DNA from: Planctomycetota bacterium
GTDB lineage: Bacteria; Planctomycetota; PLA2; JAEUHO01
Reading direction: 5' to 3'
DNA: 64,000 nucleotides
NCBI GenBank assembly: GCA_965223505.1
Contig: CBDCWP010000038.1
Coordinates: forward strand, 160,001-224,000
The notes under the pieces were generated by a model that was not told the DNA's origin, did not search any database, and saw nothing but the letters and a program-made list of their open reading frames with translations. Positions 1 through 64,000 of this stretch are shown in pieces. A program made the position numbers and the translations under genes. How positions within the stretch are numbered: position 1 is the stretch's first letter; every line of letters begins with the position of its first letter.

Positions 1-1
1 C

Positions 2-1075
2 GAGCGCTTCGGCCGCAAGCTGATCGCGGGCATGCAGGAACGCGGATACCCGCTCGAGTTCGCGGAGCGGTGCTACAAGCAAATCCAGGGTTTCAGCGAG
101 TACGGCTTCCCGGAGTCGCACGCGGCGAGCTTCGCGTTGCTCGTGTACGTATCGGCGTGGCTCAAGTGCTATCACCCCGCGGCCTTCGCCGCCGCGCTCA
201 TCAACAGCCAGCCGATGGGCTTCTACGCGCCGGCGCAGATCGTGCGGGATGCGCGCGACCACGGCGTCGAGGTGCGCGCCGTCGACGTCAATCACAGCGA
301 TTGGGACTGCACGCTCGAATACGACACGCTCGCGTCCGGCGCATCCGGGCCGGCCTTGCGCCTGGGGATGCGGCTCGTGCGGGGGTTGCGCGAGAACGAC
401 GCGCGGCGTGTGCGCTCGGCCGTCGAGTGTTTCGGACGCTTCGACACGCCCGAGGCGTTACATCGTTCCTGCCGTGTCACGGTACAGGGGCTGCGGCGAC
501 TCGCATACGGCGATGCGTTTCGTTCGATGTCGCTCGATCGTCAGGAAGCGTTGTGGCGCATGCGCTCGATTCGGGACGAGGAGCTACCGTTGTTCGAGCG
601 CGCGTACGTCCAATGCGTACAGGAACGTCCGAACTTGCCGGAGGTGACGCGCATGAAGGAGGTGGTGCATGACTACGCGTCGGCGCAGCTGTCGCTGAAG
701 GCCCATCCGTTCTCCTTCCTGCGCCACGAGGTCCGGCAGCGCCACGTCACGCCCGCGCAGGCGTTCGCAGACGAGCAGCGTTGGCCGCATCGAACGCCGG
801 GCGCGGTGGCGGGGCTCGTGCTCTCGCGTCAGCGTCCGTCGACGGCGAAGGGCATCGTCTTCCTCACGCTGGAGGACGAGACGGGGGTCGCGAACGTCAT
901 CGTCAAGCCGCGGGTCTTCGAGCGGCACTGGCAGATCACACGGCGGGCGCGCATCGTGATCGTGCGCGGGCACATCGAACGCCAGGGCGAGGTGGTGCAC
1001 ATGATCGCACGCGAGCTCGAGAGCCTGGACACGCTGATGTCCGAGATTGCCTCCCGATCACGCGACTTCCATTAG
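2..1075 (+). CDS. dnaE2: Error-prone DNA polymerase III alpha subunit DnaE2, 5'-truncated by the window edge
   Basis: YGFPESHAASFA, LINSQPMGFY, RQRPSTAKG..FLTLEDETG and the C-terminal SRDFH motif typical of DnaE2. Confidence 0.95.
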   Translation, partial: ERFGRKLIAGMQERGYPLEFAERCYKQIQGFSEYGFPESHAASFALLVYVSAWLKCYHPAAFAAALINSQPMGFYAPAQIVRDARDHGVEVRAVDVNHSDWDCTLEYDTLASGASGPALRLGMRLVRGLRENDARRVRSAVECFGRFDTPEALHRSCRVTVQGLRRLAYGDAFRSMSLDRQEALWRMRSIRDEELPLFERAYVQCVQERPNLPEVTRMKEVVHDYASAQLSLKAHPFSFLRHEVRQRHVTPAQAFADEQRWPHRTPGAVAGLVLSRQRPSTAKGIVFLTLEDETGVANVIVKPRVFERHWQITRRARIVIVRGHIERQGEVVHMIARELESLDTLMSEIASRSRDFH

Positions 1076-1250
1076 GCTCTGTTTGGAGATGCCGCGTCGC
1101 GAGCCCGGGGAGACCGATGCGAGCCCGAGCCCGAACGAGCGGTTCTCGCCGCAGGCGGGCTCTGTGCCCGTCGAGGACGAGGTTCCGAGTTCGGACCGGG
1201 CACAGCAAGAGGATCGTCGGGCGCAGCAGCGGCAGTTTCCAAACAGAGCC
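1075..1250 (+). mobile_element. MITE copy 1 (176 bp, non-autonomous, IS5-like ends)
   Basis: Perfect 13-bp terminal inverted repeats GGCTCTGTTTGGA/TCCAAACAGAGCC flanked by TA (1073-1074 and 1251-1252); second copy at 3398-3572. Confidence 0.85.
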
Positions 1251-1252
1251 TA

Positions 1253-1636
1253 GGCGGCTCGCTGGATGGCGGCGCTGCGCCGCGTCGTCGTTGCGTGGCA
1301 GGGCGGATCGCTGGATGCTCGGCGGCGCTAGGCACCGCGTCGTCGTTGCGTGGCAGGGCGGATCGCTGGATGCTCGGCGGCGCTAGGCACCGCGTCGTCG
1401 TTGCGTGGCAGGGCGGATCGCTGGATGCTCGGCGGCGCTAGGCACCGCGTCGTCGTTGCGTGGCAGAAGGCGGCTCGCTGGATGCTCGGCGGCGCTAGGC
1501 ACCGCGTCGTCGTTGCGTGACAGAAGGCGGCTCGCTGGATGCTCGGCGGCGCTAGGCACCGCGTCGTCGTTGCGTGGCAGAAGGCGGCTCGCTGGATGCT
1601 CGGCGGCGCTGCGCCGCGTCGTCGTTGCGTGGCAGA
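1253..1636. repeat. Tandem array of about 7 units of 55-57 bp (first and last units shorter)
   Basis: Unit GGCGG(A/C)TCGCTGGATGCTCGGCGGCGCTAGGCACCGCGTCGTCGTTGCGTGGCAG(AA) repeated head-to-tail with no unique spacers. Confidence 0.95.
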
Positions 1637-1705
1637 CCACGCGGCCTCCTCCGCGGCTTTGCGGCGCCTTCGCCCCAGCGACCCGCCGTTCATGCGCGTG
1701 CGAAG

Positions 1706-1732
1706 GTCGGGGACCCTCGTGGTCGCCCCTAC
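1706..1732 (-). repeat. REP-like palindrome (GTAG type)
   Basis: Minus strand GTAGGGGCGACCACGAGGGTCCCCGAC overlaps the stop codon of the transglutaminase gene; related copy at 62554-62578. Confidence 0.5.
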
Positions 1733-3348
1733 ATCCGCACCAGACGCACGCCGTCCGCGACCTGCCACTTGTACGCGCTGTCGTTCTTCGGGTGGATCGA
1801 GTACGCGACACCCGGCTTCATCTTGGCGAGCTCGCTCCGCTCGAGAACGAACCGGAACTCCCGCTCCGAACCGTCACCGGACGTGAAGAAGTACCCCGTC
1901 GCCCGCGCGAACACGTTCGGAAGTCCCTCGGCCTTGAGCACGACGTTCGGATCCGACTTGTCCCGGAAGGGCCGGTACTGGACGTACGTCGCGTTCGAGA
2001 ACCACTCCTTCGCGTGGAAGTAGAAGACGCCCGCCCCCTTCGGACCGAGGACCCTGCTGCCCTTCAGCCCTGGCGGCATGTCCGCGGATCCCTCCCAATA
2101 CGCCTTCGCGACCGTCAGCGTCTTGTGCGCCGGAGGCCCGCACGGCCGGGCGCCGCCTTCGGGCTCCGGATTCGGGATCGCGGCGTGCCGGCCGAAGCGG
2201 TCCGACACCTCGAGCGTGCGGTACGGATTGCTGAACGGAAACACCTCGCTGCGCGCGCCCTTCGCGTAGCGCATGCCCCAGGTTTCGCCGAGCTTCGCCT
2301 CGCTCAAGTCGCGGAACGTGTGCACGTGCGTCATCAAGCCCATGTAGCGGGGGTTGAGGATGTTGTCGCCGAGCTTCTCGTAGTTGAGACGGCGCCAGCG
2401 GCCGCCGACCCAGACCTCGTTGAAGGTGTGCGCGTTGAAGCTCGTCGAGCCGGGCTGCACGCCGGCGCAGATGATGCGGCGCACCTCGTGATGCGTGATG
2501 CACTTGTCCACCATCTCGACCTGCTTCGGATCGGACGCGTCGATGAGCGGAATGGCCACGATCATCCGCGTGGGAACGCCCGCGGCGCGCAGGGCGGTCG
2601 TCAGGTAGATCGCCGACGAGGTGCACGTGCCCCGGGTCTCGTTCTCGAACATGGACTTGCCGAAGAGCTCGTGCGCGAACTGCTGCTCGGTCGACCACTC
2701 GCTGTTGCCCCGGCCGGCGAGGAAGTTCCTCTCGCACCCGGGAAGCACGCGCGGCTTGCCGTCCTCGAAGCCCACGAAGTAGGTGCAGAACATGCCGCTC
2801 GAACGCGCTCTCCTGACGAGCCAGAGCGCGACGGCCTCCACGAACGCGCGGTCCGTCATCTTGCGCGCGTCGATCCCCTTCTCGTCCAGCTCGGCCAGCA
2901 CCCGCTCGCGCATCGCGTCGTCCCAGTTCGTCGTGATGCCGGGCTTGATGTCGTCCGGCTGGGCGACGAACGCCGCCATGCGCCAGTCCTTCTGCGCTTC
3001 GATGCCCTCCGCGACCCTGTTCAGCGGGTAGTGCACGACCTCGAGCTCGATGTACTCGTCGGTCTCCTTGCGAACGCGGGCGTCCTGATAGTCGTCGGTG
3101 AGATGCGCCTTGTTGTAGGGCGGCATCACGCGCACGACCGTGCGAATCGTGTAGGCGTACTCGCGGCGCTCGTCCCAGTCGCCATCCGGCTTCCCGTCGC
3201 CGTCGCTGTCCGGCTTCTTCGGGTCGGTGAAGTGCTTGTGAATCTCGCGGAAGTCCGAGAGACCGTCGCCGTCGGTGTCCACGTCGTCCGCCCATGCCGG
3301 CGACGACCAAAGCAATGCCGCGATCATGGCGCTGACCATCAACCTCAT
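1729..3348 (-). CDS. Secreted transglutaminase-like protein with N-terminal DxDxDG Ca-binding repeats
   Basis: GGAGG RBS before ATG 3348; signal peptide; DTDGDGLSD/DSDGDGKPDG; GTCTSSA...RAAGVPTR...HTFNEVWVGGRW core. The ORF-track N-terminal extension is MITE read-through. Confidence 0.8.
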   Translation of the reverse strand: MRLMVSAMIAALLWSSPAWADDVDTDGDGLSDFREIHKHFTDPKKPDSDGDGKPDGDWDERREYAYTIRTVVRVMPPYNKAHLTDDYQDARVRKETDEYIELEVVHYPLNRVAEGIEAQKDWRMAAFVAQPDDIKPGITTNWDDAMRERVLAELDEKGIDARKMTDRAFVEAVALWLVRRARSSGMFCTYFVGFEDGKPRVLPGCERNFLAGRGNSEWSTEQQFAHELFGKSMFENETRGTCTSSAIYLTTALRAAGVPTRMIVAIPLIDASDPKQVEMVDKCITHHEVRRIICAGVQPGSTSFNAHTFNEVWVGGRWRRLNYEKLGDNILNPRYMGLMTHVHTFRDLSEAKLGETWGMRYAKGARSEVFPFSNPYRTLEVSDRFGRHAAIPNPEPEGGARPCGPPAHKTLTVAKAYWEGSADMPPGLKGSRVLGPKGAGVFYFHAKEWFSNATYVQYRPFRDKSDPNVVLKAEGLPNVFARATGYFFTSGDGSEREFRFVLERSELAKMKPGVAYSIHPKNDSAYKWQVADGVRLVRM

Positions 3349-3397
3349 CGCGCCCTCCAGGCCCCCAGGATACGGAGACTTGCAGGCGCCGCGACGA

Positions 3398-3572
3398 GGC
3401 TCCGTTTGGAAGCTGCCGCTGCTGCGCCCGACGATTCTCTTGCTGCGCCCGGCCCGAACTCGGAACCTCGTCCTCGACGGGCACAGAGCCCGCCTGCGGC
3501 GAGAACCGCTCGTTCGGCGCGGGCTCGCATCGGTCTCCCCGGGCTCGCGACGCAGCATTTCCAAACAGAGCC
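3398..3572 (-). mobile_element. MITE copy 2 (175 bp), inverted relative to copy 1
   Basis: Reverse complement of 1075-1250 with about 9 differences by manual comparison; inner TIR has one mismatch (GGCTCCGTTTGGA). Confidence 0.85.
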
Positions 3573-4264
3573 TAGCCGAACACGACCTGCCAACCGATCG
3601 ACAGGATCGCGACGTCGGCGATGGCGTGACTGAGCGCGCCGGGCCAGATCGACGCGTACCGGTGGTAACACCACGACCACACCGCGCCGCCGACGAACAC
3701 GCCCGCCGTGCCGACGAGGGTGATGTCCCACGGCACGAAGGCGCGCAGCACGATCACGTGGTGAGCGGCGAAGATGGCGGCGGAGACGAGCACCGCCGCC
3801 CCGGCCGGCATGAGCGCGCGCGCTCGTGTGAAGACGAACCAGCGGAACGCGTATTCTTCGAGCACCGAATTCACGCAGATCAGCCACAAGCTCCCGGCGA
3901 TGAAGGCCCCCCTCGTGTCGAGCCCCGCTTCGGCGACGACCGTCCGAATCACACCCAGGTCGATGCGGTCGGCGATGAAGAGCGCCCACGCCGCCCAGAT
4001 CGTCGCGCCGACGAGCACGCCGAGCCCGGTCGCCGCCGCGAACCCGCCCTGCCTCGGTGGCGACGCACTCGGCCTGCGCCGGTCCACGAGGAGAAGCCAG
4101 ACGATCGGCAGTCCGTAGAGCACGATCTTGCCGAGCGCGTAGCCGACGCTGCCGACCGCAGTGCCCCGCGCGACCCAACACGCCAGGTACGCCCCGATCG
4201 ACGGCGCCGGCGTGATGATCAGCAGGGCGATCAGCGCGTTGCGCTTGGCGGCGGCGTCATTCAC
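3572..4264 (-). CDS. CPBP (CAAX protease/Abi) family intramembrane metalloprotease
   Basis: Multi-TM protein with EEYAFR, FAAHH and HAIAD motifs. Confidence 0.88.
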   Translation of the reverse strand: MNDAAAKRNALIALLIITPAPSIGAYLACWVARGTAVGSVGYALGKIVLYGLPIVWLLLVDRRRPSASPPRQGGFAAATGLGVLVGATIWAAWALFIADRIDLGVIRTVVAEAGLDTRGAFIAGSLWLICVNSVLEEYAFRWFVFTRARALMPAGAAVLVSAAIFAAHHVIVLRAFVPWDITLVGTAGVFVGGAVWSWCYHRYASIWPGALSHAIADVAILSIGWQVVFG

Positions 4265-4325
4265 GGCGGCACGGTACCGCGCGGGTGAGCCCCAGCCCTA
4301 TACTCTCGCGCGAAGGAGTTCGATC

Positions 4326-5864
4326 ATGTTCAAACGCCTCGTCGCCGTGGTGTTCCTCGCCGCCGTCTTCACGCCGTGCGCGGAGGCGGAAGAGGTCACC
4401 CTCGTCGAAGACCGCTACGTCGAAGAGGCGCTGAAGCAGGCCGGGACGAACCGACCCGAGCTCGAAAAGGTGCTCGACCACTACGCCGAGAACGGCTTGA
4501 AGCGTTCAGCGGCTCGATTCCTGATCGCGAACATGCCCGGAAAGGGCTACATCGTCACGGAGCTGCGCGACGCCGAGGGCAACCGCGTCGAATACGACCC
4601 GCTGTCGTACCCCGACTTCAAGGCCGCCCTCGAAGCACTCGAAGCGCTGGAGAAGAAGCACGGCGAGCTCGACTTCGCCCGCGATCACGTGGTGAGCGAC
4701 CTCGAGACGATCACGGCCGAGTTCCTGATTCGTCACATCGACCGTTCCTTCGGCGGCTGGAACGCGGTGCCGGCGAAGGAGCGCGTCGGGTTCGAGGCGT
4801 TTCTCAACTTCGTGCTTCCGTACCGCGGCAGCCAGGAGCCGATCGACGACTGGATCACGCCGCTGCAGCAACGTTACGCCGCCCGCGTGCGCAAGCTCGG
4901 CGACTCGCTGACGAGCGCCGAGCTGTACAAGTGGCTCAGCCAGGACGTGCACAAGCGCTTCCGGTTCAACGAGCGCTACTACCTTCATCCGACCGACCAG
5001 GGCTTCACGGAGATGGGCCGCTCGGGCCAGGGCCGCTGCGAAGACATCACCAACATGATCACGTTCGCGGCGCGCAGCGTCGCCATCGCGACCGCTGCCG
5101 ACTACACCCCCGCCTGGGCGCATCGTGACAACAATCACGCGTGGAACGTGTTGCTGGACGCGAACGGCAGGGGCTTCGCCAAGTCGAACGCGCACGCCGC
5201 GAAGGTCTACCGGAAGACCTACGCGATCCAGCGCGCCTGCCTCGCCTTCCAGCTTCCCGAAGGCCGCGAGGCGCCCAATCGCTTCCTGAAGAGCACGTCC
5301 TACATCGACGTGACGGACCAGTACGCCCCGACCACCGACGTGACCTTGACGCTCTCCGAAGGCGCCGCCGGCGGCGAGACGTTCGCCTACCTCTGCGTGT
5401 TCAACGGGGGGAAGTGGGTCGCGATCGACTGGGGCCGCATCGGCGACGGCGTCGTCGGCTTCCGGTCGATGGGCCGCAACATCGTGTACCTGCCGGCGAT
5501 TCACGACGGCGAGAAGCTGATCGCCGTCGCGCCGCCGCTGATCATCCACAAGGACGGCGCCGTCGAGACGCTCACAGGCGACGGCGCCGAGTCGTCGGTT
5601 TCGCTCACATCGGTCAGTCCGAAGAAGAAGAGCCCCGACACGGGCGTGGTGACGCCGAAGTCGTTCCTGAAGAACGGCGAGACCTACGTGCTGAAGCGCT
5701 GGACGGAAGGCAGGTGGGAACCTGTTTCGGAGTTCACCGCGAAGGACGAGCCGGTCGCGATCGACCGCCTCGCCGTCGACGGACTCTACTGGCTGGTCAA
5801 GAAGGAGTCGCGCCGGCTCGAGCGCGTCTTCACGATCGCCGACGGCAAGCAGAAGTTCTGGTAG
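4326..5864 (+). CDS. Secreted transglutaminase domain-containing protein
   Basis: AAGGAG RBS, signal peptide, GRCED...DYTPAW...NHAWN core; ALKQAGTNRPELEKVL N-terminus. Confidence 0.8.
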   Translation: MFKRLVAVVFLAAVFTPCAEAEEVTLVEDRYVEEALKQAGTNRPELEKVLDHYAENGLKRSAARFLIANMPGKGYIVTELRDAEGNRVEYDPLSYPDFKAALEALEALEKKHGELDFARDHVVSDLETITAEFLIRHIDRSFGGWNAVPAKERVGFEAFLNFVLPYRGSQEPIDDWITPLQQRYAARVRKLGDSLTSAELYKWLSQDVHKRFRFNERYYLHPTDQGFTEMGRSGQGRCEDITNMITFAARSVAIATAADYTPAWAHRDNNHAWNVLLDANGRGFAKSNAHAAKVYRKTYAIQRACLAFQLPEGREAPNRFLKSTSYIDVTDQYAPTTDVTLTLSEGAAGGETFAYLCVFNGGKWVAIDWGRIGDGVVGFRSMGRNIVYLPAIHDGEKLIAVAPPLIIHKDGAVETLTGDGAESSVSLTSVSPKKKSPDTGVVTPKSFLKNGETYVLKRWTEGRWEPVSEFTAKDEPVAIDRLAVDGLYWLVKKESRRLERVFTIADGKQKFW

Positions 5865-5867
5865 TCG

Positions 5868-6647
5868 ATGCTCTCGCCCGACCGCTGGCTGTGGATCGGA
5901 GGCATCGCGCTCATCCTCTCGTTCGCGCTGCCCGTCGTTTCCGATGGGCGCTCCGGCCTCGAGCTGGAGTGGGCGTGGGAGACGTGGCAGCCCGCGACCT
6001 ACGCCATTCTCTTTGCCCGGCTTCTTCCTGCGGTGCTCGGCCTCGTCGCGTTGGCGTTCATACGCCCCCTGAACACGAGCAGGCGGGGAGCGGCCCTATT
6101 CGCCGTCACGGTGCTGTTCGCGGCGTGGCACTTCGTCGCCGGCGACACACCGGTGAATCTCTGGATGCGCTTCGACGCAGGTGTGCGAATCGGCACGCAC
6201 ACGCACTTGGGCGCGTACCTGCTCGTGGGCATTTCGACGGTCGTGGCCGGCCAGGCCCTGCCGACCCGCGGCATGCTGATGTTCGGTGGACTCTGGCTCC
6301 TGGCGGGTTACGCGATTCCGCACCGTGGCGGCGAGCCGTTGGCCGTGGCGTTTTTCGAGTCCGACTGGCGAGACGCGTGGCACCCGTTGGTCTGCCTCGC
6401 GACGCTCGCATCCATCGCGGTTGCGGCGCTCTTCGGACTGCACAGCCTCGTGCGATGGCTGCTGCTGGGACTCGCCGTTGCCGGGCCCGTCCTCTTCGTC
6501 TGGAACCTGGACGTACACCAATCCCGTATCGACCTCTGGTTCGCGTCCACGGTGACCCTGCGTGGGGTGTGTCTCTACTACGGCTTCGTGATGCTCTCGG
6601 CCGCGGGCCTCGTCGCCGCGCGCGGCGGCGCTTTGAACCGACCCTGA
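5868..6647 (+). CDS. Hypothetical integral membrane protein
   Basis: 259-aa hydrophobic ORF starting 3 nt after the preceding stop. Confidence 0.65.
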   Translation: MLSPDRWLWIGGIALILSFALPVVSDGRSGLELEWAWETWQPATYAILFARLLPAVLGLVALAFIRPLNTSRRGAALFAVTVLFAAWHFVAGDTPVNLWMRFDAGVRIGTHTHLGAYLLVGISTVVAGQALPTRGMLMFGGLWLLAGYAIPHRGGEPLAVAFFESDWRDAWHPLVCLATLASIAVAALFGLHSLVRWLLLGLAVAGPVLFVWNLDVHQSRIDLWFASTVTLRGVCLYYGFVMLSAAGLVAARGGALNRP

Positions 6648-6664
6648 CCGCGCGCTGTTCGCGC

Positions 6665-7753
6665 TCAGTGGCCGCGCTTCCTGCGCATGCGCGGGTCGCC
6701 GCGTATCCGCTTGTGCCAGGCCTTGGTCTGCTTCTTCCACTTCTGCTTCGCTTCGACGCGTAGCTTCTGGTTCTGCTTGCGCGCGACGAATTCCATCTCG
6801 CGCAGCATCTTTCCGTAGCTCTCGTAGCGATCCGGATCGAGCCGGCCGTCCTCCAGCGCCTCGCGCACGGCGCAGCCCGGCTCGCTCTCGTGGCGGCAGT
6901 CCCGAAAGCGGCACGCGTCCATGAGCGCCTCGATCTCCCCGAACGCGCCCTTGAGCCCCTCGCTCGCCTCCCACAGCCCGAGCTCGCGCATGCCGGGCGT
7001 GTCCATCAGCAGGCCCCCACCCGGAATCTCGACGATCTGACGGTTCGTGGTCGTATGGCGCCCGCGGTCGTCGGACTCGCGAATCTCGCGCACGAGTTGC
7101 ACGTCGTCGCCGACGATGCGATTGATCAACGTCGACTTGCCGACGCCGGAGGAGCCGATGACGGCGATCGTCCGACCGGGGCCCACGTATGGCTCGATGA
7201 CCCCGAGCCCGCGCTCGTAGAGCGCGCTGATCGGGTGGATCGGAACGCCGCTCGCCACGGCCTTCGCCTCGACGAGACGATGGAGATCGTCGCACAGGTC
7301 GATCTTGTTGAGCAGGATCACGGGTTGCGCGCCTGCCTCCCAGATCATCGTGAGATAGCGCTCGATACGACGCGGATTGAAGTCACGATTGAGCGAGACG
7401 ACGAGGAAGACGGTATCCAGGTTGGCGGCCACGATCTGTGCGTCGACGGATCGACGCGCTGCGCGGCGCATTAAGGCGCCGGTGCGCGGCAGCAGATCCT
7501 GGACGAGCGCGCGGTCCGACCCGGCGGGCCGTTCGACCAACACCCAGTCACCGACCGCAGGACGATCCAGTCCGGCGGCCTCGTGACGAAAGCGGCCGGA
7601 CGGAACCGCCCAAGGCGCGTCCGTCTCCGTGCATACGCGCCAGCGCCCCCGTTGTTCCTCGATGACGCGCGCGGGCTCCAGCCCGTCGCGCCGCTTGATC
7701 TCGAACGCCTCCTGGAAGTGGGCGTTCCATCCGAATTGCTGTAGGCGGTTCAA
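6665..7753 (-). CDS. rsgA: Ribosome small subunit-dependent GTPase A
   Basis: Circularly permuted GTPase: NKIDL, GSSGVGKST, GRHTT, DTPG, CRFRDCRHESEPGC Zn finger; GGAGG before TTG start. Confidence 0.95.
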   Translation of the reverse strand: MNRLQQFGWNAHFQEAFEIKRRDGLEPARVIEEQRGRWRVCTETDAPWAVPSGRFRHEAAGLDRPAVGDWVLVERPAGSDRALVQDLLPRTGALMRRAARRSVDAQIVAANLDTVFLVVSLNRDFNPRRIERYLTMIWEAGAQPVILLNKIDLCDDLHRLVEAKAVASGVPIHPISALYERGLGVIEPYVGPGRTIAVIGSSGVGKSTLINRIVGDDVQLVREIRESDDRGRHTTTNRQIVEIPGGGLLMDTPGMRELGLWEASEGLKGAFGEIEALMDACRFRDCRHESEPGCAVREALEDGRLDPDRYESYGKMLREMEFVARKQNQKLRVEAKQKWKKQTKAWHKRIRGDPRMRRKRGH

Positions 7754-7945
7754 GACCGACCTCCCGATACGAAGTTCATTGTGCGGATTGCGGAATGCAG
7801 GCGTCGTCGCGGCACGCAGTGGTGACGCGAAGCGCCGATCGCGAGGTGCGAGCGCACGCGGGCCGAAGTCGAGCTACGACGGGTGCGTGCCGGCGTCCGT
7901 CAGGGAATCCGCCGACGCGACGTCGGCGGGGCCTTCAGCGGACGG

Positions 7946-8002
7946 CTACGAGGAGAGCGCCCCGGCGGCGGAGGCGTCGAGTGTCGAGGTGAATCCAGTC
8001 AT
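7946..8002 (-). CDS. Putative leader peptide MTGFTSTLDASAAGALSS upstream of rsgA
   Basis: Strong AAGGGAGG SD, ATG at 8002, TAG at 7946-7948, followed by nested hairpins. Confidence 0.45.
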   Translation of the reverse strand: MTGFTSTLDASAAGALSS

Positions 8003-8071
8003 GAGCGCCTCCCTTCGTGATGTCGTTGCAGGGAGGACGCGCTGGAGGATGCGCGGGTTCCGTCCGAATCC

Positions 8072-9160
8072 TCAGCGGCGAAACGTGAGCGACAGACCGG
8101 CGAACACCCCGGGATCGACCCGGAGCGTCGTGCTCGTACGACCGTCGGCGTCCGACACGCGGTACTCGCGGTAGATGTCGACGCCGGCGTGGGCCTCGAG
8201 CGTCGCGTCGGCGCTCGGCGTGAACGAGAACCGGAACGTGATCGGGATGCGCGTGTCGTCGAACGTGCCGTCGGGCATGGGGCCGTTGTCGCGCAACCGG
8301 AAGCGGCGGGTGTCCACGGTGCCGGCGGCAGAGATCTCGAAGTACCGGCCGAACGTATGGGACAGCACGAGCCCGCGGCCCTCGAGGGCGAGGCGCCAGT
8401 CGTCCTTGAAGCGCCAGTCGAACTGCGGCGTCGGGAAGATGAACGGATCGTCCTCCAGCAGCGTGACGACGATGACGCCGAGACCGCTGCGGAACGTGGA
8501 CGAGAACTCGTGGCCGACGACGCCGATGAACGTGAACCGCACGCCCTCGCCGAGGTCGGCGCCGACCTCCCCCGACGTCGAGACGCCGCCACTGAGGAAC
8601 ACAGCCCACTCCCGGCTCAATGGTTGAAAGTACGTCGCGCTCAGTCCGAAGGTCTGGAACTTCTTGAACGGATCGCCGCTCGTCGCAAGCAGTGGGTCGC
8701 GGCCGTCGAACGTGTAGTCGCGCAGCTGGTAGATCGCGCTCATCGAGAACGACCCGAACGTCGGCAGCGGACGGCTCGCACCGACCAGCGCCGACGCCTC
8801 CCACGTACGCGAGCTCTGCCCCGTGCCCTCGATGTCTCCGCTCTGGTTCAGCGATGTCGCGACGGAGCCGAAGAAGGTCCAGCCCTCGTCGCCGGGACGC
8901 AGACCGGCCGACGAGATGTTCGTGAAGTCGAGCGAGCGGTTCAGGTTCTGGTTCTCGCCGTCATCGCGCGTGAGGCCGCCGCGCGCGACGAGCGGGGGTC
9001 CGTTGGGCGAGATCGCCGTGGGCGCGGGCGGCGAGGTCCACGTCGGATTCGACGTCGGCGCCGCGTCGGAGTCGGCAATGCGTCGTGTCGCGCAGCCCGT
9101 CCAGAGCACCGCGAACGCGATCAGCAGTCCGAGCCCGGCGTGTCGATGAAACTGCACCAT
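8072..9160 (-). CDS. Putative outer-membrane beta-barrel protein (DUF6268-like) with lipobox-like signal
   Basis: LWTGC lipobox-like motif; alternating beta-strand pattern; ends GLSLTFRR. Confidence 0.6.
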   Translation of the reverse strand: MVQFHRHAGLGLLIAFAVLWTGCATRRIADSDAAPTSNPTWTSPPAPTAISPNGPPLVARGGLTRDDGENQNLNRSLDFTNISSAGLRPGDEGWTFFGSVATSLNQSGDIEGTGQSSRTWEASALVGASRPLPTFGSFSMSAIYQLRDYTFDGRDPLLATSGDPFKKFQTFGLSATYFQPLSREWAVFLSGGVSTSGEVGADLGEGVRFTFIGVVGHEFSSTFRSGLGVIVVTLLEDDPFIFPTPQFDWRFKDDWRLALEGRGLVLSHTFGRYFEISAAGTVDTRRFRLRDNGPMPDGTFDDTRIPITFRFSFTPSADATLEAHAGVDIYREYRVSDADGRTSTTLRVDPGVFAGLSLTFRR

Positions 9161-9244
9161 CCCAATGTCTGATCGGCGCGCGGTTCCATCGGGCTGAAGC
9201 GGGTTCGTACCCCGTTTCGGTCCGCGAGATCACGAATTCGCGGG

Positions 9245-9976
9245 TCAGTCGGCGAAGACCGTCTCGAGCAGGTCCGTGATCCGCGCCGCGGGGTCGTTGC
9301 GGATCCTACGCTCTTCGTCCGCCAGCATCACGAAGAGCCCTTCGAGGCCCTGCTCGACCACGTACGTGTCGATGTCGAGCTGGATCGGCGGCACCAACGG
9401 GACCACGTTGTAGCGGCGCACCAGATCGCCGTAGATGCGGGCCAGCCCGACCTCCCGAAGCTTCGCCGAAACGATCGGCCGGAACCGCTCGAACAACGGC
9501 TTCCACGCGGTGCGGCGGAAGAACTGCGTCGCCGCGTCATCACCGCCGTCCAGGATCGAACGGGCGTCCGCGATCGTCATCTGCCGGATCGACTCGAAGA
9601 AGACGGCGACCGCCTCGGCGGAGGCCTTCTCCGCCGCACGGTTCATGGCGATCTTGAGCTCGTCCACCTTGCTGCCCAGGCCGACGCCCCGCAACACGCG
9701 CCCAGCGTCCTCGAACTCGTCCGGCAGCGGAATGTGAATGCGCGGATTTCGCAGATAGCCGTCGACCTGCGACGTCACGCGCACGGCGTTGCGCGTGCCG
9801 ACCTGCAGCGCCTCCTTGAGGCCCGCCACGATCGTCTCGTCGTCGAGCGTGCCTGTGCCGGCCGCGCCCCCCACCCGGCCGAGCACGTCCTGCACCGAGG
9901 CAGCGTCGACGTTCGAGCACCCGCCGAACGGGAGCAACGCCAAACCGGCCAGCAGCGCAATGCGTGACGTTCTCAT
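9245..9976 (-). CDS. DUF4197 family lipoprotein
   Basis: GLKEALQVG, MNRAAEKA, MTIADARSILDGGDDAATQFF, EERRIRNDPAARITDLL. Confidence 0.88.
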   Translation of the reverse strand: MRTSRIALLAGLALLPFGGCSNVDAASVQDVLGRVGGAAGTGTLDDETIVAGLKEALQVGTRNAVRVTSQVDGYLRNPRIHIPLPDEFEDAGRVLRGVGLGSKVDELKIAMNRAAEKASAEAVAVFFESIRQMTIADARSILDGGDDAATQFFRRTAWKPLFERFRPIVSAKLREVGLARIYGDLVRRYNVVPLVPPIQLDIDTYVVEQGLEGLFVMLADEERRIRNDPAARITDLLETVFAD

Positions 9977-10067
9977 GGAATCTCCATCGAGGGCCGCACA
10001 TCCTCGCACGTCGCCCTCGTCCGCCTACGCGATTCGTGGCCACCCCTCGGTACGATCAGGCTGATAC

Positions 10068-11534
10068 ATGCACGACGAACTCGACCGTCTCTTCCGCGCT
10101 CGCTTCGGGACACCGCCCGCGTCGACACGACCGCTTGCCGGTGACGCATCGCGACGTCGCATGATCCTTATGTCCGGTCCCGACGGTGTCACCGCCGTCG
10201 GCGTGATCGGTCCCGACGCGGCGGAGAACCGGGCCTTTCTCTCGTTCTCCCGCTCGTTCAAGAGCATCGATCTTCCGGTGCCCCAGATCTACGGCGAAGG
10301 CGACGGCGCGTACCTGCTCGAAGACCTCGGCGACACCACGCTCTTCGCGGCGCTGCAGCGCGAGCGCGCGGGCGCCGCGGCGTTCCCGGACTCGATGATC
10401 CCGGTCTACCGGCGCGTGCTCGAGACGCTGCCGCGGTTCCAGGTCGAGGGCGGGCGCGTCGTCGACTACCGCGTGGGGTATCCGCGTGCTGCGTTCGACC
10501 GGCAGTCGATGCACTGGGATTTGAACTACTTCAAGTACCACTTCTTGAAGCTCGCCCACATCCCCTTCGACGAAGAGCGGCTCGAGCGCGACTTCGAACA
10601 GTTGATCGCGTTCCTTCAGGGCGCGGACACGTCGCACTTCCTCTACCGCGACTTCCAGTCCCGCAACGTGATGTTGCGCGACGGCGCCCCGTGGTTCATC
10701 GACTACCAGGGCGGACGGCGCGGCGCGCTGCAGTACGACGTCGCGTCGCTGCTGTACGACGGCAAGGCTGCGATTCCAAAGTCCGTCCGGGCATCCTTGC
10801 TGAAGCATTATCTCGACGCCGTGCAGGACCACCTTCCGGTCGACCGCGAGGCCTTTCGGCGTCACTACATCGGCTACGTGCTCATTCGCTTGATGCAGGC
10901 GATGGGCGCGTACGGCTACCGCGGCTTTTACGAGCGCAAAGCGCACTTCCTCCAGAGCGTGCCGCATGCGGTGCGCAACCTCGAGCACCTCCTGACGGAA
11001 CGACGCATCCCGATCGAGCTGCCCGAGCTCACGGCGGTGTTCGAGCGGATCTGCGCTTCGGAAAGGCTGCGTCGTGACGTCGGGCCGAAGGCCGAGGGCC
11101 TGACGGTGCGCATCTCCAGCTTCAGCTACAAGAACGGCTACCCGGTGGACGATTCCGGGCACGGTGGCGGGTACGTCTTCGACTGCCGCGCCGTCGAGAA
11201 CCCGGGCCGGCAGGAGAAGTACAAGGGCCTCACGGGACGCGACGACGCGGTGATCGCGTTCCTGGAAGCGGAGCCGTCCTGCGAGGCGTTCTTTGCCCAT
11301 GCGCTCGGACTCGTGAAAGCGCAGGTCGAATCGTACCGCGCGCGCGCGTTCGACTCGCTCAGCGTGAACTTCGGCTGCACGGGCGGCCAGCATCGGTCGG
11401 TCTACTTCGCCGAGCGGCTCGCGGGCGCGTTGGAAGCGACATTCGACGACGTGAACGTGACCGTGACGCATGCCCAGGCGGGTTCCTGGCCGCGAGCCGC
11501 GTCCGTCTCCGCCGGCGGAGACGACCGCGCGTGA
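10068..11534 (+). CDS. AmgK/APH-like phosphotransferase fused to a RapZ C-terminal domain
   Basis: GDASRR, YRDFQSRNVM, IDYQG, YDVASLL kinase motifs; C-terminal SFSYKNG..FDCR..NP..FGCTGGQHRSV. Confidence 0.85.
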   Translation: MHDELDRLFRARFGTPPASTRPLAGDASRRRMILMSGPDGVTAVGVIGPDAAENRAFLSFSRSFKSIDLPVPQIYGEGDGAYLLEDLGDTTLFAALQRERAGAAAFPDSMIPVYRRVLETLPRFQVEGGRVVDYRVGYPRAAFDRQSMHWDLNYFKYHFLKLAHIPFDEERLERDFEQLIAFLQGADTSHFLYRDFQSRNVMLRDGAPWFIDYQGGRRGALQYDVASLLYDGKAAIPKSVRASLLKHYLDAVQDHLPVDREAFRRHYIGYVLIRLMQAMGAYGYRGFYERKAHFLQSVPHAVRNLEHLLTERRIPIELPELTAVFERICASERLRRDVGPKAEGLTVRISSFSYKNGYPVDDSGHGGGYVFDCRAVENPGRQEKYKGLTGRDDAVIAFLEAEPSCEAFFAHALGLVKAQVESYRARAFDSLSVNFGCTGGQHRSVYFAERLAGALEATFDDVNVTVTHAQAGSWPRAASVSAGGDDRA

Positions 11535-12262
11535 GCATCGACGCGATGATCTTCGCAGCCGGCCGGGGAACCCGGTTGCGACCGCTCACGGACACCAAGC
11601 CGAAGGCGCTCGTCGAGGTCGGCGGCGTCCCGATGCTCGAACGAACGGCGCTGCGGCTCGTCGCCGCGGGCGCGGACCGGCTCGTCGTCAACGTGTGCCC
11701 GTTCGCGGACGACATCGAGGCGTTCGTGCGTTCGCGCGACGACTTCGGTGTCGAGGTCCGTTTTTCGCGCGAGGCCGAACCGCTCGAAACCGGCGGCGGG
11801 CTGCTCGCCGCACGCGGCCTCTTTCGCGGCGACCGGCCGATCGTGCTCCACAACGCCGACGTGTTCAGCGATCAGCCCCTCGAGGAGATGGTCGCGGCGC
11901 ATGCGACAAGCGGCGCGATCGCGACGCTCGCCGTGATGCGGCGAACGTCCAGCCGCGGGCTGCTCTTCGACGACGGGGGTCTGCTCGGCCGAATCGATCA
12001 CACCCGCGACGTGCGCCTGGAAGCGCGCGCGCCGGTGGGAACGCCGTGGGAGATCCCGTTCTCGGGCGTTCACGTCATCGCCCCGCGCCTGCTGGCACGT
12101 ATCGAAGAGACCGGCGCGTTTCCCATTCTGCGCTGCTACCTGCGTCTGGTCGCGGGAGGCGAGCGCATCGACGCATTCCGCACGGACGGCTGCACCTGGG
12201 TCGACATCGGGCGGCCGGATCAGCTCGAACACGCCAACGCGCTGGCCGCAGAGTCCGCATGA
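11531..12262 (+). CDS. murU: MurU-like nucleotidyltransferase
   Basis: AMIFAAGRGTRLRPLTDTKPKAL, LETGGG, WVDIG; GTGA-coupled to the kinase gene. Confidence 0.75.
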   Translation: MSIDAMIFAAGRGTRLRPLTDTKPKALVEVGGVPMLERTALRLVAAGADRLVVNVCPFADDIEAFVRSRDDFGVEVRFSREAEPLETGGGLLAARGLFRGDRPIVLHNADVFSDQPLEEMVAAHATSGAIATLAVMRRTSSRGLLFDDGGLLGRIDHTRDVRLEARAPVGTPWEIPFSGVHVIAPRLLARIEETGAFPILRCYLRLVAGGERIDAFRTDGCTWVDIGRPDQLEHANALAAESA

Positions 12263-12759
12263 GAACGCCGAAGACCTGGAAGCAGCTTCTGATCCTTGCG
12301 GCGATCCTGATCGCCGTGTGGGCGTGGGACCGCTGGATCGAGCCGGGGGCGCTGAGCGGCGGAAGCTCGAGCGAAACCGGCGCGTCGCCGCCCACGGGCG
12401 GCACGCCGGGCACCGGAACGGCGACGGCGGACCCGATCCGCGTGGCATTCGAAAGAGGGCGTGGCAAGAGATGGGTCGAACACCACGGCGTGGTGACCAA
12501 GATCCTGCGGGATGACGACGACCCCGACGGTGGACGCCATCAGAAGTTCCTGATTCGCTCACCGAGCGGGGTCAGTGTGCTCGTCGCCCACAACATCGAC
12601 ATCGCCGACCGCGTGCCCCTCTCCAAGGGCGATGCGGTGTCGTTTCGAGGGGAGTACGTCTGGACCGAGAAGGGCGGCACGCTCCACTGGACGCACCGCC
12701 CCAAATACGGCAATCGCCAAGGTGGCTGGATCGAGCACGCCGGCAAGCGCTATCGCTGA
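12259..12759 (+). CDS. DUF3465 domain protein
   Basis: RHQKFLI, VAHNIDIA, FRGEYVW, LHWTH, GGWI motifs; N-terminal TM; ATGA overlap. Confidence 0.85.
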   Translation: MRTPKTWKQLLILAAILIAVWAWDRWIEPGALSGGSSSETGASPPTGGTPGTGTATADPIRVAFERGRGKRWVEHHGVVTKILRDDDDPDGGRHQKFLIRSPSGVSVLVAHNIDIADRVPLSKGDAVSFRGEYVWTEKGGTLHWTHRPKYGNRQGGWIEHAGKRYR

Positions 12760-12770
12760 TCCGCTCGCAG

Positions 12771-13613
12771 CTACGCGACCTGGTGCATGTGAACGTCCCG
12801 CTGCGGGTACGGAATGTTGATCCCGTTCTCGTCGCAGGCCAGCTTCATCGCTTCGGTCACCTCGCTGTAGACCTTCCAGTAGTCGCCGTTCTTGCACCAG
12901 GGACGCACGTTGAAGTTGACGCTGCTGTCGGCGAGCGCAATCAGGTTGACGGACGGCTTGGGGTTGTCGAGCACGAGCGGGTGCTTTTCGAGGATGTCCA
13001 GGAAGAGCGCCTGGGCCTTCTTGAGATCGTCGTCGTAGCCGATGCCCATGACGAGGTCCACGCGCCGCGTGCTGTTCGCCGAGTAGTTCACGATGACGCC
13101 GCCGAGCATCTTCGCGTTGGGCACGATGACCCGCTTGTTGTCCTTCGTATCCAGGATCGTCGAGAAGATCTGGATCTCCACGATGTCGCCGGATGTGCCC
13201 GCCGCCTCGACGAAGTCGCCCACGCGGAAGGGCCGCAGCATGATGATCATCACGCCCGCCGCGAAGTTGGACAGCGACCCCTGCAGCGCGAAGCCGATCG
13301 CGAGGCCCGCCGCGCCGATGATCGCGACGAACGAGTTGGTCTTGACCCCGAGCGTGCCGAGCGCGGAAATGAACACGAACACGAGCAACATCGCGTAGAC
13401 GATGTTCGTGATGAAGCCGATGAGCATGTCGTCGACCTTGGCGCGGCGCAGCACACGACGCGTGATCGCACGAACGATCTTCGCGCCGATCCAGCCCGCC
13501 AACAACGTGACGAGCGCGCCGACGATGCTGGGGCCGTACGCCTGCAGCGCGTCCCACAGCTCGGCGAGGAAGGACTGCAGCAGCTCGTTGAACTCGGCAG
13601 CGATGATGACCAT
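12771..13613 (-). CDS. mscS: Small-conductance mechanosensitive channel
   Basis: GAAGLAIGFALQGSLSNFAAG, RPFRVGD, IPYPQRDVH. Confidence 0.95.
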   Translation of the reverse strand: MVIIAAEFNELLQSFLAELWDALQAYGPSIVGALVTLLAGWIGAKIVRAITRRVLRRAKVDDMLIGFITNIVYAMLLVFVFISALGTLGVKTNSFVAIIGAAGLAIGFALQGSLSNFAAGVMIIMLRPFRVGDFVEAAGTSGDIVEIQIFSTILDTKDNKRVIVPNAKMLGGVIVNYSANSTRRVDLVMGIGYDDDLKKAQALFLDILEKHPLVLDNPKPSVNLIALADSSVNFNVRPWCKNGDYWKVYSEVTEAMKLACDENGINIPYPQRDVHMHQVA

Positions 13614-13702
13614 GTCCCATTTCTCCTTCGGTGTTTGAAATTCGGCGAGAGTCTAGCGATGGACGTCGTGCATGCGTCGGGTTGCGCGACCGTTGAATTG
13701 CA

Positions 13703-13732
13703 CGAGGGCGGGCGCCACGACGCCCGCCCTCG
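13703..13732 (-). terminator. 12-bp GC-rich hairpin downstream of mscL
   Basis: CGAGGGCGGGCG-N6-CGCCCGCCCTCG; weak U-tract. Confidence 0.4.
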
Positions 13733-13758
13733 CGGTCTGTTGAATGGTGACGAGTGTG

Positions 13759-14166
13759 CTAGCTCCGTGCCTTGAGCAAGTCCCGGATCTCTTCGAGCAG
13801 GACCTCCTGCTTCGGCGGCTCCTTGGGCTTCTCTTCTTCCTTCTTCTTGAACTTGTTCATGGCCTTGATGACCACGAAGATCGAGAAGGCGACGATCAGG
13901 AAGTTGATGATGGTGTTGATGAAGGCGCCGTAGCGAATCGCCACGCCTTCCTCGGTCACCTTGCCGGCTTCGTCCGTCACCGGGTCCTTCAACGATACGC
14001 TCAAGTCGGCGAAGTCGACCTCGCCCATGGCCATGCCGATGGGCGGCATGATGACGTCGGCGACGAGCGACTTGACGATCAAGCCGAACGCAGCGCCGAG
14101 AATGATGCCGACCGCCATGTCCATGACGTTGCCGCGCATCGCGAACTTCTTGAACTCCGCAAACAT
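13759..14166 (-). CDS. mscL: Large-conductance mechanosensitive channel
   Basis: [39 protein letters not shown]. Confidence 0.97.
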
Positions 14167-14346
14167 CCAGTTTCCTCCATCCGGGCAATCAGGCGTCCCT
14201 GCGACGCCTCGAGGGGGTTGCGCACAGCCTGACGACGGTCCTCGATCGACGCCAAAGACGAATCTCGGCGCAGCGCCGTTCTCTTCACGACTTCTTCAAA
14301 ACAGAGGGCGTGTTCGTCGAATTCGGGGCGCGAACGACGAAGCGGG

Positions 14347-15156
14347 CTAGCGCTTGAGCGTCGTCGACTCGGTCTCGAGCGCGATCTCCTGACCGCCGGC
14401 CGTGAGAACGGTCGCACGAGTCTGGATCAGATTGCGCTCGGGCACGCCGATCACGCGGCACACGAGTTCGAACTGCTGCACCTGATTGGGCGCCAGGGCG
14501 AAGGTCGAGGACTTCGCGGACTGGCCGGCGCCCGTCACCGAACCGCCCCGGTTGCCCGCGCCGCTCACGAACTCGAGCTCGGCCGGCAGCGTCCAGGTGA
14601 CACTCAGGTCCGGGGTCAGCGACGTGCCTGCGTCGTTCTCGACCTTCAAGGTGTAGATGAACTCCTCGCCGACCTTGAAGATGCCCTTGGCGTTGCGCGC
14701 CAGGTCCACGTCGATCATCTCGAGCTGAATCGCCGGAAGGCCCTCGATCGTGGTCGAGCAGATGCAACCGGCCGCGGCGATGCGCGTCGAGTCGGTCGCG
14801 TGCGCGCTCACACGGCAAAGACCGAGGTCGTTGGCCATGAACTTCGCGCAGTGCGTCTTCTTCTCGCCGACCGCGAGCTTGGGAATGCGGATGGCCAGCA
14901 CCTCGCCCTCGATCAAGCGCGCGCCCGGGCACCCGCGGATCGCCAGGTGCACGTCCTCGAGCGCGAGCGTTCCGACGTTCTCCACGGTCGCACACACCTC
15001 GAACGGATCGCCGATGAGCACGCTCTTGCCGGGCTCGATCGTGCAGCTGACGACGATGTCACGGCAAACGCACTCCTCATCCTCCGCGTGCACGGGGGCC
15101 AACACGCCCAGCGTCAAGACCAGCACCGGGACGAACGCCACGAAGATGCGCTGCAT
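14347..15156 (-). CDS. Secreted cysteine-rich DUF11/OmcB-like protein
   Basis: Signal peptide, 9 Cys, two Ig-like repeats (VENVG..LEDV; VGEEFIYTLKVEN..LPAELEFVS), C-terminal ETESTT. Confidence 0.7.
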   Translation of the reverse strand: MQRIFVAFVPVLVLTLGVLAPVHAEDEECVCRDIVVSCTIEPGKSVLIGDPFEVCATVENVGTLALEDVHLAIRGCPGARLIEGEVLAIRIPKLAVGEKKTHCAKFMANDLGLCRVSAHATDSTRIAAAGCICSTTIEGLPAIQLEMIDVDLARNAKGIFKVGEEFIYTLKVENDAGTSLTPDLSVTWTLPAELEFVSGAGNRGGSVTGAGQSAKSSTFALAPNQVQQFELVCRVIGVPERNLIQTRATVLTAGGQEIALETESTTLKR

Positions 15157-15242
15157 CGCTTCTCTCCCACGCGCTCCCTCGAGCGCTGCCGGGATGCTAC
15201 CGGAACCGCTGAGCGTCCACGACTCCTGCCGGCATGCGCCGC

Positions 15243-15881
15243 CTACGGGCCGAACCGGGGCAGCGGATCGGGCCCCGCCGGCAGCAGTCCACGCTTCACG
15301 AGCCCGTCCACGAGCGCCTCCATGTTGGCGTTGACGAAGTCCGTGAGCCGCGTGTGATCGGGCGGCCGGCGGCGATAGCTCAAATACTCCTCGTAGGCGC
15401 GCTTCCCGTCCCAGCCCTGGAAGAGCATTCGGTAGCAGGCGATGACGCCGCCCGTTCGTTCGGAGCCGGCCGCGCAGTGCACGAGCACGCGCTTGCCGGC
15501 TCGCTTCGCGGCCAGGATCTCCGCGAGTGCGCCTTCGTAGTCCGCGATGTCTCCGCGCCCGCTGCCGTCGAGGCTCACGAAGTCGATCTTCGGGATGTCG
15601 AGCTTCTTCGCGGCGGCCACCTCCGCCTCGTGGTCTTCCCGGCCGGGCGTGTCGATCGCCAGGTCGATGATCACGTCGATCTCGTTCTCCCGCAGCACGT
15701 CTTCGATGATGCGCGGATGGATCTGCCCGCTGCGGTAGATGACGCCCTCTTCCACGACGCCCCAGTTCTTGGGGAAGAACATGTACCGACCGCCGTCGAG
15801 CCACCAATAGGCAAAGAACCCGATCGCGCCCAACACGAGCGTGACGGTCAGCTTGAGCTTCCAGCGTCGGGGCGGCTTCAT
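15243..15881 (-). CDS. Membrane-anchored tyrosine/dual-specificity phosphatase family protein
   Basis: IYRSGQ and VHCAAGSERTG (CX5R); N-terminal TM; start placed 7 nt after TACCAT. Confidence 0.85.
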   Translation of the reverse strand: MKPPRRWKLKLTVTLVLGAIGFFAYWWLDGGRYMFFPKNWGVVEEGVIYRSGQIHPRIIEDVLRENEIDVIIDLAIDTPGREDHEAEVAAAKKLDIPKIDFVSLDGSGRGDIADYEGALAEILAAKRAGKRVLVHCAAGSERTGGVIACYRMLFQGWDGKRAYEEYLSYRRRPPDHTRLTDFVNANMEALVDGLVKRGLLPAGPDPLPRFGP

Positions 15882-15958
15882 CGGCGTCATGGTAGCCGCC
15901 GGCTGCGCCTTCCATCGCGAGTTGCTAGAGTGACGACCGAGCGAGACGGAGCCCGCCG

Positions 15959-16306
15959 ATGCAAGTCAACCATCTGCACCTACACGTCAAGGACCTCGAT
16001 GCGTCGCAGCGGTACTACGAGACGTACTTCGGCTTCCGCGAGCACACGTATCACGGTCCGATCCTGTTCCTGCGCAACGAGGACGACTTCGATCTCGCCC
16101 TCGCGCCCGACGAGACTCCGGAAGCGCTGCCGCCCTGGTTTCACTTCGGCTGCCGGCTCGCGAGCGCGGACGACGTCGTCGCGCTGCTCGAACGCATGAA
16201 AGCGGACGGCGCCGGCATCGCGAAGGACCTCTATCGGGACGAGACGCTCGCTTCGTTTCGCGCGGCCGACCCCGACGGCCATCAGATCGAGATCTACTGG
16301 GAGTAG
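15959..16306 (+). CDS. VOC/glyoxalase family protein
   Basis: NHLHLHVKDL..S..YY..FGF, HFG, DPDGHQIEI. Confidence 0.9.
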   Translation: MQVNHLHLHVKDLDASQRYYETYFGFREHTYHGPILFLRNEDDFDLALAPDETPEALPPWFHFGCRLASADDVVALLERMKADGAGIAKDLYRDETLASFRAADPDGHQIEIYWE

Positions 16307-16312
16307 GGCGCG

Positions 16313-17050
16313 CTACGTCGCGAAGCCGCCGTCGACGGTGTACTCGGCGCCCGTCACGTACGACGCCGCGGGCGACGCGAGATAGCGGACCGCCCCGGCG
16401 ACCTCCTCGGCCGTGCCGAACCGCGCGAGCGGGACCATGCTCGCGATGTGCTCCGCCATCGCCTGCGCCTCTTCCTCGGGAACGTCGAGGCCGTCGAACA
16501 GCGGCGTCTCGATCGGGCCGGGGCTGACGATGTTCACGCGGATGCCCTCGGGCGCGAGCTCCTTGGCAAGCGCCTTGGAGAACGTCGTCACCGCGCCCTT
16601 GCTCGCCGAGTAGACGGAGAAACCGGGAATCGGACGCGTGTCCACGACGGACGAAATGTTGATCACGTTGCCCTTCGACGCGCGCAGCAACGGAAGTGCC
16701 GCACGGGTCATGCCGATGAGGCCCTTCACGTTGATGCCGAACACGAAATCGTAGTGGTCTTCGTCCGCCTGGTCGATGGGACCGGGGGGCGCCACGCCCG
16801 CGTTGTTGACGAGCACGTCGAGCCGCCCATAGCGCTCCTTGACCTGGTCGACCGTGCGTTGGATGTCCGCGCCGTTCGAGACGTCGCCGGCGATGTAGTC
16901 GCCGCCGTCGATGGTCGCCGTGGCCTCCTTCAAGACGCCCTCACGTCGGCCGGTGATGACGACCTTGAATCCGTCCTCGGCCAGCGCCCTCGCGGACGCG
17001 AGCCCGATACCTGTGCCGCCGCCGGTGACGAGTGCAACACGTTCGGTCAT
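16313..17050 (-). CDS. SDR family oxidoreductase
   Basis: TGGGTGIG, NNAG, YSASK, VDGG. Confidence 0.95.
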   Translation of the reverse strand: MTERVALVTGGGTGIGLASARALAEDGFKVVITGRREGVLKEATATIDGGDYIAGDVSNGADIQRTVDQVKERYGRLDVLVNNAGVAPPGPIDQADEDHYDFVFGINVKGLIGMTRAALPLLRASKGNVINISSVVDTRPIPGFSVYSASKGAVTTFSKALAKELAPEGIRVNIVSPGPIETPLFDGLDVPEEEAQAMAEHIASMVPLARFGTAEEVAGAVRYLASPAASYVTGAEYTVDGGFAT

Positions 17051-17162
17051 GGGGATCTCCTGGGGGTGGAACCGAATGAGATACACCCGACGGCAAGGAG
17101 GCCGCCCGGGTTTCAGCCTGGTCTCACCGCAGTCGAGGTCGGGGCGGCGCGGAAGCCCCCTT

Positions 17163-17570
17163 CTAGAGGGACGCGAACTCGACCAGGATGCACGCGCCGC
17201 CGGCGATCACGTCGACGCCCGCACCGCGGGCCGCTGTCACGGCTTCATACGATTCGGCGCCGGGCTGCAGCCAGATGTGGCGAACCCCCGCGGCCAGCGC
17301 GCTCTTCACGACCTCTGTGGTGACGTCGGGCGGGGTCACGACGGAGATCCCGTGCGGCAGCTCCGGCAGCTCGCTGATCGACGCGAAGCACGGCACACCC
17401 TCGATCTCCGTCTGGTTCGGGTTGACGGCGTAGACCTTGCGCTCCTGTTTCACGAACGCGCGCAGGACGCTGTTGCCCCACTTGCTGCGGTCCGCCGACG
17501 CACCGACGACTGCGTGCGGCGAGCCGGCGAGGAATTCGTCGATGCTCTCTTGCAGGGTCTTCTGGGGCAT
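17163..17570 (-). CDS. CoA-binding protein (YccU-like)
   Basis: AVVGAS, VNP, WLQPGA, C-terminal ACILV. Confidence 0.9.
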   Translation of the reverse strand: MPQKTLQESIDEFLAGSPHAVVGASADRSKWGNSVLRAFVKQERKVYAVNPNQTEIEGVPCFASISELPELPHGISVVTPPDVTTEVVKSALAAGVRHIWLQPGAESYEAVTAARGAGVDVIAGGACILVEFASL

Positions 17571-17636
17571 GTGGCGTCGATCCGAGGGTGCGTTGCGGCC
17601 TGCTATCATCCCGGCCCCGGCCGCCGGTGACAAGGG

Positions 17637-18071
17637 GTGTACGTGCTCGAGAAGTTCAAGCGAATCCTGACGATCATGATGTTCGTCGAGCTCGGCCTGC
17701 TGGTCTTGCTCGGCGTCCTGACGGCTTGGTGGGTCCCGCTGGTCGAGGTCTTCGTGTCCTTCCTCTGCGCCGTGTTCGTGGGCCGTCGATACGGCTTCAG
17801 CGTGCGGCGCGATCCCGGCTCGCAGGTCTCGGTGTTCGACGCGACGGTGGGTACGCTCGCGGCCGTCCTGCTGGCACTGCCCGGACTCCTGACCGACCTG
17901 CTGGGGCTGATCCTCTGGTTCGGGCCGACGCGAAAGTCCATGGGCAAGCGGGCCGTTCGATGGGCCGAGCAGCGCTCGGGTCACGCGTTCGGCGCACATG
18001 GGTTCGCGACCAACGAAGGGCCGCCGATCGAGGCCGAGGTAGTCGACGTTCGGACCGTGTCCGAAGACTGA
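17637..18071 (+). CDS. FxsA-like membrane protein
   Basis: VELGLLV..., LLALPGLLTDLLGL..L, C-terminal IEAEVVD; exact start uncertain. Confidence 0.65.
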   Translation: MYVLEKFKRILTIMMFVELGLLVLLGVLTAWWVPLVEVFVSFLCAVFVGRRYGFSVRRDPGSQVSVFDATVGTLAAVLLALPGLLTDLLGLILWFGPTRKSMGKRAVRWAEQRSGHAFGAHGFATNEGPPIEAEVVDVRTVSED

Positions 18072-18184
18072 GATCGCGCCATTACGGAACGGTTACGAAG
18101 GGGCGTATGCGAACGCAGCTTCGCGAACGCGCGACGGGTCCCGGCACGTTGACCTGCTCCGGCGCACCCCCTACGCTCCCCTTC

Positions 18185-19414
18185 ATGGTGAGGGTCATAC
18201 TCGTTGTAGGCGCGCTATCGCTGTTCGGATGCGGCGCGGCGTGGGCCGATCCGCCCGCCGCTCCTCCGCCGCCCGCGTTGGACGACTCGCGCGTCGTACT
18301 GCCGCAGGAACCGACGTTGCCCGAGGCGACGCGCGACGCCGTCGCCGCGAGCCAGAAGCCCTTGCGGCGCGGCCGGCGCATCGGCCGCGATCACGCCTGG
18401 AGCGCGTACGTGCCCACCGTGCCGATCGCCGAGATCCGCTCGGCGTGGACCGTGGCCGCGACACCGCCCAATCCCTTCCTGCTCACGTCCGGCGAAGCGA
18501 TGACGCCGGCGCGCGGCGGACTCTCGCTCAACGTCACGTTCCTGAGCGACGAGCGGCAGCTGACCGACAATCAGAACCGGATCTGGGAGTCGGACGGCGA
18601 GGTCCGCATCTACTCCCTCGAGTACATCACGCCGGCGATGTACCTGCGGCTGTGCGGCCGCCGTTTGCCGTTCCACGTGAGCGGCTCCCTCCACGGCTAC
18701 GTGCTCGGCCATGCGACCTTCGATTGGCTGCGGAATTGGGTCGAAGAGAACCTGCTCTCCGCGTCGCAGTCCGTGCTCGACAGCCACGACACGGGAGGCA
18801 GAGACCTCTTCGTGCAGTCGCCCACGGATCGCGAGACCTTCCTCGGCTCCTCGCCGCTGTGGAAGGCCAAGATCGTCGGCAAGCTCGGACTGCCGCCGCT
18901 GGATCTCTGCGGCAGCTGCCTGGTGAGCGCGCTCAGCGTCGGCATCACGCCGCCGGCCTTCGGCGACAACGAAGACTCGGGGAATGACGACGTGGCATTC
19001 GACGCGACCCTCGCGTACCAGATGCACCTCGGAAAGGGCTTCCGCGTCACCGGCGCGTCGTCGGTCGCGTTGCCCGGCGACAGCAGGCGACTGAAGCGTC
19101 TCGGCGTCGCGACGGAAGACGTGATCTTCAGCAGCTTCCTGAACCTCGAGTACTGGTTCTCGAAGCGCTGGGCGTTCGCGATCGGCGCGTCGTTCAACTC
19201 GGCGTTCATCGGCGGCACGGCCCTGCCGATGGACCTCGACTCGTGGTACATCAACGCCGGGCTGCAGTTCCGGTGTTCAAGGAAATCGACGCTGTACCTG
19301 CTCTTCGCCGAGAATCCGGAGAGCACGATCACGACGACGCAGTTCGCGGACTTCGACGACTCCCAGAAGGAAGCGGACTTCACGCTGACGTTCGGCTGGA
19401 AGTTCGCGTTCTAG
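18185..19414 (+). CDS. Hypothetical secreted/outer-membrane protein (DUF3187-like)
   Basis: Signal peptide; C-terminal ADFTLTFGWKFAF with terminal Phe typical of beta-barrels. Confidence 0.6.
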   Translation: MVRVILVVGALSLFGCGAAWADPPAAPPPPALDDSRVVLPQEPTLPEATRDAVAASQKPLRRGRRIGRDHAWSAYVPTVPIAEIRSAWTVAATPPNPFLLTSGEAMTPARGGLSLNVTFLSDERQLTDNQNRIWESDGEVRIYSLEYITPAMYLRLCGRRLPFHVSGSLHGYVLGHATFDWLRNWVEENLLSASQSVLDSHDTGGRDLFVQSPTDRETFLGSSPLWKAKIVGKLGLPPLDLCGSCLVSALSVGITPPAFGDNEDSGNDDVAFDATLAYQMHLGKGFRVTGASSVALPGDSRRLKRLGVATEDVIFSSFLNLEYWFSKRWAFAIGASFNSAFIGGTALPMDLDSWYINAGLQFRCSRKSTLYLLFAENPESTITTTQFADFDDSQKEADFTLTFGWKFAF

Positions 19415-19521
19415 CGCCCCGGGCGACCGCGGAGGCACGCGACGTGCGGGCGAAAGGCGGTACACTGGGCCGCTCGATTCAGGGGTGAATCCTCGGCGCA
19501 GCAGGACTCGGTGAACTCGAC

Positions 19522-20274
19522 ATGAAGCAGCTCGCTCTCGTTCTCGTCCTCGTGCTCGCCACCGCCTGCGGCGGCGGCGGCCCGGCCACGCAAGGCAACA
19601 CCACCCAGCTGACGCCCCAGGAGACGGTCCAGCAGATCCTGGAGGACTGCGTCGCCGGCGACCTGAGCCAGCTCACGGACCTGCTCGATCTGCTGGCGGA
19701 CCTGCAGAACCCGAACACCCCGCCGCCGGCGTTCGAGCTCGGTCAGATCAGCGTGCTGACAGCGAGCGTCGGCTGGAGCCTGGACACCGACAACGACAAC
19801 GTCGCCGACCTCTTCGGCACCATCCAACTCCGCGACGCCAGTGGGGTGCCCGCTCCCGCGCTGCTCATTTTCTTCAACCCCAACGATCTCGCCGGCTCTC
19901 TCGCGGCACTCCCCGACGGCACGCAGATCCGCACGACGTTCGACCGGCCGGGCGACCCCAACCTCGCCGGCGACATCACGATCAAGCTCATGAACGGGCT
20001 GCCCGACACGGCATCCGGAACCGTCACCGTGACGAACGCCGCGGCGCAGTGCACGTCGATCTTCTCCTTCACCGACGTCCCGGCACAGCCGCTGCTCGGT
20101 GCGTACCCGACCGGTCAGCTCGACATGGACATCACCACGCCGACCAACAGCATCCTCGGCGACGTGACCACGAACGGCACCTCGAGCGCGGTGATGTCGC
20201 TCGCCTTGAACGGTGGCGCGCCGATGGTCTTCAACGTGGACCTCGACACGCAGACCGTCACACCCGCACCGTAG
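19522..20274 (+). CDS. Hypothetical lipoprotein
   Basis: LATAC lipobox followed by GGGG; good codon usage. Confidence 0.7.
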   Translation: MKQLALVLVLVLATACGGGGPATQGNTTQLTPQETVQQILEDCVAGDLSQLTDLLDLLADLQNPNTPPPAFELGQISVLTASVGWSLDTDNDNVADLFGTIQLRDASGVPAPALLIFFNPNDLAGSLAALPDGTQIRTTFDRPGDPNLAGDITIKLMNGLPDTASGTVTVTNAAAQCTSIFSFTDVPAQPLLGAYPTGQLDMDITTPTNSILGDVTTNGTSSAVMSLALNGGAPMVFNVDLDTQTVTPAP

Positions 20275-20785
20275 CCGTTCGAAGCCAACGGTCGACCTCG
20301 CGCTGGCTTCGAAGGCGCACGTGCGGGCGCTCGCGAAACTCGTGCGCGATCTCCCGCTGCCGGCGCCGGTGCTCCGTCAGCTCCCACAGCAGCAGGGACT
20401 GCTTGCTGAAGAACGTCATCCGCAGGCTCTCGTAGTTGCCGTTGCAGCAAGGCACGCGCCGTAGCGCCCGCACGACACAGCGGCGGAGCACGCGCGGCAT
20501 GGCCGTGCGCAGCGGAAAGTCGAGCCACACGAGCAGGTCGATCGCGTCGACGTGCGCGCGCCGATGCTTGCCGTAGTTGCCGTCGATCACCCAGCGCGGC
20601 CGCTCGACGACCTCGCGAATTCGCCGCGAGGTCGCCTCCGCCGGTCCTTCCTTCCAACCCGGTCGCCAGTGGATCTCGTCGAGGTGCGTCGGCTCGACCC
20701 CCACCATCGGGGCGAGCTTCGCGGCGAGCGTGGACTTGCCCGAGCCGCAGGCGCCGACGATCCAGATCCGGTCGGGCAGCGTCAC
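20258..20785 (-). CDS. Adenylate kinase-like P-loop protein (FlaR/topology modulation family)
   Basis: GACGSGKST, HLDEIHWRPGW, WVIDGNY. Confidence 0.85.
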   Translation of the reverse strand: MTLPDRIWIVGACGSGKSTLAAKLAPMVGVEPTHLDEIHWRPGWKEGPAEATSRRIREVVERPRWVIDGNYGKHRRAHVDAIDLLVWLDFPLRTAMPRVLRRCVVRALRRVPCCNGNYESLRMTFFSKQSLLLWELTEHRRRQREIAHEFRERPHVRLRSQREVDRWLRTATVRV

Positions 20786-20786
20786 G

Positions 20787-21665
20787 CTACGGCTTGGGCG
20801 CGGTCGAGAGCGCCGCCTGCAAGATCGGGTTGGCCGGGGCGCCGCTCCGCCAGGCCGCAACCACCGGGATCTCGAACTTCGGCTTCGCGAGCCGCAGGGC
20901 CTTGATGCCGCGCCCCTTGGGTCCCGCCGGGTCGAGCGTCGCCAGCGCGGTCACGCCCAGCCCCGCTTCGACGAACGCGAGGATCGTCGCCTGGGTGCCG
21001 GCGGAAATCGTCCGCGCCGGTCGCACCCCGTGGTCCTTCAGCGCGCGCATCTGGACGTCGTGGGCGCGCAAGCCGGGGCTGTAGCTGATGAAGGTCTCGT
21101 CGCCGATGTCCTTGAGCGAAACGCGAACGCGCTTCGCCAACGCGTGGGCGCGCGGGACGACGACATACCCGTGCAGCGTCCCGACGCGGCGTGTCGCGAT
21201 GTCGGCGGGCGGATCGGGCAGGTAGCTCACGAGCAGGTCGGCGTCTCCGCGCTGCAGCTCGTCCACGCTCGGGGACGCGATCTCGCGCAGGTGCACCTTC
21301 ACGCCCGGCGCTTTGCGCTGCAGGCGTCGGACCCACGCGGGCAGGAGGTCACAGAGCAGTTGCGTGTCGGCGTGGATGTGAATGTCGCCGCCGTAGGCGG
21401 ACGCCTGCAGCGAGCGCACGACGGACGGCAGGCCCTGGAAGAACGGCCCCACGAACTCGTAGAGCTGCTTGCCCGCGGGGGTGAGCCGCATGCGGTCCTT
21501 GGCGACGCGCTCGAAGAGCTTCTCGCCGAGCTCGCCCTCGAGCTTCTTGACCTGCTGGTGCACCGCCGGCTGCGTGATCGGGTACGGAAACGCCCGGGCC
21601 GCCCGCGCGTAGCCGCCGGTCCGGGCCACCCAGAAGAACCCCTCGAGTCGATGCACCTGGATCAC
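20787..21665 (-). CDS. LysR family transcriptional regulator
   Basis: TQPAVHQQVKKLEGELGEKLFER..LTPAG HTH plus substrate-binding domain. Confidence 0.93.
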   Translation of the reverse strand: MIQVHRLEGFFWVARTGGYARAARAFPYPITQPAVHQQVKKLEGELGEKLFERVAKDRMRLTPAGKQLYEFVGPFFQGLPSVVRSLQASAYGGDIHIHADTQLLCDLLPAWVRRLQRKAPGVKVHLREIASPSVDELQRGDADLLVSYLPDPPADIATRRVGTLHGYVVVPRAHALAKRVRVSLKDIGDETFISYSPGLRAHDVQMRALKDHGVRPARTISAGTQATILAFVEAGLGVTALATLDPAGPKGRGIKALRLAKPKFEIPVVAAWRSGAPANPILQAALSTAPKP

Positions 21666-21778
21666 GCGGCGTCTCCCGTTTCGTTAAGCTCACCGAATCG
21701 ATCATATCAGCGCAAATGAGTGGGCGGAATCGAGCGGAGGGGCGATCCTGAGGGTGTCGGTTCGGACCGGAGACCATC

Positions 21779-22504
21779 ATGAAACGCGCCGCGCTGTACC
21801 TCTTCGTCGGCTCCGTCGCGACGAGCGCCCTGCTCGCCGCCTACGCATTGCTCGTGGGCTCCTTCGGCGAGTTCGAGGGGAAGCTGTTGCTGACGACGCT
21901 TTGCATCTCCGGCGGCAGCATCCTCGCCATGTCGTGCCTGCCCGCGTTGGAGCGCTCGCGACTCGGAGTGATTCCGAGGATCGGCATCGTTTCGGCCGCC
22001 ATCGGGTTCGGCCTGCTCATCATCGCCGTCTGGGCGGAGTGGAACGACGACGAGTTGCTGAAGTTCGCCGTGACCGCCGTCCTCGCCGGCTCGGCGATCG
22101 CGTACAGCTCGTTGTTGAGCCTCGTTCGGCTGGCGCCGCGATTCCGCTGGATCCTGCCCTTCGGCTTCGCCTGCGCAGGACTGCTGGCGGTCATGCTCAC
22201 GGCGATGGTCTGGGAAGCGTTCACGGACTATGAGGTCTGGTGGCGCCTGACGGGCGTCGTTTCCGTCCTGCTGTGCGCCGCGACGGTCATTGCTCCGATC
22301 TTCCATCGACTGAGCCGGTCCGCGTCGCTCGATGCCCCGGCCGGCTTCGAGCCCCGACTTCGCTTCTGCCCCCACTGCGGCGCCCCGGCGTCGGCGGCGG
22401 ACAGCGCCGGGAAAGCCGCGTGCGCCCTTTGCAACGCGCGCTACGCCGTTCACTTCGACGTATCCCGGGAGCGCGAGGCACATCTGGACGGGGTGTTCAA
22501 GTAG
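21779..22504 (+). CDS. Membrane protein with C-terminal zinc ribbon
   Basis: About 6 TM segments; FCPHCG...CALC. Confidence 0.75.
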   Translation: MKRAALYLFVGSVATSALLAAYALLVGSFGEFEGKLLLTTLCISGGSILAMSCLPALERSRLGVIPRIGIVSAAIGFGLLIIAVWAEWNDDELLKFAVTAVLAGSAIAYSSLLSLVRLAPRFRWILPFGFACAGLLAVMLTAMVWEAFTDYEVWWRLTGVVSVLLCAATVIAPIFHRLSRSASLDAPAGFEPRLRFCPHCGAPASAADSAGKAACALCNARYAVHFDVSREREAHLDGVFK

Positions 22505-22520
22505 CGGCTACCCTGCGGCC

Positions 22521-23912
22521 ATGCGCCGTACGTTGCTCCTGCTCGTTTGCGTTCCGCTTCTCGCGTCGCCGGCTCGTGCCGAACCGGAAGCGGTATCGAT
22601 CAAGGACATGATCGACCCGATCGCGAAGGTGTACGTCGATTCGGGCGTGCTCATGGGCGCGGTCATCGGCGTGATCGACGACACCGACGAGGCGGTCATC
22701 GGCTACGGCCGCTTCAGCGCGCAGAAGGCCGAGACGCCCGACGGCGACACGATCTACGAGATCGGCTCCGTCTCGAAGGTGTTCACCGGCATCATGCTGG
22801 CGGCGTTGGCCGAAGAGGGCGTCGTGAAGCTCGACGAGCCCGTCGCGGATCTGCTGCCGACCGGTGTGATCGTCCCTTCGCGGGCCACGGACGACGGCAA
22901 GCGGCAGATCAGGTTGGTCGAACTCTCGACACATACGTCGGCTCTGCCGCGCATGCCCGCGAACTTCGATCCGCCGGATCCGGAGCGCCCTTACGAGCAC
23001 TACACCGTCGAGCGACTGTACGGGTTCCTCTCGTATCACAGGCTGCGCCGCGAGCCCGGCGCGCAGTACGAGTACAGCAACCTGGGCGCGGGGCTGCTCG
23101 GGCACGCTCTCGGACTGCGATCGAAGCACACGTACGCCGCGCTGCTGCGATCGCGCATCACGAAGCCGCTGGGCATGCAATCGACGCACACGCTCATCCC
23201 GGCGGCTGCGGTGCGCAAGGCGGCGCCGCCGTACACGGCCGACGGCCTGCCGACCAAGCGCTGGCGGTTCTCGACGCTGCAAGGCGCGGGTGCGATCCGC
23301 TCGAGCGTCAACGACATGATGAAGTTCGCCCGAGCCAACCTGTCGCCGGACGAATCTCCGCTCGGCAAGGCGCTGAAGGTCGCTCAGCAGATCCACTGGC
23401 GCAAGGAGGGCGCCGACTTCGCCGGCGTGGGGCTGGGCTGGCATGCGGGACCGGGCCGAGTGCGCATGCACAGCGGCGCAACGGGCGGCTATCACAGCTT
23501 TCTGGTGATCGACCCCGACGCCAAGCGCGCGGTCGTGGTGTTGTCGAACACGGCGACCGGGCAGGTGGACAGGCTGGGACGCGACGTCCTGCTGGCATTG
23601 CGCGGCAAGAAGATCGACCTGCCGAGGTTCCGCAAGCCGATCGAGATGACGAACGAGGCGCTGGACGCGTACACCGGTACGTACGAGCTGGCGCCGATGT
23701 TCAGGATCCAGGTGACGCGCGAGGGCAATCGGTTGATGGCGCAGGCGACGAACCAGACGAAGCTTCGGCTGTGGCCGGCAGCGGAAAACGAGTTCTTCTA
23801 CCGCGTGGTCGAGGCGACGGTGACGTTCGAGCGAAACGACGATGGCGACGTCACGGCGCTGGTGCTGCACCAGAACAACGCGCACACTCGCGGCAGGAAG
23901 ATGGACGGGTAG
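22521..23912 (+). CDS. Serine hydrolase (beta-lactamase class C/AmpH family) with DUF3471-like C-terminus
   Basis: GSVSKVF (SxxK), YEYSN, HSGATGG; signal peptide. Confidence 0.9.
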   Translation: MRRTLLLLVCVPLLASPARAEPEAVSIKDMIDPIAKVYVDSGVLMGAVIGVIDDTDEAVIGYGRFSAQKAETPDGDTIYEIGSVSKVFTGIMLAALAEEGVVKLDEPVADLLPTGVIVPSRATDDGKRQIRLVELSTHTSALPRMPANFDPPDPERPYEHYTVERLYGFLSYHRLRREPGAQYEYSNLGAGLLGHALGLRSKHTYAALLRSRITKPLGMQSTHTLIPAAAVRKAAPPYTADGLPTKRWRFSTLQGAGAIRSSVNDMMKFARANLSPDESPLGKALKVAQQIHWRKEGADFAGVGLGWHAGPGRVRMHSGATGGYHSFLVIDPDAKRAVVVLSNTATGQVDRLGRDVLLALRGKKIDLPRFRKPIEMTNEALDAYTGTYELAPMFRIQVTREGNRLMAQATNQTKLRLWPAAENEFFYRVVEATVTFERNDDGDVTALVLHQNNAHTRGRKMDG

Positions 23913-23975
23913 ATCCGGCCCTCCGCGCATGGGGATTGCATGATCCGGCCGGATCGGGCACAACGGGCGCCCGAG

Positions 23976-25571
23976 ATGCGCTGCCTCTTCGTCAACCCCC
24001 GCTTCCTGACCGCGTCGTTCTGGAACTATCGGGCCACGTGCACCGGGGCCGGCGCGCGCTTCCCCGCGCCCCCGCTCGGACTGATCACCGTCGCGGCGAT
24101 GCTGCCGGACGACTGGGACGTGCGGCTCGTGGACTGCAACGTGCGTCGCTTCGAGCCGGAAATGTTCGACTGGGCCGACCTCGTGCTCATCGGCGGCATG
24201 CTGCCGCAGCAGGTCGATGCCCTGGACCTCATCCACCAGGCCAAGCAACGCGGCAAGACGGTCGTCGTGGGCGGGCCCGACGCCACGTCCAGTCCGCATC
24301 TCTATGCCGAAGCCGACCACCTCGTGCTCGGCGAGGTCGAGAACACACTCGGCCGCTTCCTGGACGATCTGCGCAACGGCGTCGCGCAGAAAACGTATCA
24401 GGACCCCGACCGACCGGACGTGACGACCTCTCCCTGTCCGCGCTACGACCTGCTCGACCTCGGCAAGTATCTGCACATCGGCGTGCAGTGGTGTCGCGGT
24501 TGCCCGTTCTCCTGCGAGTTCTGCGACATCATCGAGCTCTACGGCCGCGTGCCGCGCGCGAAGACCACCGAGCAGATGCTGCACGAGCTTCAGACGCTCT
24601 ACGACCTCGGGTACCGGGGGCACGTAGACTTCGTCGACGACAACTTCATCGGCAACAAGAAGCTCGCGAAGCAGTTCCTCCCCCACCTGCGCGACTGGCT
24701 CGAAGCACACGCCTGGCCCTTCGAGTTCTCCACCGAGGCGTCGGTCAACCTCGCTGACGACGACGAGCTGCTCGGCCTGATGCGCGACGTCGGCTTCTTC
24801 ACGGTCTTCGTCGGGATCGAGAGCCCGGACGAAGAGACGCTGATCGCGACGAAGAAACGACAGAACACCAAGCGCTCGATTGCGGACGGCATTCACAAGA
24901 TCACCCGGCACGGCATGTTCGTGAACGCGGGCTACATCATCGGCTTCGACAGCGAGAACGGCAGCGTCGGCCGCGGCATCATCGAGAGCATCGAGGACAC
25001 GGCGATCCCCGTGAACATGGTGGGCCTGCTGCATGCGCTTCCGAACACGCAGCTCACGCGCCGGCTCGAGCAGGAAGGCCGCCTGCACGACGACCACTGC
25101 CGCATCAAACCGACACAAGGCGACCAGTGCACGGCGGGGCTCAACTTCGAGACGAGGCGCCCGCGCTCCGACATCCTGCGCGACTACCTGCAGGTCGTGG
25201 AGACGATCTACCAGCCCAAGGCCTTCTTCGACCGCGTGATCGAGACGTGCCTGCGGCTCGATACCTCCGCGCGCAAGATCCAATACGGATGGCGGGGCCG
25301 CCTGCGTTCGTTGCGCGCCTTCGTGTCGTATTCGCTCTCGCTCGGCGTGCTGCGCAAGGGCCGGCGCCACTACTGGCGCATGCTGTGGCGTGTCGGTCGC
25401 AAGAACCCGGGCGCACTGTTTCACTCCGTGCTGCTCGCGGCGCTCTACCTGCACCTCGGTCCGTTTTCCGAGTTCGTCGCTCGGCACACACGGCGCGCGC
25501 TCACCGAGCAGGAAACGCGCGACGACGCGAAGCAGGACGCGACGAGGCCGGCCGAGGCCGTCGGCGCGTAG
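23976..25571 (+). CDS. B12-binding radical SAM protein with DUF4070-like C-terminus (HpnP-related family)
   Basis: PPLGLITVAAMLP B12 domain; RGCPFSCEFC (CxxxCxxC). Confidence 0.88.
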   Translation: MRCLFVNPRFLTASFWNYRATCTGAGARFPAPPLGLITVAAMLPDDWDVRLVDCNVRRFEPEMFDWADLVLIGGMLPQQVDALDLIHQAKQRGKTVVVGGPDATSSPHLYAEADHLVLGEVENTLGRFLDDLRNGVAQKTYQDPDRPDVTTSPCPRYDLLDLGKYLHIGVQWCRGCPFSCEFCDIIELYGRVPRAKTTEQMLHELQTLYDLGYRGHVDFVDDNFIGNKKLAKQFLPHLRDWLEAHAWPFEFSTEASVNLADDDELLGLMRDVGFFTVFVGIESPDEETLIATKKRQNTKRSIADGIHKITRHGMFVNAGYIIGFDSENGSVGRGIIESIEDTAIPVNMVGLLHALPNTQLTRRLEQEGRLHDDHCRIKPTQGDQCTAGLNFETRRPRSDILRDYLQVVETIYQPKAFFDRVIETCLRLDTSARKIQYGWRGRLRSLRAFVSYSLSLGVLRKGRRHYWRMLWRVGRKNPGALFHSVLLAALYLHLGPFSEFVARHTRRALTEQETRDDAKQDATRPAEAVGA

Positions 25572-25574
25572 CGG

Positions 25575-26330
25575 TCACTCCATCCACTCGGCGAGGCTGT
25601 CGGGGAGGAAGCGCGCGTCGCGCGCCTCGGCGGCGGCCTGCTTGCCGCGGATGCGGATCGCCATGCTGAGGAAAGCGCTGCTCTCGCTGGTCAGCGCCTT
25701 CATTTCCTTCTCGAGTCGCTGAAGCTCGGGATCGGGCCCGATGCCCATCAAGTACGACTGGTGCGGCAGGCGCAACTTGCCCATGCGCCGGCTCATGTCG
25801 AGATCCTGCTTCGTACGGATCGCCCAGTTGACGAGGTCGCGCAGCTCCGGACGCAGCGCGACATTGGACATGTGACGCCGCGTGACGAGGCCCAGCTCCT
25901 CGTACCGGTCCTCGACGGCTTGTTTCGTCGCGTCGCCGGGCGAGGCCAGCTCGGCTTCCATGGCGGCGCCGAGGCGTTCCACCCGCTGCGCCACGCGGAC
26001 CTCGAACGTGCGATACCCCTCGTGGGCCAGGAGCAGCCCCAGTCCGGCGAGGAACAGATAGCCGAACCAGCGCTCGGCCTTGTCGTAGTTGTCGCGGAAG
26101 ACACCGATCGGCAGCGCCAGGAGCAGGGCGCCGGCGAGGGCGCCGGGAATGCACAGGAGGGCGCGGGGCGCCGTCAATCCCCCGTCGGTGAGGTGGCCGA
26201 GCCAGAGGAAGGTCCCGACGGCGCCGAGCAGCATGCCGGCGAAGGTGCCGCCCCCGCCGCCCAGGATGCGGGCGGCGTTGAACAGGCAGAGTCCGGCGAC
26301 GATGGCAACGATGATGAGCGGGTCGGGCAT
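25575..26330 (-). CDS. Hypothetical membrane protein
   Basis: GAGGAG RBS, ATG 26330, about 4 TM helices plus soluble tail. Confidence 0.6.
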   Translation of the reverse strand: MPDPLIIVAIVAGLCLFNAARILGGGGGTFAGMLLGAVGTFLWLGHLTDGGLTAPRALLCIPGALAGALLLALPIGVFRDNYDKAERWFGYLFLAGLGLLLAHEGYRTFEVRVAQRVERLGAAMEAELASPGDATKQAVEDRYEELGLVTRRHMSNVALRPELRDLVNWAIRTKQDLDMSRRMGKLRLPHQSYLMGIGPDPELQRLEKEMKALTSESSAFLSMAIRIRGKQAAAEARDARFLPDSLAEWME

Positions 26331-26407
26331 GGCGAGCTCCTCGGTCCGCCTTCCAGAACCCACGAGGCCGCCCGAGCGGACACCGAAACCGAGATTCCCG
26401 CGGAAAT

Positions 26408-28339
26408 CTAGCTCGGCAGCGGCTCGTCCGCGGATCGAAGGGCCTCGAGCTCGCGCAGGACGCGGTCGGTCAGCCCGTCCGCGTCCAGACGGAATCGCCG
26501 CAGCCAGTCCTTCGCGTCCCCGTGCCAGACGAGTCGATCCGGCACCCCGTAGGCCCGCACCCGGCAGTCCACCGGCGCCTCGAAGGCCGCCAGTGTCTCG
26601 AGCACCGCCGAGCCGAACCCGCCGTTGACCGCGTGCTCTTCCACCGTCACCAGCAAGGGAAATCTCCGGGTCAACCGCTCCAGCGCCTTGACGTCCAGCG
26701 GCCGCGCGAAGCGAGCGTTGAACACCGCCGCCTCGATCCCGCGCTCGGCCAGCTTGTCGGCGGCGTCGAGCGCCTTCTTGACCATCGTGCCGTACGCGAA
26801 GAACACCACGTCGCTGCCCTCGCGCAGCAGCACGCCCTTCCCGTTGCGAACACGCTTGTCGTTGCCCGGCAGACTCTCGTCCGGTGCGCCGCCGCGCGGA
26901 TAGCGAATCGCCGACGGCCCGGACAGCGACAATGCGTGCCGCACCATCAGGTCGAGCTCCGGCGGATCGGCGGGCGCCATCAACGTCACGCCCGGCAACG
27001 TGCGCAGGTACGCGATGTCGTAGAGTCCCTGGTGCGTGACGCCGTCCCCGCCGACGATGCCCGCGCGGTCCATCGCGAAGACGACCGGCAGGTCCTGCAC
27101 GACGACCTCCTGCCACACCTGATCGAAACCACGTTGCAGGAACGTCGAGTAGATCGCCACGACGGGCTTCATGCCCATGTCGGCCATGCCCGCCGCCGCA
27201 GCGACGCCGTGTTGCTCGCAGATGCCGACGTCGATTACACGCTCGGCCAGATCGGGCTCGATCTTCGAGAGACCCGTACCCGACGGCATCGCCGCCGTGA
27301 TCGCCACGACGCGGGGATCGTGCTTCATGATGGCGTTCATGCTGCGACCGAACGCGTCCTGGTACTTGATGACCGGCTTGGCGCCTCTCGCTACGGCAGG
27401 ACGCGCGACCTTGGTGGGCGCCTTGACCGGCTTCTTCTGGGTCGCCCCTACTGCGTGCGCCGCGTCGTCGCCGGGCGTGTGATAGCCGCGGCCCTTTTCC
27501 GTCACGACGTGCAAGAGGACCGGCCCGCTCACGCGCTGGAGATCGAGCATGAGCTGCTCGAGCCGCAGCACGTCGTGCCCGTCTTCCGGGCCGAAGTACG
27601 TCCACCCCAGCTCGCGGAACAGGTGTCCCGGGCTCAGGTAGTTGGCCATCGCCTCCTTCACGTCGCCGACCCAGCGGCTGAGCTTGTCGCCGACGAACGG
27701 GACCATGTTCAGCGCGTCGAGCAGCTCCGTCTTGCCCTCGCGGTACGCGGGCAGCGTGCGGATGCGGTTGAGATACCGGCGCAGCGATCCGACCGTGCGC
27801 GCGATCGACCACTGGTTGTCGTTGAGGATGACGAGCAGGTTCGCGTCGCCGTGACCGGCGTGGTTGAGCGCTTCGAAGGTCGCGCCCGAGCCGGCCGACG
27901 CGTCCCCCACCAGAGCGACGACCCGACGGTCGTCGATTCCGCGCAGCTGATCGGCCATCGCCATGCCGGCCGCGACCGACACGGCCGTCCCCGCGTGTCC
28001 CGCTGTGAAGGTGTCGTACGGGCTTTCGCCCCGGTGCATGAACCCGGACATCCCGTCCGTCTGGCGCAGCGTCGGAAAGCGCTTGCGGCGGCCGGTCAGG
28101 ACCTTGTGCGGATACACCTGATGGCTCGTGTCGAGCAGCAGCCGGTCGTGCTTGAAGTCGAAGACCCGGTGCAGCGCGACGGTCAGCTCCACGACGCCGA
28201 GGTTGCTGCCGAGGTGGCCGCCGGTCGAGGTCACCGACTCGATCAGGAACTCACGTAGCGCGTCGCAGTACGGAACCAACTCCTCTTTGGCGAGGGACTT
28301 GAGGTCCTCGGGGTTGTCCACGCGGTCGATGAGTTCCAC
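26408..28339 (-). CDS. dxs: 1-deoxy-D-xylulose-5-phosphate synthase
   Basis: GGHLGSNLGVVELT, DVGICEQH, IYSTFLQR, DRAGIVG.DG.THQG. Confidence 0.96.
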   Translation of the reverse strand: MELIDRVDNPEDLKSLAKEELVPYCDALREFLIESVTSTGGHLGSNLGVVELTVALHRVFDFKHDRLLLDTSHQVYPHKVLTGRRKRFPTLRQTDGMSGFMHRGESPYDTFTAGHAGTAVSVAAGMAMADQLRGIDDRRVVALVGDASAGSGATFEALNHAGHGDANLLVILNDNQWSIARTVGSLRRYLNRIRTLPAYREGKTELLDALNMVPFVGDKLSRWVGDVKEAMANYLSPGHLFRELGWTYFGPEDGHDVLRLEQLMLDLQRVSGPVLLHVVTEKGRGYHTPGDDAAHAVGATQKKPVKAPTKVARPAVARGAKPVIKYQDAFGRSMNAIMKHDPRVVAITAAMPSGTGLSKIEPDLAERVIDVGICEQHGVAAAAGMADMGMKPVVAIYSTFLQRGFDQVWQEVVVQDLPVVFAMDRAGIVGGDGVTHQGLYDIAYLRTLPGVTLMAPADPPELDLMVRHALSLSGPSAIRYPRGGAPDESLPGNDKRVRNGKGVLLREGSDVVFFAYGTMVKKALDAADKLAERGIEAAVFNARFARPLDVKALERLTRRFPLLVTVEEHAVNGGFGSAVLETLAAFEAPVDCRVRAYGVPDRLVWHGDAKDWLRRFRLDADGLTDRVLRELEALRSADEPLPS

Positions 28340-28435
28340 GCCGGAAGGATACCCGCGTGCGCGGCTTCGGCCCCCGGAACGACGAGCCCTGCGATTGGTT
28401 GTTCAACCCCTGTTCGTTGCGGGGAGAATGCCCGC

Positions 28436-29329
28436 ATGACGGCCCCGGAGACCGCTCGCGCCGACGCCTTCTTGGCCCAGGCGAAGGAACGTGTCGAGAT
28501 CGCGCTCGACGCCGCGTTGCCCACCGAGGCGACCGCGCCCGCGCGCCTTGCGGAAGCCATGCGCTACTCGACGCAAGCGGGCGGAAAGCGCTTGCGGCCG
28601 GCACTCGCACTCGCCGCATGCCGAGCCGTGGGCGGCGACGCCGAAGCGGCGCTGCCGTTCGCGTGCGCGCTCGAGATGATCCACACGTACAGCCTGATCC
28701 ACGACGACCTGCCCGCCATGGACGACGACGATCTGCGGCGCGGACGCCCGACGAATCACAAGGTCTTCGGCGAGGCCCTCGCCATCCTGGCCGGCGACGC
28801 GTTGCACACGCTCGCGTTCGGCGTGATCCTGCGCGAGGTCGCGGACGCGAAGACGGCGCGGCGGCTCGCGGCCGAGCTCGAGCACGCGGCCGGCTACGCC
28901 GGCATGGTCGGCGGCCAGGTCGACGACCTCGAAGGCGGCGGCCAGCCCCCCAACGAAGATCAGCTGTTGCGCATTCACGAACGCAAGACGGCCGCGCTGC
29001 TGCGCGCCGCGACCCGCGGCGGCGCGATCGCCGGTGGCGCCACCGACGCTCAGGTCGAGTCGCTCGGACGTTTCGGACACCACCTCGGGCTCGCGTTTCA
29101 GATCGTGGACGACGTCCTCGACGAGACCGGAACGGCCGAAGCGCTCGGCAAGACGCCCGGCAAGGACCGCGAGGGCGGAAAGATGACCGTCGTCGCCCTC
29201 GAAGGCGTCGACGCGGCGAAGCAGCGCGCGGACCGTGAGCGCGAGCTCGCGGAGGCAGCGGTGCGCGAGTTGCCCGACGCACAGCTGTTGATCGACCTCG
29301 CGCGTTTCGTCACGCGTCGGGATCGCTGA
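28436..29329 (+). CDS. ispA: Farnesyl/geranylgeranyl diphosphate synthase
   Basis: GGKRLRP, SLIHDDLPAMDDDDLRRG, FQIVDDVLD. Confidence 0.93.
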   Translation: MTAPETARADAFLAQAKERVEIALDAALPTEATAPARLAEAMRYSTQAGGKRLRPALALAACRAVGGDAEAALPFACALEMIHTYSLIHDDLPAMDDDDLRRGRPTNHKVFGEALAILAGDALHTLAFGVILREVADAKTARRLAAELEHAAGYAGMVGGQVDDLEGGGQPPNEDQLLRIHERKTAALLRAATRGGAIAGGATDAQVESLGRFGHHLGLAFQIVDDVLDETGTAEALGKTPGKDREGGKMTVVALEGVDAAKQRADRERELAEAAVRELPDAQLLIDLARFVTRRDR

Positions 29330-29741
29330 GCGCGATGCGAACGCCCTGCGGGTGTCCCCAACGCATGTCGTAGACCATGACCGCTTCGACGTCCGGCAGC
29401 GCGATGCGCAGCGTGCGCCGGTCATCGTCCGTCGCGTCGTTCGGCGCGGGCGCAGGCGACCATCGAACCTCGATCCGATGCTCCTGCGACTGCTCGTCCG
29501 GCGGGATGACCGCGTGCAGCAGACTTCCGGTCTTCGGCGGATGCACCAACACGAGCGTGAGCTCGGTTCCGCCGGCGCGCTTCACCAGGGACGTGCGTTC
29601 GACGTCGACGTAGCGGGCGGGGTAGTGATCCGCGAACATGAACCGGAGCACGCCGACGACGAGGACGACGAATCCGATCGCCAATACGGGAATGACCCAG
29701 CGCCAGATCGATCGCTCCGGATCCGGACGGTCCGCGGTCAC
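29310..29741 (-). CDS. Hypothetical membrane-anchored protein
   Basis: GTGA-coupled to xseB stop; single TM. Confidence 0.5.
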   Translation of the reverse strand: MTADRPDPERSIWRWVIPVLAIGFVVLVVGVLRFMFADHYPARYVDVERTSLVKRAGGTELTLVLVHPPKTGSLLHAVIPPDEQSQEHRIEVRWSPAPAPNDATDDDRRTLRIALPDVEAVMVYDMRWGHPQGVRIALSDPDA

Positions 29742-30001
29742 TCGTCCGACTCGAGCCCGTCCTCGCCGACGCGTAGTGCCCGCTCGGCGATCTCGCCGTC
29801 GGACTCGGCGACGAGCTCGGCAAGCCGGGCCTCGGCGTCGTCCAGCATCTCGCGGCACTCGCGCAGGTGCTCGACGCCCTCCTTGTAGCGCTCGAGCGAC
29901 GCTTCGAGCGGCAGCTCCTCCCCCTCGAGATCCTGCACGACGGCTTCCAGCGCCTCCATGCGCGCTTCGAAGCTCAGCTCGCTCTTCTTGTCGGATGCCA
30001 T
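29738..30001 (-). CDS. xseB: Exodeoxyribonuclease VII small subunit
   Basis: SFEARMEALEAVVQDLE..LPLEASLERYKEG. Confidence 0.93.
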   Translation of the reverse strand: MASDKKSELSFEARMEALEAVVQDLEGEELPLEASLERYKEGVEHLRECREMLDDAEARLAELVAESDGEIAERALRVGEDGLESDE

Positions 30002-30084
30002 CCCGCGAGCATACCCCGGCGCGATCGACGTGGCGCACCCGTGCAAATGCCCCTTTGAAACTCCGTTTGCGCGACAATGCCGGG

Positions 30085-30888
30085 ATGGCCGTCCCCGTCC
30101 TCGTGCTCGTCGTGGCGCTCTACGCATCGGTCGCCACTGCGTACGTCGAGGCCCGGCGTCGCGGCGAGTCGGCCCCTCCGTCGTGGGCGCGCTGGACGGG
30201 CGTATTCACCGTCGCCGTCCACTTCGCCGGACTGCTCGCGCTGGCGATGAGCATCTCGAGCAGTCCGTTCGGCACCTCGAGCCAGGCGCTGTCCTTTCTC
30301 GCGTTCGCGCTCGGCGGGCTCTACCTGATTCTCGAGGCGACCAGCAAAGTCGACAGCTACGGCGGCTGGTTCTACGGACTCGCCGCGGCGATGGCCGCCG
30401 TCGGCGTCCCCGGTCTGATCGAAGCGGGACCGCCCGCCGCGAAAGCCGCCGATCCGGATCCGCTTCGTTCGTGGCACGTCGGCCTGGCGCTGCTGAGCAC
30501 GGCGGCCGTCGTCGTGAGCGGGCTCCTGGCGGCCGGCTACCTCGGCACCTACATGCGTGTGAAGCGCCGCGCGATTCGCGACACGGCCCGAGGGCCGTCG
30601 CTCACCGGCTTCCAGCGTCTGACGCGCAACGCGTCGTTCCTCGGCATGATGCTGCTCGCGCCTTCCGTCGTGTTCGGCATCAACGCGGCGACACGCGATC
30701 AGGCGCCGCCGTACCTGCTGATTCTCACGGCGTTCACCGCTGCCGTGCTCGTGCTGCTCACGCTCGCCTGGTTGATCTGGTGGCGTCGTCCGTTGCGCGG
30801 CGCGCTCGCCGCGTGGTTGAACGTCTCCGGCACGGTGTTGGTGTTCATCTCCGCGGGCGTCGTCCACCCGTTGGTGATCGCCGCCTGA
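30085..30888 (+). CDS. CcsA/HemX-like membrane protein (divergent)
   Basis: About 8 TM segments, WHVGLALLS; directly upstream of hemA, a common context. Confidence 0.6.
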   Translation: MAVPVLVLVVALYASVATAYVEARRRGESAPPSWARWTGVFTVAVHFAGLLALAMSISSSPFGTSSQALSFLAFALGGLYLILEATSKVDSYGGWFYGLAAAMAAVGVPGLIEAGPPAAKAADPDPLRSWHVGLALLSTAAVVVSGLLAAGYLGTYMRVKRRAIRDTARGPSLTGFQRLTRNASFLGMMLLAPSVVFGINAATRDQAPPYLLILTAFTAAVLVLLTLAWLIWWRRPLRGALAAWLNVSGTVLVFISAGVVHPLVIAA

Positions 30889-32156
30889 TGGACGTGTACC
30901 AGGCCGGCATCGATCATCACTCGGCCCCGCTCGAGGTGCGCGAACGTCTCGCGCTCGATCGCGACGCGGCCATCGAGGTCGCGCGGTCGATCCACGCGGA
31001 AGGCTGGGTCGACGAGGCGCTCGTCCTCGCGACGTGCAACCGCACCGAGCTCTATGTCGTGAGCCGCGCGCCGCGCGCCCAGGAGCACGTCCTCGCGGCG
31101 TTGCTCGAGCGCATGCCCGAGGCGCCGCCGCCGGACGCGCCGTGCTACCGGCAGCAGTCGGGCGAGGCCGCCGCGCGGCACCTCGTGCGCATCGCCTGCG
31201 GACTCGAGTCGGCGATCCTCGGCGAAACGGAGATCCAGGGACAGGTGCGCGACGCGCACGAGCGCGGCCTGAGAGCCAACAGCGTCGGCGCGTTCCTCGA
31301 TCGTCTCCTGCGAACCGCGATCCGCGCCGGCAAGCGCGCGCGCGCGGAGACCAACATCAGCGCCGGCGGCCTTTCGCACGGAAGCGCGACGCTGCAGGTC
31401 GTACGACGCGTGTTCGACACGTTCGAAGACCGGCGCGTGCTCATCTCCGGCGCCGGTCAGATCGCCGCGCAGGCGGCGCGGTCGTTGAGCTCGCTCGATC
31501 AGGCCGCATTCGTCGTCGCGAATCGCACCAAGGCGAACGCCCGTGCCATCGCGAACGACTTGCCCAACGCCGAAGTCGCGCCCCTCGAGGACTTGCCCCG
31601 GCATCTGAGCGCGTGCCACGTCGCCGTCTTCGCGACCGGCGCCGACCCCCTGTCCGCCGACGACATCAAGTCGGCGCTGCACAAGCGCCGCGACCCCTTG
31701 CTCGTCGTCGACCTGGGGCTGCCTCGGTGCGTCGACGCGCGGGCAAGCGAGCTTCCCGGCGTGTTCCTCTACGATCTCGAGGCGCTCGAAGCGATGGTCG
31801 CTGATGCGCTCGAGGTGCGCCGCGGCGCGGTGATCGACGTCGACGCGATCATCGAAGGCGAGTTCGGCCGCTTCCAGACGTGGCATCGTTCGCTCGGCGC
31901 GTTGCCCGCGATCCGCTCGCTGCACGAGTGGGCCGAAGCGGTTCGCGCCGAAGAGCTCTCGTATCTGAGCGACGAGTGGAACGACGACCAACGGCGTTCG
32001 CTCGATCACCTCACCAAGCGGCTCGTCCGGCGCTTGCTCGGGCGCGCGTCCGCGCGGGTGGCACGCGGCGCCGAACAGAAAGACCCGGACCTCCCGACGC
32101 CGGAGCATCTCCGGCACCTCTTCGGGCTGGACGACGACAGCGGAGGCACGGCATGA
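30888..32156 (+). CDS. hemA: Glutamyl-tRNA reductase
   Basis: HHSAPLEVRE, ATCNRTELY, GLESAILGETEIQGQV, GAG, NRT. Confidence 0.95.
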   Translation: MDVYQAGIDHHSAPLEVRERLALDRDAAIEVARSIHAEGWVDEALVLATCNRTELYVVSRAPRAQEHVLAALLERMPEAPPPDAPCYRQQSGEAAARHLVRIACGLESAILGETEIQGQVRDAHERGLRANSVGAFLDRLLRTAIRAGKRARAETNISAGGLSHGSATLQVVRRVFDTFEDRRVLISGAGQIAAQAARSLSSLDQAAFVVANRTKANARAIANDLPNAEVAPLEDLPRHLSACHVAVFATGADPLSADDIKSALHKRRDPLLVVDLGLPRCVDARASELPGVFLYDLEALEAMVADALEVRRGAVIDVDAIIEGEFGRFQTWHRSLGALPAIRSLHEWAEAVRAEELSYLSDEWNDDQRRSLDHLTKRLVRRLLGRASARVARGAEQKDPDLPTPEHLRHLFGLDDDSGGTA

Positions 32157-33190
32157 GCTCGTTGTTCGAGCGAGCGTTGCGCGGCGAGGCCGTAGAGCGC
32201 TTTCCCGTTTGGATGATGCGGCAAGCGGGCCGGTACCTGCCGGGCTACCGCGCCATGCGGGCCAAGACACCGTTCCTCGACCTTTGCCGCTCGCCCGATC
32301 TGGCCGCGGAGGTCTCGCTGGAGCCCATCGAGCGTTTCGACATGGACGCGGCGATCGTGTTCGCCGACATCCTGCTCACGGCCGACGCGATGGGCGTCGA
32401 GGTCACCTTCCCGGAAGGCGGCCCGCGCATCACGAGCCCGATTCGCACGCCGGCCGACGTCGAAAAGGTGCACGAACCCGATGTCTCCCGCACCGAGGCG
32501 GTCGCCGAGACCGTCGCCCTACTGCGCGCCTCGCTGCCGGAGACGAAGGCGGTCATCGGCTTCTCCGCCGCCCCGTTCACCCTGTGCGCGTACATGATCG
32601 AAGGCGGCTCGAGCCGCGACTTCTGGCGCACGCGCGCGTTCGCGCACGAGCATCCGGACGCCTTCGCGACCTTGCTCGAACGCGTCGCCGACGCCCTCGT
32701 CCCCTACTTGCGCGAACAGGCGCAGGCGGGTGCGAACGTGCTGCAACTCTTCGACACGTGGGCCGGCATGGCGAGTCCGCGCTTGTATCGCGAACGCGTC
32801 GTTCCGGCGATCCGGCGCGTCGTCGACGGGCTCGGCGATGGCCGCCCGCCGATGATCCTGTTGCCGGGCATCGCGACGCAAGCGCGCCTGGACGTCGCCG
32901 TCGCGTCCGGCGTCGAGGGCCTTTCCATCGACTACACGACGGATCTTGCGTACGCGTACGAGCGCGTCGGCGACCGCGTTCGCCTCCAGGGCAATCTCGA
33001 CCCGACGGTCCTGCTGTCGAACCCGGAGACGATCCGGTCCGAGATGAAGCACATGCTCGCCCAGGTGCCGCCCGGCAGGCCACATCTCGTGAACCTCGGA
33101 CACGGCGTCCTCAAGGACACCGACCCCGACAACGTCGCGGTGTTCGTCGAATCCGCGAAGCAGTTCCCCGTGACGGCGACCGCGTCCTAG
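32153..33190 (+). CDS. hemE: Uroporphyrinogen decarboxylase
   Basis: PVWMMRQAGRYLP, LQGNLDP, NLGHG. Confidence 0.96.
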   Translation: MSSLFERALRGEAVERFPVWMMRQAGRYLPGYRAMRAKTPFLDLCRSPDLAAEVSLEPIERFDMDAAIVFADILLTADAMGVEVTFPEGGPRITSPIRTPADVEKVHEPDVSRTEAVAETVALLRASLPETKAVIGFSAAPFTLCAYMIEGGSSRDFWRTRAFAHEHPDAFATLLERVADALVPYLREQAQAGANVLQLFDTWAGMASPRLYRERVVPAIRRVVDGLGDGRPPMILLPGIATQARLDVAVASGVEGLSIDYTTDLAYAYERVGDRVRLQGNLDPTVLLSNPETIRSEMKHMLAQVPPGRPHLVNLGHGVLKDTDPDNVAVFVESAKQFPVTATAS

Positions 33191-33196
33191 GCCGCA

Positions 33197-34540
33197 GTGC
33201 AGACCTACGACCGCATCATCGTCGGCGCCGGCATCGCGGGACTCTCCGAGGCGTGGTGGCGCACGCAGAACGGCGAGAACGTGGTCGTCCTCGAAGCGAC
33301 GGACCGCGTCGGCGGCGTCATTCACACCGACCGCGTCGACGGCTTCCAGGTCGAACGCGCCGCCTCGACGATCCCGTCCACGGCGCTGCACGTACAAGAT
33401 CTGGCCGCGGCGGTGCCCGGCGCGCCGAAGCTCGTGCCGGCATCGAAGGCCGCCACGAAGCAGTTCCTCTTGGGGCGGGGCGGGTTGCGCGCCGTGCCGC
33501 GCTCGCCGCCGGCGTTGTTCGAGACCGGACTCCTCTCGCCCGGCGCGAAGCTGCGCGCGCTCATGGAGATGCTGCGCCGCATGCCACGCAACGAGCGCAG
33601 TCGTGCCTCTCTTCAGGGATTCGTCGGCGAGCGCTTCGGACGCGAGGTCGCCGACGCGTTCCTGCGTCCGTTCACACAGGGCATCTACGGCACGTCGCCG
33701 GAACAGCTCGGGGCATTCGACGCGTTTCCGGCACTCGTCGCGGGCGCGCGCCGCCGCAACGGCGTCTTGCGTTCGCTGATGAGCAAGAAGGGCGGCGCGA
33801 AGCGACGCGTCCTGTTGCCCAAGGGCGGAATGGAAGCGTTGCCGAAGGCGATCGCGGCGGTGCTGGGAGAACGCGTGCGCACGAACGCGACCGTCGAGAC
33901 CCTTGCGCCGGGCGCGCCGGACCGGTCGGCCGAGGTCGTGTTGTCCGGCGGCGAGACGCTGCGCGCCGACGAGATCGTGCTCTGCGTGCCCGCGTCGGCG
34001 CAGGGTCGCCTGCTCGAGGCCGTGCCGCACGTCGCGGAGGCGTTGACGCCGATACCCTACGTTCCGATCGGCGTCGCCGCCGTGGGCTTCCGCCGCGAAG
34101 ACGCGCCGGCGGTGCCGGAGGGGTTCGGGTTCCTGCGCTCGCGAAGCTCGAAGGCGCGCATCCTCGGTGCCACCTTCGTCTCGAAGCTCTCGAACGACGT
34201 CGCGCCGCTCGGATGCGAGCTGCTCAACGTCTACTTCGGCGGCGGCGAGGATCCCGAGTTCGTGAACGCGCGGGACGACGACGTTCGCGACCAGGTGCTG
34301 CGCGATCTCGGACGCGCCTTGGGCGGGCGCGTGCGGCCGCGTCTGTTCGATCTCTGGCGCTGGCCCGCTGCGATCCCGGTCTTCGCGCCCGGCCATCGAG
34401 CGCGCATGGCCGCGCTGAACACCGAGCTCGACCGGTCGCGCATCCGGCTCTCCGGCTCGCACGTGACAGGGGTCGGCCTGGACGCCTGTTGCCGTCCGGC
34501 GGCGCCGGTTCCCGCTCCCGGCGGTGTGACGCGCGTCTGA
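33197..34540 (+). CDS. hemY: Protoporphyrinogen/coproporphyrinogen oxidase (HemY family)
   Basis: IVGAGIAGL, RVGG, GFGFL, RWPAAIP; heme-cluster context. Confidence 0.88.
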   Translation: MQTYDRIIVGAGIAGLSEAWWRTQNGENVVVLEATDRVGGVIHTDRVDGFQVERAASTIPSTALHVQDLAAAVPGAPKLVPASKAATKQFLLGRGGLRAVPRSPPALFETGLLSPGAKLRALMEMLRRMPRNERSRASLQGFVGERFGREVADAFLRPFTQGIYGTSPEQLGAFDAFPALVAGARRRNGVLRSLMSKKGGAKRRVLLPKGGMEALPKAIAAVLGERVRTNATVETLAPGAPDRSAEVVLSGGETLRADEIVLCVPASAQGRLLEAVPHVAEALTPIPYVPIGVAAVGFRREDAPAVPEGFGFLRSRSSKARILGATFVSKLSNDVAPLGCELLNVYFGGGEDPEFVNARDDDVRDQVLRDLGRALGGRVRPRLFDLWRWPAAIPVFAPGHRARMAALNTELDRSRIRLSGSHVTGVGLDACCRPAAPVPAPGGVTRV

Positions 34541-34543
34541 CCG

Positions 34544-35846
34544 CTATGCGTTAGGCAAAGAAACGAGCGCGCAAAGCGCGCCTCGATGCGCGTCGAGAAT
34601 CCGTCCAAGGATCGTCTTGTCGTGCGCGAGCGAAACGAACCACGCTTCGAACGGACTCGGCGGAAGGTGCACGCCTCGATCCAGCATCAGACCGTGATAG
34701 CGACGGAACGCGTCGAGGTCGGTCGCCTTCGCTTCGTCGAGGTTCGCGGGCGCGGACGGCGCGAACCACAGTCCCAGCATCGCGCCGCAACGTGACGACG
34801 TGACAGCGACGCCCTCGTCGCGTGCCACGCGCTCCAGCCCGTCCGCCAAGGTCGTCGCGGTCGCCTCGATCCGCGCGAAGACACCGGGCTCCGACAGAAT
34901 GCGCAGGGTGTGATAGCCCGCCGTCATCGCAACCGGGTTGCCTGCCAGCGTGCCGGCCTGGTACACGGGCCCTTCGGGCGCCACCTGCGACATCAGGTCC
35001 TCGCGGCCGCCGTACGCCCCGACGGGCAGTCCGCCGCCGATCACCTTGCCGAAGCACGTCAGGTCCGGCCGCACGCCGAAGCGCGCCTGCGCGCCGCCGA
35101 CGTGCACGCGAAAGCCGGTCATGACCTCGTCGAACACGAGCAGCGCGCCGTGCTCGTCGCAGAGGCCGCGCAACCCCGCGAGGAACCCGTCGCGCGGCAA
35201 GATCAAGCCCATGTTGCCCGCTACGGGCTCGACGAAGACGGCTGCGACGTCGCCCGCGTTCGACTCGAACGCGGAACGCACGGCGTCGAGGTCGTTGTAC
35301 GGAACGGTGAGCGTCGCCTGCGCGACCTCGTCGGGCACACCGGGACTGTCGGGGGTTCCGAACGTGAGCGCGCCCGAACCGGCGCTCGAGAGGAACGCGT
35401 CGCCGTGTCCGTGATAGCAGCCCTCGAACTTGATCACCTTCGGGCGACCCGTCGCGGCGCGCGCGAGACGAAGCGCCGACATGCAGGCTTCCGTGCCCGA
35501 CACGACGAACCGCAAACCGATCGACGTGCGGCAACATCGAGACGACCTTGCGGCCCAGCCGGACCTCGTCGGGGGACGGCGTTCCGCTTCCGACGCCGCG
35601 TTCGACACGGGCGACGATCGCGCGGGTCACGGCCGGGTGCGCATGACCGAGGATCATCGGCCCCCACGAGCCGATGAGATCGACGTACTCGTTGCCGTCG
35701 ACGTCGATCAGCAAGGCGCCCTCGGCTTTGCGAATGACGCGCGGCGTTCCGCCGACGCTCTTGAACGCGCGCACGGGACTCGAAACGCCGCCTGGAAAGA
35801 GCGAAGCCGCGATGCGGTTGTACGCCTGGTTGCGCTTGCCCGTCAT
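34544..35846 (-). pseudogene. hemL: Glutamate-1-semialdehyde 2,1-aminomutase with a single-base frameshift near 35514-35516 (probably a sequencing error)
   Basis: N-terminus (PGGVSSPVRAF) and C-terminus (SGTEA, FDEVMTGFR, GKVIGGG) lie in different frames; removing one A from AAA at 35514-35516 restores DRLRFVVSGTEA. Confidence 0.88.
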
Positions 35847-36583
35847 GCGCCTCCTTCCGGCGTCAATGCCCGTGCGATCGCGTCGGCGAGCGCCTCGGCG
35901 CTCGGGTGCGGGGCGACGATGACGTTGCGGAATCCGCGGGCCTGCAGTGCGTCCGCCGTGGTCTTGCCCATCGCCGCCGCCGGCGTCCGGCCGCGATCGA
36001 TCACACCACGCTTGAGCAGTGCATGATGCAGGCACTCCACGGCCCGCGGGCTGCCCGCCCAGATCGCATGCGGATCTTCGGCGCTCGCGCAACGATCTCC
36101 GAACGTCGGCGAAACCTCGACCTGGTACGCCGTGATCTCGTCGACGCGCTTGCCCGCGTCGAGGAAAACGTGCACCGCGTCTTCCCGCGCCCGCAATCCA
36201 CGTAGGAACAACACGCGCTCGATCGCGGCGGCCTGGTCGACCAGCTCGCGCGCGAGCGACGCGGCGTCCGAGGTGCCCACGAAGATCACGTCGAAGCCGC
36301 AGTCGCGAGCGGCCGCCGCCGTGCGTTCGCCGACGCAGACGGCTTGCCACCCTTGCGCGTCCTTCGGATTGACGTAGCGAGCGCCGTACGCGCTGGTCAA
36401 CAGGACGACGTCGTGCGCCCGTGCTTTCAACGCCCCGGCAACGGCGGCCGGATCTTCGGGCGGCGCAACGTCGCCCCACGGGAGCGGCACGGCGTGAATC
36501 CCCCGCGCCTGCACGAGCGCGGTCCAGCGGGTCGTCGTACCGCTGCTCGCGACGATCCACACGACGGGTTGCGGGCCGATCAC
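35843..36583 (-). CDS. hemD: Uroporphyrinogen-III synthase
   Basis: LLTSAYG, CVGERTAAA, GSPRAVE, MGKTTADAL; lies between hemC and hemL. Confidence 0.85.
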   Translation of the reverse strand: MIGPQPVVWIVASSGTTTRWTALVQARGIHAVPLPWGDVAPPEDPAAVAGALKARAHDVVLLTSAYGARYVNPKDAQGWQAVCVGERTAAAARDCGFDVIFVGTSDAASLARELVDQAAAIERVLFLRGLRAREDAVHVFLDAGKRVDEITAYQVEVSPTFGDRCASAEDPHAIWAGSPRAVECLHHALLKRGVIDRGRTPAAAMGKTTADALQARGFRNVIVAPHPSAEALADAIARALTPEGGA

Positions 36584-37482
36584 GACGCCACCAGGGGGCC
36601 GGCGCCCTGCTCGAGCAGCGTGGCTGCCGCCTCGCGGCCGATCTTCACGGCGTCGGAGAGCGGCCCTTGCGACGCGTGCTCGTAGACCTGCGTCCCGTCC
36701 ATGGAGCACACGCGCACGCGCAATCGAAGCGCACCGTCTTCGACGTCGGCAAACGCGCCCACCGGCGCGTGGCAGCCGGCGCCCAGCTCGTGCAACGCCG
36801 TGCGCTCCGCCGACGTGCACGCGGAGGCGCGAATGTCCTTCAGCTGAGAAAGGCACGCCTCGGCCTGGGCGTCCCCCTCGCGAATCACGATGCCCAACGC
36901 GCCCTGGCCGGCCGCGGGCAGACAGACGTCGGGCTCCAGCACCTCGCTCACATGGTCGTCGCGCCCCAACCGGCGAAGGCCGGCCAGCGCGAGCACGACC
37001 GCGTCGATCTCGCCGTTCGCGACCTTGTCCATCCGCGTGCCGACGTTCCCGCGAATCGTCTCGAAGCGGAGGTCGGGCCGCCGGCGCCGAAGCTGCGCGA
37101 CGCGTCGCGGACTCCCGGTGCCGACGCGCGCGCCCTCGGGGAGCTGGTCGAGCCCGACGCCGTCCTTGGCCACGAGCGCGTCGCGCGGGTCTTCGCGCAG
37201 CGGTACGCAGCCGACGATCAACCCCCCCTCCTCGGCGGCGGGCAGGTCCTTGAGGCTGTGAACGGCCGCATCGACGCGGTCGTCGTGCAACGCCTGGTTG
37301 AGCTGCGCGGTGAAGATGCCCGTTCGACCGAAGGCGTGGAGCGCCGTCGTTCGATCGCGGTCTCCGTCGCTTCGCACCCAGACCATCGCCGTACAACACG
37401 AGACGCGCGCCGCGACCCACTCGGCTTGCACCTGCGCCAGGGGGCTGGCGCGCGATCCGATGCGAAGGAAGTTCCCCGTCAT
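36580..37482 (-). CDS. hemC: Hydroxymethylbilane synthase
   Basis: RIGSRASPLA, AVHSLKDLP, RGNVGTR, GAGCHAP. Confidence 0.96.
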   Translation of the reverse strand: MTGNFLRIGSRASPLAQVQAEWVAARVSCCTAMVWVRSDGDRDRTTALHAFGRTGIFTAQLNQALHDDRVDAAVHSLKDLPAAEEGGLIVGCVPLREDPRDALVAKDGVGLDQLPEGARVGTGSPRRVAQLRRRRPDLRFETIRGNVGTRMDKVANGEIDAVVLALAGLRRLGRDDHVSEVLEPDVCLPAAGQGALGIVIREGDAQAEACLSQLKDIRASACTSAERTALHELGAGCHAPVGAFADVEDGALRLRVRVCSMDGTQVYEHASQGPLSDAVKIGREAAATLLEQGAGPLVAS

Positions 37483-38771
37483 GCGCCGTCCTCGCCGGGT
37501 TCGATCCGTTCGACGCGGCTCGTCACGTGATCGCCGCTCGACACCCGTGTGCGCAGCGCGTCGCCGATGCGAACGTCCGATGCCGCTCGCACCACGCGGC
37601 CGCTCTCTTCCAGCGTCGTGAGCGAGTAGCCCCGACCCAGCACGGCGAGCGGCGACAGCGCGCGCAGGCGGTGGCGCAACGAGGTGCAACGCGTGTCAGC
37701 GCCACGCAACTGCGTAACGGCCGAGCGCGTCGCGCGGATCGCGGCGCGTCGAACGCGCTCGCGCTCGTCACGCAGGCGCCGACGAAGCGGCGGGAGCAGT
37801 CGCGCCCGCAAGCCGCCGAGCGCCTCCGCGCGGCGACGAAGCGCGGCGCCCGGGCTGTGCGCCGTCAGTCGCCTACGCAGATGCTCGAGGCCGTCGCGGT
37901 CGCGACCGAGTCGGCGCTGCATCTGCACGCGAAGCCGCCGGGCCTCGCTGTCGAGCTGCCGCAGCAGGTCGTCGCGCACCGGCACCACGAGCTCGGCAGC
38001 TTGCGACGGCGTCGCCGCGCGGACGTCGGCGACCCAGTCGGCGATGGTGACGTCGGTTTCGTGGCCGACGGCCGACACGACGGGCGTAGCGCAGCGGGCG
38101 ATCGCGCGCGCGACGATCTCCTCGTTGAACGCCCAGAGGTCCTCGAGGGATCCGCCGCCGCGGCCGACGATGATCACGTCCGCGCCGACGCGGGTGTCCA
38201 CCCGCTCGATCGCGCGCGCGATCTCCTGCGCGGCGCCGTCCCCCTGCACACGCACCGGATCGAGCAGCACGTCGACGCACGGGAAGCGACGCCGGATGAC
38301 CGTGACCATGTCGCGGACCGCCGCGCCGGTGCGGCTCGTGATGAGGGCGATGCGGCGCGGCAAGAACGGCAACGGCTGTTTGCCTTCGGCGTCGAAGAGT
38401 CCCTCCGCCTCGAGCTTGCGCCGCATGCGTTCGAACGCGAGCTGCAGCGCGCCCGCGCCGACCGGCTCGATCGTCCGGACGACCAGCTGATAGCGGCCGT
38501 GTGGCGGATACACGTCGATGCGGCCGCGAACCAACACCTCCTGCCCTTCTTCGGGGGCGACGCGCAAGCGCGCCGCGGTCGAGCGCCAGACGACGCAGGG
38601 CAGCACTGCGCCTTCGTCCTTGAGCGTCAGGTAGACGTGTCCGGACGCGGGTGTTCGCGGCTGCGAGATCTCGCCGCGCACCCAGACGTCGTCGAACGTC
38701 GTTCCCAGCAGCCCCTGCACCTCCGTCGTGAGGGCGGAGACCGTCAGGATCGCGTCGTCATCGGGCCGCAC
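37479..38771 (-). CDS. xseA: Exodeoxyribonuclease VII large subunit
   Basis: SGHVYLTLKD, RGGGSLEDLWAFN, VGHETD, LSPLAVLGRGYS. Confidence 0.96.
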   Translation of the reverse strand: MRPDDDAILTVSALTTEVQGLLGTTFDDVWVRGEISQPRTPASGHVYLTLKDEGAVLPCVVWRSTAARLRVAPEEGQEVLVRGRIDVYPPHGRYQLVVRTIEPVGAGALQLAFERMRRKLEAEGLFDAEGKQPLPFLPRRIALITSRTGAAVRDMVTVIRRRFPCVDVLLDPVRVQGDGAAQEIARAIERVDTRVGADVIIVGRGGGSLEDLWAFNEEIVARAIARCATPVVSAVGHETDVTIADWVADVRAATPSQAAELVVPVRDDLLRQLDSEARRLRVQMQRRLGRDRDGLEHLRRRLTAHSPGAALRRRAEALGGLRARLLPPLRRRLRDERERVRRAAIRATRSAVTQLRGADTRCTSLRHRLRALSPLAVLGRGYSLTTLEESGRVVRAASDVRIGDALRTRVSSGDHVTSRVERIEPGEDGA

Positions 38772-38772
38772 G

Positions 38773-39573
38773 CTACGCTTCGCCCTCGCTCGGCAAGGGA
38801 AGCCACAGCCCCTCGATCGACTGCGCCTTCCCGGTGCGTTCGTCGATCTCCGCGAGGACGGCGCCGAGGCGCTCATCGCCTTGAGCCACCTTGAACGGCT
38901 CGTGCACGTTGAGCCGCATCTTCTTGAGCACGGCCTCCTTGATGCGGCCGATCACACCGTTGTACGGCCCGGTCATGCCCGCATCCGTGATGAAGGCGGT
39001 CCCGTTCGGGCGGACGACCGCGTCCGCGGTCGGTACGTGCGTGTGCGAGCCGAAGATGAACGAGACACGGCCGTCGAGGTACCAGGACAGCGCGATCTTC
39101 TCGCTGGTCGCTTCGGCGTGCATGTCGACGACGACGATGTCGGCCTTCTGCTTCATCGCCTCGACCTGCCGATCGGCCTCGGCCATGAAGTCGCCCTGGG
39201 CGTTCATGAACACCTTGCCCTGCAGGTGGATCACGCCGACACGAACACCGCGCGGACCCTCGACGACGCACGTCCCTCGTCCCGGCGCCCCGACGGGCCA
39301 GTTGGACGGCCGCAGGAGCGTCTGCTCGTTGTCGAACAGCGGCAGCGCCTCGCGACGGTGATACGCGTGGTCGCCCATCGTGATCACGTCGGCGCCGTAG
39401 CCTTGCAGCTCACGCAAGATCTTCTCGGTGATGCCGCTCCCGGACGCCGCGTTCTCCGCGTTGACGACGACGAAGTCCACACCGCGCTCGTCGCGCAGCT
39501 TGGGCAGGAAATGAGCGAGGACCTTGCGGCCCGGTCGCCCGACCACGTCACCGACGCCGAGAATGCGATACAT
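38773..39573 (-). CDS. ymdB: YmdB-like metallophosphoesterase (TIGR00282 type)
   Basis: GDVVG, NAEN, HAEATSEK, GSHTHVPTAD, DAGMTG. Confidence 0.92.
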   Translation of the reverse strand: MYRILGVGDVVGRPGRKVLAHFLPKLRDERGVDFVVVNAENAASGSGITEKILRELQGYGADVITMGDHAYHRREALPLFDNEQTLLRPSNWPVGAPGRGTCVVEGPRGVRVGVIHLQGKVFMNAQGDFMAEADRQVEAMKQKADIVVVDMHAEATSEKIALSWYLDGRVSFIFGSHTHVPTADAVVRPNGTAFITDAGMTGPYNGVIGRIKEAVLKKMRLNVHEPFKVAQGDERLGAVLAEIDERTGKAQSIEGLWLPLPSEGEA

Positions 39574-39626
39574 GCGCGGGATTGTAGAGGCGCGGGTGCG
39601 CGGCGCAGTCCGATCGTCGGAGCGTC

Positions 39627-41078
39627 CTACCGGGTCTTCACCATCGACAGGCCCGAGTTGCGCCACGCGCTGGCGTAGTTCTTGCCCTTGGCGACGGCGA
39701 AGCGGTAGCCGTTGCGGGAGATCGGTGTCTTCTTGCCGCCTGGCGCGAGGCGGTTGCCCTCGAAGGTGTGGAACTCGACCTGCTGCGTCTCGCGGTCGAC
39801 CCAGATGCGCAGCTCGCGCGCTTCGACGCTGCCGAGGAACCGGCCGGCGTTGTCGTACTGCAGGATCACGACGCCGCCGACGCGGTCCTGCTTGATGCCC
39901 TCGATGCGCGTGATCTGCCACCATTCGCCGACCGTGCTGCGTCCGGCACGCAAGAGCTCGTTGAGCCGCGTGCGCACCCGTCCGACCAATCGCTTGTCGC
40001 GGTTCAGGTCCGGGTCGGGCGGCACCTGGATGACGGGCTTTTCGGCGTCCGGCAGCGCCGGCGGCGGCGGGGTCGCGTTCGTGTCGGGCGTCGCCGGCGG
40101 CGGGACGGCGCTCGGGTTGGCTTCGGACGACTTCACCGCCGGCTCGTCGAGCGGCTTCGGATCGGGCGGCACGGCGGCGGGGATCTTCGCAGCGGGAACG
40201 TCGTCGGGCAGCCCGAGGTTGTAGGCGGCCAGGCGCTTGCGCAGCATCGCGTTCTCTTGCCGCTCGCGCATGAGCGCTTCTTCCCGGTCCTTCAGCTTGG
40301 TCTCGGCGACCTCCATCTTGAGGTTCACCTCTCGCAGCGCCTTCTCCGCGACGTCCTTTCCGATCGCGTTGTTGCGCGCGCGCTGCGCGAAGTCCGCCAT
40401 CTCGTCGCGCTCCATCTCGGCGACGCGCTTGCGCTTGGCGAGCTCGGCGAGCTCGGCCTGCGCCTCGTCGTACTTCTTCTGCTCGGTGCGCAAGCGGTCT
40501 TCGGCGTCGCTCAGCGCGAGCTGCATGCGAGAAACGCGGCCCTGGGACTCCGCCGCGCCCTTGCTCATGCCCTCTTGGTAGCTCTTCAGCCGCCCCGCCT
40601 CGAGCGCGGCGACGTTGACGCTGTCGTTCGGCAACGGACGTTGCTCCTGGATCGCGACGACGATGACGTAGATGCCGCCGAGCATCACGATGAGCAGTCC
40701 GAGGATCAGCGCGGGCACGAGACGCTCGTTGCGCGGCTTCTGCGCCTCGCCGAGACGCTGCAGGAGCTCGCGCTGAATCGACGCGAGGTTGCGAAACGTG
40801 TCATTGAGGGCGTTGGTGCTCTGCAGCACCATCTCGCTGCGATCGTTGCGGCGCAGCGCCGCGGCCAGCTCGCCCTGGATCTCGTGCATGCCCCGCAGCG
40901 CGTCGGCGTTCGACTGAAACGCGCGGGCGAGGTCGCGCATCGCGCCCGGGGCGACGTCCGATCCGTCGGACGCCAACGCGTCGGGCCGACGCGCGGCCAT
41001 GGCGTCCGGCGTCACGATCTCCGGCTCCGCGGCGACGTCGCGGGGCGCGTCCGGATCGGGGCGGTCGGCGTCGGTCAT
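39627..41078 (-). CDS. Hypothetical single-TM coiled-coil protein with Pro-rich linker
   Basis: 483-aa ORF with good codon usage. Confidence 0.7.
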   Translation of the reverse strand: MTDADRPDPDAPRDVAAEPEIVTPDAMAARRPDALASDGSDVAPGAMRDLARAFQSNADALRGMHEIQGELAAALRRNDRSEMVLQSTNALNDTFRNLASIQRELLQRLGEAQKPRNERLVPALILGLLIVMLGGIYVIVVAIQEQRPLPNDSVNVAALEAGRLKSYQEGMSKGAAESQGRVSRMQLALSDAEDRLRTEQKKYDEAQAELAELAKRKRVAEMERDEMADFAQRARNNAIGKDVAEKALREVNLKMEVAETKLKDREEALMRERQENAMLRKRLAAYNLGLPDDVPAAKIPAAVPPDPKPLDEPAVKSSEANPSAVPPPATPDTNATPPPPALPDAEKPVIQVPPDPDLNRDKRLVGRVRTRLNELLRAGRSTVGEWWQITRIEGIKQDRVGGVVILQYDNAGRFLGSVEARELRIWVDRETQQVEFHTFEGNRLAPGGKKTPISRNGYRFAVAKGKNYASAWRNSGLSMVKTR

Positions 41079-41761
41079 CAGAAGTCCTTGATGCGGTCCA
41101 GACTCGGGTCCGAGATCAGCTCGCGCAGCTCCGCCCTGGTCCTTTGAAGCGCCCGAAAGGGCTTTCCTTCCGCAGTTTCGACACTCTTTGCATCGGCCAG
41201 TTCGACGCGGGACCCGAAGGGGAGCACCAAATTCGCCATCTTACCGGCCGGAACCTCGACCTCGCTGCGAAGCGCGCCCAGCGCCTTCAGAGCGAACGAC
41301 AGGCCGCCGTCGGCGTCGATCTCGCCGCGCGCGGCCATTTCCGCCAGGCTCTTCAGCGTGGCGGGACGCGCGCCGTTGATGCCCTCGATCCGCAGCGCCC
41401 CGTCGGCGACCCGGTAGGTGCGCGGTTCGTCGGAGGTGTTGAAGACGAGCAGGCGGTAGTACGCGAGGGCCTCGGGGTCGAGTCCGAGCCGGCGGTTGAG
41501 CTCGGCGTCGTGTCGTTCGTCGGGCTGGGTGTCGCCGAAGACGTTGGTGAGGGCGCCCTTGAGCCCCGGTCCGAGCTCCCCCACCCAGAGGGTGACCTGC
41601 GGAGGCGCGTTGCGGCGCGGCTGTGTGGGGCCGGGCTTGTCGCCGGGTCGCAGCCGCGGAACGATGAAGACGACCAGCGCCGCGACGGCGAGGCCGATCG
41701 TGGACAGGATGATGAGCGCCTGGGACCAGTCGCTCTTCAGGCCTTGGAGCGCGCGGGGCAT
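41078..41761 (-). CDS. Hypothetical membrane-anchored protein
   Basis: TM near N-terminus; TGATG-coupled to the next gene. Confidence 0.65.
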   Translation of the reverse strand: MPRALQGLKSDWSQALIILSTIGLAVAALVVFIVPRLRPGDKPGPTQPRRNAPPQVTLWVGELGPGLKGALTNVFGDTQPDERHDAELNRRLGLDPEALAYYRLLVFNTSDEPRTYRVADGALRIEGINGARPATLKSLAEMAARGEIDADGGLSFALKALGALRSEVEVPAGKMANLVLPFGSRVELADAKSVETAEGKPFRALQRTRAELRELISDPSLDRIKDF

Positions 41762-41887
41762 GGAATCAGTGTAAAGGCTATCGCACGGATGCGGCCGTTC
41801 GCCCCCTACCCGTCGCTCCAGGCCGGATTCGCGGACACCGTCACGCCCGGAACACAGGCGTTCCCCGGCGTCTCGGACCAACCGCCG

Positions 41888-42886
41888 CTACTTGATCTTC
41901 TCGTCCACCCACGGCGGCTTGTTCGCCTTCTTGTGGTCGCGGAACCAATCCTTGAAGCCCGCCATCGTGCTGTACGCCTGGCCGTCCGCATCCGTCGGCT
42001 CGCCTGCGTAGTGCTGGACGACCTTGATCGCGTCGACGCGGATCTTGTCCCAGAACTCCTTCGTCGCCTGGACCTTCGTGTCCGTCGTGTTCTGCGACGC
42101 CGTGTTCTCCGTCGCCTGGTAGATCTTGATGAACTCCTCGGTCACCGCGTAGCGCGTCTTGCCGGGCACGTTCGTGAACAGGACCATCGCCTTGTGAGCC
42201 GCAATCAGGCGGTCCACCTCGTTCGGCGAGTTCTTCGTGTGAACGAAGTTGTCGAGCATCCACTTCAGACCGGCCGGGTGGTTCAGCTTGCCGATCGCCG
42301 CGAACGCCATCTCGAGGTGGTCCGTGCTCACCTGGTACTTGGCCTTGCGCAGGCCGTCGAGCGCCTTGGCGATCTTGTCGCTGAGCTTCTTGCGCTTCTT
42401 CTCGTCGTCCGCAATCACCTTGAGCTGCGCGATGTCGCCCAGGATCTTCGCCGCGCGAATACAGACGTCGTCGCGGATGTTGGTCTCGGCCCGGATCTTC
42501 TGCAGTGTGAGCGCCTTGAAGAACAGCTTCTCCGCCTTCTTGGCGTGATCGGCCTCCTGCTTCTCCACCTTGTCCAACGCGGCCTTGTAGTCCTTCATCG
42601 CGGCGGCGTGCGCGGCCTTCGCCTCCTCGTCGGCGTCATCCGCGATATCGGCCGGCTTCTCGGGCTTGGCGAAGTTGTAGTAGGCCTTGAACGCGACATC
42701 GAGGTACTGCAGCAGATCCTCGTTCGTGATCTTCTTGCTCTTGATGTCGGAGGAGAGCTGGTCGAGGTCCTTGCCGGCCTCGGCGGGATCCACCGGAGGG
42801 CCCTGGTCGACGGCCGCCATGGCCGCGGGCGCGCTCAACAGGAGCAGCGGAACGATCAGCAAGATGAGCCATCGCAGATGCGGCAT
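41888..42886 (-). CDS. Hypothetical secreted alpha-helical (HEAT-like) protein
   Basis: GGAGG RBS, signal peptide, strongly biased codon usage. Confidence 0.75.
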   Translation of the reverse strand: MPHLRWLILLIVPLLLLSAPAAMAAVDQGPPVDPAEAGKDLDQLSSDIKSKKITNEDLLQYLDVAFKAYYNFAKPEKPADIADDADEEAKAAHAAAMKDYKAALDKVEKQEADHAKKAEKLFFKALTLQKIRAETNIRDDVCIRAAKILGDIAQLKVIADDEKKRKKLSDKIAKALDGLRKAKYQVSTDHLEMAFAAIGKLNHPAGLKWMLDNFVHTKNSPNEVDRLIAAHKAMVLFTNVPGKTRYAVTEEFIKIYQATENTASQNTTDTKVQATKEFWDKIRVDAIKVVQHYAGEPTDADGQAYSTMAGFKDWFRDHKKANKPPWVDEKIK

Positions 42887-43101
42887 GGCAACCTCCGTCG
42901 AATTCGAGTGGACCCGCATTGTAACGAACGCGACCCGCTTGCGGGCCGGGGCGCCCCAAACGGGACCGGATTCCCGCACGAGGGACACGAATCGGTCGTC
43001 GTGTCCCCGTCCGGAGACACGTTTCGGCCTGAATCGGGCGTGTCCGTTGGAAAGAGCAAACCCCCTGCCGGGCGAGGGGAGCGCGTCTCTACAATCCCGC
43101 G

Positions 43102-44472
43102 GTGCCCGCTTCGCGTCCCCCGCTCGTTCGTGTCGTACGCAGCGCGCGCGGTCTGCCGTCGCCGACGGAGGTCCTGCGTCGGCTCGCGCGGCGGCCGCAC
43201 CCGTTCCTGCGGCTGGTCGCCGGACCGGGCTTTCGTGGCACGCCGTGGTCCTTCATCGCCTCGGACCCGGTTGATCGCATCCGCACCACGCCCCGCGGGC
43301 GTATGACGCCGCTCTCGGCTCAGCTGGGGGCGCTGCGGCCCGTGAGGATCGAGCGCGAGGGCCCCGCGATGCCGTTTGCAGGCGGCTGGGCCGGGTGGAT
43401 CGGCTACGAGGCGCGCAGCGGCGTCGAGAGGCGGCCGCCGCCGCGCAGCGCGCCGCTGGCCTTCCCCAACATCTGGCTCGGCCGCTACGACGCCGTGCTC
43501 GGCTGGAACCACGCGACCGGCAAGGCCTTCGTCGCCGGCTCGGGCGCCACCTGGGCGGCGGCTCGGCGCGCCGCGGACGCGCTGGTCGCGCGCGCGCGGA
43601 AGCAAGGACGCTGTGCGTCGAACGGCTGCTCGCTGGCCACGCCTCGCGCCCAGCGCGAGCCGGCGCAGTTTCGCCGCGCCGTCACCCGCGCGCGCAACGC
43701 GGTGCTTCGCGGCGACATCTTCCAAGCCAACGTCTCCCAGCGGTTCGACGCGCGGGCAGGCGGCGATCCCGTGTCGATGTTCGAGCGCCTGGTCGCGTCG
43801 CAGCCCGCACCGTACATGACCTACTGCGACGGCGGCGACGGACGTGTCGTGCTCTCCGCGAGCCCGGAGCGGTTCTTGCGCGTGCGCGGACGTGTCGCCG
43901 AGACCGATCCGATGAAGGGCACGCGGCCGCGCGGCGCGACGCGAGGCGAGGACGCGGCGCTTCGCAGGGCGCTCGAGGAAAGCGAGAAGGAGCGCGCCGA
44001 GCTGGCGATGATCGTCGACCTCTCGCGCAACGACCTCGCGCGCGTCTGCGCGCCGGGAAGCGTTCGCGTCACCGTGGCACGGCGCCTGCTGCGTTTCGCG
44101 CGCGTGCACCAGGCGATCGCCGTGGTGCGCGGACGGCTGCCGGCGGACCGCGACCGCGTGGATCTCCTGGAAGCGGCGTTCCCGCCGGGCAGCGTGACGG
44201 GCGCACCGAAGGTGCGCGCCATGGAGATCATCGACGATCTCGAGGGCGAAGGCCGCGGCCCCTACTGCGGCGCGCTCGGCTGGTTCGACGACGGCGGCGA
44301 CATGGATCTCGCGGTCGCCATCCGCACGATCTTGTTCTCCGGCCGCACGGCGTCGTACCGCGTCGGCGCGGGCATCACGCTGCGCTCCGATCCGCACGAC
44401 GAGTGGCGGGAGACGCTCGACAAGGGTCGTGGGCTCTTCGCAGCGCTGAGCGGTCACGAGGACGACGCATGA
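43102..44472 (+). CDS. pabB: Aminodeoxychorismate synthase component I / anthranilate synthase-like chorismate-binding protein
   Basis: SPERFL, PMKGTRPR, MIVDLSRND, FPPGSVTGAPK, YCGALG. Confidence 0.85.
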   Translation: MPASRPPLVRVVRSARGLPSPTEVLRRLARRPHPFLRLVAGPGFRGTPWSFIASDPVDRIRTTPRGRMTPLSAQLGALRPVRIEREGPAMPFAGGWAGWIGYEARSGVERRPPPRSAPLAFPNIWLGRYDAVLGWNHATGKAFVAGSGATWAAARRAADALVARARKQGRCASNGCSLATPRAQREPAQFRRAVTRARNAVLRGDIFQANVSQRFDARAGGDPVSMFERLVASQPAPYMTYCDGGDGRVVLSASPERFLRVRGRVAETDPMKGTRPRGATRGEDAALRRALEESEKERAELAMIVDLSRNDLARVCAPGSVRVTVARRLLRFARVHQAIAVVRGRLPADRDRVDLLEAAFPPGSVTGAPKVRAMEIIDDLEGEGRGPYCGALGWFDDGGDMDLAVAIRTILFSGRTASYRVGAGITLRSDPHDEWRETLDKGRGLFAALSGHEDDA

Positions 44473-45389
44473 GCGCCCGCCGGCTGCTCCTGCAGGACGT
44501 CGAGGCGTTTCTCTATCACATCGAGACGGTGCGCAACCTCTCGGACCACACGGTGCGCGCCTACGCGGGTGACTTGATGGAGGTGGCGACGGCGCTCGAA
44601 GACATGGGCTGCAAGACGGCGCGCAAGGTGGACCTGTTCACCCTGCGCCGCTACCTCGCGACGCTGCGCGACCGCAAGCTGTCGGCACGCACCGTCGCGC
44701 GCAAGATCAGCGCGATCCGCGCGCTGTTCAAGTGGCTCTCGGCGGCGGGCAAGCTCGAAGGCAACCCGGCCGAGGGCCTGCGCCTGCCGCGCCGCCGGCG
44801 CGGGCTCCCGCGCGTGCTGACGGCGGCGCAGGTTGCCGAGCTCTTGACCGCGCCGCCGCCCGACGGTTGGGCGGGCCGGCGCGACCGGGCGATCCTGGAG
44901 ACGCTGTACAGCACGGGCGCGCGCGTCTCCGAGCTGGCCGGCATGAACGTCGCCGATCTCGACCTGGCGGACGGGACCGTGTTGCTGCGCGGGAAGGGCC
45001 GCAAGGAGCGCATCGCGGGGCTGGGCGGGCCGTGCCTCGAAGCCCTGGACGCGTACCTGGAGGCGGTCGCCGCCCAGCGGGTTCGAAGGGAACGCGAGGC
45101 GGTGTTTCTGAACCGCTATGGGACGCGCCTGAGCACGCGCAGCATCGCGCGCATGCTCGACAAGTACGTCGCGCAGGCCGGACTGCCCGCGCACGTCAGT
45201 CCGCATACCCTGCGACACTCGTTCGCGACGCACATCCTCGAGGCGGGCGCCAACCTTCGCGAGGTACAAGAGCTCCTGGGACACCGCAACGTGGCCAGCA
45301 CGCAGATCTACACGCACCTGACGCTCGATCACCTGAAGCGGGTCTACGAGCGCGCCCATCCGCGGGCGGGAAAGACGTCGCGCCGATGA
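44469..45389 (+). CDS. xerC: Tyrosine recombinase XerC/XerD
   Basis: LYSTGARVSEL, GKGRKER, HTLRHSFATH, LLGH..STQIYTH, HPRA. Confidence 0.88.
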   Translation: MSARRLLLQDVEAFLYHIETVRNLSDHTVRAYAGDLMEVATALEDMGCKTARKVDLFTLRRYLATLRDRKLSARTVARKISAIRALFKWLSAAGKLEGNPAEGLRLPRRRRGLPRVLTAAQVAELLTAPPPDGWAGRRDRAILETLYSTGARVSELAGMNVADLDLADGTVLLRGKGRKERIAGLGGPCLEALDAYLEAVAAQRVRREREAVFLNRYGTRLSTRSIARMLDKYVAQAGLPAHVSPHTLRHSFATHILEAGANLREVQELLGHRNVASTQIYTHLTLDHLKRVYERAHPRAGKTSRR

Positions 45390-46504
45390 GAGCTCCGCCG
45401 GTCGAGTACGTGGAGGGCGGCACGCCCCGACCGAGCCGGATCAAGTGGCTGTTCTTCCTCGCGTGGGTGATCGTCTACCTGCTCGCCATGTGGCAGTCGA
45501 GCTGGCAGTGGTCGTCGCACCACTGGCCTGCGTTCGGCAGTCCGCGGCCGGACGTCTTGAACCGCTTCGGCGCCGCCGCCCCCACGCTCGTGCACACGGG
45601 CGACTGGCACCGGCTGTTCCTCGACGTCTTCATCGAGGTGAACCTGATCGGGCTGTTGTTCACGCTCTGGATCTGGACCGGTTTCGCGTCGCTGATGATC
45701 ACGCTTTGGGGACCGGGGCGCACGTGGGTCGTCTTCGTCGCCGGCGGCGCCGGCGCCGCCCTCGCCCACGCGCTCGCCAACCCGGAGCTTCCGATCGCCG
45801 GCGCGGGCCCGACGGGCTGCATCATGGCGGCGCTCGGCGCGTTCGCCGTATGGGGCTTCGCGAACCGGGGACCGATGGCCAAGAAGGTCCGCAAGATGGT
45901 CATCGGCTACTTCATCTTCATGGCGATCCTGTCGGCCGTCTTTTCCCTCTATCAGACCGGCGAGGTCACCGCGTCGGGCTTCCACTACGCCGGCCTGCTC
46001 GGTGGGTTCGGCGCGGGCATCGTTTGCTTGTTCGTGCTGGGTCCGCGACGGGCGAGCTCGGATCCCGGCGTGCTGTCGCGCGCGCTGTGCGTCGTAGCGT
46101 CCACCGCAGTCGTCATCTCGTTCGTCATCCAGGCGCCGCGCGCGGTGTCCGGCGCGGCGCCCAACCACGTCGAGGACTACTTCAAGCAGCTGGCGCGCAT
46201 CGAGCGTCTTGCGTACCGCCTGTACCAGAACCCGCGCGACTCCACGCCCTTGAAGCGGATCGAATTGCGCGACTCGATCAACGCCGTCAAGGAGCTCGAG
46301 TGGATCGAAGACTGGGAAGGGCGCGACGCGTTGTTTGCCTACTTCGAGACGCTGCTCCCCATCGCCCGCAACGACGTCGCCGACCCGCACGGAACGCTGA
46401 TGCGGATTCGGAGCGCGTACGTCGTCTATCTCTCGCAAGAGGAGCGATTGCGAGCGGAGTACGCCGTCCAGAAACGGGCCGTCGAGTACTGGACCTTGCC
46501 GTGA
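45386..46504 (+). CDS. Rhomboid-fold membrane protein apparently lacking catalytic residues
   Basis: GDWHRLF and rhomboid-like TM layout, but GASG is replaced by GPTG and AHLGG by GLLGG. Confidence 0.65.
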   Translation: MRAPPVEYVEGGTPRPSRIKWLFFLAWVIVYLLAMWQSSWQWSSHHWPAFGSPRPDVLNRFGAAAPTLVHTGDWHRLFLDVFIEVNLIGLLFTLWIWTGFASLMITLWGPGRTWVVFVAGGAGAALAHALANPELPIAGAGPTGCIMAALGAFAVWGFANRGPMAKKVRKMVIGYFIFMAILSAVFSLYQTGEVTASGFHYAGLLGGFGAGIVCLFVLGPRRASSDPGVLSRALCVVASTAVVISFVIQAPRAVSGAAPNHVEDYFKQLARIERLAYRLYQNPRDSTPLKRIELRDSINAVKELEWIEDWEGRDALFAYFETLLPIARNDVADPHGTLMRIRSAYVVYLSQEERLRAEYAVQKRAVEYWTLP

Positions 46505-47208
46505 GGGACGGGTCGGCGATTCGGGTGGTGCGCACGCGCCGCGGCGCGCGGCTCGTTCAGGACGGGCTCATCGTGAGCGAGGTGCTGCGGCGGCCCGGCG
46601 CGACGGACACGCTGTTCGACGTGCTGGCCGCCTCGATCGCCGCGCTCGCCCCGGGCCCGAAGGTCGCGATGCTCGGCTTCGCCGCCGGCGGGATCGTCGC
46701 GCCCCTGCGCGCGATGGGATTCGGACACCCGCTCGTCGGGGTCGATCTCTCGGTCGACGGCGAAGCGCTCTTTCGCGAGCTCTCCTCCCCGTGGTGCGGC
46801 GACGTCAAGCTCACGTGCGCGGACGCCGCCCGGTGGCTACGGCGCGGGACGACGAAGTTCGATCTGATCCTGGAGGACCTCTCCGCGGACACCGTACGCG
46901 GCGTGACGAAACCCGCGGTCAGCCTCGGACCGCTGCCCGCGCTGATGCGCTCGCGGCTCGCGCCGGGCGGCATCGCGGTCACGAACGTGTTGCCGGTTCC
47001 GGGCATGCCGTTCACGCGGCTGCTCCCCCATCTGGCGCGTCCCTTCCGACACGCTCGTGCCGTCGTGCTCGACGAGTGGGAGAACCGAGTCTTGATCGCC
47101 GGTCGCGCGCCGCCGGCGGCGCGCGAGATCTCGCGTGCGCTGCGACGGCATCTCGAGGCGATCGGGTCGTCGGAGGCGGGGAAGCTCCGCGTGCGGACGA
47201 TTCGGTAG
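46501..47208 (+). CDS. Spermidine synthase-like SAM-dependent methyltransferase
   Basis: MLGFAAGG, VGVD, ADA..WL, FDLILED, LAPGGI. Confidence 0.7.
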   Translation: MRDGSAIRVVRTRRGARLVQDGLIVSEVLRRPGATDTLFDVLAASIAALAPGPKVAMLGFAAGGIVAPLRAMGFGHPLVGVDLSVDGEALFRELSSPWCGDVKLTCADAARWLRRGTTKFDLILEDLSADTVRGVTKPAVSLGPLPALMRSRLAPGGIAVTNVLPVPGMPFTRLLPHLARPFRHARAVVLDEWENRVLIAGRAPPAAREISRALRRHLEAIGSSEAGKLRVRTIR

Positions 47209-47216
47209 CGGCGCCG

Positions 47217-48584
47217 CTACTTGGACTGACGCAGCTCGATCCAGCGGCCGGCGGCGCCGCGCTGCGCGCCCACACCCCACGGCCCGGACAGGTCGTGATG
47301 GGCGGGAATCTCGACGGTTCCCAGCGACGTACCCGCCACCGACACCGTGAGCTTCCGGTCTTCGATGCGCGCTTCGATCTCGAAGGGCGCGCCGCGCGCG
47401 ACGGCGGGGCACTTCGCGCCCAACAGGTTGTTCCACTTGCCGCCGTCCGCGCTTTGGAAGTCGAAGACGTTGACGCCGTAGTCCGCCGTGAAGGCGATCG
47501 ACACGAAGCCGGCGTCGCTGCGTGCGAGCAACAGGTTCATCTGCTTGCCGTAGCTCGGGAGGATCTCCAATCGGCCGCCGACGCGGTACGGCGGCGCGCC
47601 GGCGCGCTGCGTGCGCCAGGCGACGGCATTCGAGCTCGGGAACGCGTACTGCCGCCACGTCGTGCCTTGCGCGTCGAGCGAGCGGATCACCTCGTCCCAG
47701 GCGGGCTTCTGCTCCTCGAGCCACGCGTGCCACTCTTCGTCGAGTCCTTCGTAGCGCTTTTTGCCGAACGCCTTCTCGACCTGCTCGCGCACACGCTTGG
47801 TGAAGTCGCTCCCGCCCCCCATGCGCCGAATGGCCTTGCGCACCTTGTCGAGCTTCTTGCGATGCGCGTCTGTCGCGAGCCACTCGAACAACACGCGCTT
47901 GACGGCGTACAGCTCGTTGAAGCCGAGGTCCGCACGCTCGTCTCGGAAGAGCGCATCGACGGCCGGCAGCTTGCCGTCCTTCAGGAGACGCTGCACGCGC
48001 AGATAGGACTTGCCGCTCATCGGGTCTTCCATCAATCCGTCGATGAGGTCCAGCGTCTTCAACGCCTCGTACTTCAGGAATTGACCGGCGCCGTCGCCGA
48101 ACCAGTCGGGGTGATCCTCGAAGTTGGGCATGTTGTCGAAGCGCACGAGGTGCGCGGCTTCGTGTGCGAGCAGATTGCGGGTTTGCAGCGGCAGGCCGTG
48201 GGCGTCGAGCACCTCGTCGCTGACCTCGGGCTGCATCGCGACGTGCGCGGACTTCGTGGCGAAGTGCGCGAATGCCAGATTGCGCTTGAACGCGCCTTTG
48301 GTGAGGCCTTGCTCGGCCGCTTCGTAGTCGGCCGTGTCGCGATAGAGATTGATGACGAGCGGCTTGTCGGGACGGCGGCTGCCGAGTCCGTAGAGCGCGG
48401 CGGCCTCCTTCCAGAGCGCCTCGACGGTGGCGAGCGCTTCGTCGGCGCAGCGCGGCGACTCGAAGTGGCAGACCACCTCGAAGTGGTCGCCGGTGCGAAC
48501 GGTGGTCTCGCCGTCTTCGGCGAGGACGGTGCCATGTAGCGTGGCCAGGACGAGGAAACTCGTGACGAGGGTGGTGCGCTTCAT
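47217..48584 (-). CDS. Secreted putative zinc metallopeptidase (HExxH)
   Basis: Signal peptide; LLAHEAAHLV followed by PDWFGDG. Confidence 0.65.
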   Translation of the reverse strand: MKRTTLVTSFLVLATLHGTVLAEDGETTVRTGDHFEVVCHFESPRCADEALATVEALWKEAAALYGLGSRRPDKPLVINLYRDTADYEAAEQGLTKGAFKRNLAFAHFATKSAHVAMQPEVSDEVLDAHGLPLQTRNLLAHEAAHLVRFDNMPNFEDHPDWFGDGAGQFLKYEALKTLDLIDGLMEDPMSGKSYLRVQRLLKDGKLPAVDALFRDERADLGFNELYAVKRVLFEWLATDAHRKKLDKVRKAIRRMGGGSDFTKRVREQVEKAFGKKRYEGLDEEWHAWLEEQKPAWDEVIRSLDAQGTTWRQYAFPSSNAVAWRTQRAGAPPYRVGGRLEILPSYGKQMNLLLARSDAGFVSIAFTADYGVNVFDFQSADGGKWNNLLGAKCPAVARGAPFEIEARIEDRKLTVSVAGTSLGTVEIPAHHDLSGPWGVGAQRGAAGRWIELRQSK

Positions 48585-48671
48585 GCCGGAAGAGTACGGG
48601 GGGACTCAGATCCGTTGTTAGGGACGTGACGACCTTTGCGCGGTCAAACTCCGGCCTGGTAGAACAGCCGC

Positions 48672-49073
48672 ATGGACGGTGTGATTAGCGAGTGTTCGTG
48701 CGGTCATCAGTTCTCCACGGGACGCGAGCACGCAGGACGTCACTTCAAGTGCAGGCACTGCGGCGCCGAGCTCGTCGTTCCGATGCCCGATGACGCGACA
48801 GGCGAGGATGCCGTGGTTTGGATTCGCAACGCGCGCAACGGCGGTGCTACTCGAGGCGCCATTCGATCGCAGCTTCACACGTGGGGTGCGGACTCGAACG
48901 AGACGGCCCTGCTGATGGATGAGGCGTTGGGCGCGTCGAAAGCCGTCGTGATTCGTGAAGAGAGGGCTGCTGCCGCGAAGAAGGCGCTGATCATCGGCAT
49001 CGTCGTGTTCGTCGCCTTCAATATCCTCGCGCACATCCTCGACCTTCCGTTCCGGATCGGATTCGGTCGATAG
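48672..49073 (+). CDS. Hypothetical protein with zinc ribbon and C-terminal TM
   Basis: CSCG...CRHCG. Confidence 0.65.
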   Translation: MDGVISECSCGHQFSTGREHAGRHFKCRHCGAELVVPMPDDATGEDAVVWIRNARNGGATRGAIRSQLHTWGADSNETALLMDEALGASKAVVIREERAAAAKKALIIGIVVFVAFNILAHILDLPFRIGFGR

Positions 49074-49085
49074 GCTGCGCTCCTC

Positions 49086-49904
49086 CTACTCGCGCATGAG
49101 TCGTTGCCGGCGCGCGAGCCGGGACGCGTGGACTTCGGCGTGCCTGGCCTTCGCTCTCTCCCTCGCGACATACCAGGCAATCGCGCCGCAGGTCCCTGCG
49201 ACGAACATCAGGATGCCGATCCACATGGTCTTTCGACTCTTCTCCGGTGGGACACGTCCCTCATGGAAGATCCAACAGCTGGAGATCTTGGCGTCCGGAA
49301 ACGTCTCTCGGAGAAGCTCGCGCTGTGAGCTAGAGATCGGGTCGATCTCGTTGATCACCAGCCCGCGCAGCGTGTCTTTCGACAAGAGTCTCTCGAGGCT
49401 GCCCTCACTGGAGACCGTCGTCGACTTCAGAACGACATTGAAGTCCTTGGGCGTAGGCGCCTCCTCACCGTCGTTCAGCTCCGCCATCATCTGGTCGTAG
49501 GCGCCGCCCCGTGGCACGAGCGGAATCAACACCGTCTCCCAGACATCGACGGACGCCGTGAGCTTCCGGCCCTCGTACGCGTATTCCAAGGTGCCCGAGA
49601 ATTCGCTCAGCTCCACGTGCGCGTTCGACCCGGGTCCGTTGGTCGCAAGCTCTTCTAGTGTCATCTTCTGGGCCGTCGGCAACGCCAAGGAAGCTTGCTT
49701 CGAGTCTTTGTAGCCCATGTAGGCCACCACGACGCCGCCGACGATCATCCCGGCGACGAGCCCCACCACCTTCTGACCGATGTACCCGCCGAGAGGGTTG
49801 GTCGACTCGCTGCTTCGCCGGAGGCTTCGACGAACGGGCGCGGCTGGCCGAGCCGGCGGTTGAGAGGTCCTCCAAGACTTCTGCCGTCGGCGCCCCTGAG
49901 CCAT
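49086..49904 (-). CDS. Hypothetical two-TM protein
   Basis: Two TM segments flanking a soluble domain; atypical codon usage. Confidence 0.65.
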   Translation of the reverse strand: MAQGRRRQKSWRTSQPPARPAAPVRRSLRRSSESTNPLGGYIGQKVVGLVAGMIVGGVVVAYMGYKDSKQASLALPTAQKMTLEELATNGPGSNAHVELSEFSGTLEYAYEGRKLTASVDVWETVLIPLVPRGGAYDQMMAELNDGEEAPTPKDFNVVLKSTTVSSEGSLERLLSKDTLRGLVINEIDPISSSQRELLRETFPDAKISSCWIFHEGRVPPEKSRKTMWIGILMFVAGTCGAIAWYVARERAKARHAEVHASRLARRQRLMRE

Positions 49905-49934
49905 GGGACCACCGTATCGGTTACGGGGGGAGGG

Positions 49935-50012
49935 TGGTACCCCCAACGGGATTTGAACCCGTGTCTCCGGCTTGAAAGGCCGGTGTCCTAGGCCAGGCTG
50001 GACGATAGGGGC
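49935..50012 (-). tRNA. tRNA-Glu (anticodon UUC), CCA encoded
   Basis: GCCCCTATCGTCCAGCCTGGCCTAGGACACCGGCCTTTCAAGCCGGAGACACGGGTTCAAATCCCGTTGGGGGTACCA folds as a cloverleaf. Confidence 0.97.
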
Positions 50013-50096
50013 ACGCTTCGAACGCCTCGAAAGCGCGCAGAGTCTACAGCGCCTCCCGCCGGCCGGGCAGCCGTGCGCGGGAGTCGCATCCGGACC

Positions 50097-51173
50097 TCAC
50101 TGCACCGGACGGAACTGCCGGTTCAGGTGGTCCCGCCAGCGGTCCACGTTCTTCCCGACCGCCCGCCAGTCGACGGGCTTGACGCGGAAGTCCTGGCCGG
50201 GGCGCTTCACGTGCGGCGCGTCGTACTCGACCGTCGCGCGAACCGGCATCTGGGCCGACGCACTTTCCGCCAGCATGGTCTCGACCGGCTCGGACGCGAG
50301 CCAGCGCATGAACCGATCGGCAGCCGACGCGCGCTTCGCCCCCTTCAAGATCGCCGCCGTGTTCGGGATGATCACGGTGCCGGGCTGCTCGGGGGCCTGG
50401 TCCGGGTAGACGACCACGACCGGATCCCCGCGCTTGATCGCGATCCAGGCATCGTCGGTGTCCGTCAAGCCGAAGGCGACCTTCTGCTCGGCGTCACTCA
50501 CGGCGCGCATCACGCGCCCGTTGGACGCGACGACCTTCATCAGTCCGCTGTTCATCGCCTCGGCGCAGCGGTCGAAGAACGCCTTGCCGGCGGCCTCGTC
50601 CTCCGTCAGCAGCGCGACCGCGTGGGTGTAGGTCGTTCCGGTGAGCGGGGCGGCCATGCAGGTGTGCAGCCCCATCGCCTTCCACTTCGGGTCGTAGAGG
50701 TCCTGGACCGATGTCGGGTATTGCTCCGGCGTCAACAGCTCCGTGTTGACGAGCAGTACGCGCGCCCGGGCGCCGAATTGGATGAACTGCGCGTCGGGAT
50801 CGCGCCACTGCTCAGGAAACGCCTCGACGACGTCGGCCGGCAACGTCGCGAACAGCCCGAGGTCGGCCAGGTGCGCCATGTGCATGATCTCGTTCGACCA
50901 GTAGACGTCGGCACGCGGGTTGTCGCGTTCGCGCAGAAGCTTCTGCGGAAGCCCGATGCTTCGAAACGCCTCGCTCTCGCCGTGAAAGTCGACCTTGAGC
51001 CCGCTCTCGTTCTCGAAGTACTTGATCGTCAACCGGCTCTGGTCCTGATCGACGCCGCAGTAGAGCACCAGATCCGGTTCGCTCTCCGGCCAGAAGAACC
51101 AGACGAGACACGCCACCAGCAGCACGACGCCGATGGCGACGAGATTCTGGAATCGCACGATGCCCGCACTCAC
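50097..51173 (-). CDS. ABC transporter substrate-binding protein (Fe3+/thiamine-type family)
   Basis: ERDNPRADVYW, RARVLLVN, VVYPDQ, GTVIIPN. Confidence 0.85.
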   Translation of the reverse strand: MSAGIVRFQNLVAIGVVLLVACLVWFFWPESEPDLVLYCGVDQDQSRLTIKYFENESGLKVDFHGESEAFRSIGLPQKLLRERDNPRADVYWSNEIMHMAHLADLGLFATLPADVVEAFPEQWRDPDAQFIQFGARARVLLVNTELLTPEQYPTSVQDLYDPKWKAMGLHTCMAAPLTGTTYTHAVALLTEDEAAGKAFFDRCAEAMNSGLMKVVASNGRVMRAVSDAEQKVAFGLTDTDDAWIAIKRGDPVVVVYPDQAPEQPGTVIIPNTAAILKGAKRASAADRFMRWLASEPVETMLAESASAQMPVRATVEYDAPHVKRPGQDFRVKPVDWRAVGKNVDRWRDHLNRQFRPVQ

Positions 51174-51199
51174 CTGACCCCCTCTCGTCGATCCAATTG

Positions 51200-51236
51200 T
51201 GTATCCGTTCGGTAACACCGTAACGGATCCGATACG
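51200..51236. promoter_or_regulatory. Two inverted 18-bp boxes (TGT-N12-ACA-like), candidate operator
   Basis: TGTATCCGTTCGGTAACA (51200-51217) and CGTAACGGATCCGATACG (51219-51236). Confidence 0.35.
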
Positions 51237-51248
51237 AAACGGACAGGC

Positions 51249-52040
51249 CTACATGTCGTGGGTCCGGCCCCTTCGCGCAGCCCGCTTGAAGCGATTCGCG
51301 TCGACGCCGAGCGTCCGCAGCTTCTTGTGGAAGTTCGGCCGGCTGATGCCGGCCAGGCGCGCCGACGCCGCGACGTTGCCGCCCGTGCGCGCGAGCAGAT
51401 CCTCCACGTAGCGGATCTCGAACTTGCGCTGTGCCTCGCGCAGCGGCATCGGCGGCTTCGCGGTGCCGTTGGCCTCGCGCAACCGGATCTCCGCTTCGTG
51501 TTTCTGAATCTCGGCGGTCGTCGAACCGAACGAGGTCAGCTCGCCGGTGTCCAGTGGATCGCGGCGCGCCTCGAGTTGCTCCTCGACCGCCTGATAGCCG
51601 TCCGGCGAGAGTCGACGCTCGACCAGCGCCCGCAAACGCCTGTTTTCCCGCGATAGGCGCTCTTCGTCGACGGCACGCTGAATCACGCGCACGACCTCGT
51701 CGACGGAGAACGGCTTCTGGACGTAGTCCTTTGCGCCGCGGCGCATGGCTTCGAGCGCCATCTCGACGGTGCCGTAGCCGGTCATGACGACGACCGGGAT
51801 GCGCGCGTCCATCTCGGTGAGAATCGCGACGATGTCGAGTCCCGAGAGGTCCGGAAGCTTGACGTCCGTGAGCACGGCGTCGAAGCGCCCCTCGACGAAG
51901 CGATCCACGCCGTCTTTGCCGGTCGCGGCCTCCGTGCTCGTGAATCCTGCGCGCTGGAACCCCTTGGCCAACGCGTGCCGCATGGACTCTTCGTCGTCGA
52001 TCACCAGAACGTGGGGCGGGGTCGAGCTGGGCGCGTTCAT
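51249..52040 (-). CDS. Response regulator, REC plus Fis-type HTH, no sigma54 AAA+ domain
   Basis: VIDDE, TDVKLPD.SGL, DYVQKPF; GGNVAASARLAGISR. Confidence 0.9.
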   Translation of the reverse strand: MNAPSSTPPHVLVIDDEESMRHALAKGFQRAGFTSTEAATGKDGVDRFVEGRFDAVLTDVKLPDLSGLDIVAILTEMDARIPVVVMTGYGTVEMALEAMRRGAKDYVQKPFSVDEVVRVIQRAVDEERLSRENRRLRALVERRLSPDGYQAVEEQLEARRDPLDTGELTSFGSTTAEIQKHEAEIRLREANGTAKPPMPLREAQRKFEIRYVEDLLARTGGNVAASARLAGISRPNFHKKLRTLGVDANRFKRAARRGRTHDM

Positions 52041-52147
52041 GCCATGGGCCAAGCAACCCCTGGACCGTTCTGGGCACGATGCCCGACGCAAGCGTCGGCG
52101 CGACCGCCGTCGGTCCGTCACCCCTCGAGGACGGAGGCGTTACGCCC

Positions 52148-53623
52148 TCAGGCCTTGGGCAGCGACACGGAGAAGCGCGCCCCGCCCCCCGGCGCCTCGC
52201 CGACCTCGATCCGGCCCCCGTGCCGCTCGATGATGCCGTAGGAGATGAACAGCCCGAGTCCCGTCCCTCCCTCGCGCGCGGTGAAGAAGGGCTCGAAGAT
52301 GCGCGTGCGATCGGCCTCGGGGACCCCCGGTCCCTCGTCGCAAACCTCGATGACGGCGGCGCCGTCCGCCGTGCCGGTCGTGACCGTCACGCGATCGCCT
52401 TCGTCGCTGGCGTGAATCGCGTTCGTCACGAGATTGAGCACGACTTGATGCAACTGTCCGTCGTCGCCGAGCACCTCGGGCGCGTCGCCGTCGTGCGCCT
52501 CGAGCGTGACGCGCGACTGCCTCGCGCTCGGCTCCGCGGTGCGTAGGACGTCGGCGACGACGCGCCCGAGGGAGACGGGCGCGAGCTTGCGCGACGGCGG
52601 TCGCGCCACGTCGAGCAGCGCGCGCACGAGCACCGCGGCGCGATCGGCGGTGCGCTTGGCCATGTCGATGTCTTCGAGAACGGCCTCGTTGGTCGTGGCC
52701 GAGCGCACGCTCTCGAGGCATCCGAGGATGCCGCCGATCAGGTTGTTGAACTCGTGCGCGACGCCGCCCGCCAGCGTGCCGAGGCCGGCCATCTTCTCCG
52801 TCTGCACCAGACGGTCCTGGGTCGCGCGCAGCTCCTCGAGTGCTTGCGTGCGCTCTTCGAGCGTCGCTTCGAGGGTCTCGGTCTTGCGACGCACCTCGTC
52901 CTCCAGCCCTTCGGTCGCGACGCGAATCTGGTCGCGCATGCGCTCGACGTCGCCCGCCAGTCCCACGAGCTCGATCGCGCCGCCGCGCGCCTGGGGAACG
53001 GGGGTCGAGAGATCGCCCTCGGCGATCCGGTTGACCGCCGAGCGCAGACGTCGCACGGGGCCCACGACGAGCACGACCAGCGTGAGCGCCAGGAGCACCG
53101 CCATGCCGAGCAGGAGCATCCCGAAACGCATGCTGAGCTTGTCGGCGCGCGCGGACGACGCGCGCTCCGCGCGAACGGCGGCCTCCGCGCGAAGCTCGCT
53201 CATGCGTGCCTCGATGCGCGCGTCGCTCTGCACGCCCATGCGGTCCGCGAGCACGTCGATGCGCCGAAGCTCGTCGCGGCTGCGCCGGCGCGCACCGCTG
53301 ACGAGCGCTCGCTTGAGCGCCTCGACATCGACACGCTCGGGATCCGCGGCGTCGCGATAGAGCGAGAACGGCTCCTGCTCGATCCACTGCCGCGAGCGGG
53401 TCTCGGCGCCCTCGACCAACCCGTGGGCGGTGTCCTGGGAGAGCTTCACCAACGCGGCGGCCAGCTCCTTGAGCGCGGCCTCCGAACGCTGTTGCTCCGC
53501 GGCCGCATCCTCGCGCGCCGCGTCGAGATCCTCCGACGTGATCCACGCCAACACGCCCGCTCCGCCGGCCAGCACGACGCCCCCCACCAGCACGAGCGTC
53601 CAGATGACGAGCGAAACCCTCAA
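52148..53623 (-). CDS. Sensor histidine kinase (2 TM, HAMP, HisKA, HATPase)
   Basis: GVAHEFNN, NLVTNA, DEGPG, FEPFFT, GTGLGL. Confidence 0.93.
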   Translation of the reverse strand: MRVSLVIWTLVLVGGVVLAGGAGVLAWITSEDLDAAREDAAAEQQRSEAALKELAAALVKLSQDTAHGLVEGAETRSRQWIEQEPFSLYRDAADPERVDVEALKRALVSGARRRSRDELRRIDVLADRMGVQSDARIEARMSELRAEAAVRAERASSARADKLSMRFGMLLLGMAVLLALTLVVLVVGPVRRLRSAVNRIAEGDLSTPVPQARGGAIELVGLAGDVERMRDQIRVATEGLEDEVRRKTETLEATLEERTQALEELRATQDRLVQTEKMAGLGTLAGGVAHEFNNLIGGILGCLESVRSATTNEAVLEDIDMAKRTADRAAVLVRALLDVARPPSRKLAPVSLGRVVADVLRTAEPSARQSRVTLEAHDGDAPEVLGDDGQLHQVVLNLVTNAIHASDEGDRVTVTTGTADGAAVIEVCDEGPGVPEADRTRIFEPFFTAREGGTGLGLFISYGIIERHGGRIEVGEAPGGGARFSVSLPKA

Positions 53624-54573
53624 CCGTCGCCCCGCTTCTTCACCGGCTCGAGCTCGTACGCCGATGCCAGGAACGGCATCGGCAGCTGCAGCCCCTGCCG
53701 CTCGGCCGCGTTCAGATCGACGAAGACGCGGACGCTCTTGACTGGTCGCGCGGGCAACGACTTGGAACGGTCGCGGTCGAGGCGGCGCGCGAGCTCGGAC
53801 GCCGTTCGCCCGACGATGCCGTGGTGGCCGGCCAGCACGACCACGGCCCGGCCCTTGCGGAACTGCAACGGATCGTCGCAGACCAGCGGCACCTTCTTGC
53901 GTCGCGCGAGCTCGAACGCCTCGCGGAAGGAGAGCAGCTTCGCGTCGGACGCGAGCCGCAGGTGCAGCACCGCGCCGGGTTGCGCGTCCTCGTCGTGCGT
54001 CGCCCAGGCGAACCCGCCCGCTTCGGCGAACGCGTCGAAACGACCCGTCTCGTCCTCGGTCGCAAGGCGCACGTGCGGCGTCTCGGTCGCGAGCATGCGC
54101 CGCAGAATCTCGCCGAGACGCTCCGCGCGCAGCTCCGCGTAGACGATCGCGTGCAGCCCATCGACCTTCGGCAGGGGATCGAGTGGCTCGCCGTCCACGG
54201 TGTAGCGTGAGGTCACGAAGACGCGCGGAACGCTCGGCGCGATCTTGCGCATGCGCTCGCAGGCTCTGTCACCGAGCGCGAACGCCAACGGGCCGCGCGG
54301 CATGCGCACCGTCGGCGCGCGCGCCTGCGCCCGCAACTTGCGTCCGAACGCCTCGAAGCCGGCGGGTGTGTCTTCGATGGTCTCGCGGCACACGCGCGGG
54401 AGCTTCGCCAGCTCGAGCCCCTTGCGAATGTGGTCGTAGACGTGAAGCAACCGCGCGTCGTCGCGTTCGAGCACGGCGGCGGGAATGTCGCAGGCCGGCA
54501 ACTCCTCTTCTTCGGCCGACGCGTGCACTCCGAGCGGCAACAGCAAGAGGAGAACGAACGAGAGGCGGCGCAT
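53620..54573 (-). CDS. Secreted protein with ABC substrate-binding-like C-terminus
   Basis: Signal peptide; C-terminal FVDLNAAERQGLQLPMPFLASA; overlaps the kinase start. Confidence 0.55.
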   Translation of the reverse strand: MRRLSFVLLLLLPLGVHASAEEEELPACDIPAAVLERDDARLLHVYDHIRKGLELAKLPRVCRETIEDTPAGFEAFGRKLRAQARAPTVRMPRGPLAFALGDRACERMRKIAPSVPRVFVTSRYTVDGEPLDPLPKVDGLHAIVYAELRAERLGEILRRMLATETPHVRLATEDETGRFDAFAEAGGFAWATHDEDAQPGAVLHLRLASDAKLLSFREAFELARRKKVPLVCDDPLQFRKGRAVVVLAGHHGIVGRTASELARRLDRDRSKSLPARPVKSVRVFVDLNAAERQGLQLPMPFLASAYELEPVKKRGDG

Positions 54574-54581
54574 TGCCGCGA

Positions 54582-55601
54582 TTATGCCTCTCCTGTCGCG
54601 AATACGTCGAGTTCGAAGGAAGAACGCTCCCCGGCTTCGAGAAGCTGCGCCCCGCGAAGCGCGATCATCGCTCCGTTGTCGGCACACAGCGCGGTCGACG
54701 GGAAACGGATGCGGAGTCCGTCGGGCGCACGTTCGTGCAAGAGACGACGCAGCTCGCGATTGGCCGCGACGCCCCCACCGACGACGAGATCGCGTACACC
54801 TTCCTGCTCGGCGGCGAGCAGGGAGCGCTCGATGAGCACGTCCACGACCGCGCGTTCGAAGGACGCCGCGACGTCGGCGTGGGACACTTCGAGATCGGAT
54901 CGGTCAGGCGCGCCGCGCTTGCCGCCGGGGCCCTTCAAGTAGTACAGCACCGCGGTCTTCAGCCCGGAGAACGAGAACGCGAGCGGGTCGTGCTTCACCT
55001 TCGAGCGGGGGAAGCGCACCGCCTTCGGGTCGCCCTCCATAGCGAGCTTGCTGACGGACGGACCGCCGGGCTGCGGCAGTCCGAGCAGCACGGCGACCTT
55101 GTCGAAGCACTCGCCGGCGGCGTCGTCGATGGTCGAGCCGAGCCGCTCGATTCGGCCGGGCGCTCGGCACGCGTAGATGGCGGTGTGGCCGCCCGACGCG
55201 ACGAGCGCGGTGAACGGGAACTCGAGATCGGCGTGCTCGGCCTGCGCCGCCACGCAGTGGGCTTCGATGTGATGCACGCCCACGAGCGGGAGGTCACGCG
55301 CGAGACAGAGCGACTTGGCGGCGGCGACGCCCACCATGAGCGAGCCGACGAGCCCGGGGCGGTTGGTGACCGCGACGGCATCGAGGTCGTCGAGCGCGAT
55401 GCCGGCGGCCTCGAGCGCGCGCTCCACGACGCGCGTGACACGTTCGGTGTGCGCGCGGCTGGCGATCTCGGGCACGACGCCGCCGAAGTCGGCGTGCAGC
55501 TCGTATTGGGTGGCGACCTCGTTGCTCAGCACCTCACGCGGCGCGCGCAGCACGGCGGCGGCGGTGTCGTCGCAGGAGGTGTCGATGCCGAGGATGAGCA
55601 C
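54582..55601 (-). CDS. tsaD: tRNA N6-adenosine threonylcarbamoyltransferase
   Basis: LGIDTSCDDT, GGVVPEIASRAH, HHIEAH, SGGHT, DNGAMIA. Confidence 0.96.
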   Translation of the reverse strand: MLILGIDTSCDDTAAAVLRAPREVLSNEVATQYELHADFGGVVPEIASRAHTERVTRVVERALEAAGIALDDLDAVAVTNRPGLVGSLMVGVAAAKSLCLARDLPLVGVHHIEAHCVAAQAEHADLEFPFTALVASGGHTAIYACRAPGRIERLGSTIDDAAGECFDKVAVLLGLPQPGGPSVSKLAMEGDPKAVRFPRSKVKHDPLAFSFSGLKTAVLYYLKGPGGKRGAPDRSDLEVSHADVAASFERAVVDVLIERSLLAAEQEGVRDLVVGGGVAANRELRRLLHERAPDGLRIRFPSTALCADNGAMIALRGAQLLEAGERSSFELDVFATGEA

Positions 55602-55770
55602 GGCAAGAACCTACCCCGATCCAACACCGAGACGAACCTGAACTCCAAGCCTCTCGAGCCGAGTCGCGGCGTGTCGTTGGGGCGACGGTGCCGCAAGGTG
55701 ACGGAGGACGGCGCGTGGATTCCCACATAAGGACGACGGCACGAAGCGCCACCGAGCATCCAACGGCACG

Positions 55771-57105
55771 CTACCCCTTCTTCGGCTTGCCGCGGTTGAT
55801 GTTCCGAAGCGCCACGTCACCCGACAAGAGATCGACCGCGCGCTGCAGCTGCGGGTCGACGTAGTCCGCCGCGACCTCGGGGAACCGCGTCTCCTGACCC
55901 CAAACGGCCTCTTCCTGGTTCACGAAGAATTGGCCGAGCATCTCGTTCTGCTTCGCCGTCAACGGAATGATCACGTCCGGGAACAACCCCGCCGGATCGC
56001 CGTTGTTGCCGCCGGAGCTCTGGTAGGAGCGACCCGACGGCGTGTAGTAGCGCGACGTCGTCAGCTTGATCGCCGCGCGCGTACCGGGGATCTCGCTGAT
56101 CTGCTGCACGAGGAACTTGCCGTAGGTGCGCGTGCCCACCAAGAGCGCGCGCCGGTGATCCTGCAGCGCCCCGGCGACGATCTCGCTCGCGCTCGCGCTG
56201 TAGCCGTTCACGAGCACGACCAGCGGCAGATCGGGGACGTCGTTGGCGTCCTTGGACGCCGAGTGCTGCTTGTTGGAGTCGCGGGCGCGCCCCTCCATGC
56301 GGACGAGCACGCCTTGCCGCAGGAAGCGGTCGGCGATTTTCAAGGCGACGTTCAGCACGCCGCCACCGTTGTGACGCAGGTCCAACACCAGGCCCTCGAT
56401 GCCGTCCTCCATCATCGACTCGACGGCGCGTCCGAAGTCGTCGACCGTCTCTTCCGCAAAGTCGGTGAGCCGCACGACGCCGAACTGTCCGTGGTCGCCG
56501 ACGCGGCGCACGTAGACCGTCGGCGGACGGATGACGCCGCGCACGACGGCCAGCTCGGTGACGGGGTTCGTGGAGGGCCCGTCCTCGGGGCGCGGTCCCT
56601 TCCGGTAGGCGATGCGCACGGTGGAGTTCGGCTCGCCCTTGAGCAGGTCGGTCACCTGGTCGAGGTCGATGCCGCCAAGAGGCACGTCGCCCGCGCGAAC
56701 GATGGTGTCGCCGACGGTCAGACCGGCGACGGCGGCGGGGCCTCCGGGCAGGACGCCGACGATCATGAGTCCCTCGTCGACCTGCTCGATCTTGATGCCG
56801 AGACCGGCGTACTTGCCTTCGATGCCTTCGCGCCACTCTTGTTGTTCGCTCGGAGGAATGAAACCGCTGTAGGGATCGAGCTCGAGGTAGGCGTCCATGG
56901 CGCGATAGAACGCCTCACGCTCTTGTTCGGAGGACAGCTCGTCCACGTAGGTCGCCGCCACCTTGCTGCGCACGTAGCCGGCGATCTCCTCGTTCCAGTA
57001 GACGCCTTCGGCGTCGGCGGCGCCGGCGCCGCGATCCACGAGCAGGAAGGCGATGGTCAGCGACGCGAGGACGCTGGCGCAGATGAGGAGCGTTCCGGGT
57101 TTCAT
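55771..57105 (-). CDS. ctpA: S41 family C-terminal processing peptidase
   Basis: LDPYS, PDZ, DLRHNGGG, SASASEIVAGALQD, TYGK. Confidence 0.92.
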   Translation of the reverse strand: MKPGTLLICASVLASLTIAFLLVDRGAGAADAEGVYWNEEIAGYVRSKVAATYVDELSSEQEREAFYRAMDAYLELDPYSGFIPPSEQQEWREGIEGKYAGLGIKIEQVDEGLMIVGVLPGGPAAVAGLTVGDTIVRAGDVPLGGIDLDQVTDLLKGEPNSTVRIAYRKGPRPEDGPSTNPVTELAVVRGVIRPPTVYVRRVGDHGQFGVVRLTDFAEETVDDFGRAVESMMEDGIEGLVLDLRHNGGGVLNVALKIADRFLRQGVLVRMEGRARDSNKQHSASKDANDVPDLPLVVLVNGYSASASEIVAGALQDHRRALLVGTRTYGKFLVQQISEIPGTRAAIKLTTSRYYTPSGRSYQSSGGNNGDPAGLFPDVIIPLTAKQNEMLGQFFVNQEEAVWGQETRFPEVAADYVDPQLQRAVDLLSGDVALRNINRGKPKKG

Positions 57106-57149
57106 GCGATCTCCTTGGGACCTCAGTCTAGCCGCGGGTGTCGGCCTGC

Positions 57150-57265
57150 ATCCCCATCACGATCCCCCTCGACCCCCAAACCCGAACCCGATCCTGATCC
57201 CGAACCCGATGCCGCCCCTGATCCCGGCGCCCGGACGCGACCCCATTCCCGACGCCCGGTCCCGA
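57150..57265. repeat. Degenerate hexamer (CCCGAN)n intergenic tract
   Basis: CCCAAACCCGAACCCGATCCTGATCCCGAACCCGAT... Confidence 0.6.
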
Positions 57266-57267
57266 CG

Positions 57268-58398
57268 TCAATCGAAGTCGCCGCGGCCGAACTCGACGGG
57301 ATGATCCGCGCCGACGTTCAGCACCAGGCCCAGGCCGACGAAGGACGTCAGCAGGCTCGAGCCGCCGTAGGACAGGAACGGAAGCGGCATCCCCACGATC
57401 GGAAACAACCCCAATGTCATCCCCACGTTGATCAATGCCTGGCACCCGAAGAGCGTCGCGACGCCGATCGCGAGCAGCCGTCCACTCGGCTCGCGAACGC
57501 GCAAGGCGGTGCGCAACAACAACAGGATCAACAACGCGTAGATCGCGAAGAGCGCCGCGGTCCCGGTGAGACCGAACGCAGCGACGAACACCGGGAAGAT
57601 GAAGTCGGAGTGCCGCTCCGGCAGGAAGCGCACGGCTTGGTGCGTCTCTTCACCGAGCCCCGATCCGGTGAGGCTCGCCGCGCCGACCACCGTCTTGCTG
57701 TGGTGGATGTGATGTCCCTGCTTCTGCAGCAACGCCTTGTCCGCGCTCTGCTGCAACAGATACGCATGGATGCGGTTCTTCTGGTACGGCTTCAAGATGC
57801 CGGGGACGAAGTACATGGCGACGGCCGCGACGAGACCGGCGCCCGCGACGATCGCCAGATGACGGCGCCGCGCGCCCGCGACGAACAGCAGCACGAAGAG
57901 AATCGGAATCAGCAAGAGCGCCGTCCCGAGATCGGGCTGCAGCATGATCAGCATGAGCGGCAGGAACGTGAGCGCGAACGGGACGAACAGCCCCGTGAAG
58001 CGCCGGTAGCTCGACTGGTATCGAATGAAGCCGGCGAGCGTGATGACCATCACGACCTTCATGATCTCGCTCGGCTGCATGCGGAAAGAGCCGAGCTGGA
58101 TCCAACGCTTCGCGCTGCGGCCGCTGCCGGCCACGAGCACGGCCAACAGCAAGAGGATCCCGACGCCGTAGATGACGTAGCGCCACTCAACGACGCGGCG
58201 ATACGGCACCGCCAGCATCAGCAGGCACAGCACGACACCGATGACCGTCCAGCGCAGCTGGAGCCAGCCGTAGTCGACGGCCTTGCCCTGCGACGCCGCC
58301 TGCACGGTGAACACACCGATGAACGCGAGCAGCACGCCGAGCGCGAGCAGGAGCCAGTTGGCCTGCTTCAGCCGGTCACCGAGCGTGAGCTGACGCAC
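57268..58398 (-). CDS. rodA: Rod shape-determining SEDS protein
   Basis: AKRWI, QPSE, QPDLGT, PERHSDFIF, LPFLSYGGSS; follows PBP2. Confidence 0.93.
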   Translation of the reverse strand: MRQLTLGDRLKQANWLLLALGVLLAFIGVFTVQAASQGKAVDYGWLQLRWTVIGVVLCLLMLAVPYRRVVEWRYVIYGVGILLLLAVLVAGSGRSAKRWIQLGSFRMQPSEIMKVVMVITLAGFIRYQSSYRRFTGLFVPFALTFLPLMLIMLQPDLGTALLLIPILFVLLFVAGARRRHLAIVAGAGLVAAVAMYFVPGILKPYQKNRIHAYLLQQSADKALLQKQGHHIHHSKTVVGAASLTGSGLGEETHQAVRFLPERHSDFIFPVFVAAFGLTGTAALFAIYALLILLLLRTALRVREPSGRLLAIGVATLFGCQALINVGMTLGLFPIVGMPLPFLSYGGSSLLTSFVGLGLVLNVGADHPVEFGRGDFD

Positions 58399-58413
58399 GT
58401 GCGCTCTCCTCTC

Positions 58414-61008
58414 TCATCGCCCGTACCAGTACGAGAGGATCTCGGCGACGGCGGGGACGGCGGTCTGGCCGGCGGCCGCCTCCGTTCGCGCGTGCAGGAC
58501 GCAGGCGAACGCGATCGGATTCGCGCCGCCGCCCTCGGCGAACCCGACGAACCAGTGGTGCCACGCTTCGTCCTCGTCGCCCCGCGGGCGCCAGGGGCGC
58601 CAGGTGCCGCCGACCTGGGCGGTCCCCGTCTTGCCGTAGACCCGCGCGTTCACCCCGCTCCAGTCGGCCCCGTCGGCGGTTCCGGCCCGCACGGCCAGCC
58701 GCATGCCGTCGTGAATGGGCTTCAGGTGCGAGGGACTGAGCCGCAGGTCGTGCTGGGCCCAACGGGGGGCGCCGCCGTCCACCGACATCAGGGCGTGCGG
58801 CGTGACGACGATGCCGCCGTTGGCGATCGCCGCGATCGCGCGCGCCATCTGGAGCGGCGTCGCCAGCACCGGCCCCTGACCGATCGCGACGTTGCGCCGG
58901 TCGTCGTGGCGAATGACTTTCTTGTCGTCGGTGCTGGTCCGGCCGATCTTCCGGTCGAACCGTGCGGTGAACCAGATGTGGCCGCCGCGCGCGAGCTCAC
59001 CCTCCACGCCGAACTGCCCGCCCAGCGCGGTGACGCGCCGCACGGCCTTGCGCAGCGTGTAGGGCAGGGCGGCGTACGGCGCCTTGTCGTAGCGAAGCGG
59101 CAGGCGCTGCAGCGCGTCGGCGCCGGAGAGCGCGTGCACCTCGAAGCGCAGATCGACGTACTGACCTTCGACCAGCTCGCGGGTCACGCGGACGTTGACC
59201 TGGCGCGTGCCGGTCTCGCGATGGATCTGCTGGGCGACGTCAGCGAGGGTGCGTCCCAGGACGCGCGGGTCGCCGCCGACCGTCGATGGCACGTTGCGCG
59301 CGCTGCCGACGACGATCTTCGGCGGCTTGATGCCGCGCCGCTCGAGCAGCTCGGATGCGACCGCGCCGACGCGCTCGACCGGGAAGTCGATCCAGTCGTG
59401 CAGCCACAGTCCGCGGCTCCACCCGGGCACTTCGTCGCCGGGCCGGTGCCCGATGCCCAGGCGTGACGCGAAGTCCGCTACGTAGTGCCGGTACGTGCCC
59501 CACGTCTCGTACTCGCCGAGCCCCCAGGCAAAGTAGCGGTTGCAGGAACGCGCGATCGCGCCCACCAGATCGACCGAACCGCATCCATGGCACCCCGGCG
59601 TACCGGCCGCTCCACGGCGACAAAAGTACGTGCCGATCGGGAGCGGCTCCCCGCTCGACAGCATGCCCAATCCCACGATGACCTTGAACGTGCTCCCCGG
59701 CTCCACCGGCACCTGCGCAACGCGGCTCAACCCGACGGAAACGGGCTGCGCGACGAACGCCCGCCAGGCCGACATGTCCACGCCGGGCGGCAGGTCCCCG
59801 CGCGGTGCCCACGTGCGTTCGTCTTGATCGGCAACCGCTTGCGTGAAGGCGGGCTGGTAGAGCTTGCCGAGGTCCGTGTTCGGATCGAATCGCGGCATCT
59901 CCGCCCACATCAGGATCTCGCCCGTCACCACGTCGATCGCGACGAACGCACCGGACGGGCGGCCCTTGGGGTAGTAGCCCTCGCGCGAGCCGTGCCGTTC
60001 GATGGCCTGTTCCGCGACCCGGCTCGCGTCGAGCGAGATCGAGAGACGCACCTCGAGCCCGCGCTCGGGCGGCGCCTTGTCCACGACGCGCGTGAACCAG
60101 CCGTCGCTGTCGAGCTCCAGCACCTGATGGCCGGGATAGCCGCTCAGCAACCCGTTGTAGGCGCGCTCGAGGCCGGCGCGTCCGACGCGCGTGGTCGGCG
60201 TGATCTGGCCCGGGAACCGCTCGGACAGCTGCTCGAACTCCTCCTTGTCGCGAACGACGCTGGCGTGACCGAGGAGCTGCGGCGCGAAATCGCCCTGGGG
60301 ATAGTGCCGGCGAAGCGCAGCTTGGATGCGGAACCCGCGGTAGCGTCCCACCTCGTCGAGCTCGACGAGGTGAACGACCTCGTCGCTGACGGGGCTCTCG
60401 ACGACGTAGGGCCGCCGGAGCAGGTCTTCCCGTCGCAGCTCGCGCTTGTCCTGCAGCAGGAACTCGTCGACGCCGCGCTGCGCTTCCTCCGCGACGTACG
60501 CATCGACGATCTCGTCGATCTCCTGCAGCCGCTTGCGCGCGCGCTTGTCGAGCTCGCCGGGCGGCACGCCCAGCGCCTTCTCCAGCGGCGCGAGATCGCC
60601 GAACGGCAACGGCTCGAGGGTCGCCCCGGCAACGGCCGCCCCCGCGAATCCGTCGACGCTGCGGCGCGCCGCGCGCACACACTCGCAGTCCGTACGCCGC
60701 CTCTTCTCGACGTGGTGAAAGTGGACGCTGCCGCAGGCGGTGCAGCGAACGCGGGCGCGGTGCAGCCAGTCCCAGCCGACGAAGCTGAGCTGGTGCACCG
60801 GGATGTCCTCGGCGAGGACAGCGCCGGTGCGATCCGTGATCTCGCCGCGCGGCGCCTCGAGCTTCTCCCACCGGCGCCGCATGTCGCGCGCCTCCTCGCG
60901 CCACGTCGCGCCGTCCACGACGAGCAGCTGGCCCGCGCGCAGCCAGACGGCGCCGAGCCCGAAGCAGAAGGCGAGGTAGAGGATGACGAGCTTACGCCGG
61001 TAGCGCAT
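58414..61008 (-). CDS. mrdA: Penicillin-binding protein 2 with unusual insertions
   Basis: APRGEITDR, RHYPQG, GRAGLE, PGSTFK, SCN, AIGQG, TPLQMA, KTGTAQ. Confidence 0.9.
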   Translation of the reverse strand: MRYRRKLVILYLAFCFGLGAVWLRAGQLLVVDGATWREEARDMRRRWEKLEAPRGEITDRTGAVLAEDIPVHQLSFVGWDWLHRARVRCTACGSVHFHHVEKRRRTDCECVRAARRSVDGFAGAAVAGATLEPLPFGDLAPLEKALGVPPGELDKRARKRLQEIDEIVDAYVAEEAQRGVDEFLLQDKRELRREDLLRRPYVVESPVSDEVVHLVELDEVGRYRGFRIQAALRRHYPQGDFAPQLLGHASVVRDKEEFEQLSERFPGQITPTTRVGRAGLERAYNGLLSGYPGHQVLELDSDGWFTRVVDKAPPERGLEVRLSISLDASRVAEQAIERHGSREGYYPKGRPSGAFVAIDVVTGEILMWAEMPRFDPNTDLGKLYQPAFTQAVADQDERTWAPRGDLPPGVDMSAWRAFVAQPVSVGLSRVAQVPVEPGSTFKVIVGLGMLSSGEPLPIGTYFCRRGAAGTPGCHGCGSVDLVGAIARSCNRYFAWGLGEYETWGTYRHYVADFASRLGIGHRPGDEVPGWSRGLWLHDWIDFPVERVGAVASELLERRGIKPPKIVVGSARNVPSTVGGDPRVLGRTLADVAQQIHRETGTRQVNVRVTRELVEGQYVDLRFEVHALSGADALQRLPLRYDKAPYAALPYTLRKAVRRVTALGGQFGVEGELARGGHIWFTARFDRKIGRTSTDDKKVIRHDDRRNVAIGQGPVLATPLQMARAIAAIANGGIVVTPHALMSVDGGAPRWAQHDLRLSPSHLKPIHDGMRLAVRAGTADGADWSGVNARVYGKTGTAQVGGTWRPWRPRGDEDEAWHHWFVGFAEGGGANPIAFACVLHARTEAAAGQTAVPAVAEILSYWYGR

Positions 61009-61507
61009 GGCCGCCCCCCCGCCCGCAGACGTCGTCGAGCAGGCGATACCGGTCGATCAGCGCGAAGAGGCCGATCGAGAGCAGCGTCGTCCAGAGCGCG
61101 ACGGGGAACGGCTCGAGGAACGCGCCCCACGTGACGCCGCTGTCGCCGAACGGCAGGATGCGCAGCAGATACAGCCACCCGGCGATCACGGTCGCAAGGG
61201 CGGTCAGCAGCACGCGTGACGCGCCCTCCATGCGCCCGCGGTGGGTGCGGCCTTCGGCGAAGAAGAACGCGACGCACCCCAGCACGAAGCCGTGCGTCCC
61301 GAGGGGATCCAGCGAGAGGGAGTCACGCACGAGACCGATGCCGATCCCCCACGGGACCGCGTGGTACCCGCGCGAACGAAACGCGATGTAGAGAGTCGTG
61401 AGCAGCCAGAGATCCGGCGCGAAACGGTGCAGCGACAGGGCGGTGGGCATGAGGTCCGGCAGGAAGCCGGCGAGCAACATCAGAACGAAGAGGACGAGCA
61501 ACCCCAA
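60992..61507 (-). CDS. mreD: Rod shape-determining protein MreD
   Basis: PDL, GLVRDSLS..PLG; position between mreC and mrdA. Confidence 0.82.
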   Translation of the reverse strand: MGLLVLFVLMLLAGFLPDLMPTALSLHRFAPDLWLLTTLYIAFRSRGYHAVPWGIGIGLVRDSLSLDPLGTHGFVLGCVAFFFAEGRTHRGRMEGASRVLLTALATVIAGWLYLLRILPFGDSGVTWGAFLEPFPVALWTTLLSIGLFALIDRYRLLDDVCGRGGGHALPA

Positions 61508-61571
61508 CGCGCATACCCCGGTGCCACGTGAGCACCGCCGGTCGGGCCATACCGGCGGCGCGCGCTTTCGA

Positions 61572-62399
61572 TCAGCGCTTCGACGCGTCCTCAGTATCGG
61601 ACGGCAGGAGGACGACCACCTCGACCGAGCGGTCGAGGTCGAACGCGGGCCGCACGTACAGCGTCGGCATGCGATCGAGGTCCGGATCGGTGCTCTGGGA
61701 GATCGTCCCGACGAGCAGGTTGGCGGGCACCCGCTCGTCGAAGTTCGAGGTGAACACGGCCGCCCCGACGGGAACGCTTCCCGCCCCGCGCGGCGTGCGG
61801 ACGAACTTCAGGATCAGCTGGTCTTCGCCGTCCCGCACGCCGGAGCGACGCGCGAACCCACGCAGCAAGACCTCCTTGTCGGTGCGTACGAAGACGCCCA
61901 GCCGCGAGCTCGGGTCGGTCGCGAGCTGCACGATCGAGGTCGTCGAGCGCACCTTGCGAACGCGTCCCAGGTAGACCCGCCCCATCACCACGGCATGCCC
62001 GACGCGCACGCCGTCTTCCGCGCCACGGCTGATGAGAATCGAACGCCGCCGCGGCGCCGGATCGTGCGCGCGCAGCACGCGCGCAACCAAGGCGCGCGGG
62101 CGCCGGCCTAGCTGGTCGTCAGCCAGCACGCCTTTCAGCGACTCCATCCCGCGCACGCGCTGCACGAACTGCATGTGACGCTCCCACACGTCATGCAGCT
62201 CACGTTCGAGTTCGCGCGTTCGCGTGGAGTCGCCGTCGCCCCCCTGCCTGCCCGACGGGGTGGGGATGTAACCGGCGGCGCCGTCGAAGACGCCGGAGAC
62301 CGGCGACTCGAGCGCGGGGACGCCGTCAGGCTTCAGCACCGGCAGCGCGAACAGGGCGATGAGCACCGCTCCCCATGCGTGCTGCTTGCGAAAGCGCAT
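61572..62399 (-). CDS. mreC: Rod shape-determining protein MreC
   Basis: ISRGAEDGV, LGRV, VQLATDP, VFTS..VP..LLVG, VRPAFD. Confidence 0.85.
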   Translation of the reverse strand: MRFRKQHAWGAVLIALFALPVLKPDGVPALESPVSGVFDGAAGYIPTPSGRQGGDGDSTRTRELERELHDVWERHMQFVQRVRGMESLKGVLADDQLGRRPRALVARVLRAHDPAPRRRSILISRGAEDGVRVGHAVVMGRVYLGRVRKVRSTTSIVQLATDPSSRLGVFVRTDKEVLLRGFARRSGVRDGEDQLILKFVRTPRGAGSVPVGAAVFTSNFDERVPANLLVGTISQSTDPDLDRMPTLYVRPAFDLDRSVEVVVLLPSDTEDASKR

Positions 62400-62553
62400 C
62401 GACGACCCTTCGGCGCGCGGGGTCCCGAAGACCCCGCTAGATCATGGGGTCATACACCTGTAGACCCCCAATACCTTGTATTCAACGGCCTTTTTCGGCT
62501 GGGTCAAGGGGCGTTTCCCCTGGAACGGCCATTCGATCCGCCTGATTGGACCT

Positions 62554-62578
62554 GTCGGGGCAGCCCTGGTGGCTGCCC
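62554..62578. repeat. REP-like palindrome after the mreB stop
   Basis: GTCGGGGCAGCCCTGGTGGCTGCCC, similar to 1706-1732. Confidence 0.5.
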
Positions 62579-62588
62579 AACCGCCGCA

Positions 62589-63641
62589 TCACTCCTCGGC
62601 CTGGTCCAGTGCGACGTGCAGGTCGCGGATCTTCTCGAGGAAGACGCCCGTCCCGCGCGCGACGGCCGTCAACGGATCTTCGGACACGCGCACCGGAAGG
62701 TTGATCTCTTCGGTGATGACGCGATCGAGCCCGCGCAAGAGCGCGCCGCCGCCCGCCATCACCACGCCGCTGTCGACGAGGTCCGCCGCCAGCTCGGGCG
62801 GTGTGCCCTCGAGCGTCGCCTTGACGGTCTCGACGATGCCCCGCACCGGTTCCTGCAGCGCTTCGCGGATCTCTTCGCTCGTCACGACGACCTTGCGTGG
62901 CAGGCCCTGCTTGAGGTCGCGGCCCTTGACGTCCATCGTCATCTCGCGCTTGAGAGGATACGCGCTGCCGATGCCGATCTTGATCTTCTCGGCCGTCTGC
63001 TCGCCGATGAGCAGATTGTAGGTGTTGCGCATGTAGTCGACGATGGCGGTGTCCATCGCGTCGCCGGCGACGCGCATCGAATGCGCCGTCACGATGCCGG
63101 CGAGCGAGATCACCGCCACCTCGGTCGTGCCGCCGCCGATGTCCACGATCATGGAGGCCTGCGGCTCGGTGATCGGCAGGCCGACGCCGATGCCGGCGGC
63201 CATGGGCTCTTCGATCAGGTAGACCTTGCGCGCGCCGGCGCGCTCCGCGGAGTTGATCACGGCGCGCTTCTCGACGGGCGTGATGCCGTACGGAATGGCG
63301 ATCACGACGCGCGGATGCACGGCCCAGGTGCGATCGTGCACCTTGTAGATGAAGTATCGGAGCATCGCCTCGGTGATCTCGAAGTCGGCGATGACGCCGT
63401 CCTTGAGCGGGCGGATCGCGACGATGTTGCCTGGCGTCTTGCCGAGCATCTCCTTCGCGGTGTCACCGACGGCGCGGCCTTCGAGGAGCACCTTGTTGGT
63501 GCCCTTCTTGACGGCGACGACGCTCGGTTCGTTGAGGATGATCCCGCGTCCCTGGACGCAGACCAGCGTGTTGGCGGTACCCAGGTCGATCCCCATGTCG
63601 ATGGAGAACTTCCCGATCAGGTATTCGAAGACCTTGGCCAT
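62589..63641 (-). CDS. mreB: Rod shape-determining actin MreB
   Basis: [36 protein letters not shown]. Confidence 0.97.
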
Positions 63642-64000
63642 GGGCGGACCGGTATCCCTTCTGGTGACGTGACCAAGCACCCCGGACGCGAATCGACCGA
63701 AGCCAAACGCGGCCGGAGCACTCACTCCGGGGGCGGGGCGAGGAACGCCGTCCCCGTCGTCGAAGTATGTACACCATCGAGGGGACGCACACGGGAGCCC
63801 GCAAGCTAGGAGGTCGGCTGCGCTGGGGGCGGGCTGAAGTCGGGAAAACCCGGCTGGGCCGGCGTCCTGGTGTCGTGCACGATCCCCCTCGTTCCAGAGT
63901 TGAGCGTCTCACCCCACAGGCACCTGCGTGTCGTGCCCGAGACCGTTCTCGTGCTCGTTCCCGCGGTCACCCTCGACCGTGACGGATGCCTGCTTGCCGG

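Follow-up and report, generated by a model that had tools for sequence, protein, structure and literature searches.

Elongasome operon and the PBP2 protein

The window, by which we mean the whole stretch of 64,000 nucleotides analyzed, possesses an operon with the gene order mreB-mreC-mreD-pbp2-rodA. The coordinates of these genes and of the features within PBP2 are shown in Table 1. The 864-aa ORF is the elongasome PBP2. Two Pfam domains were detected in it, PBP_dimer (PF03717, E 7.5e-20, 72.5 bits with a cut-off of 24.4) and Transpeptidase (PF00905, E 4.3e-34, 118.5 bits with a cut-off of 22.1). The Transpeptidase match is broken into two stretches, the second of which corresponds to residues 707-858.

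Table 1. Genes of the operon and features of PBP2, with positions in the window
Feature	Positions	Strand	Basis and remarks
mreB	62589..63725	-	Pfam MreB_Mbl 5.3e-143
mreC	61572..62399	-	Pfam MreC 2.2e-25
mreD	60992..61507	-	Pfam MreD 6.2e-9
pbp2 (mrdA-like)	58414..61008	-	864 aa + stop; class B PBP of elongasome; ORF, Pfam, and full-length model
rodA (SEDS glycosyltransferase), directly downstream of pbp2	57268..58398	-	Pfam FTSW_RODA_SPOVE 1.1e-79
Single N-terminal membrane anchor, residues ~5-31	60916..60996	-	Kyte-Doolittle hydropathy
SxxK active-site motif (S439-T-F-K442)	59683..59694	-	S439 and K442 invariant in 30/30 aligned sequences
SxN motif (S488-C489-N490)	59539..59547	-	Invariant in 30/30 aligned sequences
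Pseudo-CA insert (degenerate HATPase_c / Bergerat fold), residues ~541-690	58939..59388	-	Boundaries from insert-less relatives
ATP-lid remnant, residues ~630-649	59062..59121	-	Shortened, poorly predicted
KTG(T) motif (K793-T796)	58621..58632	-	Conserved in >=90%; one sequence cut by a contig end

The three catalytic motifs, SxxK, SxN, and KTG, had been described as intact in the first-pass annotation made from the sequence, and all of them are present. The second class B PBP of the same genome is FtsI, which adjoins mraW and has no insert. The insert-bearing protein is the sole PBP2 of the genome. Because the catalytic motifs are conserved, the gene is located in the mre-rodA operon, and the sole other class B PBP is FtsI, it is predicted that this PBP2 must function.

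In the hydropathy analysis, 19-residue windows with a Kyte-Doolittle value above 1.6 were observed only at the N-terminal anchor, and the maximum elsewhere was 1.49. Since PBP2 possesses this one anchor and no other hydrophobic segment, the inserted domain is placed in the periplasm, as had been proposed.

The membrane anchor, the pedestal, the transpeptidase fold, the motifs, and the rodA/mreBCD operon are common to our protein and to canonical PBP2/MrdA (E. coli, 6g9f; T. thermophilus RodA-PBP2, 6pl5; A. baumannii PBP2). The full-length model (pLDDT 90.1, pTM 0.86) matched PBP2 structures best (6pl5_B, E 3.7e-30; E. coli 6g9f, TMt 0.76). However, at 864 aa the protein is longer than the solved PBP2/MrdA chains that were matched (561-646 aa); it adds the 150-aa pseudo-CA insert and, in the pedestal, an extra Cys4 module. 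In addition, the Cys of the SxN motif and the nearby Cys/His residues recall the site at which A. baumannii PBP2 has Zn (PMC9974482).

Position and boundaries of the insert

An insert of about 147 aa between SCN and AIGQG/KTG had been noticed at 58951-59391 on the minus strand, which corresponds to residues 540-686 of the ORF. Our analysis bears this out, with nearly the same boundaries (approximately D541 to R690). When the protein was aligned with T. thermophilus PBP2 (6pl5_B), residues 528-705 corresponded to residues 402-428 of the chain; thus, approximately 150 residues are extra. At this site, the loop is composed of 1-9 residues in the insert-less members of the family and of 6-7 residues in the order-level outgroups, and the length is 148-172 residues in the insert-bearing proteins. 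Within the transpeptidase domain, the insert occupies a surface loop flanked by the SxN region and the IGQG helix. Three residues, D541, G579, and R690, do not vary among the inserts, and F542 and G689 hardly do; four of these five residues sit at the two insert junctions.

Homology of the insert to the CA domains of histidine kinases

The scaffold of the insert had been judged HATPase_c/GHKL-like, and this judgement is upheld by single-sequence, profile, and fold matches to the catalytic/ATP-binding (CA) domains of kinases. With the single insert sequence as a query, six hybrid histidine kinases were matched in a database of 5.8 billion proteins; the best match (E 3.5e-5) covered 89% of the query at 30% identity. 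BLASTP of the insert against a hybrid kinase gave 30% identity over 163 columns (E 2e-13). Profiles were then built from the PBP2 inserts alone. A profile of 12 inserts matched GacS (7z8n) best among the solved structures, with an E value of 3.3e-5, followed by RetS with 0.004. A profile of 16 inserts gave 12,969 matches at E <= 1e-3 among 1.84 billion proteins. The best 33 of these matches comprised 16 PBPs and 17 HisKA/HATPase_c kinases, and 16 of the kinases possess a receiver domain. Furthermore, the off-target genome matches within the family were hybrid kinases in all five cases tested. ESM Atlas gave values of 0.91-0.92 to GHKL/HATPase_c-type and unnamed clusters, which is consistent with this homology but is a lead only by the calibration of the tool itself.

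The insert is homologous to the GacS/BarA-type CA domain (P. aeruginosa GacS, 7z8n) over the whole domain, from the DF..L first strand to the WF..RF terminal strand, and the order of the secondary structures is the same. In contrast to that domain, it is below the Pfam threshold for HATPase_c (PF02518): no match was obtained even at E up to 10, either in the protein or in any of the 12 inserts scanned. It also has no HisKA/DHp partner, as no such domain was found by Pfam in the PBP2 protein, and its host protein is a periplasmic enzyme instead of a cytoplasmic transmitter. The silence of Pfam would suit an artefact, that is, a misassembled PBP/kinase chimera, a pseudogene, or a chance resemblance, but the statistics of the profile and fold searches go far beyond what chance would give.

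Two other Pfam signals in the insert were taken as chance matches. A TGS domain was sub-threshold (E 0.016-0.09, 13-16 bits with a cut-off of 22.2), and wHTH-HSP90_Na-assoc appeared in only one of the 12 inserts (E 0.0042).

Candidates for the donor were also compared. The ordinary histidine kinase encoded 5 kb downstream (52148-53623) showed no similarity to the insert (E 0.49), and the genome's own hybrid kinase was weakly similar (25% identity, E 0.005). Thus, no recent donor was identified in this comparison of the neighboring histidine kinase and the hybrid kinase of the genome.

Predicted fold of the insert

An AlphaFold model of the insert alone, made from 16 PBP-only sequences, had a pLDDT of 86 and a pTM of 0.82. 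A Bergerat-fold match had been anticipated for the insert, and kinase CA domains stood on top in both Foldseek and VIA, an independent all-against-representatives aligner. Foldseek gave at least 338 matches at E <= 1e-3, with RetS (3.8e-9), ETR1, and GacS among the leading ones. With VIA, 52 chains were obtained at Z >= 8, and the best 50 of the 52 were all His-kinase regions or PDK/BCK-type kinases; as in the profile search, GacS was the best match (Z 15.5, rmsd 3.6, 153 residues aligned). RetS (6dk7/6dk8) and DivL (4q20) were also among the best structural matches. The lid remnant is poorly predicted: pLDDT is below 50 at residues 630-639 of the full-length model, and the insert-only model has low values in blocks 101-120. 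The models support the view that the insert keeps the Bergerat alpha/beta-sandwich fold.

Loss of the ATP-binding residues

The N box, G1, and G2 had been reported as lost in this one protein, and the loss was observed across 31 distinct inserts. The N-box Asn and the Asp of the G1 box (DxGxG) are present in 13 of 13 kinases but in none of the 31 inserts, and the last Gly of G1 remains in two inserts. The F-box core is a gap in all 31 inserts, and the GG of G2 is a gap in 30. The lid is approximately 17 residues shorter than in the kinases. From these sequences, ATP binding and hydrolysis by the insert are predicted to be absent.

At the N-box, G1, and G2 positions, the residues vary from insert to insert, and no new ones are fixed. 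Few positions in the insert are invariant, and most of the conserved ones are structural positions that are also conserved in the kinases. Since the conserved positions are mostly the same structural ones, no new functional surface is evident. The lid remnant is unlike between the two insert-bearing clades, and the larger clade possesses its own conserved W..LP / LP pattern at the former lid.

This pattern, together with the pocket-forming helices and the sheet, which appear to be retained in the models, might fit a small-molecule sensor, in which the former nucleotide pocket would bind a periplasmic ligand (muropeptide or other metabolite) and couple it to cross-linking. However, the positions that line the pocket have not been re-fixed, and the lid is short and poorly ordered. 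We regard such a sensor as quite improbable.

Distribution and assembly

The first-pass annotation left it to a comparison with relatives whether they share the insert, and they do. The insert was found in 16 of the 29 genomes of one uncultured Planctomycetota family, in nine genera and without stops, and also in further metagenome representatives. In 384 genomes belonging to other Planctomycetota families, it was absent. In the remaining 13 genomes of the family, no insert-bearing PBP2 was seen, and the insert-less gene was seen in 11 of them. Thus, the insert is not needed for PBP2 function across the lineage. On the tree, a single gain fits the distribution and would suffice.

Misassembly had been named as one of two possible objections, and the insert is not a misassembly. 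Sixteen genomes, each assembled separately, share this architecture of PBP2 and insert, with identities of 41-52%. In Logan, one contig runs across the whole gene and another across both junctions, with no differences (two runs, which may be the source sample). In run X3, an apparent "joint" that skipped 1235 bases was spurious, as one side had only 21 letters, and the many pieces of 21-25 letters were assigned to other organisms. No RNA run is listed among the sequencing runs that contain the sequence. In addition, the reading frame is kept at both junctions of the insert, and the GC content and composition of the insert are the same as those of the flanks. An artefact of any of the kinds mentioned above is, in our estimation, extremely improbable.

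Evolutionary constraint on the insert

In the same pairs of proteins, the amino-acid identity was 35-62% for the insert and 58-79% for the core. The dN/dS values (NG86) of the two closest pairs were 0.49 for the insert against 0.14 and 0.32 for the core; in more distant pairs, those of the insert reached 0.7-1.2, with 0.14-0.42 for the core overall. These values are qualitative only, as dS is 0.5-1.1 in a genome of 70% GC and is near saturation. The insert thus evolves faster than the enzyme core and is under the weakest constraint in the protein.

Because of this faster evolution, the main rival to a functional module is a tolerated passenger or steric spacer. Such a domain would have been captured once, would fold independently, and would persist because a clean deletion is rare; at most, it would be passive bulk that shields or spaces the transpeptidase domain, with no specific partner. 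The scarcity of invariant residues, the difference of the lid remnant between the two clades, and the insert-less relatives, whose PBP2 is otherwise similar, are in agreement with this explanation. However, all 16 insert-bearing genomes, spread over nine genera, and the metagenome representatives carry the insert without stops or large deletions. Moreover, the fold is confidently predicted from diverged inserts alone, the dN/dS of the insert is below 1 in the closest pairs, and the junction residues are conserved. We consider a passenger possible but rather unlikely.

Possible role of the insert

An ancestor of one clade gained one complete CA domain from a hybrid histidine kinase of the GacS/BarA type, inserted in frame into the surface loop of the transpeptidase domain. 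The fold has been kept, the residues that bind Mg/ATP (N-box Asn, G1 Asp, F box, and G2) have been lost, and the lid has become shorter. On balance, we lean towards the view that this captured domain, blind to ATP, is kept in PBP2 as a periplasmic docking or regulatory module. As the domain is in the periplasm and there is no ATP there, it presumably cannot act as a kinase. Instead, it may form a docking platform that is rigidly attached to the transpeptidase domain and binds either the wall itself or a partner located in the periplasm or on the outer-membrane side. The docking would position or regulate cross-linking by the RodA-PBP2 elongasome. Analogy and the retention of the insert suggest this mechanism, which we take as the most likely one, although we would give it slightly less than an even chance.

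The analogy is with two kinds of known systems. RetS and DivL are degenerate kinase modules, which act by binding and not by autophosphorylation. Both are cytoplasmic members of two-component pathways and possess a DHp domain, whereas the insert is a lone CA domain in a wall synthase. The other kind is the docking domains of class A PBPs: in E. coli, the ODD of PBP1A binds LpoA and the UB2H of PBP1B binds LpoB. These domains are not catalytic; they are grafts on a peptidoglycan synthase that lie beside or inside its transpeptidase region, and their partners are known. To our knowledge, their folds differ from that of the insert and there is no homology between them; they also belong to class A and not to class B PBPs. 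Docking of the ODD/UB2H type is proposed here as the functional model for the insert.

A bolder form of this model is that the GHKL-fold module is a signalling domain that has become a periplasmic receptor carried by a class B PBP, which would gate elongasome cross-linking through a lineage-specific regulator or a wall-derived ligand. We hold this form to be doubtful. If true, it would be the first known GHKL-fold module active outside the cytoplasm and a class B counterpart of Lpo-type control that arose independently in Planctomycetota.

The architecture had been thought to be undescribed, and we found no description of a kinase-like domain in a PBP in full-text searches of the openly accessible literature. 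The rod-shape machinery has PBP2 as its essential cross-linking enzyme, which is also a drug target, and the regulation of class B PBPs from the periplasmic side is largely an open question. Here, a domain has been grafted naturally into the transpeptidase domain itself. A loop of that domain tolerates a folded insert of 150 residues in an enzyme that must stay functional, and the ATP-binding domain of a cytoplasmic kinase can be exported and kept after the loss of its nucleotide ligands. If the insert has a partner, it would be a further clear example for the biology of pseudo-kinase domains. The wall biology of Planctomycetota is unusual and little studied. For the uncultured family, the insert is a clean marker of one clade and, if a partner exists, it would represent a new mode of wall-growth control in Planctomycetota.

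The Insert Interrupts the Transpeptidase Domain of an Elongasome PBP2

In the product of the PBP2 ORF, Pfam detected PBP_dimer (the pedestal) as well as Transpeptidase, and the match to the latter was split into two stretches, the second spanning residues 707-858. The gene lies in an mreB-mreC-mreD-pbp2-rodA operon, which is followed by an S41/PDZ protease gene. The sole other class B PBP of the genome (621 aa) has a single unbroken Transpeptidase match, and since it adjoins mraW, it is FtsI. This assignment and the mre-rodA operon setting identify the window protein as the elongasome PBP2. It is a bona fide PBP2 on every feature that could be tested. In the hydropathy analysis, one membrane anchor was detected (residues about 5-31) and nothing else exceeded the threshold. 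Given this topology, all of PBP2 beyond the anchor, insert included, should be periplasmic, like other PBP2s.

Features of the PBP2 locus in window coordinates
Feature	Position	Strand	Remarks
PBP2 ORF	58414-61008	minus	864 aa
Pedestal addition	60604-60756	minus	residues about 85-135
Cys/His site near SxN	59539-59622	minus	C463, C473, H474, C476, C489
Insert	58939-59388	minus	about D541-R690
S41 (C-terminal processing) peptidase with PDZ domain	55771-57105	minus	directly downstream of rodA, same strand
ORF without Pfam match at E ≤ 1e-5	53620-54687	minus	355 aa; between S41 peptidase and kinase
HAMP-HisKA-HATPase_c kinase	52148-53623	minus	5 kb downstream of PBP2
Response regulator with Fis-type HTH	51249-52121	minus	5 kb downstream of PBP2, with the kinase

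Residues 528 to 705 of PBP2 correspond to only residues 402 to 428 of Thermus thermophilus PBP2 (6pl5_B). We aligned 33 PBP2s belonging to the order of the window's genome. The insertion site was 148-172 residues long in 16 of them, 1-9 residues in 11 insert-less PBP2s of the same family and 6-7 residues in six order-level outgroups. The native flanks, G.WL..W before and P.I.PDDGRNVAIGQG after the site, were recognizable with and without the insert, and its bounds were set from them. The first-pass annotation had placed the insert almost exactly there. The GC content of the insert (0.71-0.73) equals that of its flanks.

Misassembly does not explain the insert: stop-free PBP2 genes with this architecture were found in 16 of the 29 family genomes examined (full-length identity 41-52%). 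In addition, one Logan contig covers the whole PBP2 gene and another both insert junctions, with zero differences; as these runs may come from the source sample, they show continuity and are not independent evidence. An artefact of any kind is extremely improbable.

Cysteine-Rich Sites Elsewhere in PBP2: The pedestal region holds another lineage-specific addition. Between positions 87 and 227, PBP2 has about 100 residues more than its T. thermophilus counterpart. In a 30-sequence alignment, the pedestal addition was common to insert-bearing and insert-less family members, and C89, C92, C108 and C110 were nearly invariant. Its CxxC...CxC pattern, with short strands in the full-length model, resembles a zinc ribbon. 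At the site near SxN, C463 and C473 were invariant in the same alignment, as was the central Cys of SxN (S-C-N); H474 was nearly invariant among 12 insert-bearing PBP2s, and C476 is present in the window's PBP2. Residues 468-472 had low pLDDT in the full-length model. According to passages of PMC9974482, beta-hairpin residues together with the central Cys of SxN bind the zinc of Acinetobacter baumannii PBP2. The arrangement in the window's PBP2 resembles the site so described, and would be a Cys/His-rich version of it.

The Insert Is Homologous to the CA Domain of Histidine Kinases

A search of 5.8 billion proteins with the window insert alone as the query matched six hybrid sensor kinases (best match: E 3.5e-5, 30% identity, 89% of the query) but none of the other PBPs. 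In BLASTP, the insert aligned with the kinase region that starts at the HisKA end and takes in HATPase_c. In a search of solved structures, a profile made up solely of 12 PBP2 inserts matched GacS (7z8n, E 3.3e-5) and RetS (E 0.004). A 16-insert profile gave 12,969 matches at E ≤ 1e-3 among 1.84 billion representatives; the best 33 were 16 insert-bearing PBPs and 17 kinases with HATPase_c, 16 of which also have a receiver domain. All five weaker matches examined within the family genomes were hybrid kinases. Thus, the insert is homologous to the histidine-kinase CA domain.

We modeled the insert with AlphaFold2 on 16 aligned PBP2s and zero kinases (mean pLDDT 86.0, pTM 0.82). Strands and helices followed one another as in a CA domain. 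The top Foldseek matches were kinase CA domains (RetS, 3.8e-9; ETR1, 5.5e-9; GacS, 5.8e-9), with at least 338 matches at E ≤ 1e-3. A second, independent structure search gave GacS with Z 15.5 (rmsd 3.6, 153 residues aligned) and 52 chains at Z ≥ 8; among the matches listed, 50 of 50 were His-kinase regions or PDK/BCK-type kinases. The insert elements were unchanged in the full-length model (30 sequences; pLDDT 90.1, pTM 0.86), whose best matches were PBP2 structures; within the insert, the one poorly predicted stretch was residues 630-639, where the ATP lid had been. The insert therefore has a Bergerat fold, and the HATPase_c/GHKL likeness noticed in the first-pass annotation is borne out by sequence searches, insert-only profiles and fold matches alike.

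The ATP Motifs Are Lost

We aligned 31 distinct inserts with 13 kinase CA domains. The N-box Asn and the G1 Asp were present in 13 of 13 kinases and in none of the 31 inserts. The F-box core and the G2 Gly-Gly, both present in the kinases, fell in gaps in 31 and 30 inserts, respectively. The loss of the N box, G1 and G2 had been read correctly from the window sequence. The residues still common to both groups are structural: the first strand, the G-D-P..R-L helix cap, the LRF strand and the terminal WF..RF strand. Judging from these motifs, the insert is predicted to be unable to bind ATP in kinase fashion. Pfam HATPase_c reported none of 12 inserts, which shows the degree of degeneracy. Since the insert is homologous to HATPase_c but lacks its defining functional features, pseudo-CA domain is the most fitting name for it.

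Distribution and Evolution of the Insert

In a phylum survey of 401 sampled genomes, strong insert matches were detected only in the window's family (10 of 16 sampled genomes, in addition to the window's own) and in none of 384 genomes from other families. In a maximum-likelihood PBP2 tree computed without the insert columns (33 rows, 689 columns), the presence or absence of the insert needs a single state change. Insert-bearing PBP2s formed two clades of 12 and 4 rows (support 99 each). Together with a third clade of four insert-less PBP2s, they make a three-way split without branching order. This topology allows either one gain or a gain and a single later loss.

The insert-less clade that groups with them comprises L013-L016 (genomes G013, G018, G023 and G005). 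Its site has nine residues including a Trp, and other insert-less family PBP2s keep one; the nine residues may be a pre-insertion state or a deletion scar. In G005, PBP2 (L016/L046, contig C36) lies in two frames, residues 1-229 in one and 275-864 in another, which suggests a frameshift or sequencing error.

No recent donor was found among the two kinases compared. The kinase 5 kb downstream is unrelated to the insert, and the genome's own hybrid kinase shares just 25% identity with it.

Putative Role of the Insert

The data show, or directly imply, the structure, origin, degeneracy, retention and likely periplasmic location of the insert. As to its role, we infer that the single most likely one is a docking or regulatory platform on PBP2, a tentative reading that falls somewhat short of an even chance. 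Analogues for docking would be ODD and UB2H, which are domains of class A PBPs, and the ATP-blind kinase modules RetS and DivL. This rating weighs two sets of observations. The insert is kept intact across nine genera, both of its junctions show conservation, with D541 and R690 invariant and F542 and G689 almost so, and its host is an enzyme that must work. However, it is the fastest-evolving part of PBP2: in the closest pairs, dN/dS was about 0.49 for the insert and 0.14 and 0.32 for the core. More distant pairs gave higher values, and dS was close to saturation. Furthermore, close relatives do without it. These two points count against a strongly constrained function. They also suit a tolerated passenger or steric spacer, the main rival, which is nonetheless less likely in view of the intact retention and the conservation at both junctions. 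A ligand sensor is highly improbable.

The precomputed annotation of the protein names just two PBP families, and no description of a PBP with such an architecture was found in full-text searches of the literature, in line with the first-pass annotation, which knew of none. Insert-bearing PBP2s are so far confined to uncultured organisms, with a putative role. The finding should surprise specialists, since here a cytoplasmic signalling fold has become part of a wall synthase, in its periplasmic catalytic domain.
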